Assembly (NCBI GenBank): GCA_965203855.1
Contig: CBDBDN010000009.1
Span: forward strand, 180,208 to 244,207
DNA length: 64,000 nucleotides
From: Dehalococcoidia bacterium
GTDB taxonomy: Bacteria > Chloroflexota > Dehalococcoidia > Lucifugimonadales > UBA3495
Direction: 5' to 3'
Part shown: piece by piece, positions 1-64,000 of the stretch
How positions within the stretch are numbered: position 1 is the first letter of the stretch
Layout: every line of letters begins with the position of its first letter
Position numbers and translations under genes: made by a program
The notes under the pieces: generated by a model
Database searches by the model: none
What the model was told of the DNA's origin: nothing
The model's input: only the letters and a program-made list of their open reading frames with translations

Positions 1-656
1 AGGCACGACGGGTTCTGGTCGTGCCGGCGGAACGGGTTAAAGTCATCTACAACCCGCTGCCCGGGGAGCAGATCCGGCGTCAGTCGCAAGAGGAAGTCGG
101 ACACCCCTGGTTTGCACTCGGCGCGCCGCCGGTAGTGTTGGCAGTAGGGCGCGATTCACGCGAAAAGGATTATGCAACACTAATCCGGGCAGTTGGGATA
201 GTGCGGCGCAAGATGCCCGCCCGTCTGGTCATTATCGGGCGTTTCAGCGTAAGGTCGCAGGGGGAGCTGATGGAATTGGCGCAGGACTGCGGTGTAGGGC
301 AAGGCCTGGACTTTGTAGATTTTGACGATAATCCGTACCGCTATATGCGGCGGGCCAGGGTAGTGGCATTATCCTCCCGCTTTGAGGGATTGCCGACGGT
401 GCTGCTGGAAGCGATGGCCTGCGGCACTCCGGTGGTAAGCACCGACACTCCATATGGACCGCAGGAAATACTGGAAGGCGGCAAGTGGGGCCGGCTGACG
501 CCCATAGGAGACGCCGCAGAGCTGGCGCAAGCGATGCTAAAGACTTTGCGGGGGGAACATCCGGCATCCGACGAACTGCGCCGCCGCGCCGCCGACTTTT
601 CCGCGCGTCGGGCGGTTGAGGCTTACGAAGCGTTGTTCCGGCAGCTGGCCGGCTGA
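1..656 (+). CDS. glycosyltransferase family 1/4, C-terminal part (5' end cut by window edge)
   Basis: Frame is open back to base 3. Translation shows the GT-B C-terminal pattern (VKVIYNPL, RFEGLPTVLLEAMACGTPVVSTD). Confidence 0.8.
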   Translation, partial: ARRVLVVPAERVKVIYNPLPGEQIRRQSQEEVGHPWFALGAPPVVLAVGRDSREKDYATLIRAVGIVRRKMPARLVIIGRFSVRSQGELMELAQDCGVGQGLDFVDFDDNPYRYMRRARVVALSSRFEGLPTVLLEAMACGTPVVSTDTPYGPQEILEGGKWGRLTPIGDAAELAQAMLKTLRGEHPASDELRRRAADFSARRAVEAYEALFRQLAG

Positions 657-748
657 CAACACCGGGTGCGGATTATTAACGAAACGCGCCAACAGCCTCG
701 CCGGCAACCGGTTGCGGACATAACTCTGATGATGGGAACGGGTTGCGG

Positions 749-2755
749 ATGAGCAAAGTGGATGGGCAAATTGAGCAGCCGCCGGCCCGCAGCGTCAAAT
801 GGCGTAGCCTGCGGTCTGACGCGCACAAGCGGAACCTGGCTACCGGAACGGTATTTGCGCTGCTGCTGGGGACGATTTGCGCCCAACATTGGCTGGCCAG
901 CCTGCCGCTGCCTTGGGGCGGGCCTAATGTAGTAATAGCCGGAGCGGCAACGCTGGCCGCGGCGCTATACGGCACAACCGAGCTGCCATTGGCCGCGCGC
1001 CGGCATCCAGGCCGGCGTTTCAACATATCGGGGATGTTGGAACGCCGGAGGGATGCCTTGGGGCTGACTCCGGCAGCGTTGGGCGCGTTGGCAGTGTCCG
1101 CCGTGATGGCCGCGTGGGCGCTGGGCGTATATCTATGGAACGGCAACTTTGAGCTGTATGAGTGGGGCAAGCTGGCGATGGGCGGCGGCGTGCTGCTGGC
1201 CGTGTGCATAGCGGTGAACAGCGCGCGGCGGGCCGGAATAGCGCTGCTGGCAATCATGTTAGCAGTGTGGGTATCGGCAGTATTCGGGCTGGCGCTGGCA
1301 GCAGTTCCGGAGCGGCTGGCATATTGGTGGGTGGTACTGGCCGACCCGGCGGAAAGGACAATTGGGGCGGTGGCAACCGAAGGGAGGACTTCCGGGCTGG
1401 CCGTGGAAACGGCGATTTTCGGCCAGCAGCTGGCGGTGGCGATTCCGTTAGCGATGGCGGCGCTGGTTGGGGGCGCCGCCGCCTTTGCCCCGTCTTTCTT
1501 TGCTGGCACACAGATGCGATGGCGGCGGCGAGTTGCACAGGCTGCTCTGTTTGCAGCGTTGGCGACGCTGGCGGTTGCGTTGGTGATTAACGGAACCAGA
1601 GCGGCGGAGTACAGCACGGCAGCAGCGATAATAATCGGCCTGCCGCTGTTGTGGAGAGTGCGCCGTTGGCGCAAGCCGGCGTTGTGGTCGTTGGGCTTGC
1701 TGGTATTGTGCCTGCTGGCGGCGTTCAACCCGGTGTTTGATGCGGGGGATTTGACGGGCCGGATTAAAGCGGCGGCCGGCGATAGGGGAGAACCGCACGC
1801 GGCCGGTATTACGAACAGCGCGCCGCGCGCAGATTATGGAACATCGCAGAACGGAAACCGCGGCGGAACGATTTTCGCCAATCTCAAAGCGGGCGGCCGG
1901 TGCGATGACGCTGCGGCAACGACACGGCTGTGCTACCGGATTTTAGGGCTGAACAGTCGCCGCAGCTATGTAGTGCAACTGCGCGCCCAGTACCTGGACG
2001 GCCACGGCAGCGAGATTGGCGAAACGATGACGCATCCCAGCCCGGGACAGATAAAAACGGTGTCATGGGACAAAACGGATGATCCGGGTATTGCCGGGTA
2101 CGAGTTTCGGCTGCAACCGGAGGGCGCGTCGGGATTTACGCCATGGCGAAAACTGGCAGACCGGGAGAAACGCGGATGGGAGATGACAATAAACGCAGAT
2201 GGTGCTAAAATGGCGGCCTTGCGTACCGCGCTGGATTTGTCCGAGTTTGAATACGGCAGGAATATCGCCAGTCTTTACGCTTTTGGCGGTTGGTCGCTGC
2301 GGAGCCGTCTCTACCAGAACGCGATGGCTTTCCGTTATGCAATGGACTATCCGCTGGGGGCGGGGAAATACGCACCGGACAAATCCCATATCGGTACAGA
2401 GGTCAATGCACGGGACGAAGCCTTTCTGTTGAATGCGGTGGTACACAATCAATTTTTGCGGACGCTGACGCTGTACGGGTATCCGGGGCTGCTGCTGCTG
2501 GGAGCATTGTACGCTCTGGCAGTATGGTCGCTGGGGCGGGCGGTGATAAAGACGTTGCGCCAAGGAGACGAAACGCTGTTCCTGATGGCCGCGGCCGTCA
2601 GCATGGCGCTGACCGCTTACCTGGCCGTTAGTATGCTGAATGCGCCGGGGCCGTTTTCCGGCGACTGGAGTCATTTCCTGCTGCTGGGGCTGGCGTTCTG
2701 CATTGAGCGGATTGCAACGAAAAACCAAGATAAAACCGGGGAGAGTCAGTCGTGA
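749..2755 (+). CDS. O-antigen ligase / Wzy-like polytopic membrane protein with a soluble insertion
   Basis: Many hydrophobic helices. C-terminal NAVVHNQFLRTLTLYGYPGLLLLG resembles the Wzy_C/O-antigen-ligase signature. A beta-rich, FN3-like soluble stretch lies at about aa 330-500. ATG 749 preferred over TTG 743. Confidence 0.6.
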   Translation: MSKVDGQIEQPPARSVKWRSLRSDAHKRNLATGTVFALLLGTICAQHWLASLPLPWGGPNVVIAGAATLAAALYGTTELPLAARRHPGRRFNISGMLERRRDALGLTPAALGALAVSAVMAAWALGVYLWNGNFELYEWGKLAMGGGVLLAVCIAVNSARRAGIALLAIMLAVWVSAVFGLALAAVPERLAYWWVVLADPAERTIGAVATEGRTSGLAVETAIFGQQLAVAIPLAMAALVGGAAAFAPSFFAGTQMRWRRRVAQAALFAALATLAVALVINGTRAAEYSTAAAIIIGLPLLWRVRRWRKPALWSLGLLVLCLLAAFNPVFDAGDLTGRIKAAAGDRGEPHAAGITNSAPRADYGTSQNGNRGGTIFANLKAGGRCDDAAATTRLCYRILGLNSRRSYVVQLRAQYLDGHGSEIGETMTHPSPGQIKTVSWDKTDDPGIAGYEFRLQPEGASGFTPWRKLADREKRGWEMTINADGAKMAALRTALDLSEFEYGRNIASLYAFGGWSLRSRLYQNAMAFRYAMDYPLGAGKYAPDKSHIGTEVNARDEAFLLNAVVHNQFLRTLTLYGYPGLLLLGALYALAVWSLGRAVIKTLRQGDETLFLMAAAVSMALTAYLAVSMLNAPGPFSGDWSHFLLLGLAFCIERIATKNQDKTGESQS

Positions 2756-5175
2756 AGAACCTGTCGGAGCGTTACTTTTCGGGAGCTATGCCGGGGCGGA
2801 ATTTCGGCATTGCCGTCGCAGCGTTGGCGGCGCTATTGGCGGTTCTGAATGTCTATGCGCCGGCGGAACCGACGGGGTTGCAGCGGCTGTTGGGCAGCCT
2901 CATCATCATTCTGTGCGCCGTGCCAACGCTGCGATGGATTGCCGGCCATGCCGAGCAATCGTTGATGCCCTATCTGGGCATCTTGACGGGCCTGTATTTC
3001 GGCAGCGGAATGTTCATCAGAAGGGATTTTTTCGGGCAATGGCTGAACGGCCCCCGAATTGAGGATTCGCTGATTGAAGTCGCTCTGCTGGTGGCGCTGG
3101 GGGGATGGGCGCTGCTGCTGGCGGGATATTATGGGATGGGCTACGGACGGCTCAACGGAAAACTGCCTCGTGTCAATATCACCGGGCCCAACAGCCAGCG
3201 CATAACGATGTGGCTGGCAGTGGGCATCGGGATATTTGCAGCGCCGTTTTTGTACTTTGACAACGCGCACGTATCGGCTTTTTACGCCGGCATTACGCTG
3301 CTGCCGGCGGCGATTGCGTTTCCGGTGAATCTGATCAGCGAGATGACCATATTCTCCATATTGATTTTGTACTACCTGTTGTTGAGGGGGGAACTGAACA
3401 CAGTCGGAAAGATATTTCTGGCGCTGTTGTCGGCGTATTATCTGGTGTTGGGGCTAAGCACCGGGCTGATACTGCAAGGGCTAACCGCGATATTCGCGCT
3501 GTTCGTAGCCCATGCGATGGTAGCGCCGCGGCCCACCTGGCGCGTCGCGCTGTACGGTTGCCTTACGGCGGCGCTGGTGTTCTTTGTACTGGTGCCGCTG
3601 CGTGATAACTTTCGCACGCTGATTTGGACGCACGGAGTAGATCCGGCGGAAGACCGTTCGTGGCGGCAGTCCGCTCATGAGATAAAAGTGAGCGCTGTGG
3701 ACATAAACGAGAGCGAGCCGATCATCCGCAGTTCCGACTACAGCGTGTTTTTGCGGGATGGGGTTTTGACTTATGCCCATCAGGATCCGGGGTTGTGCAA
3801 TGAAGCAGTGGAGAACGAGCGGGAGACTGCGTTTTTCATTCATTTGGTGCCGTTTGATGTGAATTTGCTGCCGGCGGCGCGAGTAGCGCATGGGTTTGAC
3901 AACCTGGACTTCGCGCTTCGGGAAGTTGGAGAGGTCGAAGACGGGCAGTGCGTGCATCGGGTAGCGCTTCCGGATTACGAAATCGATACCATTCGCAGCG
4001 GCATATACCTGCGTAATCTGGAAGAGCTGGCGCCAGTGCGGCAGGAGTTGCAAAACTATGTGGCAACCCGGAGGGAGGTGGATGCCAGCGGAGAATGGAA
4101 TTTGAGGACCCGGGACGCTGCTTCGTGGGAACTTGCTCCATTAGAGTCACCAAGCGACCCGCCAAGTCGGCTGATCGTGTTTTTGGATGACGAAATTGAA
4201 CTCAACAACGCGCTGTGGATCCAGCCCGGATACACATTGCAAATCAGATTGGACGAGGATAACTGGGCGCATTATGCCGTAGGGGAAGTTGTAGGCGCGC
4301 CAGGGCCGCGGCTGGTATTCCTGCTGGCGGCGTTGGTGGATTCGGGCGGCGATCGTTCTGCGCTGGGGCTCGGAGCTTCGGCCATAATGGATTATTCCAT
4401 TCTGAAAGCGGGATTACAGACGCCGGCGCCGGCCGTCGTATTGCCGAATGTATCGACGGAAACATTTGAAGGACCCGGGCGCAATCCAACGGCGCCGATA
4501 GCCCAGGAATCGCAAGTACGCAAAACATTAGCGTATCTGAGCTCTCTGGGGCGACTGGTTGACCAACCGCTGGACCAACTGCCGTTTGGCCTGGGCCGGG
4601 CGTTGATTTCCGCCACATATCGGCTGGATTTCCTGGTGCCGCTGGCGTATCTGATGAGCCAGGCGCCGGAGCGGATACCGTATCTGTGGGGGGAGACCTA
4701 CTACCCGATACTGCTGAAAGCGGTGCCGCGGGCGATTTACCCGGACAAGCCGGAAGATGTTACCGATTTAGGGCAGCGTTACGCATTTTTGCCGGAGGGC
4801 AACGAAATCAATGCGTTCAAAGTGCATCAAATTGGAGAGATGTACATCAACTTCGGCATTGCCGGCGTACTACTGGGGATGCTGATACTGGGAGCGCTGT
4901 TCCGGGCGCTGTTCCGGCTGTTTTTCCACTCCGGGGCTACGGCGGTAACGATGGCGGCCGGAGCGCTGATAATGACCAAGCTGCTGCTGGGGATGGAAGA
5001 CCTGGCATCGCCGGTATTGGGTTTCATAATGTGGTATGCCGCGCTGCTGGCATTGCTGTGGGCCGGCGTGCGCCTGGCGCATCGGGTATGGCCCGCAAGC
5101 CGGCCGGCACCGCAGGAGGAAGCGGCAGGCGTCGCGCAGCCGGCGGATGATGCGCGGGAGGAAGCGGCGCGCTGA
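2752..5175 (+). CDS. Wzy-type polysaccharide polymerase-like membrane protein with a large soluble insert
   Basis: GTG start overlaps the upstream stop. Multiple TM helices flank a roughly 330-aa soluble region. C-terminal VHQIGEMYINFGIAGVLLGMLILG resembles repeat-unit polymerase motifs. Confidence 0.5.
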   Translation: MKNLSERYFSGAMPGRNFGIAVAALAALLAVLNVYAPAEPTGLQRLLGSLIIILCAVPTLRWIAGHAEQSLMPYLGILTGLYFGSGMFIRRDFFGQWLNGPRIEDSLIEVALLVALGGWALLLAGYYGMGYGRLNGKLPRVNITGPNSQRITMWLAVGIGIFAAPFLYFDNAHVSAFYAGITLLPAAIAFPVNLISEMTIFSILILYYLLLRGELNTVGKIFLALLSAYYLVLGLSTGLILQGLTAIFALFVAHAMVAPRPTWRVALYGCLTAALVFFVLVPLRDNFRTLIWTHGVDPAEDRSWRQSAHEIKVSAVDINESEPIIRSSDYSVFLRDGVLTYAHQDPGLCNEAVENERETAFFIHLVPFDVNLLPAARVAHGFDNLDFALREVGEVEDGQCVHRVALPDYEIDTIRSGIYLRNLEELAPVRQELQNYVATRREVDASGEWNLRTRDAASWELAPLESPSDPPSRLIVFLDDEIELNNALWIQPGYTLQIRLDEDNWAHYAVGEVVGAPGPRLVFLLAALVDSGGDRSALGLGASAIMDYSILKAGLQTPAPAVVLPNVSTETFEGPGRNPTAPIAQESQVRKTLAYLSSLGRLVDQPLDQLPFGLGRALISATYRLDFLVPLAYLMSQAPERIPYLWGETYYPILLKAVPRAIYPDKPEDVTDLGQRYAFLPEGNEINAFKVHQIGEMYINFGIAGVLLGMLILGALFRALFRLFFHSGATAVTMAAGALIMTKLLLGMEDLASPVLGFIMWYAALLALLWAGVRLAHRVWPASRPAPQEEAAGVAQPADDAREEAAR

Positions 5176-5221
5176 ACCGCCACCGTCGGAATTGCGGCGT
5201 TAGTTAGGTAAGGGTCCAAAG

Positions 5222-6280
5222 CTAGCCAGGCGCGCCGCCGGCGTCGTCAACAGCGGCGTCCCGGCAGCCGGCATTCCACAGGGATTGTATCCAGCGGGCG
5301 GTTTCGGCAATGCCGGCGTCGGTTGAGTAAGGCAGCGGGCCGCAGATGCGCTCGGTAGGCGTCAAGTCAAACTGGTACTCGGTAAGGATGTTACGCAGCC
5401 GGAACGAAGTCAACGGCGCCGGCAAGCCGAGGGCTAGGGCGGCGTCGCCGGCGCGGGCGGCAATGCGGGCGACGCTGACCGGCATCGTGCGAATGGGGGG
5501 GGCGTGTAATTCCTGCCGGAAGCCGTCGGCCCAGCGGCGTAGCGAAAGGGGTCGGTAATCGGCGAGGTAGAACACGCGCTGCCGGATGTCATCCGTTGGA
5601 GCTTCCAGGATTTTGCGGTACTGGAAGGCGACATTTTTGACATAACCGTAGGATTTCCAGAGGGGCTGGCGTCCGATGTGAAAATACCGGCCGCGCCGCA
5701 GCAGGTTGAGGAAATGGCGGTAATGCTCTCCCATACCCGGCCCCCAAACGGTCGTGGGGCGGACAATGCACCAGGGGACGCCGGCGCCGTCCCGTTCCCG
5801 GATCAGCCGTTCCATCTGCGCCTTGCTTGCGCCGTAGAGCGTAGCGGGGTTGAATTCGTCATCCGACTGCGGGACATGGCCGATGGGGCAAACCAGCTGG
5901 GTTGAGGTAAATATGCCGAGTTGAACGGACGCGGCGGCCTGAATGGCGTCCAGCAGGTTGGCAGCGCCAAGGGTATTGGCGCCGTATCCGTCAATGCTCC
6001 GGGTTTCATCGAGGTCGACGCGGGCGGCCAGATGAATGACGGCATCGGGGGCCATCGTACTAACCAAGGCGATGAGGCGGTCGCGGTCGCGGATGTCGCA
6101 CTGCGCGAACTGCGGCGCGGCGATGCGGCACTGGGTAGGCCGGATGTCGCAGCCCCAGGCGTCATATCCGGCGGCAAGCAAAGTCTGCAAAAGGTGCCGG
6201 CCGATAAAGCCGGAGCTGCCGGTAACCAGGACGCGCCGGGCATCGGGCGATTTGGGCGGTATCGTATTCAGGACATTCAT
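5222..6280 (-). CDS. NAD-dependent epimerase/dehydratase (SDR family)
   Basis: N-terminal Rossmann motif VLVTGSSGFIGRHLL and YGASK active-site motif. Start overlaps the stop of the upstream GT gene by 4 nt. Confidence 0.85.
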   Translation of the reverse strand: MNVLNTIPPKSPDARRVLVTGSSGFIGRHLLQTLLAAGYDAWGCDIRPTQCRIAAPQFAQCDIRDRDRLIALVSTMAPDAVIHLAARVDLDETRSIDGYGANTLGAANLLDAIQAAASVQLGIFTSTQLVCPIGHVPQSDDEFNPATLYGASKAQMERLIRERDGAGVPWCIVRPTTVWGPGMGEHYRHFLNLLRRGRYFHIGRQPLWKSYGYVKNVAFQYRKILEAPTDDIRQRVFYLADYRPLSLRRWADGFRQELHAPPIRTMPVSVARIAARAGDAALALGLPAPLTSFRLRNILTEYQFDLTPTERICGPLPYSTDAGIAETARWIQSLWNAGCRDAAVDDAGGAPG

Positions 6281-7473
6281 CGGGTTTGAGACGAGGCGGG
6301 CCGGCGTTCCAGGATGTTGAGGTAATGTCCGCGCATTGCGGCGGCGATGGCGGGCCAGGAGTAACGGTCGGCGACCAGGGCGCGGGCATTGTCGGCCATG
6401 CGAGTGCGGCGGGCCGGGTCGGCAAGCAGTGCGCTAACCGCTTCGGTTACGGCGTCGCGCGCGGTGGGAACGACGAATCCGGCGGAATGCGCGGCGGCTT
6501 CGGGGAAATGGCATTGCTCGGAGATAACTACGGGGAGGCCGGCGGCCATCGCTTCCAAGACAGCAGTACTAAAGCCTTCCGAATAGGACGGCAGTACAAA
6601 GAGCTGTGACTGGCGGAGGGCGGCCTGCTTGTCGCTGCCGGTGAGCATTCCGGTAAAGAGCGCGCGGTTGCGGACGCCGTGGCTCCGCAGGATGGCTTCC
6701 ATAGGCGCCTGGGCGCCGCCCTGGTCGGGGCCGGCAACTAGTAGAAAGGCATCCGGGAAACGGCCGGCGATGTCGGCAAAGCTGCGGGCCAGCAAATCAA
6801 CGCCTTTCATTGGATGGATGCGGCCCATAAAAAGGATAATCCGTTTGCCGGCCAGCTGCGGGAAGCGGCGCAGCAAAGCGTTGTCAGCCGGGTTGGCGGT
6901 GTTGGAAAGGTCGGCGCCGTTGGGGCAGACGAACACGGGCTGAGAGTACCCGAGCTGCCGGATACGCGCTTTTTCGGCGCCGGTCAAGGCGTGAAGCGCG
7001 GCGGCGGAACGGATGACTTTATCCTGGACGAGGCGCATATAGAGGGCTTTTTTCAGGCGTTTATAGCGCAGACGCCAATCATCGAGGTCGCCGTGGAAGC
7101 TGATTACTGCGGGGATGTTATGGCGACGGGCCGCGCGGGAAGCGGCAAAGCCGGGATAGTGCCAGATTTCGTGGATATGGACGAGCTGGAAACGGCCGGC
7201 GCGCAGCTGGCCGTCAAGAAAGGGGGCCAGCCGAGGGGCATAGCCGGTCCAGAGGCGGGCCAGCGCGGCAGTGGGGAAGGAATGCACCGGGGTATCGGTT
7301 TCGGGTATGGAGAATCGGGATGCGGCGTTGTCGCTATCGGTTACAGTAGCGACTTCGCAGGATATGCCGGCGGCGGCAAGGGCGGGGATAAGGCCGCGCA
7401 GCACATTCATCGGGCCGCTGACTGCGGCGGGCAAACCGGGGACATGGGGAACGATGTGCAATACGCTTAACAT
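6277..7473 (-). CDS. glycosyltransferase family 4
   Basis: Start chosen at ATG 7473 (MLSVLHIVPHVPG), typical of a GT4 N-terminus. C-terminal EGFSTAVLEAMAAGLPVVISE motif. The 68 codons upstream in the ORF track look non-coding. Confidence 0.85.
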   Translation of the reverse strand: MLSVLHIVPHVPGLPAAVSGPMNVLRGLIPALAAAGISCEVATVTDSDNAASRFSIPETDTPVHSFPTAALARLWTGYAPRLAPFLDGQLRAGRFQLVHIHEIWHYPGFAASRAARRHNIPAVISFHGDLDDWRLRYKRLKKALYMRLVQDKVIRSAAALHALTGAEKARIRQLGYSQPVFVCPNGADLSNTANPADNALLRRFPQLAGKRIILFMGRIHPMKGVDLLARSFADIAGRFPDAFLLVAGPDQGGAQAPMEAILRSHGVRNRALFTGMLTGSDKQAALRQSQLFVLPSYSEGFSTAVLEAMAAGLPVVISEQCHFPEAAAHSAGFVVPTARDAVTEAVSALLADPARRTRMADNARALVADRYSWPAIAAAMRGHYLNILERRPASSQTR

Positions 7474-7653
7474 AACAATCCGGCCGGCTATCGGACGACC
7501 GCCTCTGATGGGTGATAAAATATCCGACTGATGATGCGATGTAAAGAATGGAATTGCTGCGGGTTTGACTTGATAACGGCGATTGGGGCGATATGGGCAG
7601 GGAACACTGGCGACGGGTAAGGCGTTGGGCCGGGCCGGCGCTGCTGATTGTGA

Positions 7654-9231
7654 TTGCGCTGGCCGGGGGCGGCGCACTTGTGGGTTCGTACCGGAGAATA
7701 CGGCCTGGGATTAACCAACGACTCGCTGCATTATCTGGCGGCGGCGGAAAGCATAGCGGAAGGCAAGGGACTAAAAGACGCCACCGGAGGGCCTTTCCTG
7801 CTGTTCCCGCCGCTGTATCCGCTGGTACTGGCGGGCGTCAGCCGGCTGGGGATTGAGCCCGTTGCGGCGGCGCGGCTGGTGAACGTCGCCGCATTTGGAC
7901 TGCTGACGCTGCTGGCGGGGTTATGGCTGCGGCGTCGTGTCAGATACGGGGTAATTGCCGGCGCCGGGGCGCTAACGGTGATGGCGGCGTCTCCGCTAGT
8001 CAATGCGGCGTCATATCTATGGACGGAAACGCTGTTCGTTCTGCTGATTTTACTGTCGCTGTTGCAACTGGAGGCGTTCTTGAAACGACCGGAGAGGCGG
8101 CTGTCGCTGGCGGCGGCGGCGGTCTGCGCCGGCCTTGCTGCCATTACGCGGTATATGGGGGTGGCGGCGATAGTTACCGGGGTTCTGCTGATACTGGCGA
8201 TTCCCAAGCTGCCGGCGCGGGTGAGGCTGGCGTATGCCGCGGCTTACGGGGCGGCGGCGTCAATTCCGTTGGCCGTGTATATGGCGCGCAACTATGCGCT
8301 GTCCGGGTCGTGGATTGTATCGCCAAATCGGAACGCGGCTTATACGATTGGCGATGCGCTGCGGGACTTGGCCGGTGGAGCGCTGGGCTACTTGCGGATT
8401 GACGATACGGCAGTTGGGGGTTGGCCCGGATGGTTCTGGGCGGGCGTGGGCTTGACCGCGCTGGCGGCGACGGCCGGGTTTTTGCTCTACTTGCGTTTGA
8501 CTGGGGCGGGCAAAGCTGGCGGCCGGGATACGGCCTCTACCTCCAGCCCGGGTACGGGTCTGGCGTCGGCGTTGCCTTTTGCGGTATTTGCGGCGGTGTA
8601 TGTTATGGCAGCGCTTATCGTGGTCAGCGACCGGGCCGCCCAAAGCATTGACAGCAGATACCTGATGCCGATACTGACGCCGCTGCTGCTGGTCGCAGCC
8701 CTGATGGCCGACCGGGTATTACGGATTGAGGCGCGGGGATGGCTGGCGGCGTTGAAGTGGCTGTCGGCGACGGCGGCGCTGCTGTTCTGGGCGGCGAACC
8801 TGGCTTATGAAACCCGCAGCGGGCTGGCGGAAACGGCGACGGCGTTGGAAAGCGGCTATATCGGGGATACTTACAACACCGCGCAATGGCAGAATGGGGA
8901 GACGGCGGCATACCTGAAAGCGCATTCCGTATCCGGGACGGTGTACACCAACCACGCGGGCCGGCTGTGGTGGTTTGCCGATTTGGAGCAGCGCAAAATA
9001 GCCGTAAGAGTGCAAGCGGATGATGACTGCCCGGCGTGGCTGCGGCGGGCAATGACGAAAATTGAGCGCAATGACGCCGTCCGGCAGGATTACGCTTACA
9101 TAATCTGGTTTGACCGGCGAGGGGAATACCGGAATTGGTGCGATATTGAGCCGGATAGGCTGCCGCCGGGGGCGGAACGGCTGGCGGTATTTGGCGACGG
9201 GGCGGTGTACCGGGTGCGACCATTGCACTGA
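7654..9231 (+). CDS. GT39/ArnT-like membrane glycosyltransferase (N-terminus probably displaced into another frame)
   Basis: Polytopic membrane protein with LTNDSLHYLAAAESIAEGKGL...FPPLYPL, as in PMT/ArnT-family enzymes. The expected first TM helix is encoded in a different frame from 7593. Confidence 0.7.
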   Translation: MRWPGAAHLWVRTGEYGLGLTNDSLHYLAAAESIAEGKGLKDATGGPFLLFPPLYPLVLAGVSRLGIEPVAAARLVNVAAFGLLTLLAGLWLRRRVRYGVIAGAGALTVMAASPLVNAASYLWTETLFVLLILLSLLQLEAFLKRPERRLSLAAAAVCAGLAAITRYMGVAAIVTGVLLILAIPKLPARVRLAYAAAYGAAASIPLAVYMARNYALSGSWIVSPNRNAAYTIGDALRDLAGGALGYLRIDDTAVGGWPGWFWAGVGLTALAATAGFLLYLRLTGAGKAGGRDTASTSSPGTGLASALPFAVFAAVYVMAALIVVSDRAAQSIDSRYLMPILTPLLLVAALMADRVLRIEARGWLAALKWLSATAALLFWAANLAYETRSGLAETATALESGYIGDTYNTAQWQNGETAAYLKAHSVSGTVYTNHAGRLWWFADLEQRKIAVRVQADDDCPAWLRRAMTKIERNDAVRQDYAYIIWFDRRGEYRNWCDIEPDRLPPGAERLAVFGDGAVYRVRPLH

Positions 9232-9455
9232 CCCGCTCCGGTAGGAGATGGCCGGGGAGGGAATGCCGGTCTGTGGATATTGACGCCGATGGGCAGGGGA
9301 TAGGCGGGATTGGTTCCCGCCAGGCTGCGGCATCGGCGCTAGGATGATTTTGCTGTGGCGGTGCCTCCGTTGGTACAGGATGGGGGGTTGTCAGGCGGTT
9401 GATTGAACTGCTAGCGGGGTTCGGGTTTCCGAGTTGGTTGGTTTCCAGGTCGGTT

Positions 9456-9565
9456 TCAGCCCTACGGCCGGAGGTTTTGCGCGTTGCTTTTCACGCGGCT
9501 GGCTTTTCGTCCGGGGACGGGGCGCTACGTCTGGCGCCTTGGCTGTGCCCGACTCCTTCGGTTAG
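9456..9565 (+). repeat. copy A of a roughly 109-bp conserved intergenic element (copy B at 63892-64000)
   Basis: Direct alignment of the two copies by eye gives 5 mismatches over about 109 nt, same orientation. Confidence 0.85.
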
Positions 9566-9807
9566 TCTGACCGTGGGCGAGTAGGGACGCCGGTGCGACT
9601 TGATTGCTGAATGACCGTAACGACCTGGAAATCAGTGGGCTCGGAGATTGGCTGCCTGACGAATCTGATTATAGCACGGCTGTACGGCTTGGCAAGGGGG
9701 GTGGTGTCATTGGGGGGAGGGAATTTTTTACACCGATGGACAGGATGGAGAGGATGGGGGTTGACGCAGAGGCGCGGAGGCGCAGAGAGGGGGATAGGCT
9801 ACCTGCC

Positions 9808-9835
9808 TTGACAAGCGGGTTTGCGGGGTTACAAT
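9808..9835 (+). promoter_or_regulatory. sigma-70-type promoter (TTGACA, 16-bp spacer, TACAAT) for the downstream hydrolase gene
   Basis: TTGACA at 9808-9813, TACAAT at 9830-9835. AGGAGG RBS precedes ATG 9882. Confidence 0.6.
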
Positions 9836-9881
9836 TTTCGGCAAATCCGAGTCTGCGCTGCCGCAAAAAGGAGGAACTGCA

Positions 9882-10628
9882 ATGCCGTTCTATACCAAAG
9901 GGGATGTCCGCATACGCTACGAGGAAGTCGGGAGTGGGTTCCCGCTGCTGGTTACGCCCGGCGGGGGGTTGAACTCGGTGGCCAGCGGCTGGCCGAATCA
10001 GGTTTTCAACGCGATGGAGGAATTCAAGAACGATTTTCGCTGCATCACGATGGACCAGCGGAATGCCAACGGGGGCGAGTCCAGCGGGCCGGTGCAAGTG
10101 GAGGATCCGTGGGGGGCTTTTGCGGATGACCAGCTGGGGCTGATGGATCATCTGGGGATTGAGCGGTTCCTGTTTATGGGGTACTGCATCGGGGGGCCGT
10201 TTGCGATGAAGCTGATTGAGCGGGCGCCGGAACGGGTAGCGGCGGCGGTGCTGTGCCAGCCGGTGGGACACGCCAGCAAGACGCCAGATGCGATGTACGA
10301 TTCGGGCCGGGATCTCTGGGGGCCGGAGCTGTGCGCGCGGCGGCCGGACATAACGATGGAGATAGTGGAGCAGTACCTGCACAATCTCTATCGCATCCAG
10401 CCGGATTTCGTGTACTGCGTATCGCGGGACTTTGCGCGGGAGTGCCAGACGCCGCTGCTGGTGATGCCGGACGACACGCCGGCGCATTCGCTGGAGGCGG
10501 CGATGGCGATGGCGGAGCTGGCGCTGCGAGCGGAGGTTACGGCGTATCCGTGGAAGGAGGATGCGGAGGTGTTTGCCAAGACGGTTGAGCAGGTGCGGGG
10601 GTTTTTGCGGCGGCATTCGGAGAGGTAG
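9882..10628 (+). CDS. alpha/beta-fold hydrolase
   Basis: Strong RBS. Length, GxxxG-type nucleophile-elbow region (FMGYCIGG) and overall pattern fit an alpha/beta hydrolase. Confidence 0.8.
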   Translation: MPFYTKGDVRIRYEEVGSGFPLLVTPGGGLNSVASGWPNQVFNAMEEFKNDFRCITMDQRNANGGESSGPVQVEDPWGAFADDQLGLMDHLGIERFLFMGYCIGGPFAMKLIERAPERVAAAVLCQPVGHASKTPDAMYDSGRDLWGPELCARRPDITMEIVEQYLHNLYRIQPDFVYCVSRDFARECQTPLLVMPDDTPAHSLEAAMAMAELALRAEVTAYPWKEDAEVFAKTVEQVRGFLRRHSER

Positions 10629-10656
10629 CCCGCACGGTAAGAGAAAGGAATAACTC

Positions 10657-10722
10657 AATGATGCCGCCCCGGCGATGGCAAAACACATCGTAGCGGGGCG
10701 GCATCATTGGGTTTGGCTTTTT
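10657..10722 (+). terminator. long hairpin followed by a T-rich tract (intrinsic terminator)
   Basis: AATGATGCCGCCCCG (10657-10671) pairs with CGGGGCGGCATCATT (10694-10708), with an inner CGATG/CATCG pairing, followed by GGGTTTGGCTTTTT. Confidence 0.65.
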
Positions 10723-10737
10723 ACTGGTTCTGTAGCC

Positions 10738-11551
10738 TACTCGGGGCTAATCCAGACCTTTCTCTTATCGGCAGTAGCCTGAAGGACATCCCGTGTCTCG
10801 CGCGACGTCGGCGTCACCATGTAGCCGCTTTCGAGGTCTCCGATTACGGTTACGGATAACCCGTCCCTCTGGGGTTTTCTCATCCTCAGGCCAATCAGCA
10901 ATCAAATCACGGCGTCTATTTTGTCCTGGTCGGATTTTGTGGGCGAATCTGCTGCCGCCATACTTTCAGCCCACTGCGACAGTTGTAGTAGGCCGGTTTG
11001 CTTGAGTGGCTATGGACGGTCTTACAGACGAGCTTCCAATCGGTAGGGCAGAATTTCTTACCGCGCGGGTTGTATCGGGCCGCCGACCGGCGTTCCATAA
11101 ACGCAGGTTGCAGCGCCGGCAATGCCAAAGCCGGATAGACCTCAATCAGATGAATTGCCCGGCCTGCGATTTTGGCGGCCTCAAAATCCATGTCGGGGCA
11201 GCCAATGTCCTGGATAAACTGCCATATGGGAGCGGCGTTCCCGAACACGGCTTCTTTACCACGATTAGCTGGTTGAGTTCCGCTACGGAGCTGGCCCATA
11301 AGCGAACCGGCAACTTTGTCCACGGGCCTACTGCCGCTTTGGTTGGGAACGATGGTCGGCTGGTCAATTGCGACCAGCACGTTGCCGCATTCACGCCAGA
11401 GAGCGTTGACGATTCGGGCGGCTTCGGGAAACGTTACAAGTTGAGGCAACCCCCCTTTTTCCAAAATGCAGCCCCGGAAAACGGCGTAGGAAATTGCTCC
11501 CTTGCTCTTTCCTCCCCAAGCAGAATCGAACCCTATGAATGCTTCTTTCAT
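10738..11551 (-). pseudogene. DUF429-like (RNase H-fold) protein, apparently disrupted by a frameshift and an in-frame TGA
   Basis: MKEAFIGFDSAWGGK..., VAIDQPTIVPNQSGSRPVD and IEVYPALAL resemble DUF429. The expected C-terminal part (KSDQDKIDAVI-TGA-LLIGL...VIGDLESGYMVTP) continues in another frame from about 11009 and contains TGA at 10902-10904. The intact first-frame ORF ends at 10916. Confidence 0.45.
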
Positions 11552-11559
11552 AGTAAATA

Positions 11560-12285
11560 TCACCCTTCGATTGAGAACATAGAAGTCAACGCCCGCATCC
11601 GGCGCGCGGCGTGGGTCATCCGCAGGCAGATATGCGTCTTTTTGAGGCTGCGGAGGTAGCTGGAAACCGAGAAAACCCAGAGTTCGGTGGGTTCTGAGAA
11701 TTTGCAAAGTTCCGGGAATTGGGATTGGGATCTATAGGCGTTAACGCTGAACAGGTGATGGCCCGATTTCTTGTGGCCGAGGGCTTCCCAAAAGATTAGC
11801 AGGGGCCGGACGTCCCTAGCCTCCAAACCGTCCGGGCGTTTCATAGGCACCAGGACTTTGGCGCAGAGGTTGCCTTTCAAAGTACTGGATTTTGGGTTCC
11901 AATGCCGATGCCAGCACTTTTGCTTGTAGGCGGCGATTTTTTCACGACTTGCAGCAGCAGGGAGAGGCTTGCCCCCGATGGCGTGGGCGGACCAGTTTTT
12001 GATTTCCGTCTGGTATAGGATTTTGCTCCCGTCAGGCCAATCAGCTTTTATCCACCGGTCTAACCTGGGCCCGCGCTTTTTGCCGATGGTTACCGGGCCT
12101 GGCAGCACCTCTACCACAGCGCCTTTGGACTCCGCGTAATGCTGGAAGCAGGCGGCGTTCAGATCCTCGCCAACTACGGATACTACGCCGGTGGCGTGAC
12201 CTATCGAATCGTCGGACTTCACGTCAAGGAATTGGAGCAATGCCAACCGGTCTATGGTCAGCGTTTCGGTATTTGCGGCGTCCAT
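11560..12285 (-). CDS. hypothetical protein with a PD-(D/E)xK nuclease-like motif
   Basis: 241-aa ORF starting 21 nt after the tRNA-Val 3' end. It contains LDRW...(17 aa)...QTEIKNW (D...ExK spacing). Clearly lower GC than its flanks. Confidence 0.5.
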   Translation of the reverse strand: MDAANTETLTIDRLALLQFLDVKSDDSIGHATGVVSVVGEDLNAACFQHYAESKGAVVEVLPGPVTIGKKRGPRLDRWIKADWPDGSKILYQTEIKNWSAHAIGGKPLPAAASREKIAAYKQKCWHRHWNPKSSTLKGNLCAKVLVPMKRPDGLEARDVRPLLIFWEALGHKKSGHHLFSVNAYRSQSQFPELCKFSEPTELWVFSVSSYLRSLKKTHICLRMTHAARRMRALTSMFSIEG

Positions 12286-12306
12286 AGTTTGCGGCCCTTG
12301 GCGAAT

Positions 12307-12383
12307 TGGTGGGCGGTGAGGGGCTCGAACCCCCGGCCTTCTGCGTGTAAAGCAGACGCTCTAACCGGCTGAGCTAACCGCCC
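12307..12383 (-). tRNA. tRNA-Val (anticodon TAC), CCA encoded
   Basis: Manual cloverleaf: GGGCGGT acceptor, GCTC/GAGC D stem, anticodon loop TTTACAC, TTCGAGC T-loop, ACCA end. Confidence 0.9.
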
Positions 12384-12444
12384 GTTGGGGTTGTCATAAT
12401 GACGGCTATGATGCAGGGCGATGGGGTAGGGAGGGGCAATAAAA

Positions 12445-12520
12445 TGGCGCGCTTGGCGAGATTCGAACTCACGACCTCTGCCTCCGCAGGGCAGCGCTCT
12501 ATCCACTGAGCTACAAGCGC
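12445..12520 (-). tRNA. tRNA-Arg (anticodon GCG), CCA encoded
   Basis: Manual cloverleaf: GCGCTTG acceptor, anticodon stem CTGCC/GGCAG, loop CTGCGGA, T-loop TTCGAAT. Confidence 0.85.
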
Positions 12521-12562
12521 GCGGTTTGGGGTAACCCGCAATGGTTATTCCGATTTTAGCGT

Positions 12563-12650
12563 TGGTGCCGAGGGAGGGATTTTGAACCCACACGTCCGTA
12601 ATGGACACTGCGCCCTGAACGCAGCGCGTCTGCCGTTTCGCCACCTCGGC
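12563..12650 (-). tRNA. tRNA-Leu (anticodon CAG), long variable arm, CCA encoded
   Basis: Acceptor GCCGAGG/CCTCGGC, anticodon loop TTCAGGG, variable-arm hairpin GTCC-ATTA-GGAC. The T-loop reads TTCAAAAT (8 nt). Confidence 0.85.
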
Positions 12651-12704
12651 GGAGGAGCATATTTGACCCTTGAAAATCGCCGATTGCGGTATGTGTGCCT
12701 ACCG

Positions 12705-12780
12705 TGGTGGGCGATGGAGGATTTGAACCTCCGACCTCCTCGGTGTGAACGAGGCGCTCTAACCGCTGAGCTAACCGCCC
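12705..12780 (-). tRNA. tRNA-Val (anticodon CAC), CCA encoded
   Basis: Acceptor GGGCGGT, anticodon loop TTCACAC, T arm GGAGG-TTCAAAT-CCTCC. Confidence 0.9.
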
Positions 12781-12800
12781 GGGCGACTTTCGTACAGCGT

Positions 12801-12829
12801 ATTATAACGGGTCGGAGCGGTTAGCGCAA
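12801..12829 (-). promoter_or_regulatory. candidate promoter of the tRNA cluster (TTGCGC, 17-bp spacer, TATAAT on the minus strand)
   Basis: Perfect TATAAT (complement of 12801-12806) about 20 nt upstream of the first tRNA 5' end. TTGCGC lies 17 bp further upstream. Confidence 0.45.
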
Positions 12830-12923
12830 CCGAGGTTTTGAGGGTTGCCCGGATTGGGGGAGGGATGGGGTGGGGTGAACGGGATCCGGGGGAATGATTT
12901 GACTGGGATGGGGCTGTTACGGG

Positions 12924-13413
12924 TTAGGGCTGCTGGGCGCGCCATTGGGCGTTGGCGGTTTGCCAGTAGGATTCCCATTCCTGGCGCATCTCGGCTTCGG
13001 TAGCGCCGTTCCAGTAGCCGGGGGAGATTAGGGGGAGAGCCTGCTCTACTTTGACCAGGGCGACGGCGCGCACCTGGTCGGCCAGGCGTTGCAGGGATGG
13101 CGTTCCGGTACGCATCCGCGCGATGACGGCGTGGTGGATGTCATCGTCCTGGTGGATGGCAGCCGTTCCTTTGAAGCGGTAGCCCTGGCGGGAGAAAGGG
13201 TTGACGATGTTGAGTTCAATGGCAGGGTTGGCGGCCAGGTTGCCCATGGTGCCGGTGGAAGCGAGGTCGGCAAAGAGGATGTGGTCGTCATCCCAGGCCA
13301 GCGCGGTGCCTTTGGGGGAAAGGTTGGGGGGAGCCGTCGGGGCCGACGGTGGCGGCGAAAATGAGGCGCTGTTCGGAGATGGCCTGCTGCATTGCGGGGG
13401 TGAGGATGGGCAT
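12924..13413 (-). pseudogene. pyridoxamine 5'-phosphate oxidase-family (FMN-binding split barrel) protein, frameshifted
   Basis: The N-terminal 26 codons (MPILTPAMQQAISEQRLIFAATVGPDGS) starting at ATG 13413 and the rest (PNLSPKGTALAWDDDHILFADL...MGNLAANPAIELN...) are in different frames. They join if the G6 run at 13326-13331 were G5. Confidence 0.7.
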
Positions 13414-13575
13414 AAAGGGGTTGGCCTCCGGGTGGGGCGATGCGCGGATATTATGTCAAGAGGAGCGGGTTTTGCCGCCTGGAATCAACATAACGCATCT
13501 TGTGCGAACCAACGGATTTCGGGAACCGGGCGGCGGAATCGGCATGGACTTGCAGGATGAACGGGATGGGGACTG

Positions 13576-14787
13576 CTACTCGGTTACCGGCTGGCCGACT
13601 GCGCCGGCGTCTTTCAGCGCGGCGACGGCGTCGGCGTCGTAGCCCAGCTCGGCCAGCACTTCATCGTTGTGCTGCCCGAGCAGCGGGGGCGGGCGGCGCA
13701 GCTGCGCGGGCGTGCCTTGCAGTTTTGATGGGCGAATTGGGGACGCGCAGGTTGGGGATGCGCGGATGGTCGATTTCCAGGAACATATTGCGGGCGTTGA
13801 CTTGGGCATCGGCTACGACATCGGAGGTCTTGTTGATGGGGCCGACCGGCACGCCGGCGTCGTCAATGGCCTTGACCCAGTGGGCTACGGTGTTGCCGGC
13901 AAAGATGCCGTTGAGCAGTTCCACCATTTCGGCGCGGTTGGCTACCCGGTCGGGGTTGGTGGCAAACCTGGGGTCATTTTGGAGTTCGGGGTGTCCGATG
14001 GCGTTGCAGAAACGCTCCAGAGGTTGGGGTTGGCAACGCCCAGGATGAAGTAGCCGTCGGCGGCGGGGAAGCTCTGATAGGGGACGAGGCTGGGATGGCC
14101 GGAGCCGAGGCGGTGGGGTTCTATTCCGGTGCCGATGTAGCCGGTGGCGTGGTAGCTCATGGCGGCAACCTGGCCGTCCAGCAGGGCGGTGTCAATCAGC
14201 TGGCCTTCGCCGGTTCGGTCGCGGTGATAGAGGGCGGTTACGATGGAGCCGTAGGCGAGCATACCGGTAAAGAGGTCAACGAGGGAGAAGCCGACGCGCT
14301 GGGGGGCGCCGTCCGGTTCGCCGGTGAGGTGCATCAGGCCGCTGTAGGCCTGGATGATGAGGTCATAGCCGGGCTTGCTGGCCATGGGGCCGGTGCGCCC
14401 GTAGCCGGAGATAGTGCAGTAGATTATGTCGGGGTTGACGGCTTTGATGTCGTCGTAGGCGAGGCCGAAACGGGCCAGAGTTCCGGCGCGGAAGCTTTCA
14501 ATCATCACATCGGCATCGGCAGCCAGCTTTTTGACGATGGCCAGGCCGGCGGCGGATTTGAGGTTGACGGAGAGGCTGCGCTTGTTGCGGTTAAAGGAGA
14601 GGAACTGCGTACTTTCCTGGTTCCAGATGGGGGGCCATTTGCGGGTTTCGTCGCCATCGCTGGGTTCCTCGATTTTGATGACGTCGGCGCCCATATCGGC
14701 CAGGTTTTGGGTGCAGAAAGGGCCGGCCAGGGTGCGGGTGAGGTCAACGACTTTGATGTTTTCCAGAGGCTGCGGCATAGTTCCCAT
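13576..14787 (-). pseudogene. family III (CaiB/BaiF-type) CoA-transferase, split over three frames
   Basis: Three collinear pieces: 14787-~14020, ~14015-~13727 and ~13723-13576. Together they read as one typical family III CoA-transferase (KVVDLTRTLAGPFCTQ..., ...LWERFCNAIGHPEL..., ...PIKLQGTPAQLRRPPPLLGQHNDEVL). Confidence 0.8.
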
Positions 14788-14892
14788 CCTTTGGTTGAGT
14801 GGGGCAATTTGGCGGGATTATAGCACGGGACAGGGTGCGTTGACGGCGGCGGCGGGCAGTGATAGCGTAGGGCGGAAATTTCGTTATGTTGA

Positions 14893-15873
14893 GTGATGGC
14901 AGCGATGCTCACCGCTGATCTCCGACCGCTAATCCTGTCGCTGGGCGGGATTAATATGGATTTGGTTACCTTTGGGGAACGGCTGCCGGCGGACGGGGAG
15001 ACGGTGGTGGGAGAGCGGTTCGTTACCTACGGCGGCGGGAAAGGGGCGAACCAGGCGGTGGCCGCCGCGCGGATGGGCGCCCGTTCCGCAATGGTGGGGC
15101 GGGTGGGCGACGATATTTTCGGGCCGCAGCTGGTTGAGCTGCTGCAAACTGCCGGCGTAGAAACCGGACGGGTTGGCGTTGCCGCCGGCGTCAGTTCGGG
15201 CATCGCAGTCATTAACGTGGGCGCCGGCGGGCAGAACCGTATCACGCAGGTGCTGGGCGCTAACGATACCTGCGGCGATGCCGAGTATGACGCCATTGCG
15301 GAGCTGCTGCTTCGGGTGGAAGTATCGGCGCTGCTGCTTCAATTGGAAGTATCGGTTGAATTGTCGCTACGGGTAGCGGAGACGGCGGCGGCGCAGGGCG
15401 TAACCGTCATTCTGGATCCGGGGCCGGCGCGTCCAATTCCCGCCGAATTGTACGGGAATCTGGCGGTAATTACGCCGAATGAAACGGAGGCGGCGGCTTT
15501 GGTGGGATACCCAATCAGCATAGGGGATACTGTTGAGAGGGCGGCGCAGGAGCTGCTGACTAGGGGTGTCGGCGCGTCGGTAATAACGCTGGGCGCGCAG
15601 GGGGCCTACTGGACGGACGGCGCAGCGGGCGGTTATGTGGAACCGTTCCCGGTTGCGGCGGTGGACACGGTGGCGGCGGGGGATGCTTTTAATGGCGGAT
15701 TGGCGGTTGCGCTGGCGGAGGGAAAAGGTCTGCCGGATGCGGTCCGTTGGGCCGCGGCGGCCGGGGCGCTGGCGGTTACCCGGATTGGGGCGCAGGATGC
15801 GATGCCAGAGCGGGCGGCGGTGGAAAGGTTGCTGATGGCGCCGCGGGAAACGGGCTATGGCGAGTCCGGCTAG
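14893..15873 (+). CDS. rbsK: ribokinase (PfkB family carbohydrate kinase)
   Basis: [15 protein letters not shown] and [17 protein letters not shown] match the two PfkB/ribokinase signatures. Confidence 0.8.
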
Positions 15874-15911
15874 ATCCATGTCGTTTAGGTCAATTGTGCG
15901 GTGTTGAGGTT

Positions 15912-16454
15912 ATGACGGGCATTGACCGGTTTTGCGCCGGCTGCGGGACGCGGCTAACAATGCAGGAGCAGGACGGGCAAAGGCGCCCGGTTTGTCCGCG
16001 CTGCGGGCGCGTGGTTTATTACGATCCCAAGCTGGCGACCGCCTGCGTCGTGGAAAGGCAGGGGGCGATATTGATGGTGCGGCGCGCGGTGGAAACCGGG
16101 TACGGGCTGTGGAGTATGCCGGGCGGGTATGTTGACCGGGGTGAAGTGGTGGAAGCGGCGGCGGCGCGGGAAGTCCGGGAGGAAACCGGGCTGGAGGTGG
16201 CAGTGCGGCAGTTGATTGGCGTGTTCTCGGATGCGGGCAACCCGGTGATAGTGGCCGCCTACGCCGCTGCGGAAACGGGCGGAATGCTGGCGCCAGGGCC
16301 GGAATGCCTGGAGCTGGGGTATTTCGCCGATGCGGCGCTGCCGCCTATGGCCTTTCCCCGGGATGCTGAAATCATCCGGCGATGGCGGCTGATTCAACAG
16401 AGAGCCGGGCCGGATAGCGCCGGGCATAGGGGCGACGGAGGGCAACGCCGATGA
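15912..16454 (+). CDS. NUDIX hydrolase with N-terminal zinc ribbon
   Basis: ATG 15912 after a GAGGT RBS. CxxC...CxxC (CAGCG...CPRCG) followed by the Nudix box [24 protein letters not shown]. Confidence 0.8.
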
Positions 16455-17200
16455 CGGGCTGGCGGAAAGGATTGGATGGGATCAAGGGTTTGCTGGCGCA
16501 GGGCGGGCGCGGCTTGGTTGACGCCGTCTATCCGCTGGAGTGCGTGGGCTGCGGCAAGGCCGGGCGAGTGATCTGCGGACGCTGCTATGCCGGATTGCCG
16601 GTATTGTCGCCGCCGTTCTGCGAGATTTGCGCCGCGCCCGGGGATTTCATTCGCTGTCCGCCTTGCCAGGATGATATGCCGTCGTTTGACGGCATCCGGG
16701 CTCCGTTTCGATACGCCGGGACGATGCGACAGGCCGTGCTGGCATTCAAGTATGGGGGAATCAGGGCGGCGGCGCCGCAGCTGGGCGGTATGCTGTCGGA
16801 TTATCTGCGCGACCATCCGCTGCCGGGGGATTTGATGGCGGCAGTGCCGATGCACCCGCGGCGGCAGCGGGAGCGGGGCTACAACCAGGCGGAGCTGCTG
16901 GCGCGTGAAGTGTCTGGTCGCAACGGGTTGGAGTATCGGGGGGATCTGCTGGCGCGGAGCCGGCAAGTTGCGCCGCAGGCCGGCACGGCTACCGCAGCGG
17001 AGCGGGCGACCAATGTAGCCGGCAGCGTAGCGGTGAAAGGGGACTGCGACCTGGCCGGCGTCGGCATCATTGTAGTGGACGATGTGGCGACTACCGGGAA
17101 CACGCTGGAAGCCTGCGCTGCGGCGCTGAAAGAGGCGGGGGCGCAGTCCGTTTGGGGGCTAACCTTGGCAATAGCCGACGGGCGGAAGCGGGGAGAGTAA
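16451..17200 (+). CDS. ComF-family phosphoribosyltransferase-like protein
   Basis: ATGA overlap with the upstream gene. N-terminal Cys-rich zinc-finger region and C-terminal PRTase motif [14 protein letters not shown]. Confidence 0.75.
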
Positions 17201-17204
17201 AATG

Positions 17205-17237
17205 AGGGCGGGCCGTCTGATTAGACTGGCCCGCCCT
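17205..17237. terminator. bidirectional hairpin between convergent genes
   Basis: AGGGCGGGCCGTCT pairs with AGAC-T-GGCCCGCCCT, about 14 bp of stem. Confidence 0.6.
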
Positions 17238-17272
17238 GCGGTTGTGCTGATTTGGTGGCTTGACGCCGTTGG

Positions 17273-17521
17273 TTAGTCGGCGGGGATTTTGGCCTTGGCG
17301 GCGTGGTTGGTCGCGTAATTGCCGGCCATGTCGTGCATCACCTTGCAGGCGATATGGTGGGCCGCGGCGGAGCGGTCGGAGCCGTGTCCGGCCCCCACGA
17401 TGGCGTCCAGAGAAGCCTGAAACGCCGCCCAGTAGATCCGGGACAGAGTAACCGCCGCGCTTGCCGCTTCGGGCGGGGTCGCGGGACGCCGGTCCAGCAG
17501 AGTGTTATGTTCCGTGCTCAT
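17273..17521 (-). CDS. small hypothetical protein (82 aa)
   Basis: ATG preceded by AAAGAGGAGAGCAGAA (good RBS). No recognisable motif. Confidence 0.5.
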   Translation of the reverse strand: MSTEHNTLLDRRPATPPEAASAAVTLSRIYWAAFQASLDAIVGAGHGSDRSAAAHHIACKVMHDMAGNYATNHAAKAKIPAD

Positions 17522-17859
17522 TTCTGCTCTCCTCTTTGACAGATTACCCGACAGTCGGAGAGGGCTTATGCCCAGGGCGGTGGCCGATTTCCCGCTGCCG
17601 GACTGAGTTCAGCGTATCACGCCGGCCGTCCGGTCAAATTTGCCTCGTGGTGCAATCCGTTTTACTTGGGCAGGATGGCGGCGCAACAGGCTTGGCGCAC
17701 CGGGCCGGGCAACAGGCTTATGACGAAATTCGTCAAAAAATTACTATTTTCGTAATTTCAATACTGAATTCCGCATCCTTCCCGTTGGCGCAATGGGCTG
17801 TTTCACGCAGCGCGCCCGCAGTGCTAAACTGGTTATGTAACCCATTCTTGCTATGGAGC

Positions 17860-18912
17860 GTGCCACGATTGAAAGCCGGCAAATTACCTCCCGAACTGCT
17901 TTCCGAGCTGCTTGATTCCTGCGCCGCCGGGGACTCTGATCCGCGACTGCTGGTCGGCCCCAAGGTAGGCGAGGATTGCGCGGTATTGGACCTGGGCGGC
18001 CGTTTATTGCTGGCCAAGTCGGATCCCGTCACTTTCGCCGCCGAGCATATCGGATGGTATGCGGTGCAGGTTAACGCCAACGACATTGCGTGCAGCGGCG
18101 GGGCGCCGCGGTGGTTTCTGCCTACCGTCATGCTGCCCACCGACAGCAGCCCGGATAACGCGCGCCGCATATTTGCCGACATCGCCGCCGCCTGCCGTCA
18201 ATTGGGCGTTGTCGTCATTGGCGGCCACACCGAAGTAACCGTTGGTATCCCCCGGCCGATTATCGCCGGCACGATGCTGGGGGAAGCGGCGTCTCGGGAC
18301 CGCCTGATAACTACCGGCGGGGCGCAGGACGGGGACAGCATCATCGTTACGACCGGACTGGCCATTGAGGGGACGGCAATCCTGGCGAAGGAATATCCGG
18401 CCGAGCTGCGCGCCGCCGGTATCAGCGATGCCGTCATCGCACGGGCCACCGCGTACCTAACCGATCCGGGCATCAGCGTAGTAGCGGCGGCGCAAGCCTT
18501 GTGCAACGCCGCCGGGATACACAGCCTGCATGATGTTACCGAAGGCGGCGTCATCACCGCATTGCGCGAAGTTGCCGCCGCCGCCAATCTGGGCCTGGTG
18601 GCCGAGGCGGAGAGTATGCCGGTGCTGCCGGAATCCACCGCCGTGTGCGCCGCACTGGGCATCGATCCGCTGGGGCTGCTCGGCTCCGGGGCGCTGATTG
18701 CGACTCTGCCGGCGTCCGAAACGCCGCGCGCGCTGCGGGCGCTGGACGCCATCGGCGTAACCGGCTGGGAAGTGGGGCAGATGATGGAAGCGTCTGACGG
18801 GCTGTGGCTGATTGACCGCGCTGGCGAACATACGCTGCCGGAGTTTCCGCGGGATGAGCTGGCCCGCTATCTGGAAACCGGAAACGGGGCGCAGGATGAC
18901 GCCAACGGCTAA
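17860..18912 (+). CDS. AIR synthase-related (PurM/HypE/ThiL superfamily) protein
   Basis: VGEDCAVLDL, NDIACSGGAPRW and VVIGGHTEV are typical PurM-superfamily motifs. Start placed at in-frame GTG 17860 (TTG 17848 also possible). The upstream 133 codons of the ORF look non-coding. Confidence 0.7.
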   Translation: MPRLKAGKLPPELLSELLDSCAAGDSDPRLLVGPKVGEDCAVLDLGGRLLLAKSDPVTFAAEHIGWYAVQVNANDIACSGGAPRWFLPTVMLPTDSSPDNARRIFADIAAACRQLGVVVIGGHTEVTVGIPRPIIAGTMLGEAASRDRLITTGGAQDGDSIIVTTGLAIEGTAILAKEYPAELRAAGISDAVIARATAYLTDPGISVVAAAQALCNAAGIHSLHDVTEGGVITALREVAAAANLGLVAEAESMPVLPESTAVCAALGIDPLGLLGSGALIATLPASETPRALRALDAIGVTGWEVGQMMEASDGLWLIDRAGEHTLPEFPRDELARYLETGNGAQDDANG

Positions 18913-19877
18913 CCGGCCAGGTACAAATCAATGCAATCCCGCAGTTGGGACAGGGTGATGTTGCCGCCGCTGACGGTGATGGATATTTTCTTGCCCTGTA
19001 CCAGGTCGGGACGCCGCACGGCGCCGGCCAGGGCGGTGGCGCCGGCGCCCTCGGCCAGGGTGTGGGCTTTTTCGGCCAGCATCGCTACCGCCCGTTTCAC
19101 GTCGTCATCGCTGACCAGGACGAAATCGTCCAGCCGGTGGCGCATAATTTGCTGGGGGAGTTCGTAGCCTACGGCGGTGGCCGTGCCTTCGATCCAGGTT
19201 TGCATTGGGGCCTGCACCAGCTGCCCTTGCTGCCAGGAAAGGTAGGCGGCCGGGGCCGCTTCGGACTGTACGGCCACGACCTGGATGTCGGGGTTGATTG
19301 ACTTGGCGACTACGCAGGCGCCGGAGATGCCGCTGCCGCCGCCGATGGGGAGCAGCATCAGGTCGATGTCCGGCAAGTCCTCGATGATTTCCAGGCTGGC
19401 GGTGCCGACGCCGGCAATCAAGGCCGGTTCGTTGACGGGATGGATATAACGATAGCCTTCCTCGGCGGCCAGCTGTTCGCAGTACTCGCGCGCCTGGTCG
19501 AAGTTGTCGCCGTGAAAAATCAGTTGCGCGCCCAGGGCTTCCATAGCGGCGACCTTGTTAGGGTTGGCGCCTACAGGGAGGCCAATCAGGGCGCGGGCGC
19601 CGAACATACGGCAGGCGTTGGCGATGGACTGGCCGTGATTGCCGCTGCTGGCGGTAATCAGCCCGCGTTCCCGTTCCGATTGGCTCATATTGGCAAGCAG
19701 GTTGATGCCGCCCCGCATCTTGAAAGCGCCCAGCGGGAGATGCTCCTCGTGCTTCAGGTGAACTTCGGCGTCCAGCGCGGCGCTCAAAGCAGGCGAGTAG
19801 GTCAACGGGGTGCGGGTGATGTAAGGGGCGATGGTGCGCTGCGCCGACAGGACGTCGCGCAGAGTGGGGATGTTCAT
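18909..19877 (-). CDS. PLP-dependent threonine/serine dehydratase
   Basis: Start at ATG 19877 (MNIPTLRDVL...). HLPLGAFKMRGG (PLP lysine motif) and SSGNHGQS motifs. Confidence 0.8.
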   Translation of the reverse strand: MNIPTLRDVLSAQRTIAPYITRTPLTYSPALSAALDAEVHLKHEEHLPLGAFKMRGGINLLANMSQSERERGLITASSGNHGQSIANACRMFGARALIGLPVGANPNKVAAMEALGAQLIFHGDNFDQAREYCEQLAAEEGYRYIHPVNEPALIAGVGTASLEIIEDLPDIDLMLLPIGGGSGISGACVVAKSINPDIQVVAVQSEAAPAAYLSWQQGQLVQAPMQTWIEGTATAVGYELPQQIMRHRLDDFVLVSDDDVKRAVAMLAEKAHTLAEGAGATALAGAVRRPDLVQGKKISITVSGGNITLSQLRDCIDLYLAG

Positions 19878-20645
19878 AGGAAGTTCCTCAAAGGGGCCGG
19901 GCGATGTTGGAGTGAATGAATTCAGATTAGGCACGCCGCCGCCGGGTGTCAACCGGCCGGACGGCGTTGCGTCGTTTTGCCGGCCGTCCGGCTGAAAATG
20001 TAATTGCACTTTTTAACTGGCGGCGGTACACGCCAAACTAGCGATTTGCGAAATCGTTACACGCCTTATTACACACAATCGGGCGGAATGCCGAATGCAG
20101 CGGATAGCGATAAATGTAAATACACTACCAATAGCGGCGCTAGAATAGTGTAACGACAGCATCCAACGGCAATTCGGTGTACTGGCGGTACTCGTTGGGG
20201 TGTACTGCGCCGGCGCTGGCCGGTTGGTACACCGGCCTGGTATCTGCATCGCGGGTAGTGGCGGGAATGCCGGGTAATGGCCGTTTGGAGGGGCTGGCAG
20301 CGCGGCCAGGCTGGGCAACGCCAGCGCAACCCAGTTCAGCATAGGCTCAATGCGGCCCAGCAGGCCACTTTCGGCAGCGGGGCAGTACATCAACGCGTCA
20401 TTCGCCGCCGCGCCATCCGGTCGACGGCGGGCGGTTCCTGGGCCGAGCAACTCCCGCCTTGGACGGGTTCCAGCCGCGGCGGGGTTATGCCAAGCGAAGC
20501 CGGCGCCGGCGCCGGGCGGCTTGAAAATCGTTGAAATCGGATTTGGAGGCTGTAGCGCTGGGGGCTTCAATCTGGCAAAATAGGCACAAGTCAAGGGTGT
20601 TCTAGAATTTTCTAAAAAGTTTTTTAGGATTTTCTAAATATGGTC

Positions 20646-20674
20646 TTGACTAACGCCGAAAATCCTGCTAATGT
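20646..20674 (+). promoter_or_regulatory. sigma-70-type promoter (TTGACT, 17-bp spacer, TAATGT) with upstream AT-rich direct repeats
   Basis: TTGACT at 20646-20651, TAATGT at 20669-20674. ATTTTCTAAA occurs at 20607-20616 and 20629-20638. Confidence 0.5.
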
Positions 20675-20741
20675 AGCGTTCAAGCAGTGCGGTGGGGGAA
20701 AATGTACCGGCTTTGGGCGGCTACAAAAACTGCAACGAGGC

Positions 20742-20752
20742 GTGTAATACAC
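20742..20752. promoter_or_regulatory. perfect 11-bp palindrome GTGTA-A-TACAC between promoter and RBS (candidate operator)
   Basis: Read directly from the sequence. It lies 4 nt upstream of GGAGG (20756-20760). Confidence 0.4.
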
Positions 20753-20766
20753 TACGGAGGTGCATT

Positions 20767-20994
20767 TTGGCACGCAAGACGAAACTGATGCTGCGCGTAG
20801 AAAAGGAGTACGATCGCCCGCTGGAGCGGTTGCTACCCGACCTCGTGAACGACCAGGGTATGACGGCTACCGCCGACACGCTGGGCGTCAGCAAGGCCAC
20901 GCTGGGCTACTGGATGCTCAAAATGGGCATCAATGTGCGCCGCGTTGCGCTGGCTCCCGGTGAAGTCCTGGAAGTGAAGCGCACCCCCAACTAA
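20767..20994 (+). CDS. small helix-turn-helix DNA-binding protein
   Basis: TTG 20767 lies 6 nt after GGAGG. MTATADTLGVSKATLGYWMLKMGI is a classic HTH segment. Confidence 0.55.
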   Translation: MARKTKLMLRVEKEYDRPLERLLPDLVNDQGMTATADTLGVSKATLGYWMLKMGINVRRVALAPGEVLEVKRTPN

Positions 20995-21120
20995 CCGAGC
21001 GCCTGCGGCCGGCGCGGCCCAATGACAACCGCCCGGCCAAAAGGTACGCCCGTCAGCGCGCCAAGGTGAGCGGGCGACTGACGGGCGTCCGGGCTGCCGT
21101 ATGCGCGGCAGTCCGTAAAG

Positions 21121-21152
21121 ACGCCCCGGCCGGTGGCAAAAGGCCGGGGCGT
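21121..21152. terminator. 11-bp GC-rich hairpin downstream of the formamidase gene
   Basis: ACGCCCCGGCC...GGCCGGGGCGT. On the minus strand it is followed by TCTTTAC. Confidence 0.5.
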
Positions 21153-21220
21153 TGCTATGTAATTCGGCGGCCGGCGCGGCGCCGGTTGGCGCTGCCCGGG
21201 TGGCGGGCCGGCGCCGGCCG

Positions 21221-22333
21221 CTACCCGGAAAAGATGGCTTCGGGCAGAAACGCCGACACCGTTATGTTAGGCAAGTCCACAATGTTGCTTACCCTCAAAT
21301 CGACGGCGACGCTGCAAATGATATATGCCTGCTCTGCCGTCCAGCCGCGTTCTTGCAGCAGGGCAATCATATTGAGCAGGGCGTTGCGCGCGGCGAGGGA
21401 GAGGCTGCTTTCCCCCTCTTGAGTGCCGTCGGCGCGTATGGGGTAGCCCAGCGTGGCCGTAAAATTGCGGGGGGCGGCCCATTCCGGGGGGAGGAAATAG
21501 CCGGGATGGGCGTAGCGCGGCATGGTTATGTTATGCCGCTCCGCTGCGCCCTGGTGCAGCGTAAAACGCACTGCCGCCGTTGCTCCCATCTCAATGGCCG
21601 TGATGCACACTTCGCCGTCGCCTTGGGCGAAATGGCCGTCCCCGGCGGAGTACAGCCCGCCATCAACCGCTACCGGAATAAACAGCCGGGAGCCTTTGGT
21701 GAGCTGCTTGGCGTCCACATTGCCGCAGTTTTCCCGGGGCGGAATGGTACGCAGGCCGGTCCGGGCGATTGCGCCGCCGGCCGGCACGGCGTCCTCCGGG
21801 TCTGGCGGGGCAGCCGTTCCGCCGCGCCGGGCAAAGTCCGCTTCCCGCGCCGTCCAGTCCACCAGCTGCCGATGGGAAGGAGCCAGCCCGGCAGTCCCCA
21901 TAAAGGAACCGTTGGGAATGCGGACGCCGGGCAGCTGTTCCGATGTGGCCCATCCGTCGGCGATGTTCCAATGCACCAGGCAAGGTTCGGTGAATATATC
22001 CCGCAGAAATCCGGCGCCGGGGCGGTTGCGGGTCCAGCCGTAGGGCTGCGGGATGATGTCAAGGTACTCAATTTCCAGGAGGTCGCCCGGCGCGGCGCCT
22101 TTGACATACACCGGGCCGGTGAGGGGATGGCCTACTTTGGCGTCCAGTCCGGCCAGGTCGGCGGCGGTCATGGCGGGCTGGATCTGGCAGTCGGACGCAT
22201 CCCGCGTTTCCAGCACTACTTCCTCGCCGGGGTCAACTTCAACAATGGGCGGGATGTCGGGATGCCAACGGTTATGGCCGAGCTGCGGTTCCGCTTTGAG
22301 ACGCTTGCTGCGGTCAATGCTGATGCTTTTCAC
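21221..22333 (-). CDS. acetamidase/formamidase family protein
   Basis: N-terminal HNRWHPDIPP and overall length and pattern are typical of the FmdA/AmdA family. Confidence 0.8.
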   Translation of the reverse strand: MKSISIDRSKRLKAEPQLGHNRWHPDIPPIVEVDPGEEVVLETRDASDCQIQPAMTAADLAGLDAKVGHPLTGPVYVKGAAPGDLLEIEYLDIIPQPYGWTRNRPGAGFLRDIFTEPCLVHWNIADGWATSEQLPGVRIPNGSFMGTAGLAPSHRQLVDWTAREADFARRGGTAAPPDPEDAVPAGGAIARTGLRTIPPRENCGNVDAKQLTKGSRLFIPVAVDGGLYSAGDGHFAQGDGEVCITAIEMGATAAVRFTLHQGAAERHNITMPRYAHPGYFLPPEWAAPRNFTATLGYPIRADGTQEGESSLSLAARNALLNMIALLQERGWTAEQAYIICSVAVDLRVSNIVDLPNITVSAFLPEAIFSG

Positions 22334-22472
22334 GATGCTATCCCCCCTTTTATGTCAATTGCACTATCGCCTATTTTACCATTGCCGTCACTGCGCCAAA
22401 CTAAAAGGGCGGCGGAGGGGAATGCTGATTCCGCCCCCGCCGCGCTGCTGTCGGCTGCGCTGCGTCGCCCGG

Positions 22473-24158
22473 CTACAACGACCAGTCATCAGGCAGGTCC
22501 GGCGTCGGCAGCGGGCGTATCATCACTTCTACCAGGGCCGGTTGGCCGCCGTCGATGGCTTGAAGCGCGCGCTGAAAAGCGGGCCGGATGGCTTCGGGGC
22601 GCTCTACGCGTTCCGACCAGCAGCCCAACCCGTTGGCGACGATGCTGAAGTTGCCGCCCAGCACCGCCAGCTCCGGCGGCGTGCCATTGGGGTTTTCCAT
22701 ACCCATCATGCCGCCGCCGATGCCGCCGTTGTTGATGACCACCGTCAGGATGGGCAAGCCCATGCGGGCGGCGGTTTCCAGTTCCATACCGGTCATCCCA
22801 AAGGAAGCATCTCCGAGCAGATGAACTACCAGATGGTCGGGTCGGCCCAGTTTGGCGCCAATGGCTGCGCCGACTGACCAGCCCATCGCGGCCATGCCGC
22901 CCATCGCCACAAAATTGCGGGGACGGGTAGTCTGCCAGAAGGGAACCATATAGCCCCGGCTGCCGCCGGCGTCGTGCAGGGCGATGGTACGGTCCGGGTC
23001 AATCACCTGATAAAGCTCGTGGACGACGCGGTAGCCGTTGGTAGGGGTTTCCGGGTCGTTGAAGCGGGGCATCCATTCCAGGTTGTGCTTGGCGTGGCAC
23101 TGCCGGATTTCGGCGGCGATTTCCGGTTTGACGCCCCCGGCATCCGGCCCGACGCGTTGCCGCACGGCGTCAATGATGGCGCGGAGGGCCAGCTTGGCGT
23201 CCGCCAGTATCGGCAGGTCAACCTGGTAGGTCTTGTTCAAGTCGGCAGGGTCGGCATTGATATGGATGATGCTGACGCCGTCAGGGATTGGGCGTCCGTC
23301 GGTGCCGTTGGGCTGCCGGAACGAGTTGCCGACGGCCAGAACCACATCGGCCTTGCGGTTGATTTGCAGCGCGGCGCCGGAAGCATAGCGGCTGCGGGGA
23401 TAGACGCCGCCGCCCAGGGATAGGGGGTGATTTTCCGGGAAAATGCCTTTCCCCATAATGGTGGTGGCCACGGGCATGGAGAGCAGTTCCGCCAGCTCCA
23501 TTACTTCGGCTGCGGCGCCGGCGCTCATGGCGCCGCCGCCGGCGTTCAGGATGGGGAAGTTGGCGTTAGCCAGCAGATGGGCGGCGCGCTGCACGTCGGC
23601 GTCGGCTGGCCCGGCTTTGCCGGGCGTACCTACCGGCGCATAGGCCAAAACGGAGGCGTCCGCTTCGGCGGTTAGCACATCCTGGGGCATTTCCAGCACT
23701 ACGGGGCCGGGGGAGCCGGAGCGCAGCGCGGTAAAAGCGCGGCGCATCACTTGGGGAATGTCCTGGACGCGGGTAAAGGTGCCCCGCCACTTGCACAGGC
23801 CGTCAAAGATGCTGGCGGATACTTCCTGCTGCCATTCCTGGCCCAGGTTGCGGAGGGGATGCTGCCCCATCAGCAGCAGCACGGGGATATTGTCGGCGTA
23901 GCAGCCGGCGATGGCGGTAAGGCAGTTGGTAGCGCCCGGGCCGGTGCCAGTCATGGCGACGCCTACTGCGCCGGTGGCGCGGGCGTAGCCATCAGCGATT
24001 TCCACGCCGAGACGCTCGTGGCGCGCGGCAAAGGGGCGGATGGTAGCGGACTGGCGCAACGGCCCCCACAGCGGGGACAAACCGCCGCCGGAGAACCCGG
24101 TTATGTAACGCACCCCTTCCAGTTCCAGGGCTTTGACTACGGCTTCGGCGCCACGCAT
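22473..24158 (-). CDS. thiamine-diphosphate-dependent enzyme (acetolactate synthase-like)
   Basis: N-terminal GVRYITGFSGG and C-terminal GDASFGMTGMELETA...NNGG TPP-binding motif. Confidence 0.85.
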   Translation of the reverse strand: MRGAEAVVKALELEGVRYITGFSGGGLSPLWGPLRQSATIRPFAARHERLGVEIADGYARATGAVGVAMTGTGPGATNCLTAIAGCYADNIPVLLLMGQHPLRNLGQEWQQEVSASIFDGLCKWRGTFTRVQDIPQVMRRAFTALRSGSPGPVVLEMPQDVLTAEADASVLAYAPVGTPGKAGPADADVQRAAHLLANANFPILNAGGGAMSAGAAAEVMELAELLSMPVATTIMGKGIFPENHPLSLGGGVYPRSRYASGAALQINRKADVVLAVGNSFRQPNGTDGRPIPDGVSIIHINADPADLNKTYQVDLPILADAKLALRAIIDAVRQRVGPDAGGVKPEIAAEIRQCHAKHNLEWMPRFNDPETPTNGYRVVHELYQVIDPDRTIALHDAGGSRGYMVPFWQTTRPRNFVAMGGMAAMGWSVGAAIGAKLGRPDHLVVHLLGDASFGMTGMELETAARMGLPILTVVINNGGIGGGMMGMENPNGTPPELAVLGGNFSIVANGLGCWSERVERPEAIRPAFQRALQAIDGGQPALVEVMIRPLPTPDLPDDWSL

Positions 24159-24294
24159 AACGGCTCCTCCTCATCGGCGGGATGGAGCGGCCAAGTTAGC
24201 CGGGCCGAGCGCCCGGCGCAACCCGCTCCGCAATTATGCGGGATGATAGGGCAAGGGGATGACGGGGTCAACCGGGCGCCGGCCTGGCGGGGGA

Positions 24295-24771
24295 CTATAA
24301 AGCGCGGGCCAGATGTTCCAGTTCGTCCAGGACTTCGGAGAAAGTAGGGAACTGATAGCGTTGCAATGCTTCGCAAAGCATTTGCTTGCCGGTGGCCGGG
24401 TCATAGATGCGGTGGATGTAATCGTCAGGGTTGGCGTGGAGGTTATGGTATTTCAGGAGGAGGTTGCCGCCGATTTGCCATCCGATGTAGGCGTACCGCA
24501 AACCGCGGACACGGTGCGGAATATGGGCATTATCGTACTCAAAAAGGATGCGAATTTCTAACGCTACGCCTCGCTCGCAGTACACGATACCCGTCATCAA
24601 TAAATCGGCCGTATCAGCGTCAAATCCGATGTCCAGCGTATCCAGATGCCGAATGACAAACGGACGCTGCGCTAACCGGATGTCGAGGACGGCTTTGTAG
24701 TTTTCCCACGACTGCCATCCGTGCGGGTCCGGTCGTTCAGAGATTGCAATGCGCGATAAGCGAAGCACCAT
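24295..24771 (-). CDS. hypothetical protein, possibly TumE/DUF6516-like toxin
   Basis: LRYAYIGWQIGGNLLLKYHNLHANPDDYIHRIYD loosely resembles the DUF6516 core. Lower GC than flanks. The start is uncertain, and ATG 24771 overlaps the upstream gene by 100 nt. Confidence 0.35.
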   Translation of the reverse strand: MVLRLSRIAISERPDPHGWQSWENYKAVLDIRLAQRPFVIRHLDTLDIGFDADTADLLMTGIVYCERGVALEIRILFEYDNAHIPHRVRGLRYAYIGWQIGGNLLLKYHNLHANPDDYIHRIYDPATGKQMLCEALQRYQFPTFSEVLDELEHLARAL

Positions 24772-24974
24772 TTCAAGACCTCCGCAGTTTCCTGCATTTC
24801 GCCCCATTCGATCAGCGCAGCCATGCGCGCGCTGGGCATTTCGTAGCGCCGCTCGTACTTGCTGATTTCTTTTTGCAGTTCGGCCATCATCTCAGCCCGC
24901 GATACTTTGCGAACCGGGGTGCCGGCAGTGGGTGCAGCTTGGGCAGCGTTGGAGGTAGCGGGTACGGCAGCCAT
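24672..24974 (-). CDS. small antitoxin-like protein
   Basis: KEISKYERRYEMPSARMAALIEWGEMQETAEVLKW resembles small addiction-module antitoxin-type proteins. The tail is low-complexity. Confidence 0.35.
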   Translation of the reverse strand: MAAVPATSNAAQAAPTAGTPVRKVSRAEMMAELQKEISKYERRYEMPSARMAALIEWGEMQETAEVLKWCFAYRALQSLNDRTRTDGSRGKTTKPSSTSG

Positions 24975-25176
24975 TTCAATCCCTACTTTATTCCGTGATG
25001 GGCCAAAAGCCTACACCACATCGCAGCCCTTGACAACGCAGCCGAGCCGCCGGCCGGGTTGGGCAAAGTGGGCGTTGGATAGTGACGCAGTGGGCGTTGA
25101 CGCCGGGCGGCAAGTTCCATGATAGTACTGCCCACCGGCGGCAACGCCGGATTCAATAGGGAGGCTTAACTATGCT

Positions 25177-25647
25177 ATGATTAGGATAGCCGATTTGCCC
25201 GAAGCAATTCACGCCGCCATCAACGGCTGGCGGGTATGGGTGACACTGGCTCTGTTCGTGTCGCTGATACTCAACGAGGCCGTTATTGGCATCGGCAGCG
25301 GCCAAACGATTACGCAGTCGCTAACCCGCATCCCGTACTATCTGATTCCGTACCTGCTGCTGGTCAGCGGGGCCATTGCTCAGGCCGGCATCGGCGCCGT
25401 GCCATTCGCAACAGGAGTGATTATGACGCTGTACGATGTTGCCATCAAGCGCCGGCAGGGCTGGCGGCAGGAGGGGGTGGAAGCGGGCCGCGCGGAAGGG
25501 CGGACGGAAGGGCGGTCTGAGGAACGCCGAGAGAAAATTGCCGCTGTCCTAGCGCACCCGGAGCTTACGGCGGAGCAGAAAGTGCTGTTCGTTGAGATCC
25601 TCAACACCGGCAACGATGACGCGCCGGGCGCTGCCAATCCCGCTTGA
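25177..25647 (+). CDS. membrane protein with a charged GRAEGR-repeat tail
   Basis: About three hydrophobic helices followed by KRRQGWRQEGVEAGRAEGRTEGRSEERREK. Confidence 0.5.
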   Translation: MIRIADLPEAIHAAINGWRVWVTLALFVSLILNEAVIGIGSGQTITQSLTRIPYYLIPYLLLVSGAIAQAGIGAVPFATGVIMTLYDVAIKRRQGWRQEGVEAGRAEGRTEGRSEERREKIAAVLAHPELTAEQKVLFVEILNTGNDDAPGAANPA

Positions 25648-25934
25648 CACTTACCGCAAGCCTTGCCGATGCCATCGCCCAGGCCGGCATCGGCGCAGTC
25701 CCGTTTGCGATAGGAGTGACTATGACACTGTACGATGTTGCCATCAAGCGCCGGCAGGGCTGGCGGCAGGAGGGGCTGGAAGCGGGCCGTGCGGAAGGCC
25801 GGGCAGAGGAGCGCCGGGATAAAATTGCAGCCGTCCTCGCGCACCCGGAGCTTACGGCGGAACAGAAAGTGCTGGTAGTTGAGATACTCAACGCCGGCAA
25901 CGATGACGCGGCGGGTACGCCCGATGCCGGGTGA
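25371..25934 (+). repeat. tandem duplication (about 280 bp, two copies) of the 3' part of the preceding gene
   Basis: 25371-25647 and 25671-25934 align almost base for base, with one 12-nt indel. The second copy forms an ORF lacking the N-terminal helices. Confidence 0.85.
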
Positions 25935-25941
25935 TGACGGC

Positions 25942-28851
25942 CTAGATGACCAGGTGCGCCCCTTTTGGCCGCCGCTTGCCGCCGTGGACGCTGGGTTCGG
26001 CGCACCATTTGGCCGCCAGCCGTCGTACTCCCTGATAGACGGCATCGTCAAACCCCAGCAGGTCGCACAATACGCGGCGGTCCAGCAGCGCGCGGTTGGG
26101 GTCGGCATCGGCTAGGTAGGCCGGCTGGAGTTCTTTGTCGCGGAAGTCATCAAAGACGGCTTGGGCGGTGGACAGCTGGTCATCGGACAACGCCCGCAGG
26201 TTGAGGGTAGGCAGATTGGGGATAACCAGGCGGGTCATACTGGCCTTGCTGGACTGCTGGCGGCTGGAATGCCACCAGTATGACAACAGGCCCAGCGTAC
26301 TGTTGCTCCATACCGTAAAGGCGTAATCAAATCGGTGGTCGTCAAAACCGATATTGGGCCACACCCTACCGCCGAGAGATGCCAGTTCCGTAAAGGCCAC
26401 CGCGAGGGCTTGGGAGCCGAAAGTGAAATCCCGGTTCAGATGCGCTCGGCCGGCAGTGCTCCAGAGTTCTGCGGCGCGGCTTTCCCTACCTGGGCGTACG
26501 CGCAACTGCGCGTCAGGCTTGCAAATCAGGCGGGTCTCACGGCGCGCGTGGTGGTTGTAAAGCGCCGGGTAGGTTGCCGTGGGGCTAGGCGCCATCTTGA
26601 TGAAAGGGCCGCCGTGGGTAGTCATGGTTAGCAGGGAGTCGTGGACACCCAGTTGCCCGATTTCCCTCAAGTGCGTCATTGGCAACGACCAAGCTTGCGG
26701 TTCGGCGGGCAGCCGGATATTGCCGGCAACCAGTGAATACGCTACTTGCGCGAGGGACGCATCCAGCAAGCGGCCGGCGCCCCAGCCGTTGTCGTGGTCA
26801 TCAAGGGGGGCGTCCAGTATTTCGCCGGCCAGAGTATCCCCGGTGTAAATGGGTATGCCGCCATAAGGCCCGTCCTCAATGCAGCGCATTGCGTCGTTGT
26901 CGGCGATGGCGGCGGCAATTTCCCGCGCTTCGGCAAAGCTGCGGGGCCGACGGCGCAGGGAGATGAACCGGGCACGCCCGGAGGATTTTTCACCTTTGAC
27001 CAGCCGCCGGCCAATCACTAGACACTCGGCAACTCCGGTGTCCGATGAAAATGACATATCGGTGCCGTTGGCCGCAACGCTTACGATAGTTACATCGGTA
27101 TATTTTTCGGCAATCAGCCGCCGAAACTTGGCCCACGACGCGCCGTTGACGGCCGTAAAGAGTATTAGCAAGGCGATGACGCCGCCGGGGCGCACTTTTT
27201 TGTCAGCAATGGCCGCAAAGGCCGCCCCTAACCCGGCATGACCGTGATAGCAGGAATGCTGTGCAAATCGGGTTAGCCGCGCCGACATATCATCCTGGTC
27301 GGCTATGGGAGCGCCAAAAGAGGCAAAGGCGGCGTTCTGCACATTTCCGTCAGCGTCCCGGTGCTTGGTATTGCTGGTAAAGGGCGGGTTCATTATCACC
27401 AAGTCAAACCTGCCGTCAGGGATGTCGGCGATGATTTGCGCCGCCGTTTCCTCGCCTACACTGCCTGTCCGCAATGCCGGGTCGCTGGTGTTAAACAGCG
27501 TCATCGCTGCCGATGATTGCAGCAGTTCCAATGAGCCGATGCGAACATCGCCGTCCTTTTGCCGCCCGTAAGCCAGGGTGTAAAGCCTGGAGTTATCGAA
27601 AAGCGCGGCTGGAACGATGCCCGACAGAGTGGAGCCGGTAATATGCACTGCCGACGGCATCACGTCGCAACCGTAAAGAACCTCCTGCATCATCGCGGTA
27701 TGCAGTTGCTCCGGATCGCCGCCAGTCTGGGAATGGCGCGCCGCGATTTGTTCGTACACCGCGGACAGCAGCGCGCCGGTGCCGCAGGCGAAATCAGCAA
27801 TCCTCAACTGCCCAACGGCTTCGGCATCATTCCAATCTACGCCGCGCAGCCTGCTCACTGCCAAGCGCGCCAGCAGGGCGGCCGACGCCGGCAGTGTGTA
27901 GAAAGTCGCCAGATACTTACGGTCGGCAATCAGCCGCTGAAATATCCGCCCTGTTAAGTCGTGGGCATTGTCCACCCCGGCGGCGGCGATCTGTTGCGCG
28001 GTATCCCGAAGTTCGGCTAGTATCCGCGCAGCGTCCCCAGCCGGCAACTGTTCCAAAATGTCTTTGGCGATGGCGAAAATGGCCCAGTAGTTGATTTGCA
28101 GAATATTCGACCATGCTTCCAGCGTAACGCTTTGCGGGTTGGCGACTCCCGGTCCGCAAATCAAGTTCAACGGTTTGACGCCGGCGTGCATCCCAGCAAT
28201 ACGTTGGTGGAAAACCAAGGCGTTAGCTATGATAGCGCAGGCCATCCGTCGCGTTTGCGGCACATCGGACATTCCCAGCCGCCGGGCAATATCGGGTGTT
28301 ATGTTTGGTCGTAGCTGCGCCATGTGGTTAAGGATGCTGACCGCCCTCTCAATGCCCTGTTCTAACGCGGCCGCCGCATCCTCCACTGCTCGTTGCGGCA
28401 CGGACACCAGTCGTATTAGATCCGCCAGGTCAGTAGCGGAACCGTTGAGCCACCCCGACTCGGGGAAGCGCGCCCCACTTTCATAAAGTACACAGTAAAA
28501 CATCCGGGCATCGCCTATTGCCGCGTCCAGGTCATAAGCGTTCTCAATAGCTCTGGGATAGCGCAAAGCGATGGCCGCCTCAATAGTACGCGGTTCGCCG
28601 GTTACCGCCAACCCCAGCCGTTCACGGGCGTCCTGCTCTGCCTCTGGGCCGGGTTCATACTCGGCTTCCACTACCACCGGCGACCGTCCGGCGGCAGTAA
28701 TCAAAATATCAGGATGCCGACCGAAATGTTCTACCAACGTCTGCGTCTGCTCGTAGCGCACGGCATAGCCGGGCAACATCCGGCGCAGCAACGCGCCCAA
28801 AGCGTTGTTAGCGTTGGGTTCAGTCTGGCGTGTTTGCAGTGTGGACATCAT
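25942..28851 (-). CDS. 969-aa N6-adenine DNA methyltransferase fusion (nuclease-like N-terminus, MTase core, uncharacterised C-terminal half)
   Basis: Motif I DFACGTGALL (27775-27795), motif IV NPPF (27379-27390), TFYTLP upstream motif. N-terminal HPDILIT...VVVEAEY is PD-(D/E)xK-like. Confidence 0.75.
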   Translation of the reverse strand: MMSTLQTRQTEPNANNALGALLRRMLPGYAVRYEQTQTLVEHFGRHPDILITAAGRSPVVVEAEYEPGPEAEQDARERLGLAVTGEPRTIEAAIALRYPRAIENAYDLDAAIGDARMFYCVLYESGARFPESGWLNGSATDLADLIRLVSVPQRAVEDAAAALEQGIERAVSILNHMAQLRPNITPDIARRLGMSDVPQTRRMACAIIANALVFHQRIAGMHAGVKPLNLICGPGVANPQSVTLEAWSNILQINYWAIFAIAKDILEQLPAGDAARILAELRDTAQQIAAAGVDNAHDLTGRIFQRLIADRKYLATFYTLPASAALLARLAVSRLRGVDWNDAEAVGQLRIADFACGTGALLSAVYEQIAARHSQTGGDPEQLHTAMMQEVLYGCDVMPSAVHITGSTLSGIVPAALFDNSRLYTLAYGRQKDGDVRIGSLELLQSSAAMTLFNTSDPALRTGSVGEETAAQIIADIPDGRFDLVIMNPPFTSNTKHRDADGNVQNAAFASFGAPIADQDDMSARLTRFAQHSCYHGHAGLGAAFAAIADKKVRPGGVIALLILFTAVNGASWAKFRRLIAEKYTDVTIVSVAANGTDMSFSSDTGVAECLVIGRRLVKGEKSSGRARFISLRRRPRSFAEAREIAAAIADNDAMRCIEDGPYGGIPIYTGDTLAGEILDAPLDDHDNGWGAGRLLDASLAQVAYSLVAGNIRLPAEPQAWSLPMTHLREIGQLGVHDSLLTMTTHGGPFIKMAPSPTATYPALYNHHARRETRLICKPDAQLRVRPGRESRAAELWSTAGRAHLNRDFTFGSQALAVAFTELASLGGRVWPNIGFDDHRFDYAFTVWSNSTLGLLSYWWHSSRQQSSKASMTRLVIPNLPTLNLRALSDDQLSTAQAVFDDFRDKELQPAYLADADPNRALLDRRVLCDLLGFDDAVYQGVRRLAAKWCAEPSVHGGKRRPKGAHLVI

Positions 28852-29069
28852 CCTTACCCCTCACGATAGCGGCAAGGGTAGCGAGTTTATAGGCGATTTA
28901 CCGAGCCTGTCAAACTGCGCCTGTCATACCGTTTCTAATCCCCGGTTGACCCACCTACTGCTCCCCGCTATCATCCCTATCAGTTCCCGCATATTATGTC
29001 AGCGGTTCGCCAATGCTGTATTACGGCTTGTCCGCACCGTCCCAACTACCCAAACCAGGAGCCCGTATT

Positions 29070-30788
29070 ATGCCCCAAGCCAGCGAGCTTATCGTTCAGT
29101 TTTTGCAAGAGGCCGGCGTTGATGCCGTGTTTGGCATTCCCGGCGGCGGCACCGGCCAGATTTTCGGCCATCTGGTTGGCAAAGAGCCGGCTATCAATAC
29201 CTATCTGACGCGGCATGAGCAGACCGCCGCTATTATGGCCGATGCCTACGCCCGCGCCGCCGGCAAGCCCGCCGTCATTATGGGGCAGGGGCTGTTTATG
29301 GGTTCTAACGCCGCTTTCGGCATTATGGAGGCGATGCTGTCCAGCAGCCCGATGCTGGTGCTGACCGATACTTCCGACGGCGGCGTGGGGCAGCATCCCG
29401 CCAACCAGTCCGGCGCGGGCGAGTACGGCAGCATTGACTTGCACAACATCTTTCGGGCGATGACCAAGTACACTACTTTGGCTACTTCGCCCAAAGAGGC
29501 GGCGCTGGGCGCGCAGCTGGCCATCAAGCATTCGTTGAGCGGACGCCCCGGCCCCACTTGCCTGCTGATGCGTACCGCCGCCATCGGGGGCGAGGTTGAC
29601 CTGGAAACGCCGCCTTTTATCCACGATACCGCCGGCTACCTGAACACCGCCAAGCCGCAGGCCGCGCCCCAGGACATTGAACGCGCCGTGGCGATACTGG
29701 CGCAGTCGCAGCGTCCGGTCATCGTGGCCGGCAACGGCGTCCATATGGCCCGCGCCCACGATGCCCTGCGCCGGCTGGCCGAGCAGTGGAACGCGCCCAT
29801 TGCTACCAGCTACAAGGGGAAGTCGGCTATTGCCGAAACGCATCCTCTCTCTGTTGGAATGGCGGGCATCTATGGACAGGAAGCTGCCAACCGCGCGGTG
29901 GGCGATGCGGATACGGTCGTTATCGTCGGGGCCAAGCTCAGCCCGCAGGATACGGTGCGGGAACGCCCCAATGTGTTCAATCCGCGCGGCCAGCGCATCA
30001 TCCAGATTGACATTGACGACCGCAACGCCGGCTGGACTTTCCCCGTAGAACTGGGCCTGATTGGCGATGCTGGCAGTATCCTCAACCAGCTGGTTGACGC
30101 CTCTGTCGATGTTGCGGCGTCCACTGCCGGCAGCCGGAGCGAATGGGCCGCCGCTTTGCCCGGTCGCAAGCGCGAGCTGGGTTTCTATGCGGATGCCGGC
30201 TGCGACACCGATTCGGCGCCGGCTTTGCCGCAGCGGGTCGTGCGTTTGTTGCAGGAAACGATGCCCGCCGATACGGTGTACGCTCTGGACGCCGGCAACA
30301 ACCGCACCTGGATGGCGCATCTGTACCAGGCGCAGCAGGCGCATACCTTTTTCTGCCCCGGCGGTACGGCTGGAATGGGGTGGGGGCTGCCGGCCGCCGT
30401 CGGCCTGCAAATCGCCTACCCCGGCCGGCCGGTGGTCTGCGTAACCGGAGACGGCGGCTATATGATGACCGTCAACGCCCTGTCCACTGCGATGCAGTAC
30501 AACCTGCCCATCATCTGCGTGGTGTTCAACGACGGCGCGCTGGGAATGGTGCGGCATCACCAGTCACCGGGGCAGTACATCGCCTCCGAGTTTGCCGAAA
30601 CCGACAACGCCGCGGTAGCGCGGGGGTTTGGCTGCTTCGGCGTGCAGGTGGCCGACTCTCGCGACTTGCCCGATGCGCTGCGCCAGGCCCGGGCATCCGG
30701 CCGGCCGGCGGTGGTGGATGTACTGATAGACCGCGGCCCCAGCCCGGACGACTGGCGCGCCGACTTGCGGACGGCGGGGGAGACCTGA
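29070..30788 (+). CDS. thiamine-diphosphate-dependent enzyme (acetolactate synthase-like)
   Basis: AGGAG RBS then ATG 29070. GVDAVFGIPGG and GDGGYMMTVNALSTA...NDGALG motifs. Confidence 0.85.
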   Translation: MPQASELIVQFLQEAGVDAVFGIPGGGTGQIFGHLVGKEPAINTYLTRHEQTAAIMADAYARAAGKPAVIMGQGLFMGSNAAFGIMEAMLSSSPMLVLTDTSDGGVGQHPANQSGAGEYGSIDLHNIFRAMTKYTTLATSPKEAALGAQLAIKHSLSGRPGPTCLLMRTAAIGGEVDLETPPFIHDTAGYLNTAKPQAAPQDIERAVAILAQSQRPVIVAGNGVHMARAHDALRRLAEQWNAPIATSYKGKSAIAETHPLSVGMAGIYGQEAANRAVGDADTVVIVGAKLSPQDTVRERPNVFNPRGQRIIQIDIDDRNAGWTFPVELGLIGDAGSILNQLVDASVDVAASTAGSRSEWAAALPGRKRELGFYADAGCDTDSAPALPQRVVRLLQETMPADTVYALDAGNNRTWMAHLYQAQQAHTFFCPGGTAGMGWGLPAAVGLQIAYPGRPVVCVTGDGGYMMTVNALSTAMQYNLPIICVVFNDGALGMVRHHQSPGQYIASEFAETDNAAVARGFGCFGVQVADSRDLPDALRQARASGRPAVVDVLIDRGPSPDDWRADLRTAGET

Positions 30789-30838
30789 TGCGGTATAATG
30801 GGCAGACAACCAGCCAATCTATCCGTCAGGAGATTACC

Positions 30839-31144
30839 ATGTTTTCAGTGTCCACAAAGGTTAGCGACCAGGAGATAGAGGAGATGATTGCCAGCTTGGG
30901 CGGACACACCGCCATTGCGGAGGGCATCCGCTGGTACGGGGAACGCTGCGACCTGTTCGACAGCCGACGCCGTGAGCTAACCGCCAAATACCCGGACCAG
31001 TTCGTCGCCATGGCCGCCGACGATACCATCATAGCGTCCGAAACGCTGGATGGCCTTTTCGACGAAATAGACCGTAACGGCATTGAGCGGGAACCCTGCG
31101 TCATAGAGTTCCTCGGGGCCAAGCCGGTAGTGTGGATTATATGA
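30839..31144 (+). CDS. small DUF5678-like protein
   Basis: AGGAG RBS 6 nt before ATG 30839. KYPDQFVAMAADDTIIASETLDGLFDEI pattern. Stop overlaps the next start (ATGA). Confidence 0.5.
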   Translation: MFSVSTKVSDQEIEEMIASLGGHTAIAEGIRWYGERCDLFDSRRRELTAKYPDQFVAMAADDTIIASETLDGLFDEIDRNGIEREPCVIEFLGAKPVVWII

Positions 31145-31566
31145 TTGTCGGCGAATTCGATGATTGGGGACAGCCTATTCTGCGCGCCCGCTTACTAATC
31201 CCCCGTCTCCGTATTAGCGGACCCGTCAACTTTCTGATCGACACCGGCGCCAGCAAAACTTGCTTGCATCCGTATGCCGGCCGGCGCATCCAAATCCCCT
31301 TTGACGAACTGCTAAATCCGCAAGATGCCGTCGGTGTTGGCGGGACTGGTTCCTATTACTCCGAAGCGGCGGCGGTCTTGCTGTACGATGGGGAGCTCAG
31401 CCACAGATTTGATGTGTCTCTTTTAATAGCCAAGCCAGAGCCATCCACCCGGTCCAACCCCAACCCGGCTGTCAACGGCCTCCCCTCGCTCCTCGGACGC
31501 GATGTCCTCAACCGCCTTCGCATTGATTACGATTATCCCGCTGGTCGCTTGCGTTTCTTTCCGTAG
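31141..31566 (+). CDS. retropepsin-like (clan AA) aspartic protease
   Basis: FLIDTGAS catalytic motif and LLGRDVL flap-region motif. ATG 31141 overlaps the upstream stop. GTG 31132 is an alternative start. Confidence 0.7.
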   Translation: MIVGEFDDWGQPILRARLLIPRLRISGPVNFLIDTGASKTCLHPYAGRRIQIPFDELLNPQDAVGVGGTGSYYSEAAAVLLYDGELSHRFDVSLLIAKPEPSTRSNPNPAVNGLPSLLGRDVLNRLRIDYDYPAGRLRFFP

Positions 31567-31593
31567 CGGCGCAGCGGATAGAGGAGATTAGTA

Positions 31594-33714
31594 ATGCCTT
31601 TTTGGACTGACCAGCAGCTGGCATCCATTGACCGGATGCTGAACCCGCGTTCCATCGCCGTGGTCGGCGCTACGCCGCGGATGCAGTACGGCGGGCGGTT
31701 TCTGGCGGCTGCGATGCAGGCCGCCGGCCGGGTTAATGTCTATCCGGTCAATCCGCGCTATGAGGAGGTGCAGGGCGTCAGGTGCTACCCGTCGGTTAGC
31801 GACTTGCCCGCAGCGCCTGATGTGGTTGGCGTCGTCGTTCCTTATCACGCCGTGCTGGACACGCTGCGGGAAAGCCATGCTAAAGGCGCTCGCTCGGCCA
31901 TCGTCATCTCGGCCGGTTTTGCGGAGCGCGGCCTTGAGGACCGCCGGGAGCTGCAAGTTGAGCTGGGGCGTTTGGCGCAGGAAACGGGTATGCGCGTCAG
32001 CGGCCCCAACTGCCTCGGTCTGGCAAATCTGAAAGACGACATCTGGGCCAGCGCATCCTCGCGCGGCGCCGCCGGATTGAGCGGCCCCATCGGGCTGGTC
32101 TGCCAGAGCGGGGCATCGGCTTTTGGCCCGTTCCTGACGCGCGCCGTGGACGAAGGCATCGGTTTCAGCTACATTGTGTCCACCGGCAACGAAGCGGACC
32201 TGGATTTCTGCGACTTCGCCCGCTATCTGCTGGACGATGACGACACGCGCGTTATCGCCGGCTTTATTGAGGGGTTCAAGGACGGGCGCAAGTTTCTGGA
32301 AGTGGCGCGGCTGGCGGCGGAACGCGGCAAGCCCATCGTGCTAATCAAAATTGGACGCTCCGAGCTGGGCGCCCGCGCCGCCGGCTCGCACACCGCCGCC
32401 CTTACCGGCGTTGACGCCGTTTATGACGCCGCTTTCGCTCAATATGGCGTCATTCGGGTGCAGGATTATGACGACCTGCTGCAAGTGTCCAACCTGCTGG
32501 CCCGCTGCCCCCGCCCGCCCCGGCGCGGCGTCGCTGTCGTATCCCATTCCGGCGGCATCAGCAGCCTGACCGCCGATATGTTCGGGCAGGCCGGGCTGGA
32601 CTTGCCGCCGCTCTCCGAACAGGCGCGGGACGGCATCAACGGCATCCTGAAAGGCTTCGGCTGGGCGGCCAACCCGTCGGATGTTACCGGCTTTGCCAAC
32701 AGCGACGATTTTCCCGCCATTATGTCATTTATGGCTGATGACGAGAATGTGGGTACGCTGGTGGTAGCCTCTGCCGGCGCTGATGCCCAGGCCGCGCAGG
32801 TTATCGCGCAGCGCGATGCCAGCGATAAGCCCGCAGCATTTCTTTGGACGGGTACGCGCGCCGCCGCATCCGGTCTGCCGCTGCTGCGACAGGCCGGCAT
32901 CCCGGTCTTTTATGTGCCGGACAAGCTGGCCGCCGGCGTCCGCTATCTGAACGATTACCACGACTGGCGGGAGCAGCGGCTGGCGCGCGGCTTTGCGGAC
33001 ACGCCGGCGCTAACCGACGCGCAGTCACGGGCGGCGGCCAAACTGGCCGGCTCCGGCGCGCTTTCCGAGTATGACAGCAAGGCGCTGCTGGCGGCCTTTG
33101 GCATTCCGGTTACGCAGGATGAACCGGCGGGGGATGCGGACGCCGCCGTTGCCGCTGCCGACCGCATCGGTTATCCGGCAGCAATGAAAGTAGATTCGGC
33201 GGACATACTGCACAAAACCGAAGCGGACGCTATCCGTCTCAACCTAGGCGATGCGGCGGCGGTGCGGGCGGCCTTTGACGAAATCACCGCCAACGCCCGC
33301 CGCTATGCCCCAGAGGCCCGTATTGACGGCGTAACGGTGCAGGAAATGGTATCCGGCGGCGTTGAGACCATCGTCGGCATTTCCTATGATGCCCAGCTGG
33401 GGCCGGCGCTGCTGTTCGGCATTGGCGGCGTAATGGTGGAGGTTTATAACGATGTTGCGCTGCGTCTCTGCCCGATCACACGGGACGACGCGCTGGATCT
33501 GATTGGCGAGGTGAAGGGAGCGCGGCTGCTGCAAGGGTTCCGGGGGGCGCCGTCTGGCGATGCAGATGCGCTGGCGGATGTCCTGGTGCGGGTATCGCAG
33601 ATGGCGGCGCAGCTGGAGGGTTCGCTGGCGGAGCTGGACATCAACCCGTTAATCGTGCTGCCGGCAGGGCAGGGGGTAAAGGCGGCTGATGCGCTGGCGG
33701 TGCGGGCGTCCTAG
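31594..33714 (+). CDS. ADP-forming acyl-CoA synthetase (CoA-binding plus ATP-grasp domains)
   Basis: SIAVVGATP..., GPNCLG, SQSGA and a C-terminal ATP-grasp region are typical of NDP-forming acetate/acyl-CoA ligases. Confidence 0.85.
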   Translation: MPFWTDQQLASIDRMLNPRSIAVVGATPRMQYGGRFLAAAMQAAGRVNVYPVNPRYEEVQGVRCYPSVSDLPAAPDVVGVVVPYHAVLDTLRESHAKGARSAIVISAGFAERGLEDRRELQVELGRLAQETGMRVSGPNCLGLANLKDDIWASASSRGAAGLSGPIGLVCQSGASAFGPFLTRAVDEGIGFSYIVSTGNEADLDFCDFARYLLDDDDTRVIAGFIEGFKDGRKFLEVARLAAERGKPIVLIKIGRSELGARAAGSHTAALTGVDAVYDAAFAQYGVIRVQDYDDLLQVSNLLARCPRPPRRGVAVVSHSGGISSLTADMFGQAGLDLPPLSEQARDGINGILKGFGWAANPSDVTGFANSDDFPAIMSFMADDENVGTLVVASAGADAQAAQVIAQRDASDKPAAFLWTGTRAAASGLPLLRQAGIPVFYVPDKLAAGVRYLNDYHDWREQRLARGFADTPALTDAQSRAAAKLAGSGALSEYDSKALLAAFGIPVTQDEPAGDADAAVAAADRIGYPAAMKVDSADILHKTEADAIRLNLGDAAAVRAAFDEITANARRYAPEARIDGVTVQEMVSGGVETIVGISYDAQLGPALLFGIGGVMVEVYNDVALRLCPITRDDALDLIGEVKGARLLQGFRGAPSGDADALADVLVRVSQMAAQLEGSLAELDINPLIVLPAGQGVKAADALAVRAS

Positions 33715-33726
33715 TATCAAGTGCTA

Positions 33727-33750
33727 GGGATACCTTTGTATGGGTATCCC
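33727..33750. terminator. hairpin GGGATACC-N8-GGTATCCC between convergent genes
   Basis: Perfect 8-bp stem read from the sequence. Confidence 0.45.
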
Positions 33751-33753
33751 GCC

Positions 33754-34053
33754 TTACTTATCCAAACTTGAATCCCGTCTTGACGCCTCTACGCGGTTGC
33801 GATTGGCAAGCTGTAACGCAATTATGGCGGCCACCGTCGCGGTCGCATAGGTAGCGATGTTGGAATCGTTACGCAGCCGCCGAGCTACCGGCTTCAAGCA
33901 CTGGATTTTCCGCAACTCGGTGCCATCCGTCGCGCATTCGTATGCGGCTACCGCATAAGGCGCGAATAGAAAGCCCCAAATCACCGACGCGAAAGCTATC
34001 CAGCCAAGGCCGCCGGCGCCCAACGCGGACAGGATTTGCCTAACCCGGTTCAT
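33754..34053 (-). CDS. small membrane protein (99 aa)
   Basis: ATG 34053 overlaps the stop of the upstream 62-aa ORF (ATGA). One or two hydrophobic helices. Lower-GC segment. Confidence 0.4.
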   Translation of the reverse strand: MNRVRQILSALGAGGLGWIAFASVIWGFLFAPYAVAAYECATDGTELRKIQCLKPVARRLRNDSNIATYATATVAAIIALQLANRNRVEASRRDSSLDK

Positions 34054-34238
34054 ACACCCACATACTTCTGATAAGCGGCGCCTATAAACAACCCGCTGAT
34101 GGGAGTCATCAGAAAAAACGTTGGCATCGCCAAGTGCCACGTCCATCCAAAATGGGGAGCCGTGGAAAGCAAGGCGAAAATCAAGCCGAAAGCGAACCCG
34201 CAAACCAGCCCACCCGTTACGCCAGCCAAAACAACCAT
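34050..34238 (-). CDS. small two-helix membrane protein (62 aa)
   Basis: Hydrophobic ORF translationally coupled to the next gene. Confidence 0.4.
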   Translation of the reverse strand: MVVLAGVTGGLVCGFAFGLIFALLSTAPHFGWTWHLAMPTFFLMTPISGLFIGAAYQKYVGV

Positions 34239-34312
34239 TGCACTGCTCCCTGATAACCATTGCGCCGCCGGGGTGTGTACTACAAGGGTATCACATCCGG
34301 CAGCGACGCCCG

Positions 34313-34729
34313 TTACCTCTCTTGCATCACTTCGCCCGACAGCTGCGTTATCCGGTATAGCCGGACCAGCACTGCCGCCCCCGTCCGGTCGGGGTCCCGC
34401 TCCAGCTCTCCCGGCACTGTGCGCGACATCACATTGTCGCGAATGGCGCCCGACTTATACATTGTTGCCGTTCCGTGGAAGCGCAGATTGATCCGCTGCT
34501 CCGGGTTGCGGTAAAACAGCACAACCTTGGGGTTGGCGGCAATGTTGGCCGCCGAGGAACGCCAGGCGCGTTCCCAATAGGCCAGCGTATCCCGGTTGAA
34601 CACCAGTACGCTGCCTTTCATACTGATTTGCGGCTCTCCATCGGCCGAAACGGTGCCGATGGACATAGGGCAGCGGTCATCCAAGGCCTGGTCAATACGC
34701 CGGCGCAGTTCGTCATCAATGTAGATCAT
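34313..34729 (-). CDS. pyridoxamine 5'-phosphate oxidase-family protein
   Basis: GGGAGG RBS before ATG 34729. GTVSADGEPQISMKGS...VVLFYRNP split-barrel pattern. Confidence 0.75.
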   Translation of the reverse strand: MIYIDDELRRRIDQALDDRCPMSIGTVSADGEPQISMKGSVLVFNRDTLAYWERAWRSSAANIAANPKVVLFYRNPEQRINLRFHGTATMYKSGAIRDNVMSRTVPGELERDPDRTGAAVLVRLYRITQLSGEVMQER

Positions 34730-34822
34730 CCTGGCCTCCCTGACGGTTCCGAAACAGGTAAAGGCCGGCCAGCGGAGCGGGCCGGCGTCCGGCAAGATAT
34801 GCTCGCCTGCGAACTGCTGGCG

Positions 34823-35747
34823 CTACTCACGCGCCCGCGCTAACGCCGCCTGCTTTTCCGCATCCCGCGCGGCGCAGGCGGCGCTCATTGCCAGCACATC
34901 TTTGGCCCATTCGTCCACCGGAACGTCGATCATCCGCCCGGCGAAGGGAGCCGCCGCCGTGCCGGCGGCCAGCGCCTGCGCGAATACTTCCCGCACTTGC
35001 GTATAGTACTCAACCAGCGACTCGGCGGGGGTAAAGGCGGTGTTGATGGCGTCAACCCAGTGGGGGCGGTCGCAGAGCATACCTTTGAACCCCAGATTGC
35101 GCGCATCCGTGGCGATTTTCACCTTATCATCGTCCGAGAGGCCGGCTCCGCCTTGGCCCATCGGGTCGATAAAGGCGATGGGCCGGACGCCGGCGGCGGT
35201 AGCCTCGATGCAGATGCGTCCCTTGGCGTACACAAATGGGTCAAGCTCCGGCCTTTGTACGATGCCTAGGTTGGCGGCCAGCGCGGCTTCGTCAATCGCA
35301 ACCCGGCGGGTGCGCGGGCTGGCGGTGATGATCTGCCGCACATTCCAGACGCCGGCGGCGGTTTCCAGCGCCACCGTCAATTCCACAGACCCGACGGCAA
35401 TCCCGCGCTGGCGTTCCAGTTCGGCCAGGCAGTCATCCGCCGCAGCTACATCCGCCGCCGATTCCACGCCGGGCAGGATGATGCCGCACAAGCCGGCGCA
35501 CACAGCGGCGTCAAGGTCCGCATAAAAAGCGGCGGCGTTGACCCATACGAAAACATCGGCGCCGCCCCGTCCTACCGCGGCAATGGCCGCAGGCAACGAC
35601 TGCCGCGCGGCATTCATTTGATGCGCCGGTATCCCGCCGTGCAAATCCAGCGTTACGGCATCGGCATTGTGCGACCAGGCGGTTGCAATCGCTGCGGCAT
35701 CGGTTGGCCGGCAGCACCAGGTTAGAACGGCGGACGAGTATGGACAT
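34823..35747 (-). pseudogene. CitE/HpcH-like aldolase-lyase family protein, N-terminus in another frame
   Basis: MSILVRRSNLVLPAN (from ATG 35747) is the typical family N-terminus. The body (DAAAIATAWSHNADAVTLDL...) continues in a different frame. They join if one G near 35701-35703 is removed. Confidence 0.65.
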
Positions 35748-35769
35748 ACTGATTTACTCCCGGCGGCAG

Positions 35770-36792
35770 TTACGCCTGATTTTCCGATTCGGCGGCGCGC
35801 ACTCGCGCAATGGCATCATTCTTTTGACGGTCGCGCTCCTGGCATTCTGCGCCCCATTGCAACAGTTCCGCGGCGCGGGCCGCTTCGTAGCGGTCAATGA
35901 TGCGGCAGCGGTCGGGCGCATCGGCTTCCGCCGGCAGCGGCGCCGGAGCGGAACCGGCCGGCACGCGGTGCGTATCAATCCGGCGCCAAGTTGCCGAAGT
36001 GTGCGCCAGTTTGGCGTATTCCTGCAACACCCAGCGGGCGTCCTCTAGATCGGCGTCCGATGGGGTAAAGCCGCGGTTCTGCGGCTCTACTACATTGGGA
36101 TGGAGGCCGCCGCCGATGCGAAAGCCGCATTGGCGCGCGGCGTCGGCTTCGGCAAAAGCGCGGTCGGGGTCGCTGACGCTGCCGGTGATGTTGGGCGTGA
36201 ACGGGGCGGCGCGCGGCACGATGCCTAACGCGCGCGCCGCCAGTTCCACTTCGCCTTTGCCGTACACGAACTGGTCAAACCCGACGAACATCTCCACGCC
36301 CAGGTCCCGGGACATATCGTAGCCGGAAGCGCCGCCAAAATCGCGGATGCGCGGGCTGGCCGAAGCGATTTCGTAGGCGTTGGCAACGCCGACTGCGGTC
36401 TCAATGTTGGCTCCGATTTCCACTGTGCCGGGCCGGATGCCGCGCTCCGCTTCCAGGCGGGTAATGATTTCGTCCATCCGCCTGATTTCGGCGCCATATT
36501 CGGTTTTGGGATAGTTGACTTGCATCAGCCCCGGCCAGATGACGGCGTTCAGGTCGGCTTCCATCAGGTCGTGATTGATGCGGCACACGGCGTCGGCGCC
36601 GCCCTTGTTAACCACGGGAATGCTTTCCCGCACGAGGTTGCGCGCCGTATCCTTAAGATGCGGCGGCACCGAATCTTCCAGGTCCATATTGATAAAGTCG
36701 CAGCCACGATGCCAGGCGTTGCTGATGAAACGCGCGGTAACGATGGGCATAGTCAAGCCGGAACGCTTCAGCCGGCGGGGATGTGCGGCCAT
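35770..36792 (-). CDS. CitE/HpcH-like aldolase-lyase family protein (acyl-CoA lyase-like)
   Basis: LKRSGLTMP..., DFINMDLEDSV and EIGANIETA are family motifs. Extended C-terminal tail. Confidence 0.75.
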   Translation of the reverse strand: MAAHPRRLKRSGLTMPIVTARFISNAWHRGCDFINMDLEDSVPPHLKDTARNLVRESIPVVNKGGADAVCRINHDLMEADLNAVIWPGLMQVNYPKTEYGAEIRRMDEIITRLEAERGIRPGTVEIGANIETAVGVANAYEIASASPRIRDFGGASGYDMSRDLGVEMFVGFDQFVYGKGEVELAARALGIVPRAAPFTPNITGSVSDPDRAFAEADAARQCGFRIGGGLHPNVVEPQNRGFTPSDADLEDARWVLQEYAKLAHTSATWRRIDTHRVPAGSAPAPLPAEADAPDRCRIIDRYEAARAAELLQWGAECQERDRQKNDAIARVRAAESENQA

Positions 36793-36860
36793 CTGGGCAG
36801 CCTCCTGGTAATGTGCATCAGGGCAAGGTTCGTAGGGGTAGGATGTATGGGCGATGCGGG

Positions 36861-37832
36861 CTAGGGCAGCGGGATAGGCCGGCCCTCTACGGCGGCGGCC
36901 TTGAATTTTTCACGGGTAGCGATGGCGGCGGCCAATTCCACAACTTGGGTATGCTGCCGGGCGATGCCGGGCGTCAAAATGCGTCCGTCATCCGACGTTG
37001 CGACTGGGCCGGAGGATGCCACGCCTTGGGCTGCCGCCAGCTCGTCATCGGACGGCGTAAATCCTGCGTTGAGCGGCCCAACCTGGTTGTCTAGCACGCA
37101 GAAGGATCCTTTGAAGCCGATGGCCCGTCCCCGCTGCGCCGCCGCCAGGGTATGTTCCGGGGTTGCCAGCAGTCCCCGATCCGGCGCGCGCCACCATGCG
37201 CCCAGCGGAGTCTTGCCGGTGGCTCCGGCCAGCGTTATCAGCCGCTGCATCAGGTACTGCATCAGGTGGATTTCGCCGGAGGGTTCCGGGCGCAAGTCCA
37301 TTACCAGGTCGGCCCGCCCCAGCGTCAGGCCGGTGATGCGCGGGCTGGCAGTGGCGATTTCGTATCCGTTGTGGTTGCCGGCGGCGGTTTCCAGCGCGGC
37401 GATGATTTCCACTGAATTGGGCAGCAGTCCCCGGCGGCTTTCCAGCTGGCCGATAATCGCAGCGGCGGCGGTAATCTGTTCCGCCGTTTCCAGCCGGCTG
37501 ATGACGACGCCGGCGATGCCGGGATGGACGGCGGCGGTAAGATCGGCCAGCATCAGCTCAGCGTCAATCTGAACGAACACTTCGGCGCCGCCGGATTTAA
37601 CCGCCGCCAAGGCTGCTACGATGCCCTCGCGGGCCGCCGGCTTGTCCGGTTCGGCAACGAACTCGGCGAGGTCAAGGACTATTACGTCGGCGCCGGCCGA
37701 TGATGCGCCGGCGATCCGGTCGGCGCCGGCCGATGATGCGCCGGCGATCCGGTCGGCGTCGGATGCGGGGAGCAGCAGCCAGGAGCGTCGCACTTTATGT
37801 TGAGTTACCATACTTGATGCAACCATCGTCAA
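36861..37832 (-). CDS. CitE/HpcH-like aldolase-lyase family protein
   Basis: VRRSWLLLPAS..., VIVLDLAEFV and IIAALETA motifs. Contains an 11-aa tandem duplication near the N-terminus. Confidence 0.75.
   Translation of the reverse strand: MTMVASSMVTQHKVRRSWLLLPASDADRIAGASSAGADRIAGASSAGADVIVLDLAEFVAEPDKPAAREGIVAALAAVKSGGAEVFVQIDAELMLADLTAAVHPGIAGVVISRLETAEQITAAAAIIGQLESRRGLLPNSVEIIAALETAAGNHNGYEIATASPRITGLTLGRADLVMDLRPEPSGEIHLMQYLMQRLITLAGATGKTPLGAWWRAPDRGLLATPEHTLAAAQRGRAIGFKGSFCVLDNQVGPLNAGFTPSDDELAAAQGVASSGPVATSDDGRILTPGIARQHTQVVELAAAIATREKFKAAAVEGRPIPLP
37686..37751. repeat. exact 33-bp tandem duplication inside the CDS (in frame)
   Basis: GTCGGCGCCGGCCGATGATGCGCCGGCGATCCG occurs twice back to back (37686-37718 and 37719-37751) and encodes DRIAGASSAGA twice. 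Confidence 0.9.
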
Positions 37833-38036
37833 CGCCGCGGCGTCGCTCTCGCATTATCGTTGGATGATGTATAATGCGCCGCAAAGTTTGCGGGTAGCGG
37901 TCGGCCCGACATCGTATTGGGATTGCGGCGATTGTAAAGCACGCCGCCGGCGGTGGCAAGACGGCAGCCGCAATCCGGCCTACACTGCATCCTTTTGCCG
38001 CCATTAGCATCGCCTACCCGTCCGCAGGTGTAACTC

Positions 38037-41000
38037 GTGCCTACCGTGCCATCACTTACTATCGTTGACTTGCCGGATGCCGCGCAGGTTCAAGTTCGCA
38101 TTTCCGACGGGGCTGGCAGCAGAGATGACCTGCCGCCGGCCGGTTTTACGATGCCGCTTTCCGGAGAGGAATGGGCGGCTTTGGACTGGTACTATCGCGC
38201 CTACCCGCAGAATCCGATTGGCGCGCTGCAACGGGCAGAGGCTACTGAAGCCGCATTGCGGAACCTGGGCCGTCTGCTCTTTGAATCGCTGTTTCCCGCT
38301 GATTCAGCGGCGCGCGCCGGCCTGGACCGGCTAATTGCCGCGGACGCCCATCCCGAATTGACCATTGTTTCCGGCCGGCCCCAGTTCCTGGCGCTACCAT
38401 GGGAACTGCTTAATGAACCGGCTCTGGGATATTTCGCCGCCGCCGGGCGCGGCGTCCTGCGACAATCAGCCGAGGAACTGCCGACCGAAACCGGAGAACC
38501 GCCTGGCGCGGAATCTCTCAATGTGCTGATGCTGTCCCCGTCGCCCGGCGCTCCGCATAGCAGCGACATCCTGTCATCCGGCGCAACTGTCGGCGGCGGC
38601 AGTTTGGCCGATGCGACCGTAGCGGCTTTAGAAAGCCTGAACTCGGCGGCGCTGCTGGACAATCCCCGTCCGGCAACCTGGGATGCGCTGCGCCGTCATC
38701 TGGAGCGCAGCCCTAACCACTACCACATCGTTCATTTGGACGGCATCGGCCTGGACGCCAACGGCGCCATTCTGCTGGAAACGGCCGCCGGCGCGCCCGA
38801 CCCGGCAACGCCGGGGGCCATTGGCGCCGCATTGGCCGCCGCCGGCATCAACATTGTCCTGATTTCCGCCGGCGCGCAGCCGTACAATCCCGATGCGCCG
38901 GCCTGGTTCCGAATGGCGCAAACCATCGCTGATGCTGGCGTGGCCCAGGCGATACTGCTGCCCTACGCCCTGCATCGCGATGCGGCAGAGTCGGCGCTGC
39001 GCGCTTTTTATACCGCCATGGCCCGCGGCAACCGCCCGGCAACCTGCGTCGTTGCTTTGCGCCGTTCTCTGATGGATGCGCCGGAACGAGTAACACTGCA
39101 CGGCAAGCGTATCGTTTGGGACTGGCCCGGCCCGGCGGTCATACAATCCCGTCCGTATATTCCGCCGGCTGTCGCTGAACCGCAGCCGGACCCGCTGGCG
39201 GCCCCGGTCATTAATCCGGTAGAGGTCCCTACCGACGACTTGCAGATACCGGCCGCCGGCCAGTATGGCTTGGTCGGGCGGCAAGGCGAACTGCGGGAAC
39301 TGGAACGCCGTCTTTCAGCCGATTCCGTTATCTTGCTGTCCGCTGATGCCGGAGCGGGCAAAACCGAGCTGGCGCTGGGCTTGTGTCGCTGGCTGCTTAA
39401 GCCGGCCCGCAGCCGATTTCCCGGCGGCGTTTTTTACACCGCATTTGAGGCGTCGCATCCCGCCGGGCTGGAACGGGTGGTGCACGAAATCGGCACCGCC
39501 GTGGCCGGCCTGGACTTTGCCGACCTGCCGGCGGAACGACAGCGGCTCTGGGTAACCGCTTACCTGCAAGAAAATCCCTCGCTGCTGGTTTGGGACAACG
39601 CGGAGAATGTGGCAGGATTTCCAGACCATGCGCCGGGGCTGCTGGACGAATCCGAACTGCCGTCATTAGCCGACTTTCTGGACGCCGTAACCGACGGGCC
39701 GGCTGGTAGCCGCGCGTTGCTTTTGAGCCGCCGCCCTGACGAACAGTGGCTCACGATGCCGCACTCCGCTATTGCCTTGAACCCGCTGGCCGGCGCCGAC
39801 CGCATCGCCCTGGCCGCCAGCATTATGAACCAGGCTGCGATTCCGGCGTCGCGCGTTGACGGGGATTTCGCCGCTTTGCTGGAGCTGCTGGACGGCCATC
39901 CGCTGGCGATGCAAGTCGTACTGCCGCTGCTGAAAGAGCTGCCGGCGGCGGCCATCGTGTCCGAACTGCGGCGTCGGCGGGATGAAGCGGCGGCCGACGG
40001 CGGCGAACCGGGGCGCAGCGCCATACTAACCGCCGCAATGGAGTACGCTTTTTCACGAATGCCGCACCGCAGCCGCGCGCATCTGCCTTTCCTGGCATTG
40101 TTCCAGCGCCGGGTAATGCTGGACATCCTGTCGCACATCACGGAGGAACGGATTTACGGGCAGGTTATGGGCGGGGATTTGGCGTCCGGCGCATCCCGTT
40201 CCCTGTTGGCGGCGGATGGGGGAATGCAGTCGTCCGGGCGTTCCTACTCTGCCTGCCGCGCCCTGCTCCGCAGCGCTCAGGCGGCGGGATTTCTGGAGCC
40301 GGTATCCCCCAGCGTGTACCAGATTAACCCCGCCCTGCCCTGGTTCCTGGGGCGGCAGCTGAGTCGGCGGGTTTCCGGCGACGGCATTCGCCAGCTGGAG
40401 CAGGAATTTGTCCGGGTGTATGCCGACACTGCCGATTACTTTATGGAAAGCCTGTACGAAAACCAGGATACCGGCGTAACCGCCGTCCTGGCCGAGGAAG
40501 GCAACCTGACGCAGGCGCTGGGCCTCGCTGCCGAATATCGCCAGTGGGACAATGCTCAAATCCTGATGCAGCCGTTGGCACAGGTCTATCGGATGCAGAA
40601 GCGGTTCCCGGAACTGCGCCGCTTGCGCGCCCAGCTGCTGGACATCATCGGCCACTCTGCTGATGCCGCCGCCGCTAATGGCGCCGTGGATTTCTGGCAG
40701 TACCTGCTGGGCACCGATGCGATGGAATCGGTGGAGTTGCTGGATCTGGATCGCGCTGCGGGGTTTAATCAACAGCTGCTGGATTACCTGATGGCGCAGC
40801 CCGACGGCGCCGCTGATCCGCGCACCGCCGCCGTGTATCACCAGAACGGGCTTATCGCCAGCAAGCGCGGCCAGTATGACGCTGCTTCCGAATGGCTGGA
40901 AAAGGGGCTGGAAATCATTGACGGCGGCGATGACCAGGAATCGATCGCCGACGCCTGCTTTGCCATCGGCCAAGTGCGCCATCATCAGCGTCAGTACGGC

Positions 41001-41795
41001 GGCGCCAAAGAGTGGTATCGCCGCGCGTTGGACATTCACCAGCGGCTGCCCGACTACGAGGAGATGGTCAACGACTGCCGCGCCCTGGGCGCCGCTTGCC
41101 ATTTTCGTTTTGAGTTTGATGAAGCCCGCAGCTGGTATCACCGCGCCCGCGAAATCGTGGAGGAAAACCGGGACGAGGAAACCGCGGTTCACATCTTTCA
41201 TGCTCTCGGCACCGTTGACCATTCCGAATACCTGTTTGAGGAAGCGCAATCCTGGTATCAGCAGGCGCTGGGCCTCAGCGACCGACTGGGGATGACTGAC
41301 CAGATGATAGTTGAGTTCCATCATCTGGGTACTTTGGCACAGGCCAGGGGCATACCCGACGAGGCTGAGGAATGGCTTATAGTGGCTTTGGAACGCCGGG
41401 AGGAAATGGGGGACTGGCGCGGCGCCGGCGACGAAGCCCGGCAGCTGGGCGTGCTGCATCACGAACAGGGCAACCTGGAGTCGGCCCGACAGTGGTACGA
41501 CCGGGCCCGCCAGCATTTTGAGGAATGCCGCGATGTAAGCCGCTGCGCCCGCGCCTACGGGCAGCTGGGCGTGGTCGCAGAGGAGCAGGGCAACCTGCCG
41601 GATGCCCTGGACTGGGCGACCCGCACTCACCGCCTTGCCGCCGATTACAACCTGCCGGTGATGCCCCAGGTCAAAGCCCATCTGGCTCGTTTGCGGGAAA
41701 AAATGGGCGCCGATGCTTTCCAACAGTGGTGGCGCGACAACATCGGGGCCGACCCGCCTAGTTTGGAACCGGACGCCGACGAACCGGAGTCCTGA
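38037..41795 (+). CDS. 1252-aa CHAT-like domain / STAND (NB-ARC-type) P-loop NTPase / TPR-repeat protein
   Basis: P-loop SADAGAGKTELA (39342-39365), Walker B-like SLLVWDNAEN (39582-39596). The C-terminal roughly 300 aa carry repeated TPR-like units (xEAxxWYxxALxI). The N-terminal roughly 380 aa have CHAT-like HYHIVHLDGIG and NIVLISAGAQ segments. Confidence 0.75.
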   Translation: MPTVPSLTIVDLPDAAQVQVRISDGAGSRDDLPPAGFTMPLSGEEWAALDWYYRAYPQNPIGALQRAEATEAALRNLGRLLFESLFPADSAARAGLDRLIAADAHPELTIVSGRPQFLALPWELLNEPALGYFAAAGRGVLRQSAEELPTETGEPPGAESLNVLMLSPSPGAPHSSDILSSGATVGGGSLADATVAALESLNSAALLDNPRPATWDALRRHLERSPNHYHIVHLDGIGLDANGAILLETAAGAPDPATPGAIGAALAAAGINIVLISAGAQPYNPDAPAWFRMAQTIADAGVAQAILLPYALHRDAAESALRAFYTAMARGNRPATCVVALRRSLMDAPERVTLHGKRIVWDWPGPAVIQSRPYIPPAVAEPQPDPLAAPVINPVEVPTDDLQIPAAGQYGLVGRQGELRELERRLSADSVILLSADAGAGKTELALGLCRWLLKPARSRFPGGVFYTAFEASHPAGLERVVHEIGTAVAGLDFADLPAERQRLWVTAYLQENPSLLVWDNAENVAGFPDHAPGLLDESELPSLADFLDAVTDGPAGSRALLLSRRPDEQWLTMPHSAIALNPLAGADRIALAASIMNQAAIPASRVDGDFAALLELLDGHPLAMQVVLPLLKELPAAAIVSELRRRRDEAAADGGEPGRSAILTAAMEYAFSRMPHRSRAHLPFLALFQRRVMLDILSHITEERIYGQVMGGDLASGASRSLLAADGGMQSSGRSYSACRALLRSAQAAGFLEPVSPSVYQINPALPWFLGRQLSRRVSGDGIRQLEQEFVRVYADTADYFMESLYENQDTGVTAVLAEEGNLTQALGLAAEYRQWDNAQILMQPLAQVYRMQKRFPELRRLRAQLLDIIGHSADAAAANGAVDFWQYLLGTDAMESVELLDLDRAAGFNQQLLDYLMAQPDGAADPRTAAVYHQNGLIASKRGQYDAASEWLEKGLEIIDGGDDQESIADACFAIGQVRHHQRQYGGAKEWYRRALDIHQRLPDYEEMVNDCRALGAACHFRFEFDEARSWYHRAREIVEENRDEETAVHIFHALGTVDHSEYLFEEAQSWYQQALGLSDRLGMTDQMIVEFHHLGTLAQARGIPDEAEEWLIVALERREEMGDWRGAGDEARQLGVLHHEQGNLESARQWYDRARQHFEECRDVSRCARAYGQLGVVAEEQGNLPDALDWATRTHRLAADYNLPVMPQVKAHLARLREKMGADAFQQWWRDNIGADPPSLEPDADEPES

Positions 41796-41890
41796 AACTT
41801 ACGGCGGCGGACATCGGACTAACGGCCCGGCGTACCGCATTTCATCGCATCTCTGCCGAATATACTCTGAACTTGTTGAGGCGCTGCGTT

Positions 41891-43882
41891 ATGTCATTGG
41901 CGCAATTGAACATCACTACCCGCCGCCCTTTCGCCGGAGGGCAAACCTTTGGCGCGGTGGGCGCATACGAGCAGCTGGACGGTATCGCCCATTTTGCCGT
42001 TGACCCGTTCCATTCCGACAACGCCGTAATCGCCGACATTGCGCTGGCTCCGCGCAACGCGGCCGGTTATGTAGAGTTCACCGCCGATTTCCGCATCATC
42101 AAGCCGGTGGACAATGATCATGGCAACGGGCGGCTGCTGCTGGATGTCCTCAATCGGGGGAAAGAGCTGGCCCTGAAAAATATCAACAGCGCGCCGGACG
42201 GGCCGCCCCATGCCGAACCGCATCCTGGCAACGGCTTTCTGATGCGGCGGGGGTACAGTCTGGCCTGGTGCGGCTGGCAGCACGATGTGCCCGATGCGCC
42301 CGGCCTGTTGCGCTGCAATGTTCCCGATGCCGTGAACCCGGACGGTTCTCCGGTATCCGGGCGCATTGTCGTTACTTTCCAGCCCACTTTCGCCGTTGAC
42401 ACGCAGTTCCTTTCCGACCGGGAGCATCGTCCTTATCCGAGCAACCATTTGGAAAGCTGGGATTCTGTGCTAACCGTGCAGGATTACGAGGACGGCCCGG
42501 AAACTGTCATCCCGCGGGAGCGCTGGGCCTTTGCCAGAATGGTGAACGGGCGTCGCATCCCCGACGCCGCCCATATCACGCTGGACGGCGGCTTTGAGCC
42601 GGGCAGGGTGTATCGCGTCCAGTACGAAACTTCCAATGCGCCGGTAGTCAGCCTGGGCCTGCTGGCGACGCGCGACATCGCCGCGTGGCTGCGCTACGCC
42701 ACCGCTGACCGCGCCGGAACCGCCAACCCTTTGGCCGGCGCCTTGGGCCGCGCTTATGCTTTTGGACGCAGCCAGAGCGGCCGTTTCCTGCGGCAGTTCC
42801 TGTATCTGGGGCTGAACCGGGACGAAAGCGGCTGCATCGTGTTTGACGGGATGCTGCCTAATGTGGCCGGCGGCAAAATGGGCGAGTTCAATGTCCGTTT
42901 TGGGCAGCCGTCCAGCCTTTCAAACCGCAGCGTCAACAACCTGCCGCCATTTTTAGACCTCACTGATGACGGCGCCGACGGCATTCTTGCCGAAGTTTCC
43001 CGGCGCGGCATCGCCCCCAAAGTCATCTACACCAACACATCGTCGGAGTATTGGGGCGGGCATGGCGCGCTGGCGCATAGCGCGCCCGACGGCAGCGGCG
43101 ATGCGGTACTGCCCGACAGCGTGCGTTCCTGGCTGTTCGCCGGCACGCAGCACGCCCCGGCCGGCTTGCCCATCTCGGACACCAACCCGGACAGCGGGGC
43201 GCGCGGTACGCAGCCGCTGAACTATGTTGACTACCGCCCGCTGCTGCGCGCCGCGCTGCATCATCTGGACCAGTGGGTTACCCATAACGCGCCGCCACCT
43301 GGCAATCGGTATCCCCGCTGTGCGGAGGGAACGCTGGTTGATGCGGCGGGTACGGCGGACTTTTTCCGCGCTTTGCCCGGCGTAGAGTTTCCCGCGCATC
43401 TCAAAACGATGCGGCGGCTGGACTTCGGCCCCGACCGCGCCGTGCCGGCCCGCATCCCGCCGGCAGTCGGCGACGCTTACCCGTGCCTGGTATCCGCCTT
43501 GGACGCCGATGGCAACGAAACGGGCGGCGTGCGTCTGCCGGCGATCGCCGTCCCTCTGGCTACTTATACGGGCTGGAATGTGCGCCATCCGAGCATCGGC
43601 GGCTTCGGGCAAGCCTTGGCGCCGGGCGGCACATTGGCCGGCAGCGCCATACTTTTCGCCCGGAACCGCGCGGAAAGGCTTGCCGCCGGCGATCCGCGTC
43701 CGTCCATTGAGGAACGCTACGGTTCCCGGGCGGAGTACTTGGAACGGGTACGAGAATGCGCCGAGTCCCTGGCCGGCGCCGGCTATCTGCTGGCGGACGA
43801 TATTGAAACGGTAACGGCGCAGGCCGCAGCAGTGTACGATGCGATAATGGGAGCGACGGCCGCGCTGGTCGCCGCCTACTAA
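41891..43882 (+). CDS. conserved hypothetical protein with a probable alpha/beta-hydrolase-type domain
   Basis: 663-aa ORF. ATG 41891 preferred. The C-terminal SIEERYGSRAEYLERV pattern recalls uncharacterised alpha/beta hydrolase domain proteins. Function unknown. Confidence 0.45.
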   Translation: MSLAQLNITTRRPFAGGQTFGAVGAYEQLDGIAHFAVDPFHSDNAVIADIALAPRNAAGYVEFTADFRIIKPVDNDHGNGRLLLDVLNRGKELALKNINSAPDGPPHAEPHPGNGFLMRRGYSLAWCGWQHDVPDAPGLLRCNVPDAVNPDGSPVSGRIVVTFQPTFAVDTQFLSDREHRPYPSNHLESWDSVLTVQDYEDGPETVIPRERWAFARMVNGRRIPDAAHITLDGGFEPGRVYRVQYETSNAPVVSLGLLATRDIAAWLRYATADRAGTANPLAGALGRAYAFGRSQSGRFLRQFLYLGLNRDESGCIVFDGMLPNVAGGKMGEFNVRFGQPSSLSNRSVNNLPPFLDLTDDGADGILAEVSRRGIAPKVIYTNTSSEYWGGHGALAHSAPDGSGDAVLPDSVRSWLFAGTQHAPAGLPISDTNPDSGARGTQPLNYVDYRPLLRAALHHLDQWVTHNAPPPGNRYPRCAEGTLVDAAGTADFFRALPGVEFPAHLKTMRRLDFGPDRAVPARIPPAVGDAYPCLVSALDADGNETGGVRLPAIAVPLATYTGWNVRHPSIGGFGQALAPGGTLAGSAILFARNRAERLAAGDPRPSIEERYGSRAEYLERVRECAESLAGAGYLLADDIETVTAQAAAVYDAIMGATAALVAAY

Positions 43883-43926
43883 CCCCATCGAGGCCGTGCC
43901 GCACTGCGCTCTTGACGGAGGCTATC

Positions 43927-44229
43927 ATGGTGCATTATGTAAAACCTCACTACCAAATCCGCACTCCAACCGTTGCCGAGTTCAAGGAGCAATGCCTGGA
44001 CTTTATCAACGAAATCGCCGCCGCCGATGCAGAGGGCCGGACTGTTGATGTGCTAATCCTGGACGGCGACGACAAAGTCGTTGCTATCCTTACGAACTAC
44101 GAGGCACCGCCGCCGCCGGACGGTTATGGCGTTTTTAAGGGCAAAGTGAAAATTCTCGGCGACATCGTTTCTCCGATGCCGGCGGAATGGTTCGCCATGC
44201 CGGATGCTGCGACAGGCGAATCCCAATGA
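43927..44229 (+). CDS. vapB: type II antitoxin (Phd/YefM-like) of a VapBC-type pair
   Basis: GGAGG RBS then ATG 43927. Small acidic protein with GDIVSPMPAEWF tail. Stop overlaps the PIN gene start (ATGA). Confidence 0.65.
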   Translation: MVHYVKPHYQIRTPTVAEFKEQCLDFINEIAAADAEGRTVDVLILDGDDKVVAILTNYEAPPPPDGYGVFKGKVKILGDIVSPMPAEWFAMPDAATGESQ

Positions 44230-44633
44230 TTCTGGACACCCACGTTTGTGTCTGGTTCGTTGACGGCAATCCCCGGCTGGGTCGGCAGGCTTTGTTGAGA
44301 ATATCCAACGTCCGCCCGCGCAATACGGTGGGGTTTTCTGCAATCTCCATCTGGGAAATTGCCATGCTGCTGCAAAAGGGCCGACTTGACACTAACGGAG
44401 TACCGGCGCGCACTGCCGTCCAATGGCGGGAAACCCTGTTGGCGCACGGCTTTCGCGAAATACCCGTGGATGGCGTCATTGCCGCCCGCGCCGGCGCCTT
44501 GCCCAACCTGCATGGCGACCCGGCAGATCGTATCATCATCGCCACCGCGCTGGGCGGCCATCAGCTCATCACTGATGACGCGCTCATCCTCAACTGGAAT
44601 GGCCCAATTGACGCCTTTCCGGCCAGCCGATGA
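44226..44633 (+). CDS. vapC: PIN-domain toxin VapC
   Basis: MILDTHV..., SIWEIAML and HGDPADRIIIATAL supply the PIN acidic residues in canonical order. Confidence 0.8.
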   Translation: MILDTHVCVWFVDGNPRLGRQALLRISNVRPRNTVGFSAISIWEIAMLLQKGRLDTNGVPARTAVQWRETLLAHGFREIPVDGVIAARAGALPNLHGDPADRIIIATALGGHQLITDDALILNWNGPIDAFPASR

Positions 44634-44664
44634 ACCAGCCTAACACCGAACCGAAAAGGAGCGT

Positions 44665-45513
44665 ATGATTATGTCCGTTGGCACTTCCATACCTTTGCCG
44701 GCCTACACCCTTGACCCGGCGTTTATGGCGCGGACTGCCGAATCCCTGGGCTTTGAGTCCATCTGGTATGCCGAACATCCGGTGCTGCCGGTGCAGAGCG
44801 CCAGCCAGTTTCCGTCCGGCGGCGACATACCGTGGACCTACGCCCATTTCACCGATCCGTATATCGCCTTGGCCCGCGCCTCGGCGGTAACTTCAACCAT
44901 CAAACTTGGCACGGGGATTACCTTGGTGCCGGAACGCAACCCGCTGCTGCTGGCCAAAGAAATTGCCACGCTGGACCGGATCAGCGGCGGGCGTTTTCTG
45001 TTCGGCATCGGGGCCGGCTGGAATCGGGAGGAAACCGAGATTTTCGGCGGCGACTTCGACCATCGCTGGACGCAAACCCGCGAAGCGGTGGCCGTGATGA
45101 AGGAGCTGTGGACGCAGGACGAAGCCGAATATCATGGCCGCTACTACGACTTTCCGCCGGTAATGTGCTACCCCAAGCCGATCCAGCAGCCGCATCCGCC
45201 GGTCATTCTGGGGGGCTTGGCGCGGCGGGTGCTGCAACGCGTTGCGGCCTGGGGCGACGGCTGGTTGCCCAACCGGATTACGCCTGCGGAAGTTGAGGAC
45301 AGCCGCAAAAAGCTGGACGAACTCGCCGCGGAGCGAGGCCGCGATCCCCGGTCGCTCACTATCTCCGTGTACGGGCAGCCCCCGGATGGGCAGCTGGTGC
45401 AGGATTTGCTCAACGCCGGGGCTGACCGGGTGGTAGTGCGTCCCGAACATTGCGAAACCGAAGCGGAAATGTCGGCCCAGCTGGAACGCATCGCCGAAAA
45501 GGTACTGCGCTAG
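44665..45513 (+). CDS. luciferase-like monooxygenase (LLM) class, probably F420-dependent oxidoreductase
   Basis: GFESIWYAEHP, ISGGRFLFGIGAGW and length about 280 aa are typical of LLM F420-dependent enzymes. Confidence 0.75.
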   Translation: MIMSVGTSIPLPAYTLDPAFMARTAESLGFESIWYAEHPVLPVQSASQFPSGGDIPWTYAHFTDPYIALARASAVTSTIKLGTGITLVPERNPLLLAKEIATLDRISGGRFLFGIGAGWNREETEIFGGDFDHRWTQTREAVAVMKELWTQDEAEYHGRYYDFPPVMCYPKPIQQPHPPVILGGLARRVLQRVAAWGDGWLPNRITPAEVEDSRKKLDELAAERGRDPRSLTISVYGQPPDGQLVQDLLNAGADRVVVRPEHCETEAEMSAQLERIAEKVLR

Positions 45514-45628
45514 ACGCGCCGGCGTTTATCCCGGTGTACAATATCGCCCGTTGTACAATGTTGCAATCCGCTTTACTCCCGACTCTGATTTTCGTTCCCG
45601 CCTGCGCCGGATGAGAGGCTACGCCGCT

Positions 45629-46981
45629 ATGGATCGCACTACCGAACTGATCAGCTCTTATGCCTGCAACCTTGCCTATGACGACCTGCCGTCGGCGGTG
45701 GTGCATCAGGTGAAACGCACGATGGCCGACACTCTCGGCTGCGCTGTCGGCGGCTATCTCAGCGAGCCCGCCAAAATCGCGCGCCGCCTGGCCGGCGACG
45801 TCAGCAGCGGCGCCCCGGCCCGCATCCTGGGCACTGCCGACCGTTCAGCTTTGGATATGGCCGGCTTTGCCAACGGCGTGATGGTGCGCTATCTGGACTG
45901 CAACGACTCTTACTTTTCGCCCGGCGGGGGCCATCCCAGCGATATGATTCCCGCGGCCTTGGCGGTTGCGGACAGCGTGAACGCCGACGGGCGCACCGTC
46001 ATTACGGCCGTTGCGCTGGCCTACGAAGTATTTTGCCGCATTGCGGACCAGGTGCCGGACAACCGATGGGATCAAGGCATCCTCAGCGTCATCGGCGCCG
46101 CCTGCGCCGCCGGCAAAGTTCTGGGACTGGACGAGGAACAGATGGGGCACGCCATCTCCTTGGCCGCCGTTCCCAATGTGCCGCTGCGGGTAACCCGGAT
46201 GGGCGAACTTTCGATGTGGAAGGGATGCGCCGCCGCCGCCGCGACCCGCGCCGGCATCTTTGCGGCGCAGCTGGCGGCTGAGGGCATGACCGGCCCCAAC
46301 GAACCCTTTGAGGGCCGCAAAGGGCTGTGGGAACAGGCCATCGGCTACCCCATCGCACTGGACGCGATGGGCGGCGGCGATACCCCGTTCCGCATCCTGG
46401 AAACCATTTTCAAGTTCTACCCGTCTCAAATCCATACCCAAGCGCCCATCGATCTGGCTATTCAGTTGAGCAAACGGGTCAGCGTGGACAACATCGCGGC
46501 GATCCGCATCCAGTCCTACAAGTCGGCGGTCAGCAGCGCGTCCACCGAGCCGGAAAAGTGGGATCCGCAGACGCGGGAGACTGCCGACCACAGCATTCCG
46601 TTTCTTACTGCGGCGGGCTTGCGCGACGGCGCCGTAACGCCGGCTACTTTCGCCGCCGACCGCATTGCGGAGCCGGAGCTGCGGACTATTATCAACAAGA
46701 TGCAGATTGAGGAGAACGCCGATTTCACGGCACGCTATCCGGCGGAGTACAACTGCCGCATTGAGGTCATCAAGCCTAACGGCCAAACGGAAGTGGCTGC
46801 CACCAGCTTTCCCAAAGGACACGGGCAGAACCCCCTCAGCGACGCCGATGTGGACGCCAAGTTCCGCCGTCTGGCCTGCCCTACCATCACCGAGCAGCAG
46901 TGCGAGCAGGCTCTGGAGCTTATCTGGTCGCTGGAGAACTTGCCGAACCTGACCGGCATCTTTGACAGCCTGGTCGTTTAG
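45629..46981 (+). CDS. MmgE/PrpD family protein (2-methylcitrate dehydratase-like)
   Basis: Start at ATG 45629 (MDRTTELISSYACNLAYDDLP), the characteristic family N-terminus. Length 450 aa. Confidence 0.8.
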   Translation: MDRTTELISSYACNLAYDDLPSAVVHQVKRTMADTLGCAVGGYLSEPAKIARRLAGDVSSGAPARILGTADRSALDMAGFANGVMVRYLDCNDSYFSPGGGHPSDMIPAALAVADSVNADGRTVITAVALAYEVFCRIADQVPDNRWDQGILSVIGAACAAGKVLGLDEEQMGHAISLAAVPNVPLRVTRMGELSMWKGCAAAAATRAGIFAAQLAAEGMTGPNEPFEGRKGLWEQAIGYPIALDAMGGGDTPFRILETIFKFYPSQIHTQAPIDLAIQLSKRVSVDNIAAIRIQSYKSAVSSASTEPEKWDPQTRETADHSIPFLTAAGLRDGAVTPATFAADRIAEPELRTIINKMQIEENADFTARYPAEYNCRIEVIKPNGQTEVAATSFPKGHGQNPLSDADVDAKFRRLACPTITEQQCEQALELIWSLENLPNLTGIFDSLVV

Positions 46982-47062
46982 ACTGGAGCATCTCAACTTG
47001 ATAAATCCGAAATGCCCGCCGGTGCGTATTATGGATAATCCGGCGCAACTCGCCGCAGAGCT

Positions 47063-47668
47063 GTGATTTCAGAACCGCAATTTGTGGAGCAGGCCGTGAT
47101 CGACCGCAGCAACACCGAAGACGCGCAGTGCATCCTGGACATTGGGGCCGGCGACGAGCGCGCGCTGGAAGCCATCTATGACCGCTACGCCCAACGCATC
47201 TATTCGTTGGCGGTATCTATTCTCAACGACCCGGCCGTGGCCGATGACGCCGTGCAGGAAGTATTTACGAATATCTGGCTCAAAGCAGGCAGCTATCGCC
47301 CCGAAATGTCCGCTCCCGGCACCTGGATTATGTCGGTGGCGCATCACAAGGTGGTTGACTATTTCCGCTCCCGCCGCCGCGCCGCCGCGCACACTGCGCC
47401 ATCCGATGAGGACGCGCTGCTCCGCATCCCCAGCCCGTCGCTCAGTGTTGAGCAGGAGGTGGAGCGCAGTTTTGAGGCGCGGATGGTGCGCGCGGCGTTG
47501 GCGGAGCTGCCGCTCGAGCAAAGCCGTCCGCTTTACCTGTCAGCCTGGCATGGATATACCCAATCCGAAATTGCCGCCCTGCTGAACATCCCCTTGGGAA
47601 CGGTAAAAACCCGGATGCGCCTCGGGATGCAGAAGCTCAGGACGGCGTTGGAACATTATGTGGCCTGA
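47063..47668 (+). CDS. ECF-type RNA polymerase sigma-70 family factor
   Basis: Region 2 (DAVQEVFTNIW) and region 4 HTH (GYTQSEIAALLNIPLGTVKTRM). Confidence 0.85.
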   Translation: MISEPQFVEQAVIDRSNTEDAQCILDIGAGDERALEAIYDRYAQRIYSLAVSILNDPAVADDAVQEVFTNIWLKAGSYRPEMSAPGTWIMSVAHHKVVDYFRSRRRAAAHTAPSDEDALLRIPSPSLSVEQEVERSFEARMVRAALAELPLEQSRPLYLSAWHGYTQSEIAALLNIPLGTVKTRMRLGMQKLRTALEHYVA

Positions 47669-48713
47669 CGATTTCGCTCTACCCAATTCGGAGCCGGAGC
47701 ACCCGGAAACCGACCTGGCCGCTTTCGCGCTGAACGCGCTGGACGGCCCCGAACACCGGGCCGTTGCGCGGCACGTGGCGCAGTGTCTGCACTGCCAGGA
47801 AGTGCTGCTCGGTTTCCAGGGGATGGCCGCCCGACTGGTGGGCAGCGTCCCGGAAACTCCGCTGCCGCCGGGATTGAAAGCGCGCGTGCTGTCCGCCGTA
47901 GGGCGTCCGTATGACTCTCCGTCGGAACGGGAGACGCCGGCTGCCGCACTGCCGCCGCCGGATCGCCGTTGGACAACAGGCCGGCTGCGTCGCTGGCTGG
48001 CGCCGTCCGCCATTGGGGCGTTGAGCCTGCTGCTGGCGGCCTCTGCCGGGTTTATCGTGATGCAACAGCGTGAAATCAACCGGCTGGCGACGCCGGCAGA
48101 GGTACTTATTGCTATTCCGGAGGCAACGGCCGTCGGATCTACTGCTTCGGCCAACCCGGAGCGCGCCTCTGCCGCCTCTGATGCTGCTGTATCCCCTGCA
48201 TTTGCGCCGGCGGTCGTTGTGGGTGAGCAGCTGCTTGCCGCTCAAAACCAGGATGCCGCTGCGCTGCTGCCGAATGCCGCCAACGCCGAGCAAGTGAACC
48301 TGGTAAGGCGGGAAATGGCTGATGTGGTTGAGGCCACGGTGATGTCGGCCCAGCCCGAAACCGAAAAGCTGGCGATGTTTTCGCCGATGGGCACCGAGCC
48401 GGAGGCCAAAGGCGTGCTGATGGTTGACCCCGGCGGGCGCCAGGGCGTGCTGATGGTGTCGGGTATGCCGGCGGATTCCTACCAGATTTGGCTGGCGCGC
48501 GCCGACAAGCAGATGCTGGTAGGGCGCATTGTGGTAAATGTCGACGATGACGGCAACGGGGTACAACGGCTGGAGCTGGATGAATCGGTCTTTGACTTCC
48601 GACAGGTAGCGCTATTGCCTGACGAGCGGAACGGGCCGACGGTTCCCAACGGCGAAAAGTTTCTGACGGCGCGTATAATTGCCGGCCCGCCGCTGCCGTC
48701 GCTGAGCCGATAG
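47658..48713 (+). CDS. anti-sigma factor (zf-HC2 N-terminus, one TM helix, RskA-like C-terminal domain)
   Basis: HVAQCLHCQ zinc motif, TM segment LAPSAIGALSLLLAASAGFIV, C-terminal YQIWLARADKQ pattern. Overlaps the sigma gene by 11 nt. Confidence 0.75.
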   Translation: MWPDDFALPNSEPEHPETDLAAFALNALDGPEHRAVARHVAQCLHCQEVLLGFQGMAARLVGSVPETPLPPGLKARVLSAVGRPYDSPSERETPAAALPPPDRRWTTGRLRRWLAPSAIGALSLLLAASAGFIVMQQREINRLATPAEVLIAIPEATAVGSTASANPERASAASDAAVSPAFAPAVVVGEQLLAAQNQDAAALLPNAANAEQVNLVRREMADVVEATVMSAQPETEKLAMFSPMGTEPEAKGVLMVDPGGRQGVLMVSGMPADSYQIWLARADKQMLVGRIVVNVDDDGNGVQRLELDESVFDFRQVALLPDERNGPTVPNGEKFLTARIIAGPPLPSLSR

Positions 48714-48784
48714 ACTTGGCACGACTCCGCACAAAGGCCAATTCGGGGAAATTCAATCCGGCGGCAAACCTGCCAACGGAGCCA

Positions 48785-48940
48785 ATGATGACTACGCAGC
48801 CTATTGCCGGCAAACCGACGCCGCATCCGCGCCGGCCGGATGGGCTGGATTGCGAAATCTGCGGCGCGCGGATGTACGAGCGCAGCTGCAAAATCATCTG
48901 CCCTAACTGCGGCTACACCCGCGACTGCTCCGACCCCTAA
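48785..48940 (+). CDS. small zinc-ribbon protein (51 aa)
   Basis: CEICG...CPNCG, two CxxC pairs. GGAG lies upstream of ATG 48785. Confidence 0.45.
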   Translation: MMTTQPIAGKPTPHPRRPDGLDCEICGARMYERSCKIICPNCGYTRDCSDP

Positions 48941-48958
48941 TTTCGCCCCCACTCAACC

Positions 48959-49118
48959 GTCATTCCGGCGTAAGCCGGAATCCAGGGTTGACGGTTTCCA
49001 TTACCGTCTTGGCGAATTGCGGCTCTGGATTCCGGCTTGCGCCGGAATGACGGGTAATAGGATTCGGAATGGCGGGTAGCAGGATTTGGGATGACGGGTA
49101 GCAGGATTCGGAATGAAG
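48959..49118. repeat. REP-like palindromic elements plus three 22-23-bp tandem units
   Basis: Hairpins ATTCCGGC-GTAA-GCCGGAAT (48962-48981) and ATTCCGGC-TTGC-GCCGGAAT (49029-49048). GAATGNCGGGTANNAGGATTNGG-type units at 49045-49115. Confidence 0.8.
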
Positions 49119-49138
49119 GCGAATATGGCTACCCGCCC

Positions 49139-50566
49139 CTAAAACGGCCACCAATCCGGCGCATCTCGCAGCGGCAGATGACGGAACAGCTCCGGCTGCG
49201 CCGCTACCGCCAGCCGCATCGCCTCAACGACCGGCGCCCGGATGGATTCGTGGGCTTGGCGGGAGGTTCGCAGCTGGAAAAGGTGGCAGCATTCCCGCAG
49301 GTTGATTTGCGCCAGAACCTGCTGGCGGTGCGCGTGGGTAACCATGTACTGCGCTACTGCGGGGGATACCCTTAAGATACCGATAAAGGCCCTTTCCGCT
49401 TGCTTTATGCCGGCCTCAAACGCATCGGACAGCCCGGCCTGCCCTAGTAGCGGCGGCACATCATACCCGTTGCAAATGGTCAGCGGCTGCGACAGATAGG
49501 TCTGCATCCGATGCCGCCGAAACTCCCGCAATGCCCCATAGTCAAACACGAACTCAAAGGTGTAGCGGGCCAGCTCAAACTCGCGGGGCGCCGGGTTGTG
49601 CGGCCCGATGCCTTGAACGGCGGCGTGAATAATCGCTATCCGTTCTGGTTCGGACATTGCGGCAACGCGGGCGACGGCGTCGCTATATCCGCAGTTGCCG
49701 TTGCGAAACAGCAAGGCGGCGGCCAGGCGGCGCGGAGCGTCTTGGTCATAGTCCAGCAGCGATACCGTTGCAGTGCCGGCCGCGCTGCCTGCGGAATCAG
49801 CATCGCCGGGGGCAACGGAGTCGGCATCAGCGTCAAAAGGCGTAACCCGGCGTCGCTGTGCCAGATAAAGGTTGTAGTCGGCGTATTTCACCAGCGTGGG
49901 CGCAATTTGGCGCCCCTGTTCCCGCAACTCCAAGCCAATATCCTGTTCCTCTACCAATTCCGACGACATTAGCTTGCTGACTGCGTGCTCCAAAGCGCGG
50001 GCGTTGGCGGTAAGGCCGACGTTGGTCAGCGTGGCCGCGGAGAGGATGGCGCGGCAGGCGTCGGTAGCAAGACGCCGCAACCGCAGCCGATATTGGCCGT
50101 CGGTTTCCCGTTCCCGCTGCGGCCGGGTACGGCGCAGGTAGTCAAGCGTGCTATCTAGCAACCGCTGATAGACGGCAAACAATTCCTGGCCGGCCGCCGC
50201 ATACTGCGCGCGCGCCGCCGGATGTTCGTCCAGCTCCTGGGGGATGTGGAAACTGCCGGCGTCAATTATCTGGTAGCGGGACGATTTTTCGGTGTAAGAC
50301 GCCAGCCGGTTGTCCTCCAGCGCGTCGGCAGCCAGCCGGGAGATGTTTTCCACCGCCAGATGGATGATAGCGTGTTCGGCGACCGACGAATGGCCGTAGC
50401 CGACAACCCAGCGCTCATTGAAATCGGCGGCCTGCTGCGCGCTGACCTGCTCGGCGATTTCGTCAAACGGCTCCGGACTGCGGGAGGTCATCGCAAAGGT
50501 TACGGCGATCTGCTCCTCGCTCAAATCGCGCGGCGAAAGGGGGTAGATGCGGCGGCGGTTGGACAT
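49139..50566 (-). CDS. thyX: FAD-dependent thymidylate synthase ThyX, tandem-domain form
   Basis: The C-terminal half has the ThyX motif RRHRMQTYLSQ. The N-terminal half is ThyX-like (YGHSSVAEHAIIHL...NRLASYTEKSSRYQ) but lacks RHR. Confidence 0.75.
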   Translation of the reverse strand: MSNRRRIYPLSPRDLSEEQIAVTFAMTSRSPEPFDEIAEQVSAQQAADFNERWVVGYGHSSVAEHAIIHLAVENISRLAADALEDNRLASYTEKSSRYQIIDAGSFHIPQELDEHPAARAQYAAAGQELFAVYQRLLDSTLDYLRRTRPQRERETDGQYRLRLRRLATDACRAILSAATLTNVGLTANARALEHAVSKLMSSELVEEQDIGLELREQGRQIAPTLVKYADYNLYLAQRRRVTPFDADADSVAPGDADSAGSAAGTATVSLLDYDQDAPRRLAAALLFRNGNCGYSDAVARVAAMSEPERIAIIHAAVQGIGPHNPAPREFELARYTFEFVFDYGALREFRRHRMQTYLSQPLTICNGYDVPPLLGQAGLSDAFEAGIKQAERAFIGILRVSPAVAQYMVTHAHRQQVLAQINLRECCHLFQLRTSRQAHESIRAPVVEAMRLAVAAQPELFRHLPLRDAPDWWPF

Positions 50567-50588
50567 CGGAGGAAAGAGGGCCGGAGTA

Positions 50589-51377
50589 TCAACTGCCGTT
50601 TGGCCGGCAGACCAGAACTGCCCAGTGATGAACGAATTTGACGCGTCCGTCCTCTTGGAACGCCCGCATACCGGTGGGGGCGCCGCCGGCCAGTTCCGAC
50701 TCTAGCGCCGCCCGTACCTCTTGCCGCACGGCATCCGGGGCCGCCGTCAGCTCCATCCATTCCTCTAAATCGCGCGGGGCGTCCAGTTCGGCGGTATGCG
50801 ATACGCGCAATCCGCAGCGCGCCGCCAGAGCTGCCAACCCTGATACGGATAGCGCCGTGGTGTGCGACGGATCGCGCAACCGTTCCAGGCGGTTGTGCGT
50901 AGCCGCCAGTTCAGTGTCATCCGACGCCGTTATGTCAACGATGGCGACCCGGCCGCTTGGCTTGCAGACCCGGCGCATTTCGTTTAGCTCTACTTCCGGA
51001 TTGGCGAAGTGATGGACGGCGATGCGGCTGATTACCAGGTCAAACTGCCCGTCGGCGTAGGGCAAGGCGGCGGCATCGCCGTCGTCAAAAGCGATGTTGG
51101 CGATGCCGGCGTCGGCCGAGATTTGCCGCGCCTGGGCCAGCATCTCCGGCGTAACATCAATCCCGGTAACATGGGCGACATTAGGGGCCAGGTCGCGCGC
51201 CATAATTCCGGTGCCGGTGGCGACATCCAGCGCCGATTCCGTGCCGGCCAAGCCCAGGTTGTCCAGTATCCAGGCCGGCACATCCCGATATTCACCAACC
51301 TGCTGCTCAAACTGCGCCGACTGGATGCGAAACTGCTCGCGGATGACTTCGGTATGCTGGCTGCGGTCTGCGTTCAT
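50589..51377 (-). CDS. class I SAM-dependent methyltransferase
   Basis: Motif I LDVATGTGIMA and the DLVISRIAVHHF post-I/II pattern (type 11 methyltransferase). Confidence 0.8.
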   Translation of the reverse strand: MNADRSQHTEVIREQFRIQSAQFEQQVGEYRDVPAWILDNLGLAGTESALDVATGTGIMARDLAPNVAHVTGIDVTPEMLAQARQISADAGIANIAFDDGDAAALPYADGQFDLVISRIAVHHFANPEVELNEMRRVCKPSGRVAIVDITASDDTELAATHNRLERLRDPSHTTALSVSGLAALAARCGLRVSHTAELDAPRDLEEWMELTAAPDAVRQEVRAALESELAGGAPTGMRAFQEDGRVKFVHHWAVLVCRPNGS

Positions 51378-51431
51378 CTTTCCTCCATCAACACGCGTCG
51401 GGCCGTACTCATCAGGCTATATCCGGCGGGG

Positions 51432-53072
51432 TTAGTTGCGGCAGAAAGCGGGGAAGCCGTCAGGCATCACCACCTCAATCAGGTGGATGCGGTCGGCGGC
51501 TACGGCATCCTGCACGGCCTGGGTCATTTCGGCAACATTGTGCACGCGCGTGCCGCCGATGCCGTAGGAGTCAAAGAGCTTGATGAAATCGGGGTTCACC
51601 AGGTCGGTAGCCATCTGCCGGCCGCCCCGGCTTTGCTGGTAGCCTTTCAGCACGCCCCAGGCGTTGTCGTTGAACACCATCACAATGGGGTTAATGCCGT
51701 ACTGGACGGCAGTTCCCAGCTCCTGGGCGTTGTACTGAAAGCCGCCGTCGCCGGTTACGCAAATGACCGGGGACTGCGGGCGGCCCACTTTGGCGCCCAT
51801 GGCCGCCGGGAATCCGAAACCCAAGCCGGCCCAGCCGTGCGGGTACATATAGCTGCGGGGGCGGTTCATTGGCAGGCAGCGCACGGCCCGGTTGGCCGGC
51901 ACCGTAGCGTCCAGCGCAAAGATGGTATCGTCGGGTATCACGGAGCGGATGGCTTCCCAGGCGCGCAGTTCCGGCCCCCATTCCTCTTGCAGGCCGGCGT
52001 AAATCTGCTTTTTCAAGGCGGCAACTTCGGTGCGGTAGGCATCGCCGGACGATATGTCCTGATTGCCGGCGGCGTGGAGGAACTGGCGGACTACGGCGCC
52101 GCTGTTGGCGGCAATGCCGACGGCGGTATCGTAGTTCTTGCCGATATAATCCGCATCCAGCAGCGTGTGAATGATGGTTGGCGGCAGCTTGACGCCAACG
52201 CCGGCAGTGGAACGATAGGGCAGATTGCTGCCCAGCACCAAGGCGACATCGCAATCGCCGAGCCAGTCCAGGACGGGATTGTGGCCCCAGATGCGGTTGC
52301 CCAGCGCCATGCCCAGCGACAGGGGATGATTTTCCGGGAATGTACCCTTGGCGCCGTCGCCGGTTACGACGGGGGCGCCGAGGCGTTCCGCCAGGGCGAT
52401 TATGTCGTCTGCGCCGCCGGTGGTGTGGATTTCCTCGCCGAGAAAGATGACGGGGCGTTTGGCGTTGCGGAGCAGCTGCCAGGCCCGTTCTACTTGCGCC
52501 GGGTCGCCTTGAGGAACATCCGGCGCTCGGGGTTGCAGCACTTCGACATCGGCGGATTGGCCGAGCAGATCCGTCGGCACTTCCAGTTCAATGGGGCGGG
52601 GGCGGCGTTCCTGGAAACGGACAAAGGCTTCCACAAAATGGTCGGGGATGGATTCAACCTGCCCGATGCGCGCGTTCCAGTCGGTAACGGCGGCGAACAT
52701 TCCGAGCTGGTCTTTGGTTTCGTGGGTAGCCATTTTGCCGCTGCCGACGAACTCCGCTTCGACGTTGGTGGTAACCTGCAAGATGGACGATGCGGAGAAG
52801 TAGGCTTCGCCCATGGCGCCTACGGAGTCGGCGGCGCCCGGCCCGGTGCTGGTAAGCAGGACGCCGGGCTTGCCGGTAGCGCGGGAGTAGCCGTCGGCCA
52901 TATAGCCGCAGCCCAATTCCAGCCGCCCGCCGACGAAACGGACATCGTCCTGGCGGTCAAACAGGGCGTCAAAGAGGTCAAGGGTATGCACGGAGATGAT
53001 GCCGAAAACGGTATCAACGCCCTGCGCGTGCAAAGATGCGACCACAGCCTGGCCGCCGGTCATTTGGGGCAT
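51432..53072 (-). CDS. thiamine-diphosphate-dependent enzyme (acetolactate synthase-like)
   Basis: GVDTVFGI... N-terminal PYR domain and GDGGFQYNAQELGTA...NDNAWG TPP motif. Confidence 0.85.
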   Translation of the reverse strand: MPQMTGGQAVVASLHAQGVDTVFGIISVHTLDLFDALFDRQDDVRFVGGRLELGCGYMADGYSRATGKPGVLLTSTGPGAADSVGAMGEAYFSASSILQVTTNVEAEFVGSGKMATHETKDQLGMFAAVTDWNARIGQVESIPDHFVEAFVRFQERRPRPIELEVPTDLLGQSADVEVLQPRAPDVPQGDPAQVERAWQLLRNAKRPVIFLGEEIHTTGGADDIIALAERLGAPVVTGDGAKGTFPENHPLSLGMALGNRIWGHNPVLDWLGDCDVALVLGSNLPYRSTAGVGVKLPPTIIHTLLDADYIGKNYDTAVGIAANSGAVVRQFLHAAGNQDISSGDAYRTEVAALKKQIYAGLQEEWGPELRAWEAIRSVIPDDTIFALDATVPANRAVRCLPMNRPRSYMYPHGWAGLGFGFPAAMGAKVGRPQSPVICVTGDGGFQYNAQELGTAVQYGINPIVMVFNDNAWGVLKGYQQSRGGRQMATDLVNPDFIKLFDSYGIGGTRVHNVAEMTQAVQDAVAADRIHLIEVVMPDGFPAFCRN

Positions 53073-53102
53073 TTTAAGCCTCCTATAATCAAAGTTTATT
53101 GG

Positions 53103-53489
53103 CTATTCGCCGCCGGCGGCCCCGTCGGCCCCGCCGTCGCTATCTCCATTGGAGAGTGCGAAAGCGCCGCCGTCCGAACGGTTGCGTCGGCGCATATTCC
53201 GCAGATGCTTTTCAGCATCCTTTGCTAGTTCCAGGTTGCTGGGTGGTTTAAACCAGTTCATTGCCAAGCCCTGTTCCGCTTTGGCTTCCCGATACGTCCG
53301 CATTACCCAATGATAGCTCTCCAAGTAGCCCCGGGTGTACGTCGCAAGTACGGTATCCTGATCGGCGTCCGGCTGCTGTGAATACAAAGCCCGCAGTTGG
53401 GCTTCGCCTTCCCGCTGTCCATACTGATTCGCTTGGGCCATTACTGCCGGCATCAAGAAGAGGTTCCACAGCTGGCGCAACCATTTCAT
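53103..53489 (-). CDS. hypothetical protein (128 aa)
   Basis: ORF with somewhat lower GC. No recognisable motif. Confidence 0.35.
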   Translation of the reverse strand: MKWLRQLWNLFLMPAVMAQANQYGQREGEAQLRALYSQQPDADQDTVLATYTRGYLESYHWVMRTYREAKAEQGLAMNWFKPPSNLELAKDAEKHLRNMRRRNRSDGGAFALSNGDSDGGADGAAGGE

Positions 53490-53560
53490 GGTACGGTATC
53501 CGCAATCAGGATCGTGGCATACGCCGGGGGCAGGGTGGTTATGGCGGGCATTGGGGCATC

Positions 53561-54859
53561 CTATAGCAGGAGGCGGACGGGGTTTTCCAGCGTCTGCTTG
53601 ATTTCCATGAGGAACTGGGCCGCTTCGGCGCCGTCGGCTACGCGGTGGTCGGTGGAGAGGGTGGCTTTCATCATCTGGCCGATGCCGAGCTGCCCGTCGC
53701 GGACTACCGGCTGTTCCTTGACGCTGCCTACGGCCAGGATGGCGGCGTGGGGCGGGTAGATGATGGCGGTAAAGCTTTCCACATCAAACATTCCCATATT
53801 GCTGATGCTGAAAGTGGTGCTGCTGTATTCGTCATTCCGCAGAGCGCCGCTGTTGGCCCGGGCAATCAGGTCTTTGGTAGCGGCGGCGATTTCCAGCAGC
53901 GACTTGCTTTCGCAGCCGCTTACTCCCGGCAGAATCAGCCCGGTTTCCAGCGCAATGGCGATGCCGATGTTCATTGCGTCGTGCAACTCCAAATAGTCGC
54001 CCCGGTAGAAGGAGTTGAACTTGGGATGCTTGGCCAATGCCAAGGCGCACGCCTTGACCATCAAGTCGTTGACGCTGACGCGGTTTGCGGGGTCGGCAGC
54101 GTCATTGACATCCCGCCGCAGGGACATGGCTTTGCCCATATCAATTTCGGCGGTTACATAGAAATGGGGGGCGGCGGATTTGCTGTCGGAGGTAACGCGG
54201 GCGATGGTTTGGCGCATCCGGGTCAACTCAATGCGTCCGTCGGCCGGGGTTGCGGCGGCGGCAGCGTCGGCAACGGGCGGCGGCGGGGCAACTGCCGGCT
54301 CGGGCGCCGGGGCCGGCGTCGTTTCCGGGGCAGCAGCCGGCGGCGGCTCGGCGGGGGGCTGGTAGTTGAGCACATCCTGTTCGACGATGCGGCCGTTGGG
54401 TCCGCTGCCGGAAAGCGATGCCAGGTCAAGGCCGCGTTCCCGGGCCAGACGCCGGGCGATGGGAGATGCCCGCAGGCGGCCATCGTCTGCGGAGGCTGCC
54501 GATGCGGCCGGCGGGGTGGCAGCGGCGGCGGTCGTTGGGGCCGCGGCGGCTGCGGCAACCGCCGGCTCCGGCGCAGCGTTTTCGGCAGCCGCGTCGGTAT
54601 CGGCGTCGGGGACGGCTTCGCCCGGCGCGGTGATAATGGCAATCAGATTGCCGACGGGGACGGCGATGCCTTCATCGGCTACAATCCGGCCCAGCACGCC
54701 GTCGGTGTACGCCTCAAACTCCACCGTGGCCTTGTCGGTTTCAATGTCGGCGATGACTTCGCCGCGGTTCACTGCATCGCCTTCCTGCTTGTGCCAGCGC
54801 ACTACGGTGCCTTCACGCATATCGTAGCCCATCTGCGGCATTACGACGTTGGTTGCCAC
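53561..54859 (-). CDS. 2-oxoacid dehydrogenase E2 (dihydrolipoamide acyltransferase)
   Basis: Lipoyl motif DIETDKATVEFEA, Ala/Pro linkers, E3-binding segment ASPIARRLARERGLDL, catalytic STDHRVADGA. Confidence 0.9.
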   Translation of the reverse strand: MATNVVMPQMGYDMREGTVVRWHKQEGDAVNRGEVIADIETDKATVEFEAYTDGVLGRIVADEGIAVPVGNLIAIITAPGEAVPDADTDAAAENAAPEPAVAAAAAAPTTAAAATPPAASAASADDGRLRASPIARRLARERGLDLASLSGSGPNGRIVEQDVLNYQPPAEPPPAAAPETTPAPAPEPAVAPPPPVADAAAAATPADGRIELTRMRQTIARVTSDSKSAAPHFYVTAEIDMGKAMSLRRDVNDAADPANRVSVNDLMVKACALALAKHPKFNSFYRGDYLELHDAMNIGIAIALETGLILPGVSGCESKSLLEIAAATKDLIARANSGALRNDEYSSTTFSISNMGMFDVESFTAIIYPPHAAILAVGSVKEQPVVRDGQLGIGQMMKATLSTDHRVADGAEAAQFLMEIKQTLENPVRLLL

Positions 54860-54900
54860 AATATCCTCCTTGTCAGACCTTTGCGCCGACGGGTTGAGCG

Positions 54901-55089
54901 TCAGTCATAGAATACGAAAAACGGCACGCAAGCGCCGATGAGGATCCAGCTCACTACCCCAACCAGTATGGTGGGGATCCATCTTTTGGACAGCAGCCAG
55001 ACCAGCAGCGCCAGCGGCCCCAGCACGAAAAAGATGAAAACCGCGACGACGCAGCCTTCGCAGCCGGTTGGCCCCCGGTCTTGCGCCAT
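54901..55089 (-). CDS. small two-helix membrane protein (62 aa) inside the dehydrogenase operon
   Basis: AAGAGG lies 9 nt upstream of the ATG. Two hydrophobic helices. Sits in the 241-nt gap between E1-beta and E2. Confidence 0.4.
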   Translation of the reverse strand: MAQDRGPTGCEGCVVAVFIFFVLGPLALLVWLLSKRWIPTILVGVVSWILIGACVPFFVFYD

Positions 55090-55100
55090 AGTGGAGCCTC

Positions 55101-56087
55101 TTACCGGGAGCCATTGACCAATTGGCGGGCGGCGGCGGCTACGCTTGCGGCGTTGGGTATGGCCGCCTGCTCCAGGGGGAACGAGTAGGGGATTGGCACT
55201 TCGGCGCCGGCTACCCGCGCTACGGGGGCGTCCAGGTAGTCAAAAGCGTCCTCCTGGATTTGGGATACCAGCTCGCCGGCGAACCCGCCCAGCCGGGAGG
55301 TTTCCTCGACTACCAGGGCGCGGTGCGTCTTTTTTACGGAGTCGACTACGGTGGCGCTGTCCAGAGGGCGCAGCGTCCGCAGGTCAATTACATCGGCGGT
55401 GATGCCCTCTTGGGCCAGGAGGTCGGCGGCCTGCTCGGCGACCAGGGCCATGCGGGAGTAGCCGCAGAGGGTAATATCTTGGCCGGCGCGGCGGACTGCG
55501 GCCTGGCCGATGGGGATGCGGAGATCGGCGTTTTCCGGGGCATCGCCGCGGGTGCCGTAGAGCAGGATATGCTCTACGAACAGGACGGGGTCGTTGAGCT
55601 CCCGGCAGGATCGGAACAGTCCGATAACATCCTGGGGCGTGGCCGGGGTTACTACGGTCAGGCCGGGGACGGAGGCGTACCAGCCCTCAAAGGATTGGGA
55701 GTGGGTTGCGCCGACGGAGGCGCCGGCGCCGGTAACTGTACGGATAATCAGCGGAATGGTGAACTGCCCGCCGGACATATAGCGTATTTTGGCGGCGTGG
55801 TTCACAATCTGGTCCATAGCGAGCAGGCTGAAGTTGATGGTCATCAGCTCGACAACGGGACGCAGGCCGACCATGGCGGCGCCGACGCCGGCGCCGACGA
55901 TGACGGACTCGGCCAGCGGCGAGTCCTTGATGCGGCGGGATCCGTACTGTTCCCAGAAGCCCTTGGTAACGGCGAAGGCGCCGCCGTAGGGGCCGATGTC
56001 CTCGCCCATCAGAAAGATGCGCTGGTCCTCGTCCAGGGCCTCGCGCAGTACGGATGACACGGCGTCCCGGTAGGTGATTACCGACAT
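55101..56087 (-). CDS. 2-oxoacid dehydrogenase E1 component, beta subunit
   Basis: Typical transketolase-like pyrimidine-binding and C-terminal domains (FLMGEDIGPYGGAF...). Confidence 0.9.
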   Translation of the reverse strand: MSVITYRDAVSSVLREALDEDQRIFLMGEDIGPYGGAFAVTKGFWEQYGSRRIKDSPLAESVIVGAGVGAAMVGLRPVVELMTINFSLLAMDQIVNHAAKIRYMSGGQFTIPLIIRTVTGAGASVGATHSQSFEGWYASVPGLTVVTPATPQDVIGLFRSCRELNDPVLFVEHILLYGTRGDAPENADLRIPIGQAAVRRAGQDITLCGYSRMALVAEQAADLLAQEGITADVIDLRTLRPLDSATVVDSVKKTHRALVVEETSRLGGFAGELVSQIQEDAFDYLDAPVARVAGAEVPIPYSFPLEQAAIPNAASVAAAARQLVNGSR

Positions 56088-56162
56088 AGTGGCTGGTTTC
56101 TCCTGGCAGCGTGGGCGGCGGCGTGGGCCGATACCGTTGGCGTGGGGTTACACTGGCGCGGG

Positions 56163-57173
56163 TTATAGCGGGATGCCTTCGGTGGGTCGGTCGGCATAGA
56201 CGTCGGCGTAAAGGGCGGCGGGTTCCGGCCAGGGGGAGTTTTCAGCGAAGTCGGCGGCGATTCGGATTTCCGCGTCGATGCCGGCGTCAATTTCCTCAAA
56301 ATCCTCCACTGTGGCCAGGGCTTCCGCGGTAAGCCATTCGCGGAAACGGGGTATGGGATCCCGCGCCGTCCAGTACTCCACTTCGGCATCGGGGCGGTAA
56401 TCGGCCGGGTCGGCGACGGAATGCCCGCGCAGGCGGTAGGTTTTGGCGACGATAAACACGGGGCCGCTGCCGGAACGCACTTCGGAGTTGACGCGCTGCA
56501 TCAGCTCGCGCACTGCAAGGACGTCGTTGCCGTCCACTTCGTAGTTGGTCATATCAAAAGCGTCGGCCATTTCGTGCATGGAATCCCACAGGGCGAGGGT
56601 TTCCTGCGATGATGCGCCCATACCGTACAGGTTATGTTCGCAGAAAAAGATGACGGGGAGTTTCCAGATGGCCGCCAGGTTCATGGCTTCGTGAAATTCG
56701 CCTTCGTTGACGGCGCCGTCGCCAAAGAAGCAGAGGACAACCTGGTCGCCGCCGCGGTACTGCACGGCGAGGGCGATGCCGGCGGCGATGGGAAGCTGGC
56801 CGCCGACGATGGCATAGCCGCCCATAAAGTTGAGTTCGGAGCTGAACAGATGCATGGAGCCGCCCTTGCCCTGGCTGCATCCGGTAGCCTTGCCCATCAG
56901 TTCGGCCATGGCCGCGTTGCTGGTCATGCCTCGGGCCAGGGCCTGGCCGTGGTCGCGGTAGTGGGTAACGATGTAGTCGTCCGGGCGGAGGGTATTGATG
57001 GCGCCGACGGCGATGGCTTCCTCTCCGTTATAGACATGGAGAAAGCCTTTGATGTTGCCCCGCGTGTACTGCCGCTCCGATTCACGCTCAAATTCGCGGA
57101 TGAGCTTCATCTGCCGGTAGAACTCCAGCAGGTCGGTTTTGGCCAGGCCGGAAACTGCCGTTGCGTTGAGCAT
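56163..57173 (-). CDS. 2-oxoacid dehydrogenase E1 component, alpha subunit
   Basis: Start at ATG 57173 (MLNATAV...). TPP motif GDGAVNEGEFHEAMNLAA. Confidence 0.9.
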   Translation of the reverse strand: MLNATAVSGLAKTDLLEFYRQMKLIREFERESERQYTRGNIKGFLHVYNGEEAIAVGAINTLRPDDYIVTHYRDHGQALARGMTSNAAMAELMGKATGCSQGKGGSMHLFSSELNFMGGYAIVGGQLPIAAGIALAVQYRGGDQVVLCFFGDGAVNEGEFHEAMNLAAIWKLPVIFFCEHNLYGMGASSQETLALWDSMHEMADAFDMTNYEVDGNDVLAVRELMQRVNSEVRSGSGPVFIVAKTYRLRGHSVADPADYRPDAEVEYWTARDPIPRFREWLTAEALATVEDFEEIDAGIDAEIRIAADFAENSPWPEPAALYADVYADRPTEGIPL

Positions 57174-57306
57174 ATTCTGTTCGTCTCCAATGGAAAAATC
57201 GGGCGGCGGGGAGCGTGGGCAATCGGGCGATGCGGGGCAGAATCCGGCGGACGGCCGGTGAATGCCGGCCAATCATCCTGGTCGATTCGCTACGCCGGTC
57301 AAATCC

Positions 57307-58743
57307 CTACATATGAATGACGCGGCCATCGGCGTCCAGCGCGGCTTCGTGCAGCATTTCGGCGATAGTGGGGTGGGCGTGAACGGCCCAGCCCAGCTCC
57401 AGGGTAGTGCCTTCCAGGAGCTTGGTCATTGAGAGTTCGCCGAGCAGTTCGGTTACTTCGGGGCCGCAGAGATGGCCGCCCAAGATTTCGCCGTACCTGG
57501 CATCGATGACCAGCTTGACGAGGCCGTCGGTTTCGCCCATAGCTACGGCTTTGCCGCTGGCGGACACATTGAAGCGACCGATTTTCACCTCGTAGCCCTG
57601 CTCTAATGCCTGCGCCTCGGTCAATCCCATAGAGGCTACTTGCGGATGGCAGTAGGTGGCGCGGGGCATAAGGGAGTAGTCCAGCGGCTGGGTTTCCGCG
57701 CCGGCAATGGCTTCTACTGCGGTAATGCCCTGCGCCGAGGCGACGTGCGCCAAGGCCAGCTTGCCGGTAACGTCGCCGACGGCGTAGATGCCGGGGATGT
57801 TGGTGGCCATGCGGTCGTCAATGGCGATGTAGCCGCGGTCGGTGGCGACGCCGACGGTTTCCAGCCCGAGGTTTTCGGTGTTGGGCTGCACACCGACAGC
57901 AACCAGCACCTGGTCAAAGCGGGCGGTATCCGTCGCGCCGTCCTTTGTGATGGTGAGGGTAACGCCGGAGGCGTCGGGGCGGGCTGCGGTGACGCCGGCG
58001 CCGGCGCGTATTGTGATGCCGTCCCGCCCGAAAGCGCGTTCCAGCTGCTGGCTGATTTCGGCATCCTCGTTGGGCACCAGATGGGGCAGCAGTTCAATAA
58101 TCGTAACTTCGGCGCCGTACATCCGATAGATGTAAGCGAATTCTACGCCGATGGCGCCGCCGCCGATGATGGCAACGGAGCCGGGTACGGCATCGGATAC
58201 GATAGCTTCCCGGCTGGTAAGGATGCGGTTGCCATCTACCGGCAGGGGGGGGATGCTGCGGGGGCGGGCGCCGGTGGCGATGACGATGTTGCGGGCGTTG
58301 ATGCGCTCCGGCGTGCCTGCCGGCGGGGTTACTTGATGCGACGGGGTTACTGCATCCGGCGGCGTTATTTCAATGGATGTTGGAGAGACGATGCGGGCCG
58401 TGCCGGGGATGTGGTCAACATTGTTTTTGCGGAGGAGGTAGCCGATGCCGCGGGTCATCCGGTCAACTACCTGGCGGCTGCGGGATACGGCGACGGCGTA
58501 GTCGGCGTGAAAATTATCAAACCGCAGGCCGAACTGATCCGCGCGGCGCACATAGGAGACGATTTCGGCATTTTTGAGCAAGGCTTTGGAGGGGATGCAG
58601 CCCCAGTTCAGGCAGACGCCGCCCAGGGCTTCGCGCTCGATGACGCAGGCTTTGAGGCCGAGCTGTCCGGCGCGAATGGCGGCGACATAGCCGCCGGGCC
58701 CGCCGCCGATTACTGCTACATCATATGGGGAGTCGGCTGCCAT
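57307..58743 (-). CDS. lpd: dihydrolipoyl dehydrogenase (E3)
   Basis: GGGPGGYVAA FAD motif, redox-active GGVCLNWGCIPSK, C-terminal HAHPT interface motif. Confidence 0.9.
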   Translation of the reverse strand: MAADSPYDVAVIGGGPGGYVAAIRAGQLGLKACVIEREALGGVCLNWGCIPSKALLKNAEIVSYVRRADQFGLRFDNFHADYAVAVSRSRQVVDRMTRGIGYLLRKNNVDHIPGTARIVSPTSIEITPPDAVTPSHQVTPPAGTPERINARNIVIATGARPRSIPPLPVDGNRILTSREAIVSDAVPGSVAIIGGGAIGVEFAYIYRMYGAEVTIIELLPHLVPNEDAEISQQLERAFGRDGITIRAGAGVTAARPDASGVTLTITKDGATDTARFDQVLVAVGVQPNTENLGLETVGVATDRGYIAIDDRMATNIPGIYAVGDVTGKLALAHVASAQGITAVEAIAGAETQPLDYSLMPRATYCHPQVASMGLTEAQALEQGYEVKIGRFNVSASGKAVAMGETDGLVKLVIDARYGEILGGHLCGPEVTELLGELSMTKLLEGTTLELGWAVHAHPTIAEMLHEAALDADGRVIHM

Positions 58744-58958
58744 TTTATCGTTCCAACTTGCTGGTCCGGGGATGCTTTCGGGACGGGATCCGCCCCGGAG
58801 GGGTACACACTGGTTAGGGCATTATAGCGGCAGCGGGGCGGGGCGGCAAGTTGGCGGCGGCCTGGTGTAATTGACACGATTCGCCGGCAATTGATAACTT
58901 GTAACGGGGACCCGATACCCGGTCATCGGGATTTCGCATAACGGGATGAGGCACTGCA

Positions 58959-59174
58959 ATGAAAATCAAACTGAACCTGTGGCAGCAAATTGCAATCGGC
59001 GGGATTGCGCTGGTTCTGCTCACCGTTGTGGCAATGTGGCAAGCGCCGAACGTGTTCGCTGCCGCCCAAAAAGCGGGATGGCTGCCCGCAGCCATGTGGG
59101 GGTATTTAGCTATCGGGGGGCTACTCTCCGCCGGCATCGTTTATGGCGTATGGTGGCTGGGCGATAATGACTGA
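58959..59174 (+). CDS. small membrane protein (71 aa)
   Basis: Two hydrophobic helices. Overlaps the next ORF by 8 nt. Confidence 0.4.
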   Translation: MKIKLNLWQQIAIGGIALVLLTVVAMWQAPNVFAAAQKAGWLPAAMWGYLAIGGLLSAGIVYGVWWLGDND

Positions 59175-59475
59175 CATCCGTACTGGCCGGTTGCGGCGGT
59201 CTTACGAGCGGAACTTGGGCTATGCCAAATTCTGGATTGGGGTATCCGTCGCTTTTGCCGCCGCTTTTGCCGCATTCGCCGCCGAGAAAATTTGGGAAAT
59301 CTCCACGAATCCCGATGCTTACACGCCTAGAGACTGGAATCCGTTGCTGATAACAGCCTGGATTCTGACTATTGCCGCTCTCGCCTGCCTAGCATTGGCA
59401 ATGACATTCGTCATCGCGTACCACCGCGCTGATATTGCCCTTACCGAAATTGAGGAGGGCGGCGGCGGCGGCTGA
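59167..59475 (+). CDS. small membrane protein (102 aa) with a GGGGG tail
   Basis: ATG 59167. Two hydrophobic helices separated by a short loop. Confidence 0.4.
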   Translation: MTDIRTGRLRRSYERNLGYAKFWIGVSVAFAAAFAAFAAEKIWEISTNPDAYTPRDWNPLLITAWILTIAALACLALAMTFVIAYHRADIALTEIEEGGGGG

Positions 59476-59572
59476 CATTCCGGTTAGGCTGTGGAAAGGC
59501 GGGAACGGCGTTTGGCTGTTGCTGGCGTAGTGTGCTAGAATACTGCCAATCTGACAGGAGCTGCTGCGAATT

Positions 59573-59767
59573 ATGCGTATTGCCGGGCTTGGCCCCTTCG
59601 AACTGCTGATTATCCTGCTGGTCGTTCTGCTGATTTTCGGGGCGTCCCGTTTGCCGGGCGTGGGCTCCGCCTTGGGCAAGGGCATTCGCTCTTTCAAGAC
59701 TTCGGTAACCGGGGAGGATGAAAAACCGGGCGCAGAGCGCACTACGGAGGAAAAGCCGGGTTCGTGA
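59573..59767 (+). CDS. tatA: twin-arginine translocase TatA/E family protein
   Basis: GPFELLIILLVVLLIFGASRLP, the canonical TatA TM helix-hinge, followed by an amphipathic helix. Confidence 0.85.
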   Translation: MRIAGLGPFELLIILLVVLLIFGASRLPGVGSALGKGIRSFKTSVTGEDEKPGAERTTEEKPGS

Positions 59768-59801
59768 CCTGGCGGCGGCGGTCGGCAACATTTCGGTATT
59801 G

Positions 59802-59831
59802 GGGCGCAGTAACGCACTGCGCCCTTTATTA
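59802..59831 (+). terminator. intrinsic terminator after tatA
   Basis: GGGCGCAGT-AACGC-ACTGCGCCC followed by TTTATTA. Confidence 0.65.
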
Positions 59832-60797
59832 TTGCGTACCGGGCTCCGCATCAGCATCCGTATCCGCAAACGCCAAACGGCGGCGGCCGGCCAGGCGGGC
59901 GAGCAGGATCCCGATTTCGTACAGGACAATGAGCGGGCCGGCGACGATGGCCTGGTTGACCGGGTCGATGGTGGGGGTTATGGCGGCGGCGATTACGAAA
60001 GAGGCTACCAGCCAGAGGCGGCGGAAGCGGGCGAATCCGCGCGCGTTGACGATGCCTAGGGTTGCCAGTACATACATTACCAGCGGGGTCTCGAAGGAGA
60101 GGCCGAGCCAGAAGAGCAGGCGCACCATTATGTTGACCAGATTGCTGATGCGGATTAGGGGTTCGGCGATGTCGCTGCCGAAAGTCAGCAGGAAGCGCAG
60201 CGCCGGGGGTATCATTACGAAGTAGCCGAAGGCCATGCCGCCGATGAATGCCAGCAGGGCGGCGGGCAGGAAAGAGAAGAGGACTTTGCGCTCGCGCGGG
60301 GTCAGGCCCGGGGCGATGAAACGGATGGCGTTGTAGAGGATTACGGGGAGGGCCAGGACGAAGCCGCCCAGCAGGGACACGCGCACGGTGGCGCCCAGGA
60401 GTTCGGTTACTTCGGTATAGATGATGCGGAAGTCGTGGTCGGCGGCGACCTGCTGGGCCGGGAGTATCAGAAAGGCGAAGATGTCCGCGTAGAAGTAAAA
60501 GGAGACGGCTGACCCGACGAGTATGGCGCCGACGCAGGCTAGTATGCGGTTTCGGAGTTCCCGGAAGTGTTCGCGCAGGGGGAGTGGGGCGGCGGCGGGC
60601 GCAGCGGCTTGGGCTTGGCGGCGGCGCGCTTGCCAAGTTCGCCATCCGAGATAGAGGGCCAGGCCGATGACGATGACCGTCAGCGCGGCGACGGCGGCGG
60701 CAACCCAGTCGGGGGCATCCGCAAAGGGCGCCGGGGGCCAGCGCAATAATTCCTCAAACCATTCCAAAAGCCGTTCCAACAGCGACTGCGTTCTCAT
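59829..60797 (-). CDS. tatC: twin-arginine translocase subunit TatC with a roughly 75-aa N-terminal extension
   Basis: REHFRELRNRIL starts the conserved TatC core, followed by six TM segments. An extra hydrophobic helix sits in the first 75 aa. Confidence 0.85.
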   Translation of the reverse strand: MRTQSLLERLLEWFEELLRWPPAPFADAPDWVAAAVAALTVIVIGLALYLGWRTWQARRRQAQAAAPAAAPLPLREHFRELRNRILACVGAILVGSAVSFYFYADIFAFLILPAQQVAADHDFRIIYTEVTELLGATVRVSLLGGFVLALPVILYNAIRFIAPGLTPRERKVLFSFLPAALLAFIGGMAFGYFVMIPPALRFLLTFGSDIAEPLIRISNLVNIMVRLLFWLGLSFETPLVMYVLATLGIVNARGFARFRRLWLVASFVIAAAITPTIDPVNQAIVAGPLIVLYEIGILLARLAGRRRLAFADTDADAEPGTQ

Positions 60798-61250
60798 AGT
60801 CGGGTCAAATTGCCAAAACCGGGCGTCTATCCGATGGGAATGGATTCCGGCGTGCGCCGGAATGACGGGGTGGGGTGGGTGATTATTGCACGGGATGACG
60901 GGGTTATTATAATCGGGGCAAATTGCCGAACCGAGCGTCTATCCGATGGGAATGGATTCCGGCGTGCGCCGGAATGACGGGGGGATGGGTGATTATTGGA
61001 CGGAATGGCGGGGTTATTATAGTCGGGGCAAATTGCCTAACCGAGCGTCTATCCGATGGAATTGGATTCCGGCGTGCGCCGGAATGACGGGGTGGGGTGG
61101 GTGATTATTGCCCGGAATGGCGGGGTTATTATAATCGGGGCAAATTGCCGAACCGAGCGTCTATCCGATGGGAATGGATTCCGGCGTGCGCCGGAATGAC
61201 GGGGTGGGGTGGGTATTATTGGGCGGAATGATGGGGTGGGATGGGTGATT
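60798..61250. repeat. tandem array, four units of 110-113 bp, each carrying a REP-like hairpin
   Basis: Units start at about 60798, 60911, 61021 and 61133. Hairpins ATTCCGGC-GTGC-GCCGGAAT lie at 60844-60863, 60956-60975, 61066-61085 and 61178-61197. A degenerate G-rich tail runs to about 61340. Confidence 0.9.
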
Positions 61251-61354
61251 ATTGGTCGGGGTGACGGGTGGGATGGGTGGTTATTGCACGGATTGCCGGC
61301 GCATTGGGAATGGTTTTCGGCGTGGGGCGGAATTACTGGGGTATTGCTGATTGA

Positions 61355-61714
61355 CTAGTCGGCCGGTTTGGCGGGGCCGTCCGGGTTGTTTGGCGGTTTT
61401 GGCGGATTTTCCGGGCTGTCCTGCTGCTGGGACAGGTGGGGCGGCGTGTCCAGCGGAGTTTCCGGGGGGCGGCGTGGGGCATCGGGCGGCGGGACGGGTG
61501 CGTCGGCATTTTGACTGGGGGCGTCTGGCTGCCGGCTGCTGTTGGTATCGTTGAGCGACGCGGCATCCATTACTTCGGTAAAGGTGCGGCGGGCTTCGCG
61601 CATGATGCGGCCCAGGGTGCGCGCCGTTTCCATGGTCTTGCCCGGCCCCAGCGCGATGATTGCTACCAGAAAGATGACGGCAAGTTCCATCGTGCCAATG
61701 CCGAATATATTCAT
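61355..61714 (-). CDS. tatB: TatA/TatB family protein (TatB-like, Pro-rich tail)
   Basis: MNIFGIGTMELAVIFLVAIIALGPGK (TM helix plus GP hinge). ATG 61714 overlaps the upstream stop (ATGA). Confidence 0.7.
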   Translation of the reverse strand: MNIFGIGTMELAVIFLVAIIALGPGKTMETARTLGRIMREARRTFTEVMDAASLNDTNSSRQPDAPSQNADAPVPPPDAPRRPPETPLDTPPHLSQQQDSPENPPKPPNNPDGPAKPAD

Positions 61715-63603
61715 CGGGACGCGCTCCCGGCGTCCGGCGTGGGGCCGGTCGCTGTTGCGAAGGGGCAATTGACGGTGCAGCCCGGAGGAACGGCGGCGGC
61801 AGACAAGTCGGGGAGAGGGCAGCCGAGTTCGGCGAGCAGGTTGGTGATGCGGCACACGGGCAGGCCCATCACATTGGAATAGCAGCCGTGCGTCAAGCGC
61901 GCCGGGCGGAATTCGGCGTCCTGTATGGCGTAGGCGCCGGCCTTGTCCATAGGCGTACCGGAGGCGATGGACTGCTCCATTTCGGCGTCGGTAAAGTTTC
62001 GCATTACGACATCAGCGGACATGGCTTCGGTGAGGCAGCGTCCGGTTGCGGCGTCGTAGGCGGTGAGGCCGGTTATTACCTGGTGAGCGGCGCCGCGGAG
62101 TCGGGAGAGCATAGCGCGGGCATCGGCGGCGTCAACGGGCTTGGCGATGGCTTGTCCGTACAGGACTACCGTGCTGTCGGCGGCGATGTAGTAGCCGGCG
62201 GCGGCGGACTGCTGGGCGGCGGCGGCCAGGGCTTTGGCGCGGGAAAGCCGCCATACCATTTGCTCCGGGGATTCGCCGTCCTGCTGTTCCTCGGGGATGT
62301 GGGACGGCGCGACGGTGAAGTCTAACCCCAGCCCGGAGAGCAGTTCGCGGCGTCGGGGGGACGCCGACGCCAGGATGATGGCGGCGGCGGTTGGCTTGCG
62401 CGACAGGGCGGCGACGCACTCAATATGATAGGTTTGAGGGAACATATCTACGGGCTGGATCCATTCTATGCGATAGGCTTGGCAGAGGGTGCGTAAATCG
62501 CGGGCGAGGGATTCCGGGTTGCAGGATACATAGGCGATGCGCGCGGGGCGCATGGCCAAGATGGCGTTCAAGGCTGCGGGGTGGCAGCCGGCGCGGGAGG
62601 GATCCAGGACTACGGCGTCGGGGGGCGGGGTCATTTCGGGCAGTACATTTTCCACTTTGCCGGTGATGATGCTGGCGTTGGAGATGCCGTCCAGGTTAGT
62701 GGCGGCGTCGGCGATTGCGGCGGTGGATTCCTCAACGGCGATGATGCGCTTGGCGTCGGCGGCGAGGAGGGCGGCGAATACGCCGACGCCGGCGTAGGCG
62801 TCCAGCACGGTTTCGGAGCCGGTTAGTTGGAGGGCGTTTCGCACGAGGTCAACCAGCCGGGCGGCCTGCTTGATGTTGACCTGAAAGAAGGATGGGGATG
62901 CGACCCGGAAAGTGCGGCCGGCTACGGTTTCCTGGTAGGTTTTCTGTCCGCTGGCCGGGGCAAGGTCCGGGTTATCCAGGGTGGGCTGTATCAGGTAATC
63001 GCCGGTGGCCGAGGAGGCGCGGATGGAGAGCTGGGAGGTTTCGGCGCATTTTTCCTGCAACTGCTTTAGCAGGTGATTGATGCCGTCGTGCATGAGCATA
63101 CAGCGGTCAATGCGTATGAAACGGCGGCGCTCCCGGTGGACAAAGCCCAGCTCTCCGGTGGAACGCCAGATAGTGAAGCGGGCGTGGTTGCGGTATTCCA
63201 GCGGCTGGGGTGCGGGCAGAGTGGGGAGTACGGGGGCGCGGTGAAAGGAGCCGATGCGGGACATGGCGTCGCGGACGATGCCGGTTTTGGCGTCCAGCTG
63301 GGCGGGGTAGTCGAGGTGCTGCCATTGGCATCCGGTGCAGTGGCCGAAATAGGGGCAGGGGGGGCTGACGCGATGCGGGGATGGTTGCAGAACCTGGGTT
63401 ACCTGTGCGGCGAGGTATTTGCGTCGGGTGGCGATGATTTCGGCGATGACGGTTTCGCCGGGGATGCCGCCGAAAACGAAAACGTCGTGGCCGTCGTGGA
63501 CAGCCATAGCCTCGCCCAGGCGGCCCCAGGAATGGAGATAAAGTTGTACGGCGTCGCCCCGCTGCAAAGGGGGGGATGACGCGGGCGCAGCGATGTTGGT
63601 CAT
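61711..63603 (-). CDS. fusion protein: RlmD/RumA-type 23S rRNA (uracil-C5)-methyltransferase (aa 1-~402) plus Maf-like nucleoside triphosphate pyrophosphatase (aa ~405-630)
   Basis: TRAM-like N-terminus, Cys cluster CPYFGHCTGCQWQH, SAM motif VLDAYAGVGVFA, YVSCNP and TYHIECVAAL. Then IILASASPRRRELL and GAYAIQD, which are typical Maf motifs. Confidence 0.8.
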   Translation of the reverse strand: MTNIAAPASSPPLQRGDAVQLYLHSWGRLGEAMAVHDGHDVFVFGGIPGETVIAEIIATRRKYLAAQVTQVLQPSPHRVSPPCPYFGHCTGCQWQHLDYPAQLDAKTGIVRDAMSRIGSFHRAPVLPTLPAPQPLEYRNHARFTIWRSTGELGFVHRERRRFIRIDRCMLMHDGINHLLKQLQEKCAETSQLSIRASSATGDYLIQPTLDNPDLAPASGQKTYQETVAGRTFRVASPSFFQVNIKQAARLVDLVRNALQLTGSETVLDAYAGVGVFAALLAADAKRIIAVEESTAAIADAATNLDGISNASIITGKVENVLPEMTPPPDAVVLDPSRAGCHPAALNAILAMRPARIAYVSCNPESLARDLRTLCQAYRIEWIQPVDMFPQTYHIECVAALSRKPTAAAIILASASPRRRELLSGLGLDFTVAPSHIPEEQQDGESPEQMVWRLSRAKALAAAAQQSAAAGYYIAADSTVVLYGQAIAKPVDAADARAMLSRLRGAAHQVITGLTAYDAATGRCLTEAMSADVVMRNFTDAEMEQSIASGTPMDKAGAYAIQDAEFRPARLTHGCYSNVMGLPVCRITNLLAELGCPLPDLSAAAVPPGCTVNCPFATATGPTPDAGSASR

Positions 63604-63891
63604 AGCGATATAGTATCACTATTCCGGGGAGGTCTCACGCCGGCCCTCTCGGTGGGGGAGCGCGGATGATGGCATGGATGGAGGGGATGGATGGGATTTT
63701 GGGCATTCGGGGGATTACACCGATAGACAGGATGGACGGGATTTTGGGGCCTCCTTGTGGGATTGGGGGTTGGGGTCGGGTTGCGATGTCGGGTTGTCGG
63801 GTTGGGGTTGTCGGGTTCAAGGTGGTCGGGTGCGTTGGGATTGGGTTGGGTTGGGATTGGATTGCAGTCTGCCAGGGTTTGCGGTCGCTTA

Positions 63892-64000
63892 TCAGCCCTA
63901 CGGCCGGAGGATTTGCGCGTTGCTTTTCACGCGGCTGGCTTTTCGTCCGGGGACGGGGCGCTACGTCTGGCGCCTTGGCAGGACCCGACTCCTTCGGTTA
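63892..64000 (+). repeat. copy B of the roughly 109-bp conserved intergenic element (runs to the window edge)
   Basis: Aligns to 9456-9565 with 5 mismatches. Confidence 0.85.

Follow-up and report, generated by a model that had tools for sequence, protein, structure and literature searches.

The window analyzed here, a stretch of 64,000 nucleotides of Dehalococcoidia DNA, carries on its reverse strand a gene that joins a RumA/RlmD-type RNA methyltransferase to a Maf-type nucleotide pyrophosphatase, and our analyses confirmed that 61711..63603 is one real, conserved gene with both domains in one polypeptide. We lean towards the view that its product is a bifunctional enzyme in which the synthesis of 5-methyluridine (m5U) in RNA would be paired with the clearance of m5UTP from the nucleotide pool. 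The features of the gene and its neighbors are as follows.

61711..63603, reverse strand: whole fusion gene, 630 codons plus TGA, with Pfam and NCBIfam matches to both families above the curated cutoffs
63385..63567, reverse strand: TRAM-like beta-barrel, residues ~13–73, presumed RNA-binding, from modeled strands and alignment to the N-terminal domains of RumA and RlmCD
63316..63357, reverse strand: CPYFGHCTGCQWQH, residues 83–96, with three predicted [4Fe-4S] ligands (C83, C89, C92) by alignment to RumA
63100..63102, reverse strand: C168, predicted fourth [4Fe-4S] ligand, invariant and aligned with RumA C162
62398..62952, reverse strand: SAM-dependent m5U methyltransferase catalytic domain, residues ~218–402 (PF05958 and TIGR00479 at residues 218–395)
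62380..62397, reverse strand: inter-domain linker KPTAAA, residues 403–408, from spacing conservation
61810..62379, reverse strand: Maf pyrophosphatase domain, residues 409–598, from PF02545, TIGR00172 and residue mapping to YhdE and B. subtilis Maf
61765..61884, reverse strand: four-cysteine motif (C574, C584, C609, C613), a candidate metal site found in 81/81 Dehalococcoidia fusions
61711..61714, reverse strand: ATGA stop/start overlap with the TatB-like gene, read directly in the sequence
61355..61714, reverse strand: TatA/B-family gene, 119 residues (PF02416, 28.3 bits, cutoff 21)
59829..60797, reverse strand: tatC, 322 residues (PF00902, 202.6 bits; TIGR00945, 187 bits)

The earlier note had described a single ORF of 630 codons, methyltransferase first and Maf second, with a junction near nucleotide 62389, and this description was borne out throughout. 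The ORF listing gives an ATG start and no internal stop codons; all of the motifs quoted in that note (CPYFGHCTGCQWQH, VLDAYAGVGVFA, YVSCNP, TYHIECVAAL, IILASASPRRRELL, ADSTVV, and GAYAIQD) were found in the translation; and Pfam and NCBIfam together assign residues 1–402 to the RumA/RlmD type and residues 409–598 to Maf. Nucleotide 62389 lies in codon 405, inside the six-residue linker (residues 403–408) that separates the last methyltransferase strand from the first Maf strand. The length of this linker is nearly fixed, the spacing equivalent to L400–L411 being identical in 62/81 proteins. No ATG, GTG, or TTG occurs in frame between residues 388 and 420, and as the junction thus has no internal start codon, the Maf half would be made only within the fusion and not translated separately. 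An AlphaFold2 model of the 630-residue fusion had a mean pLDDT of 88.4 and a pTM of 0.88. A phmmer search of all frames of the 64-kb window found no second copy of maf or rlmD, and promoter and terminator scans returned only weak consensus matches, none of them upstream of the gene start.

Residues 1–402 are predicted to comprise a TRAM-like barrel, a [4Fe-4S] cluster and a SAM-dependent domain, with Cys361 as the nucleophile and Glu395 as the base. The family assignment is well above threshold for both TIGR00479 (rumA, 313.3 bits vs. a cutoff of 183.55) and PF05958 (tRNA_U5-meth_tr, 78.3 bits vs. a cutoff of 23). When aligned to RumA (1uwv), the predicted Fe-S cysteines C83, C89, C92, and C168 match C81, C87, C90, and C162 column for column, and all four are invariant among 71 fusion proteins. 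The catalytic domain contains DAYAGVG for SAM binding, YVSC361NP with the nucleophile and HIE395C with the general base, the last two of which align with the ISCN and HVE sequences of RlmCD; C361 and E395 are likewise invariant. At the N-terminus, the model has beta strands at residues 18–73 in a region that aligns with the RumA N-terminal domain, and Foldseek alignments to RumA and RlmCD extend over 428–458 columns, N-terminus included (TMt 0.76–0.77). Pfam recognizes TRAM in two distant fusion relatives, P0124 and P0125, and gives no TRAM match for the window protein.

The name RlmD used in the earlier note is sound as regards the RumA/RlmD family, but it can only be a family-level label, since RlmCD (U747 and U1939), RumA (U1939), a tRNA U54 enzyme and a U747 enzyme are comparably close to the window protein. 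The stricter RlmD model NF009639 scored under its cutoff (225 vs. 458). The methyltransferase half is predicted to make 5-methyluridine in structured RNA, most likely in 23S rRNA, though the sequence does not separate the candidate targets. The E. coli enzyme RumA/RlmD is the 23S rRNA m5U1939 methyltransferase.

The C-terminal part of the protein was identified as Maf by PF02545 (residues 409–592, 168.6 bits vs. a cutoff of 27) and by TIGR00172 (maf, 140.7 bits vs. a cutoff of 117.15), and Foldseek matched it to the Maf structures 1ex2, 4heb, and 4p0e with TMt values of 0.87–0.89. Residues characteristic of Maf were mapped to S415, R417, R418, E438, K457, D476, S477, K488, and Q561. The signature S-R-E-K-D-K, which in YhdE numbering is Ser10, Arg13, Glu33, Lys52, Asp70, and Lys82 (PMC3899018), is complete: S415, R418, E438, K457, D476, and K488 match the corresponding YhdE and B. 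subtilis Maf residues in the alignment, and the six are kept in all 81 Dehalococcoidia fusions at ungapped alignment positions. The YhdE subfamily is further marked by the motif R-T-Q (Arg12, Thr71, Gln153) and YceF by the motif W-Q-E (PMC3899018). In the window protein the corresponding triad is R417-S477-Q561, as it is in each of the 81 Dehalococcoidia fusions, two of its three residues being identical to YhdE and the third a conservative change of Thr71 to Ser (81/81), and the exact R-T-Q triad is present in 121/121 fusion proteins from a second lineage, the Aminicenantes, discussed below. The YceF-type triad occurs in neither lineage. These comparisons place the Aminicenantes Maf domains in the YhdE type and make that assignment probable for the Dehalococcoidia ones, whose triad reads R-S-Q rather than R-T-Q. 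The YhdE type is the usual Maf in bacteria with one Maf, so the subfamily of the fusion Mafs discriminates only weakly.

By analogy with YhdE, the C-terminal ~220 residues are predicted to hydrolyze pyrimidine nucleoside triphosphates to the monophosphate and pyrophosphate. The preferred in vitro substrate of the YhdE subfamily is reported to be m5UTP (ribo-TTP), with UTP, dTTP, pseudo-UTP, and m5CTP as further substrates, and for E. coli YhdE the kcat/KM was 5.7e5 for m5UTP vs. 2.2e5 for UTP (PMC3899018). The preference is not universal, as B. subtilis Maf has a higher kcat/KM on pseudo-UTP and m5CTP than on m5UTP (Table 1 of PMC3899018).

The Maf half of the Dehalococcoidia proteins has an additional feature, four cysteines at C574 (GCY), C584 (GLPVC), and C609 and C613 (GCTVNCPF), which 81/81 Dehalococcoidia fusions have and which are found neither in the Aminicenantes fusions nor in E. 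coli YhdE or B. subtilis Maf. We consider them a candidate metal site specific to this lineage. The same cysteines are also found outside the fixed fusion, in the Maf of a relative (L087) whose two halves are in the same frame but parted by a single TGA.

An uninterrupted fusion ORF was present in all 80 of the Dehalococcoidia/SAR202 species-representative genomes recovered, many of them closed multi-megabase chromosomes, at 52–73% identity, and the length and domains of the fusion recur in over 120 protein clusters drawn from several sources. Averaged over pairs of proteins, the methyltransferase half is 64.2% identical and the Maf half 62.3%; both halves are under equal constraint and retain their catalytic residues. 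The fusion is not found throughout the group, however: in one abundant marine SAR202 cluster the layout is rlmD-tatB-tatC without a Maf domain, and the link between methyltransferase and Maf is therefore dispensable.

The gene order around the fusion is also conserved. The earlier note had suggested translational coupling to a Tat gene through a stop/start overlap, and the sequence agrees, with the TGA at 61713-61711 overlapping the ATG at 61714-61712 of the 119-residue TatA/B-family gene. Such a 4-nt overlap is found in 60/80 related loci, and the order fusion ORF, tatB-like gene, tatC in 80/80. The TIGR01410 tatB model scored 33.5 bits on the TatA/B-family gene, which is under its cutoff. 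We considered whether the fusion protein might itself be a Tat substrate and rejected this, its N-terminus (MTNIAAPASSPPLQRGD) having no twin-arginine motif. The tat neighbors are absent beside the Aminicenantes fusions and present beside the Maf-less SAR202 relative, and we consequently regard the tat linkage as synteny of the lineage, outside the logic of the fusion.

The earlier note had proposed that the fusion is a Rosetta-stone link between the enzyme that makes m5U and one that removes m5UTP. This proposal gained support from a second fusion, from rlmD-maf operons in unfused relatives and from the Maf of the two fusion lineages, of the YhdE type in one and probably so in the other. The second fusion, found in at least 120 Aminicenantes/Acidobacteriota clusters, has the reverse order (Maf-TRAM-methyltransferase). 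Between this fusion and the window protein, identity is ~30% for the methyltransferase halves, vs. 42–51% to unfused relatives, and 34–36% for the Maf halves, vs. 40% to YhdE. A single origin for the two orders was rejected, as these values reveal no specific kinship in either half, and the Aminicenantes fusion arose independently of the Dehalococcoidia one. Of seven close unfused relatives, three have maf directly downstream of rlmD and in the same orientation, and three have unrelated genes there. The fusion probably derived from an rlmD-maf operon through loss of the stop between the genes and then became established across a large Dehalococcoidia/SAR202 clade, where it leads an rlmD-maf/tatB/tatC unit.

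How might a cell benefit from joining the two enzymes? Degradation of RNA that contains m5U would yield m5UMP, which could be re-phosphorylated to m5UTP and then mis-incorporated by RNA polymerase. Were the writer of the modification joined to a sanitizer of the pool, every cell that makes m5U would also have the m5UTP-removing enzyme, and in proportion. The architecture, its conservation, the kept catalytic residues, the second fusion and the operon stage were observed directly; we infer both activities, m5UTP as the in vivo substrate and sanitation as the selective reason for the fusion. That the same two families were fused independently in a second phylum supports a shared job, although it falls short of proof. 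As no substrate is channeled between the active sites, fusion offers no obvious kinetic gain for the sanitation of free nucleotides.

An alternative, which we judge unlikely but worth serious consideration, is that the fusion serves co-expression only. The Maf half would then trim dTTP and UTP pools in control of division or growth rate and would have been attached, as an operon neighbor, to a gene of ribosome biogenesis, so that growth-related expression is coupled, with no specific role in m5U metabolism. In E. coli, the only changes seen in vivo were in dTMP and UMP, with modified nucleotides below detection; dTTP and UTP are the only supported in vivo substrates of E. coli YhdE, and Maf was first linked to division arrest (PMC3899018). 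An operon stage with 4-nt overlaps would ease fusion through stop loss, the conserved operon also holds functionally unrelated tat genes, such that adjacency within the clade need not imply a common function, and the SAR202 clade noted above manages without the Maf part. However, neutral fusion of neighbors would not be expected to recur with one specific partner, and here the same families were fused independently, in opposite order and in another phylum, and the methyltransferase and Maf genes are operon partners in further lineages as well.

Less probable still, in our estimation doubtful, is that the Maf and methyltransferase halves work together in cis on RNA, with Maf serving as a U/m5U pocket, as a pyrophosphatase on RNA or a ribosome precursor, or as a dimerizing module. 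The fusion would then operate as a single physical device and not as two separate activities. As a pyrophosphatase its target would be a 5′-triphosphate, or a nucleotide bound to RNA or to a ribosome precursor. Several observations fit such an arrangement: the linker is very short (~6 residues) and of the same spacing in 62/81 proteins, a pTM of 0.88 for a multi-domain model suggests defined domain placement, the four-cysteine motif is an invariant, lineage-specific part of the Maf C-terminal region, and solved Maf PDB entries carry two chains each. Solved Maf proteins are dimers. Yet the six residues of NTP hydrolysis are all retained, as in an ordinary enzyme of free nucleotides; either domain order occurs, as do separate proteins, which argues against a machine dependent on geometry; and the four-cysteine motif is also in the L087 Maf.

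That adjacent genes were merged by an assembly or sequencing artefact, through a missed stop or a frameshift, can be rejected, for although the in-frame halves of L087 indicate that a stop at the junction can be gained, lost, or mis-called, the ORF is intact in 80/80 independent genomes, the clusters from several sources agree in length and domains, the junction is conserved and a separate Maf would have no start codon.

A bolder extension of the bifunctional reading, to which we give little credence at present, would make the YhdE-type Maf a dedicated partner of m5U synthesis, rather than an all-purpose housekeeping enzyme, that works in physical concert with the methyltransferase, with regulation through the cysteine site and read-through of the L087 TGA. 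If this were true, the Maf half might have the ribosome or RNA as its substrate, or might tune methylation by sensing nucleotides of m5U; C574, C584, C609, and C613 might form a second metal or Fe-S center that regulates the concert with the methyltransferase; and read-through of the TGA in L087 might set how much methyltransferase is made alone relative to methyltransferase-Maf.

The earlier note had also said that its author knew of no description of the fusion. We found no paper on this RumA/RlmD-Maf fusion, but the fusion itself is common and already annotated, under the names RlmD, Maf, or “RumA/MAF protein” (the last a JGI name, in Aminicenantes). A search of the openly accessible literature for RlmD/RumA/YhdE-Maf fusions returned nothing beyond PMC3899018, in which an association of Maf with methyltransferases was taken already in 2013 to suggest that Maf and methylation are functionally connected. 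The novelty is thus modest, smaller than that note implied. The naming has a practical consequence: where the protein is called RlmD only or Maf only, metabolic reconstructions of Dehalococcoidia/SAR202 and Aminicenantes miss one of the two activities. With respect to Maf itself, its physiology has been debated since its pyrophosphatase activity was found, the two views being division control by trimming of dTTP and UTP and house-cleaning of modified nucleotides set free as RNA turns over. The fusion, the independent fusion in reverse order and the operon intermediates are comparative-genomic evidence for house-cleaning and point to m5UTP, and the fusions offer natural, compact proteins with which that idea could be tested.

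Among characterized proteins, the methyltransferase half resembles RumA (PDB 1uwv, 2bh2) and S. pneumoniae RlmCD (5xj1, 5zq0) in having the same TRAM-like barrel, central domain and SAM-dependent domain; with RumA the four [4Fe-4S] cysteines align, and the SCNP nucleophile and HxE base are common to both. It differs in that identity of RumA and RlmCD to the window protein is only ~25%, and the P. abyssi tRNA U54 enzyme (2jjq/2vs1) is about as close. To our knowledge, none of the characterized RumA, RlmC, RlmCD, and TrmA proteins has a C-terminal Maf domain. YhdE (4p0e) and B. subtilis Maf (1ex2) share the fold of the Maf half at 34–40% identity, as well as Arg12 and Gln153 of the triad; unlike them, the window Maf is not a stand-alone protein and has an extra C-terminal tail. 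The Aminicenantes/Acidobacteriota fusions (P0201, P0205) combine the same two families in ~640 residues, have a Maf of the YhdE type and keep all catalytic residues, but they show the opposite domain order, a longer type of methyltransferase half, no four-cysteine motif and no tat neighbors.

The general theme has a counterpart in human ASMTL (PDB 2p5x) and other eukaryotic fusions, mentioned in PMC3899018, in which a YhdE-like Maf is joined to a domain with a SAM-dependent methyltransferase fold. There, however, Maf is N-terminal and its partner is an ASMT-like O-methyltransferase rather than an RNA m5U methyltransferase, and the origin is unrelated. We rejected membership of the ASMTL type for the window protein, as its Maf is C-terminal and its partner belongs to PF05958/TIGR00479, leaving only the theme in common. 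In the window fusion, unlike in ASMTL, the link can be interpreted: the methyltransferase partner makes m5U, and m5UTP is the corresponding substrate that Maf is reported to prefer.

The earlier note had read a single open reading frame of 630 codons joining a RumA/RlmD-type m5U RNA methyltransferase to a Maf domain, with a stop codon overlapping the start of a TatB-like gene, and this observation was confirmed in full, including every motif quoted from the translation. The features concerned are as follows (window coordinates).

61711..63603, minus strand: fusion gene, 630 codons, ATG start, TGA end, uninterrupted (ORF listing and translation)
61765-61884, minus strand: C574, C584, C609 and C613 (CX9CX24CX3C) at residues 574-613 of the fusion protein (alignment)
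61711-61714, minus strand: ATGA, the ATG of the TatA/B-family (TatB-like) gene, 119 residues, overlapping the fusion TGA
60796-61237, continuing to about 61352: tandem array, four copies of a 112-nt unit with 91% matches, filling the space from the tatB-like gene to tatC
59829-60797, minus strand: tatC, after the TatB-like gene
59573-59767, plus strand: tatA, convergent

The fusion protein matched tRNA_U5-meth_tr (PF05958) and Maf (PF02545; residues 409-592, 168.6 bits) in Pfam, and exceeded the NCBIfam cutoffs for both TIGR00479 rumA (313.3 vs. 183.55 bits) and TIGR00172 maf (140.7 vs. 117.15 bits). Neither half is unusual for its family. The N-terminal 402 residues match solved structures of S. 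pneumoniae RlmCD, E. coli RumA, the P. abyssi tRNA U54 methyltransferase and a U747 methyltransferase; these matches do not single out a strict "RlmD = U1939" function for this half. The [4Fe-4S] ligands of RumA (C81, C87, C90, and C162) align exactly with C83, C89, C92, and C168 of the fusion; YVSC361NP and HIE395C align with the RlmCD motifs that contain the catalytic Cys and Glu. E. coli YhdE and B. subtilis Maf align with the other half, in which the Maf signature S-R-E-K-D-K is complete (S415, R418, E438, K457, D476, and K488; diagnostic residues as defined in Tchigvintsev et al., 2013, PMC3899018). Its subfamily triad, R417-S477-Q561, differs from the R-T-Q of YhdE by a conservative Thr-to-Ser change and is YhdE-like, not YceF-like (W-Q-E).

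An AlphaFold2 model built from a 71-sequence alignment had a mean pLDDT of 88.4 and a pTM of 0.88, and in Foldseek it matched RlmCD/RumA (TM-score normalized to target length, 0.76–0.77) and Maf proteins (0.87–0.89). About six residues separate the last methyltransferase strand (residues 395-402) from the first Maf strand (residues 409-411) in the model, and there is no in-frame ATG, GTG, or TTG between residues 388 and 420, indicating that the Maf half is made only as part of the fusion.

The best 120 clusters in a collection of 5.8 billion proteins were 60–96% identical to the fusion, ~620–630 residues long, and all had both Pfam domains; many sit on megabase-scale contigs. The earlier note proposed a check on the taxonomic spread of the architecture. 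In the best 80 loci in GTDB species-representative genomes (52–73% identity), both halves lie within a single ORF in every one, and all are from Dehalococcoidia, SAR202, or Chloroflexota MAGs with the sole exception of a record labeled Acidobacteria. When 1.84 billion representatives were searched exhaustively, the methyltransferase-Maf order appeared in about eight full-length clusters (at 50% identity), down to 40% identity, below which came unfused proteins of ~400 residues. The two halves are under equal constraint (mean pairwise identity 64.2% in the methyltransferase vs. 62.3% in Maf; invariant columns 25% vs. 23%), and 62 of 81 proteins share the same linker spacing. The four cysteines near the C-terminus are invariant in 81/81 Dehalococcoidia fusions and absent from the Aminicenantes fusions as well as from YhdE of E. 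coli and Maf of B. subtilis. They are a candidate Zn or Fe-S site, which would pin the tail at the C-terminus to the core of the Maf domain.

All 80 loci keep the arrangement seen at window 59573-61714, in which rlmD-maf, tatB-like and tatC share a strand and tatA comes after tatC in convergent orientation; the 4-nt overlap of the first two genes is present in 60 of them. The 112-nt array is common to the window and a 96%-identical relative, and we interpret it as a REP/MITE-like insertion because in most other loci the ORFs of tatB-like and tatC are contiguous or overlapping. Each repeat copy contains the palindrome ATTCCGGCGTGCGCCGGAAT, near-copies of which occur ~12 kb away at 48962-48981 and 49029-49048 (0 matches expected by chance). 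The G-rich part of the units resembles a stretch upstream of the fusion gene, toward the window edge (63640-63880), which is rich in G when read on the plus strand and in C on the gene strand. This stretch contains short, degenerate repeats, including the Tandem Repeats Finder units GGGTTGTCGGGTTG and GTTGGGATTGGATTGG. No sigma-70-like promoter was found upstream of the fusion gene.

The opposite domain order, Maf-TRAM-methyltransferase, was found in two protein representatives (P0201 and P0205), and this architecture comprises at least 120 clusters labeled Candidatus Aminicenantes or Acidobacteriota. Two contigs carrying it were inspected.

L084, 3492-5423: reverse-order Maf-TRAM-m5U methyltransferase fusion, ~640 residues
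L085, 4758-6683: the same architecture, ~640 residues

Neither contig has tat neighbors of the fusion; in L084 a VapB/PIN pair lies downstream. The methyltransferase half of the window protein has ~30% identity to the reverse-order fusions vs. 42–51% to unfused relatives, and its Maf half 34–36% vs. 40% to E. coli YhdE, identities that point to a second, independent event.

Operon intermediates were also found. Of the seven close unfused relatives whose 3′ flank was informative, maf follows directly downstream on the same strand in three: P0133 (46-nt spacer, different frame), P0140 (4-nt overlap), and P0137 (both parts in the same frame). On the TARA scaffold of P0137 (L087, 6120-6320) the rlmD-like gene ends at TGA (6180-6182) and the same frame runs straight into Maf, the essential LILASRSPRR motif (SPRR) lying between this TGA and the called maf start with no start codon before it; possible explanations are a nonsense/read-through codon that interrupts a fusion, an error in sequencing, or a Maf crippled at its N-terminus. 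The L087 Maf has the four cysteines. Three other relatives have unrelated neighbors, and the seventh (P0139) belongs to an abundant marine SAR202 cluster and shows rlmD-tatB-tatC without Maf. This AT-rich cluster (50 members, named "SAR202 cluster bacterium") encodes a 402-residue rlmD-like protein followed by tatA/B-tatC-tatA (convergent), as in the window. The clade has either lost the Maf part or retains the arrangement that preceded fusion. The Rosetta-stone link proposed in the earlier note is strengthened by the independent fusion, the operon stage and the YhdE-type Maf in both fusion lineages.

We infer, with somewhat more confidence than doubt, that the protein is bifunctional, an m5U writer joined to an m5UTP sanitizer. 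The architecture, its conservation, the retained residues, the recurrence of the fusion and the operon intermediates are direct findings; the two activities, the RNA target and the reason for selection are deduced. The N-terminal part would make m5U in structured RNA using SAM, Cys361 as nucleophile and Glu395 as base, together with a predicted [4Fe-4S] cluster and a TRAM-like barrel that binds RNA, and the C-terminal part would hydrolyze m5UTP and other pyrimidine NTPs to NMP and PPi. Degradation of m5U-containing RNA would yield m5UMP, which might be re-phosphorylated and mis-incorporated, and fusion would fix the stoichiometry of writer and sanitizer. There is no obvious kinetic gain, because no substrate is channeled between the two sites. 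The YhdE type is usual in single-Maf bacteria anyway, which weakens the subfamily argument, and a SAR202 clade manages without the domain, a weak point for the bifunctional reading. The m5UTP assignment is further weakened by dTTP and UTP being the only supported in vivo substrates of E. coli YhdE, and by the higher kcat/KM of B. subtilis Maf for pseudo-UTP and m5CTP than for m5UTP (PMC3899018, Table 1).

There is perhaps one chance in a few that the fusion serves co-expression only, with Maf acting generally in dTTP/UTP pools or growth. In favor of this stands the place of the gene in a conserved operon alongside unrelated tat genes, and against it the recurrence of the same partner in another phylum. 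A cis-acting physical machine, to which the short, fixed linker, high pTM and lineage-specific cysteines lend themselves, is improbable given that the fusion exists in either order and the two proteins also occur separately. An artefact is scarcely credible, and one of assembly is excluded by the intact fusion in 80/80 loci and the best 120 clusters.

The RlmD-Maf fusion is real and recurrent, and useful for the open question of Maf function. The earlier note was aware of no description of it. We found no paper on it in full-text literature available without subscription, but it is already visible in databases. There, the names of orthologous fusions are inconsistent (records for P0040, P0124, P0416, P0298, and P0305), including "23S rRNA (uracil(1939)-C(5))-methyltransferase RlmD," "Maf family nucleotide pyrophosphatase," and "RumA/MAF protein," the last a JGI name for some Aminicenantes/Acidobacteriota reverse-order clusters, so one of the two activities is hidden in most annotations. 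The concept was likewise anticipated, as in 2013 the eukaryotic ASMTL-type fusion and an archaeal maf-methyltransferase gene linkage were taken as a hint of a functional relationship (PMC3899018). The ASMTL type (Maf with an O-methyltransferase) is the nearest described precedent; the RlmD-Maf fusion has another domain order and a partner from another family, and its product and substrate match in a way that can be interpreted.
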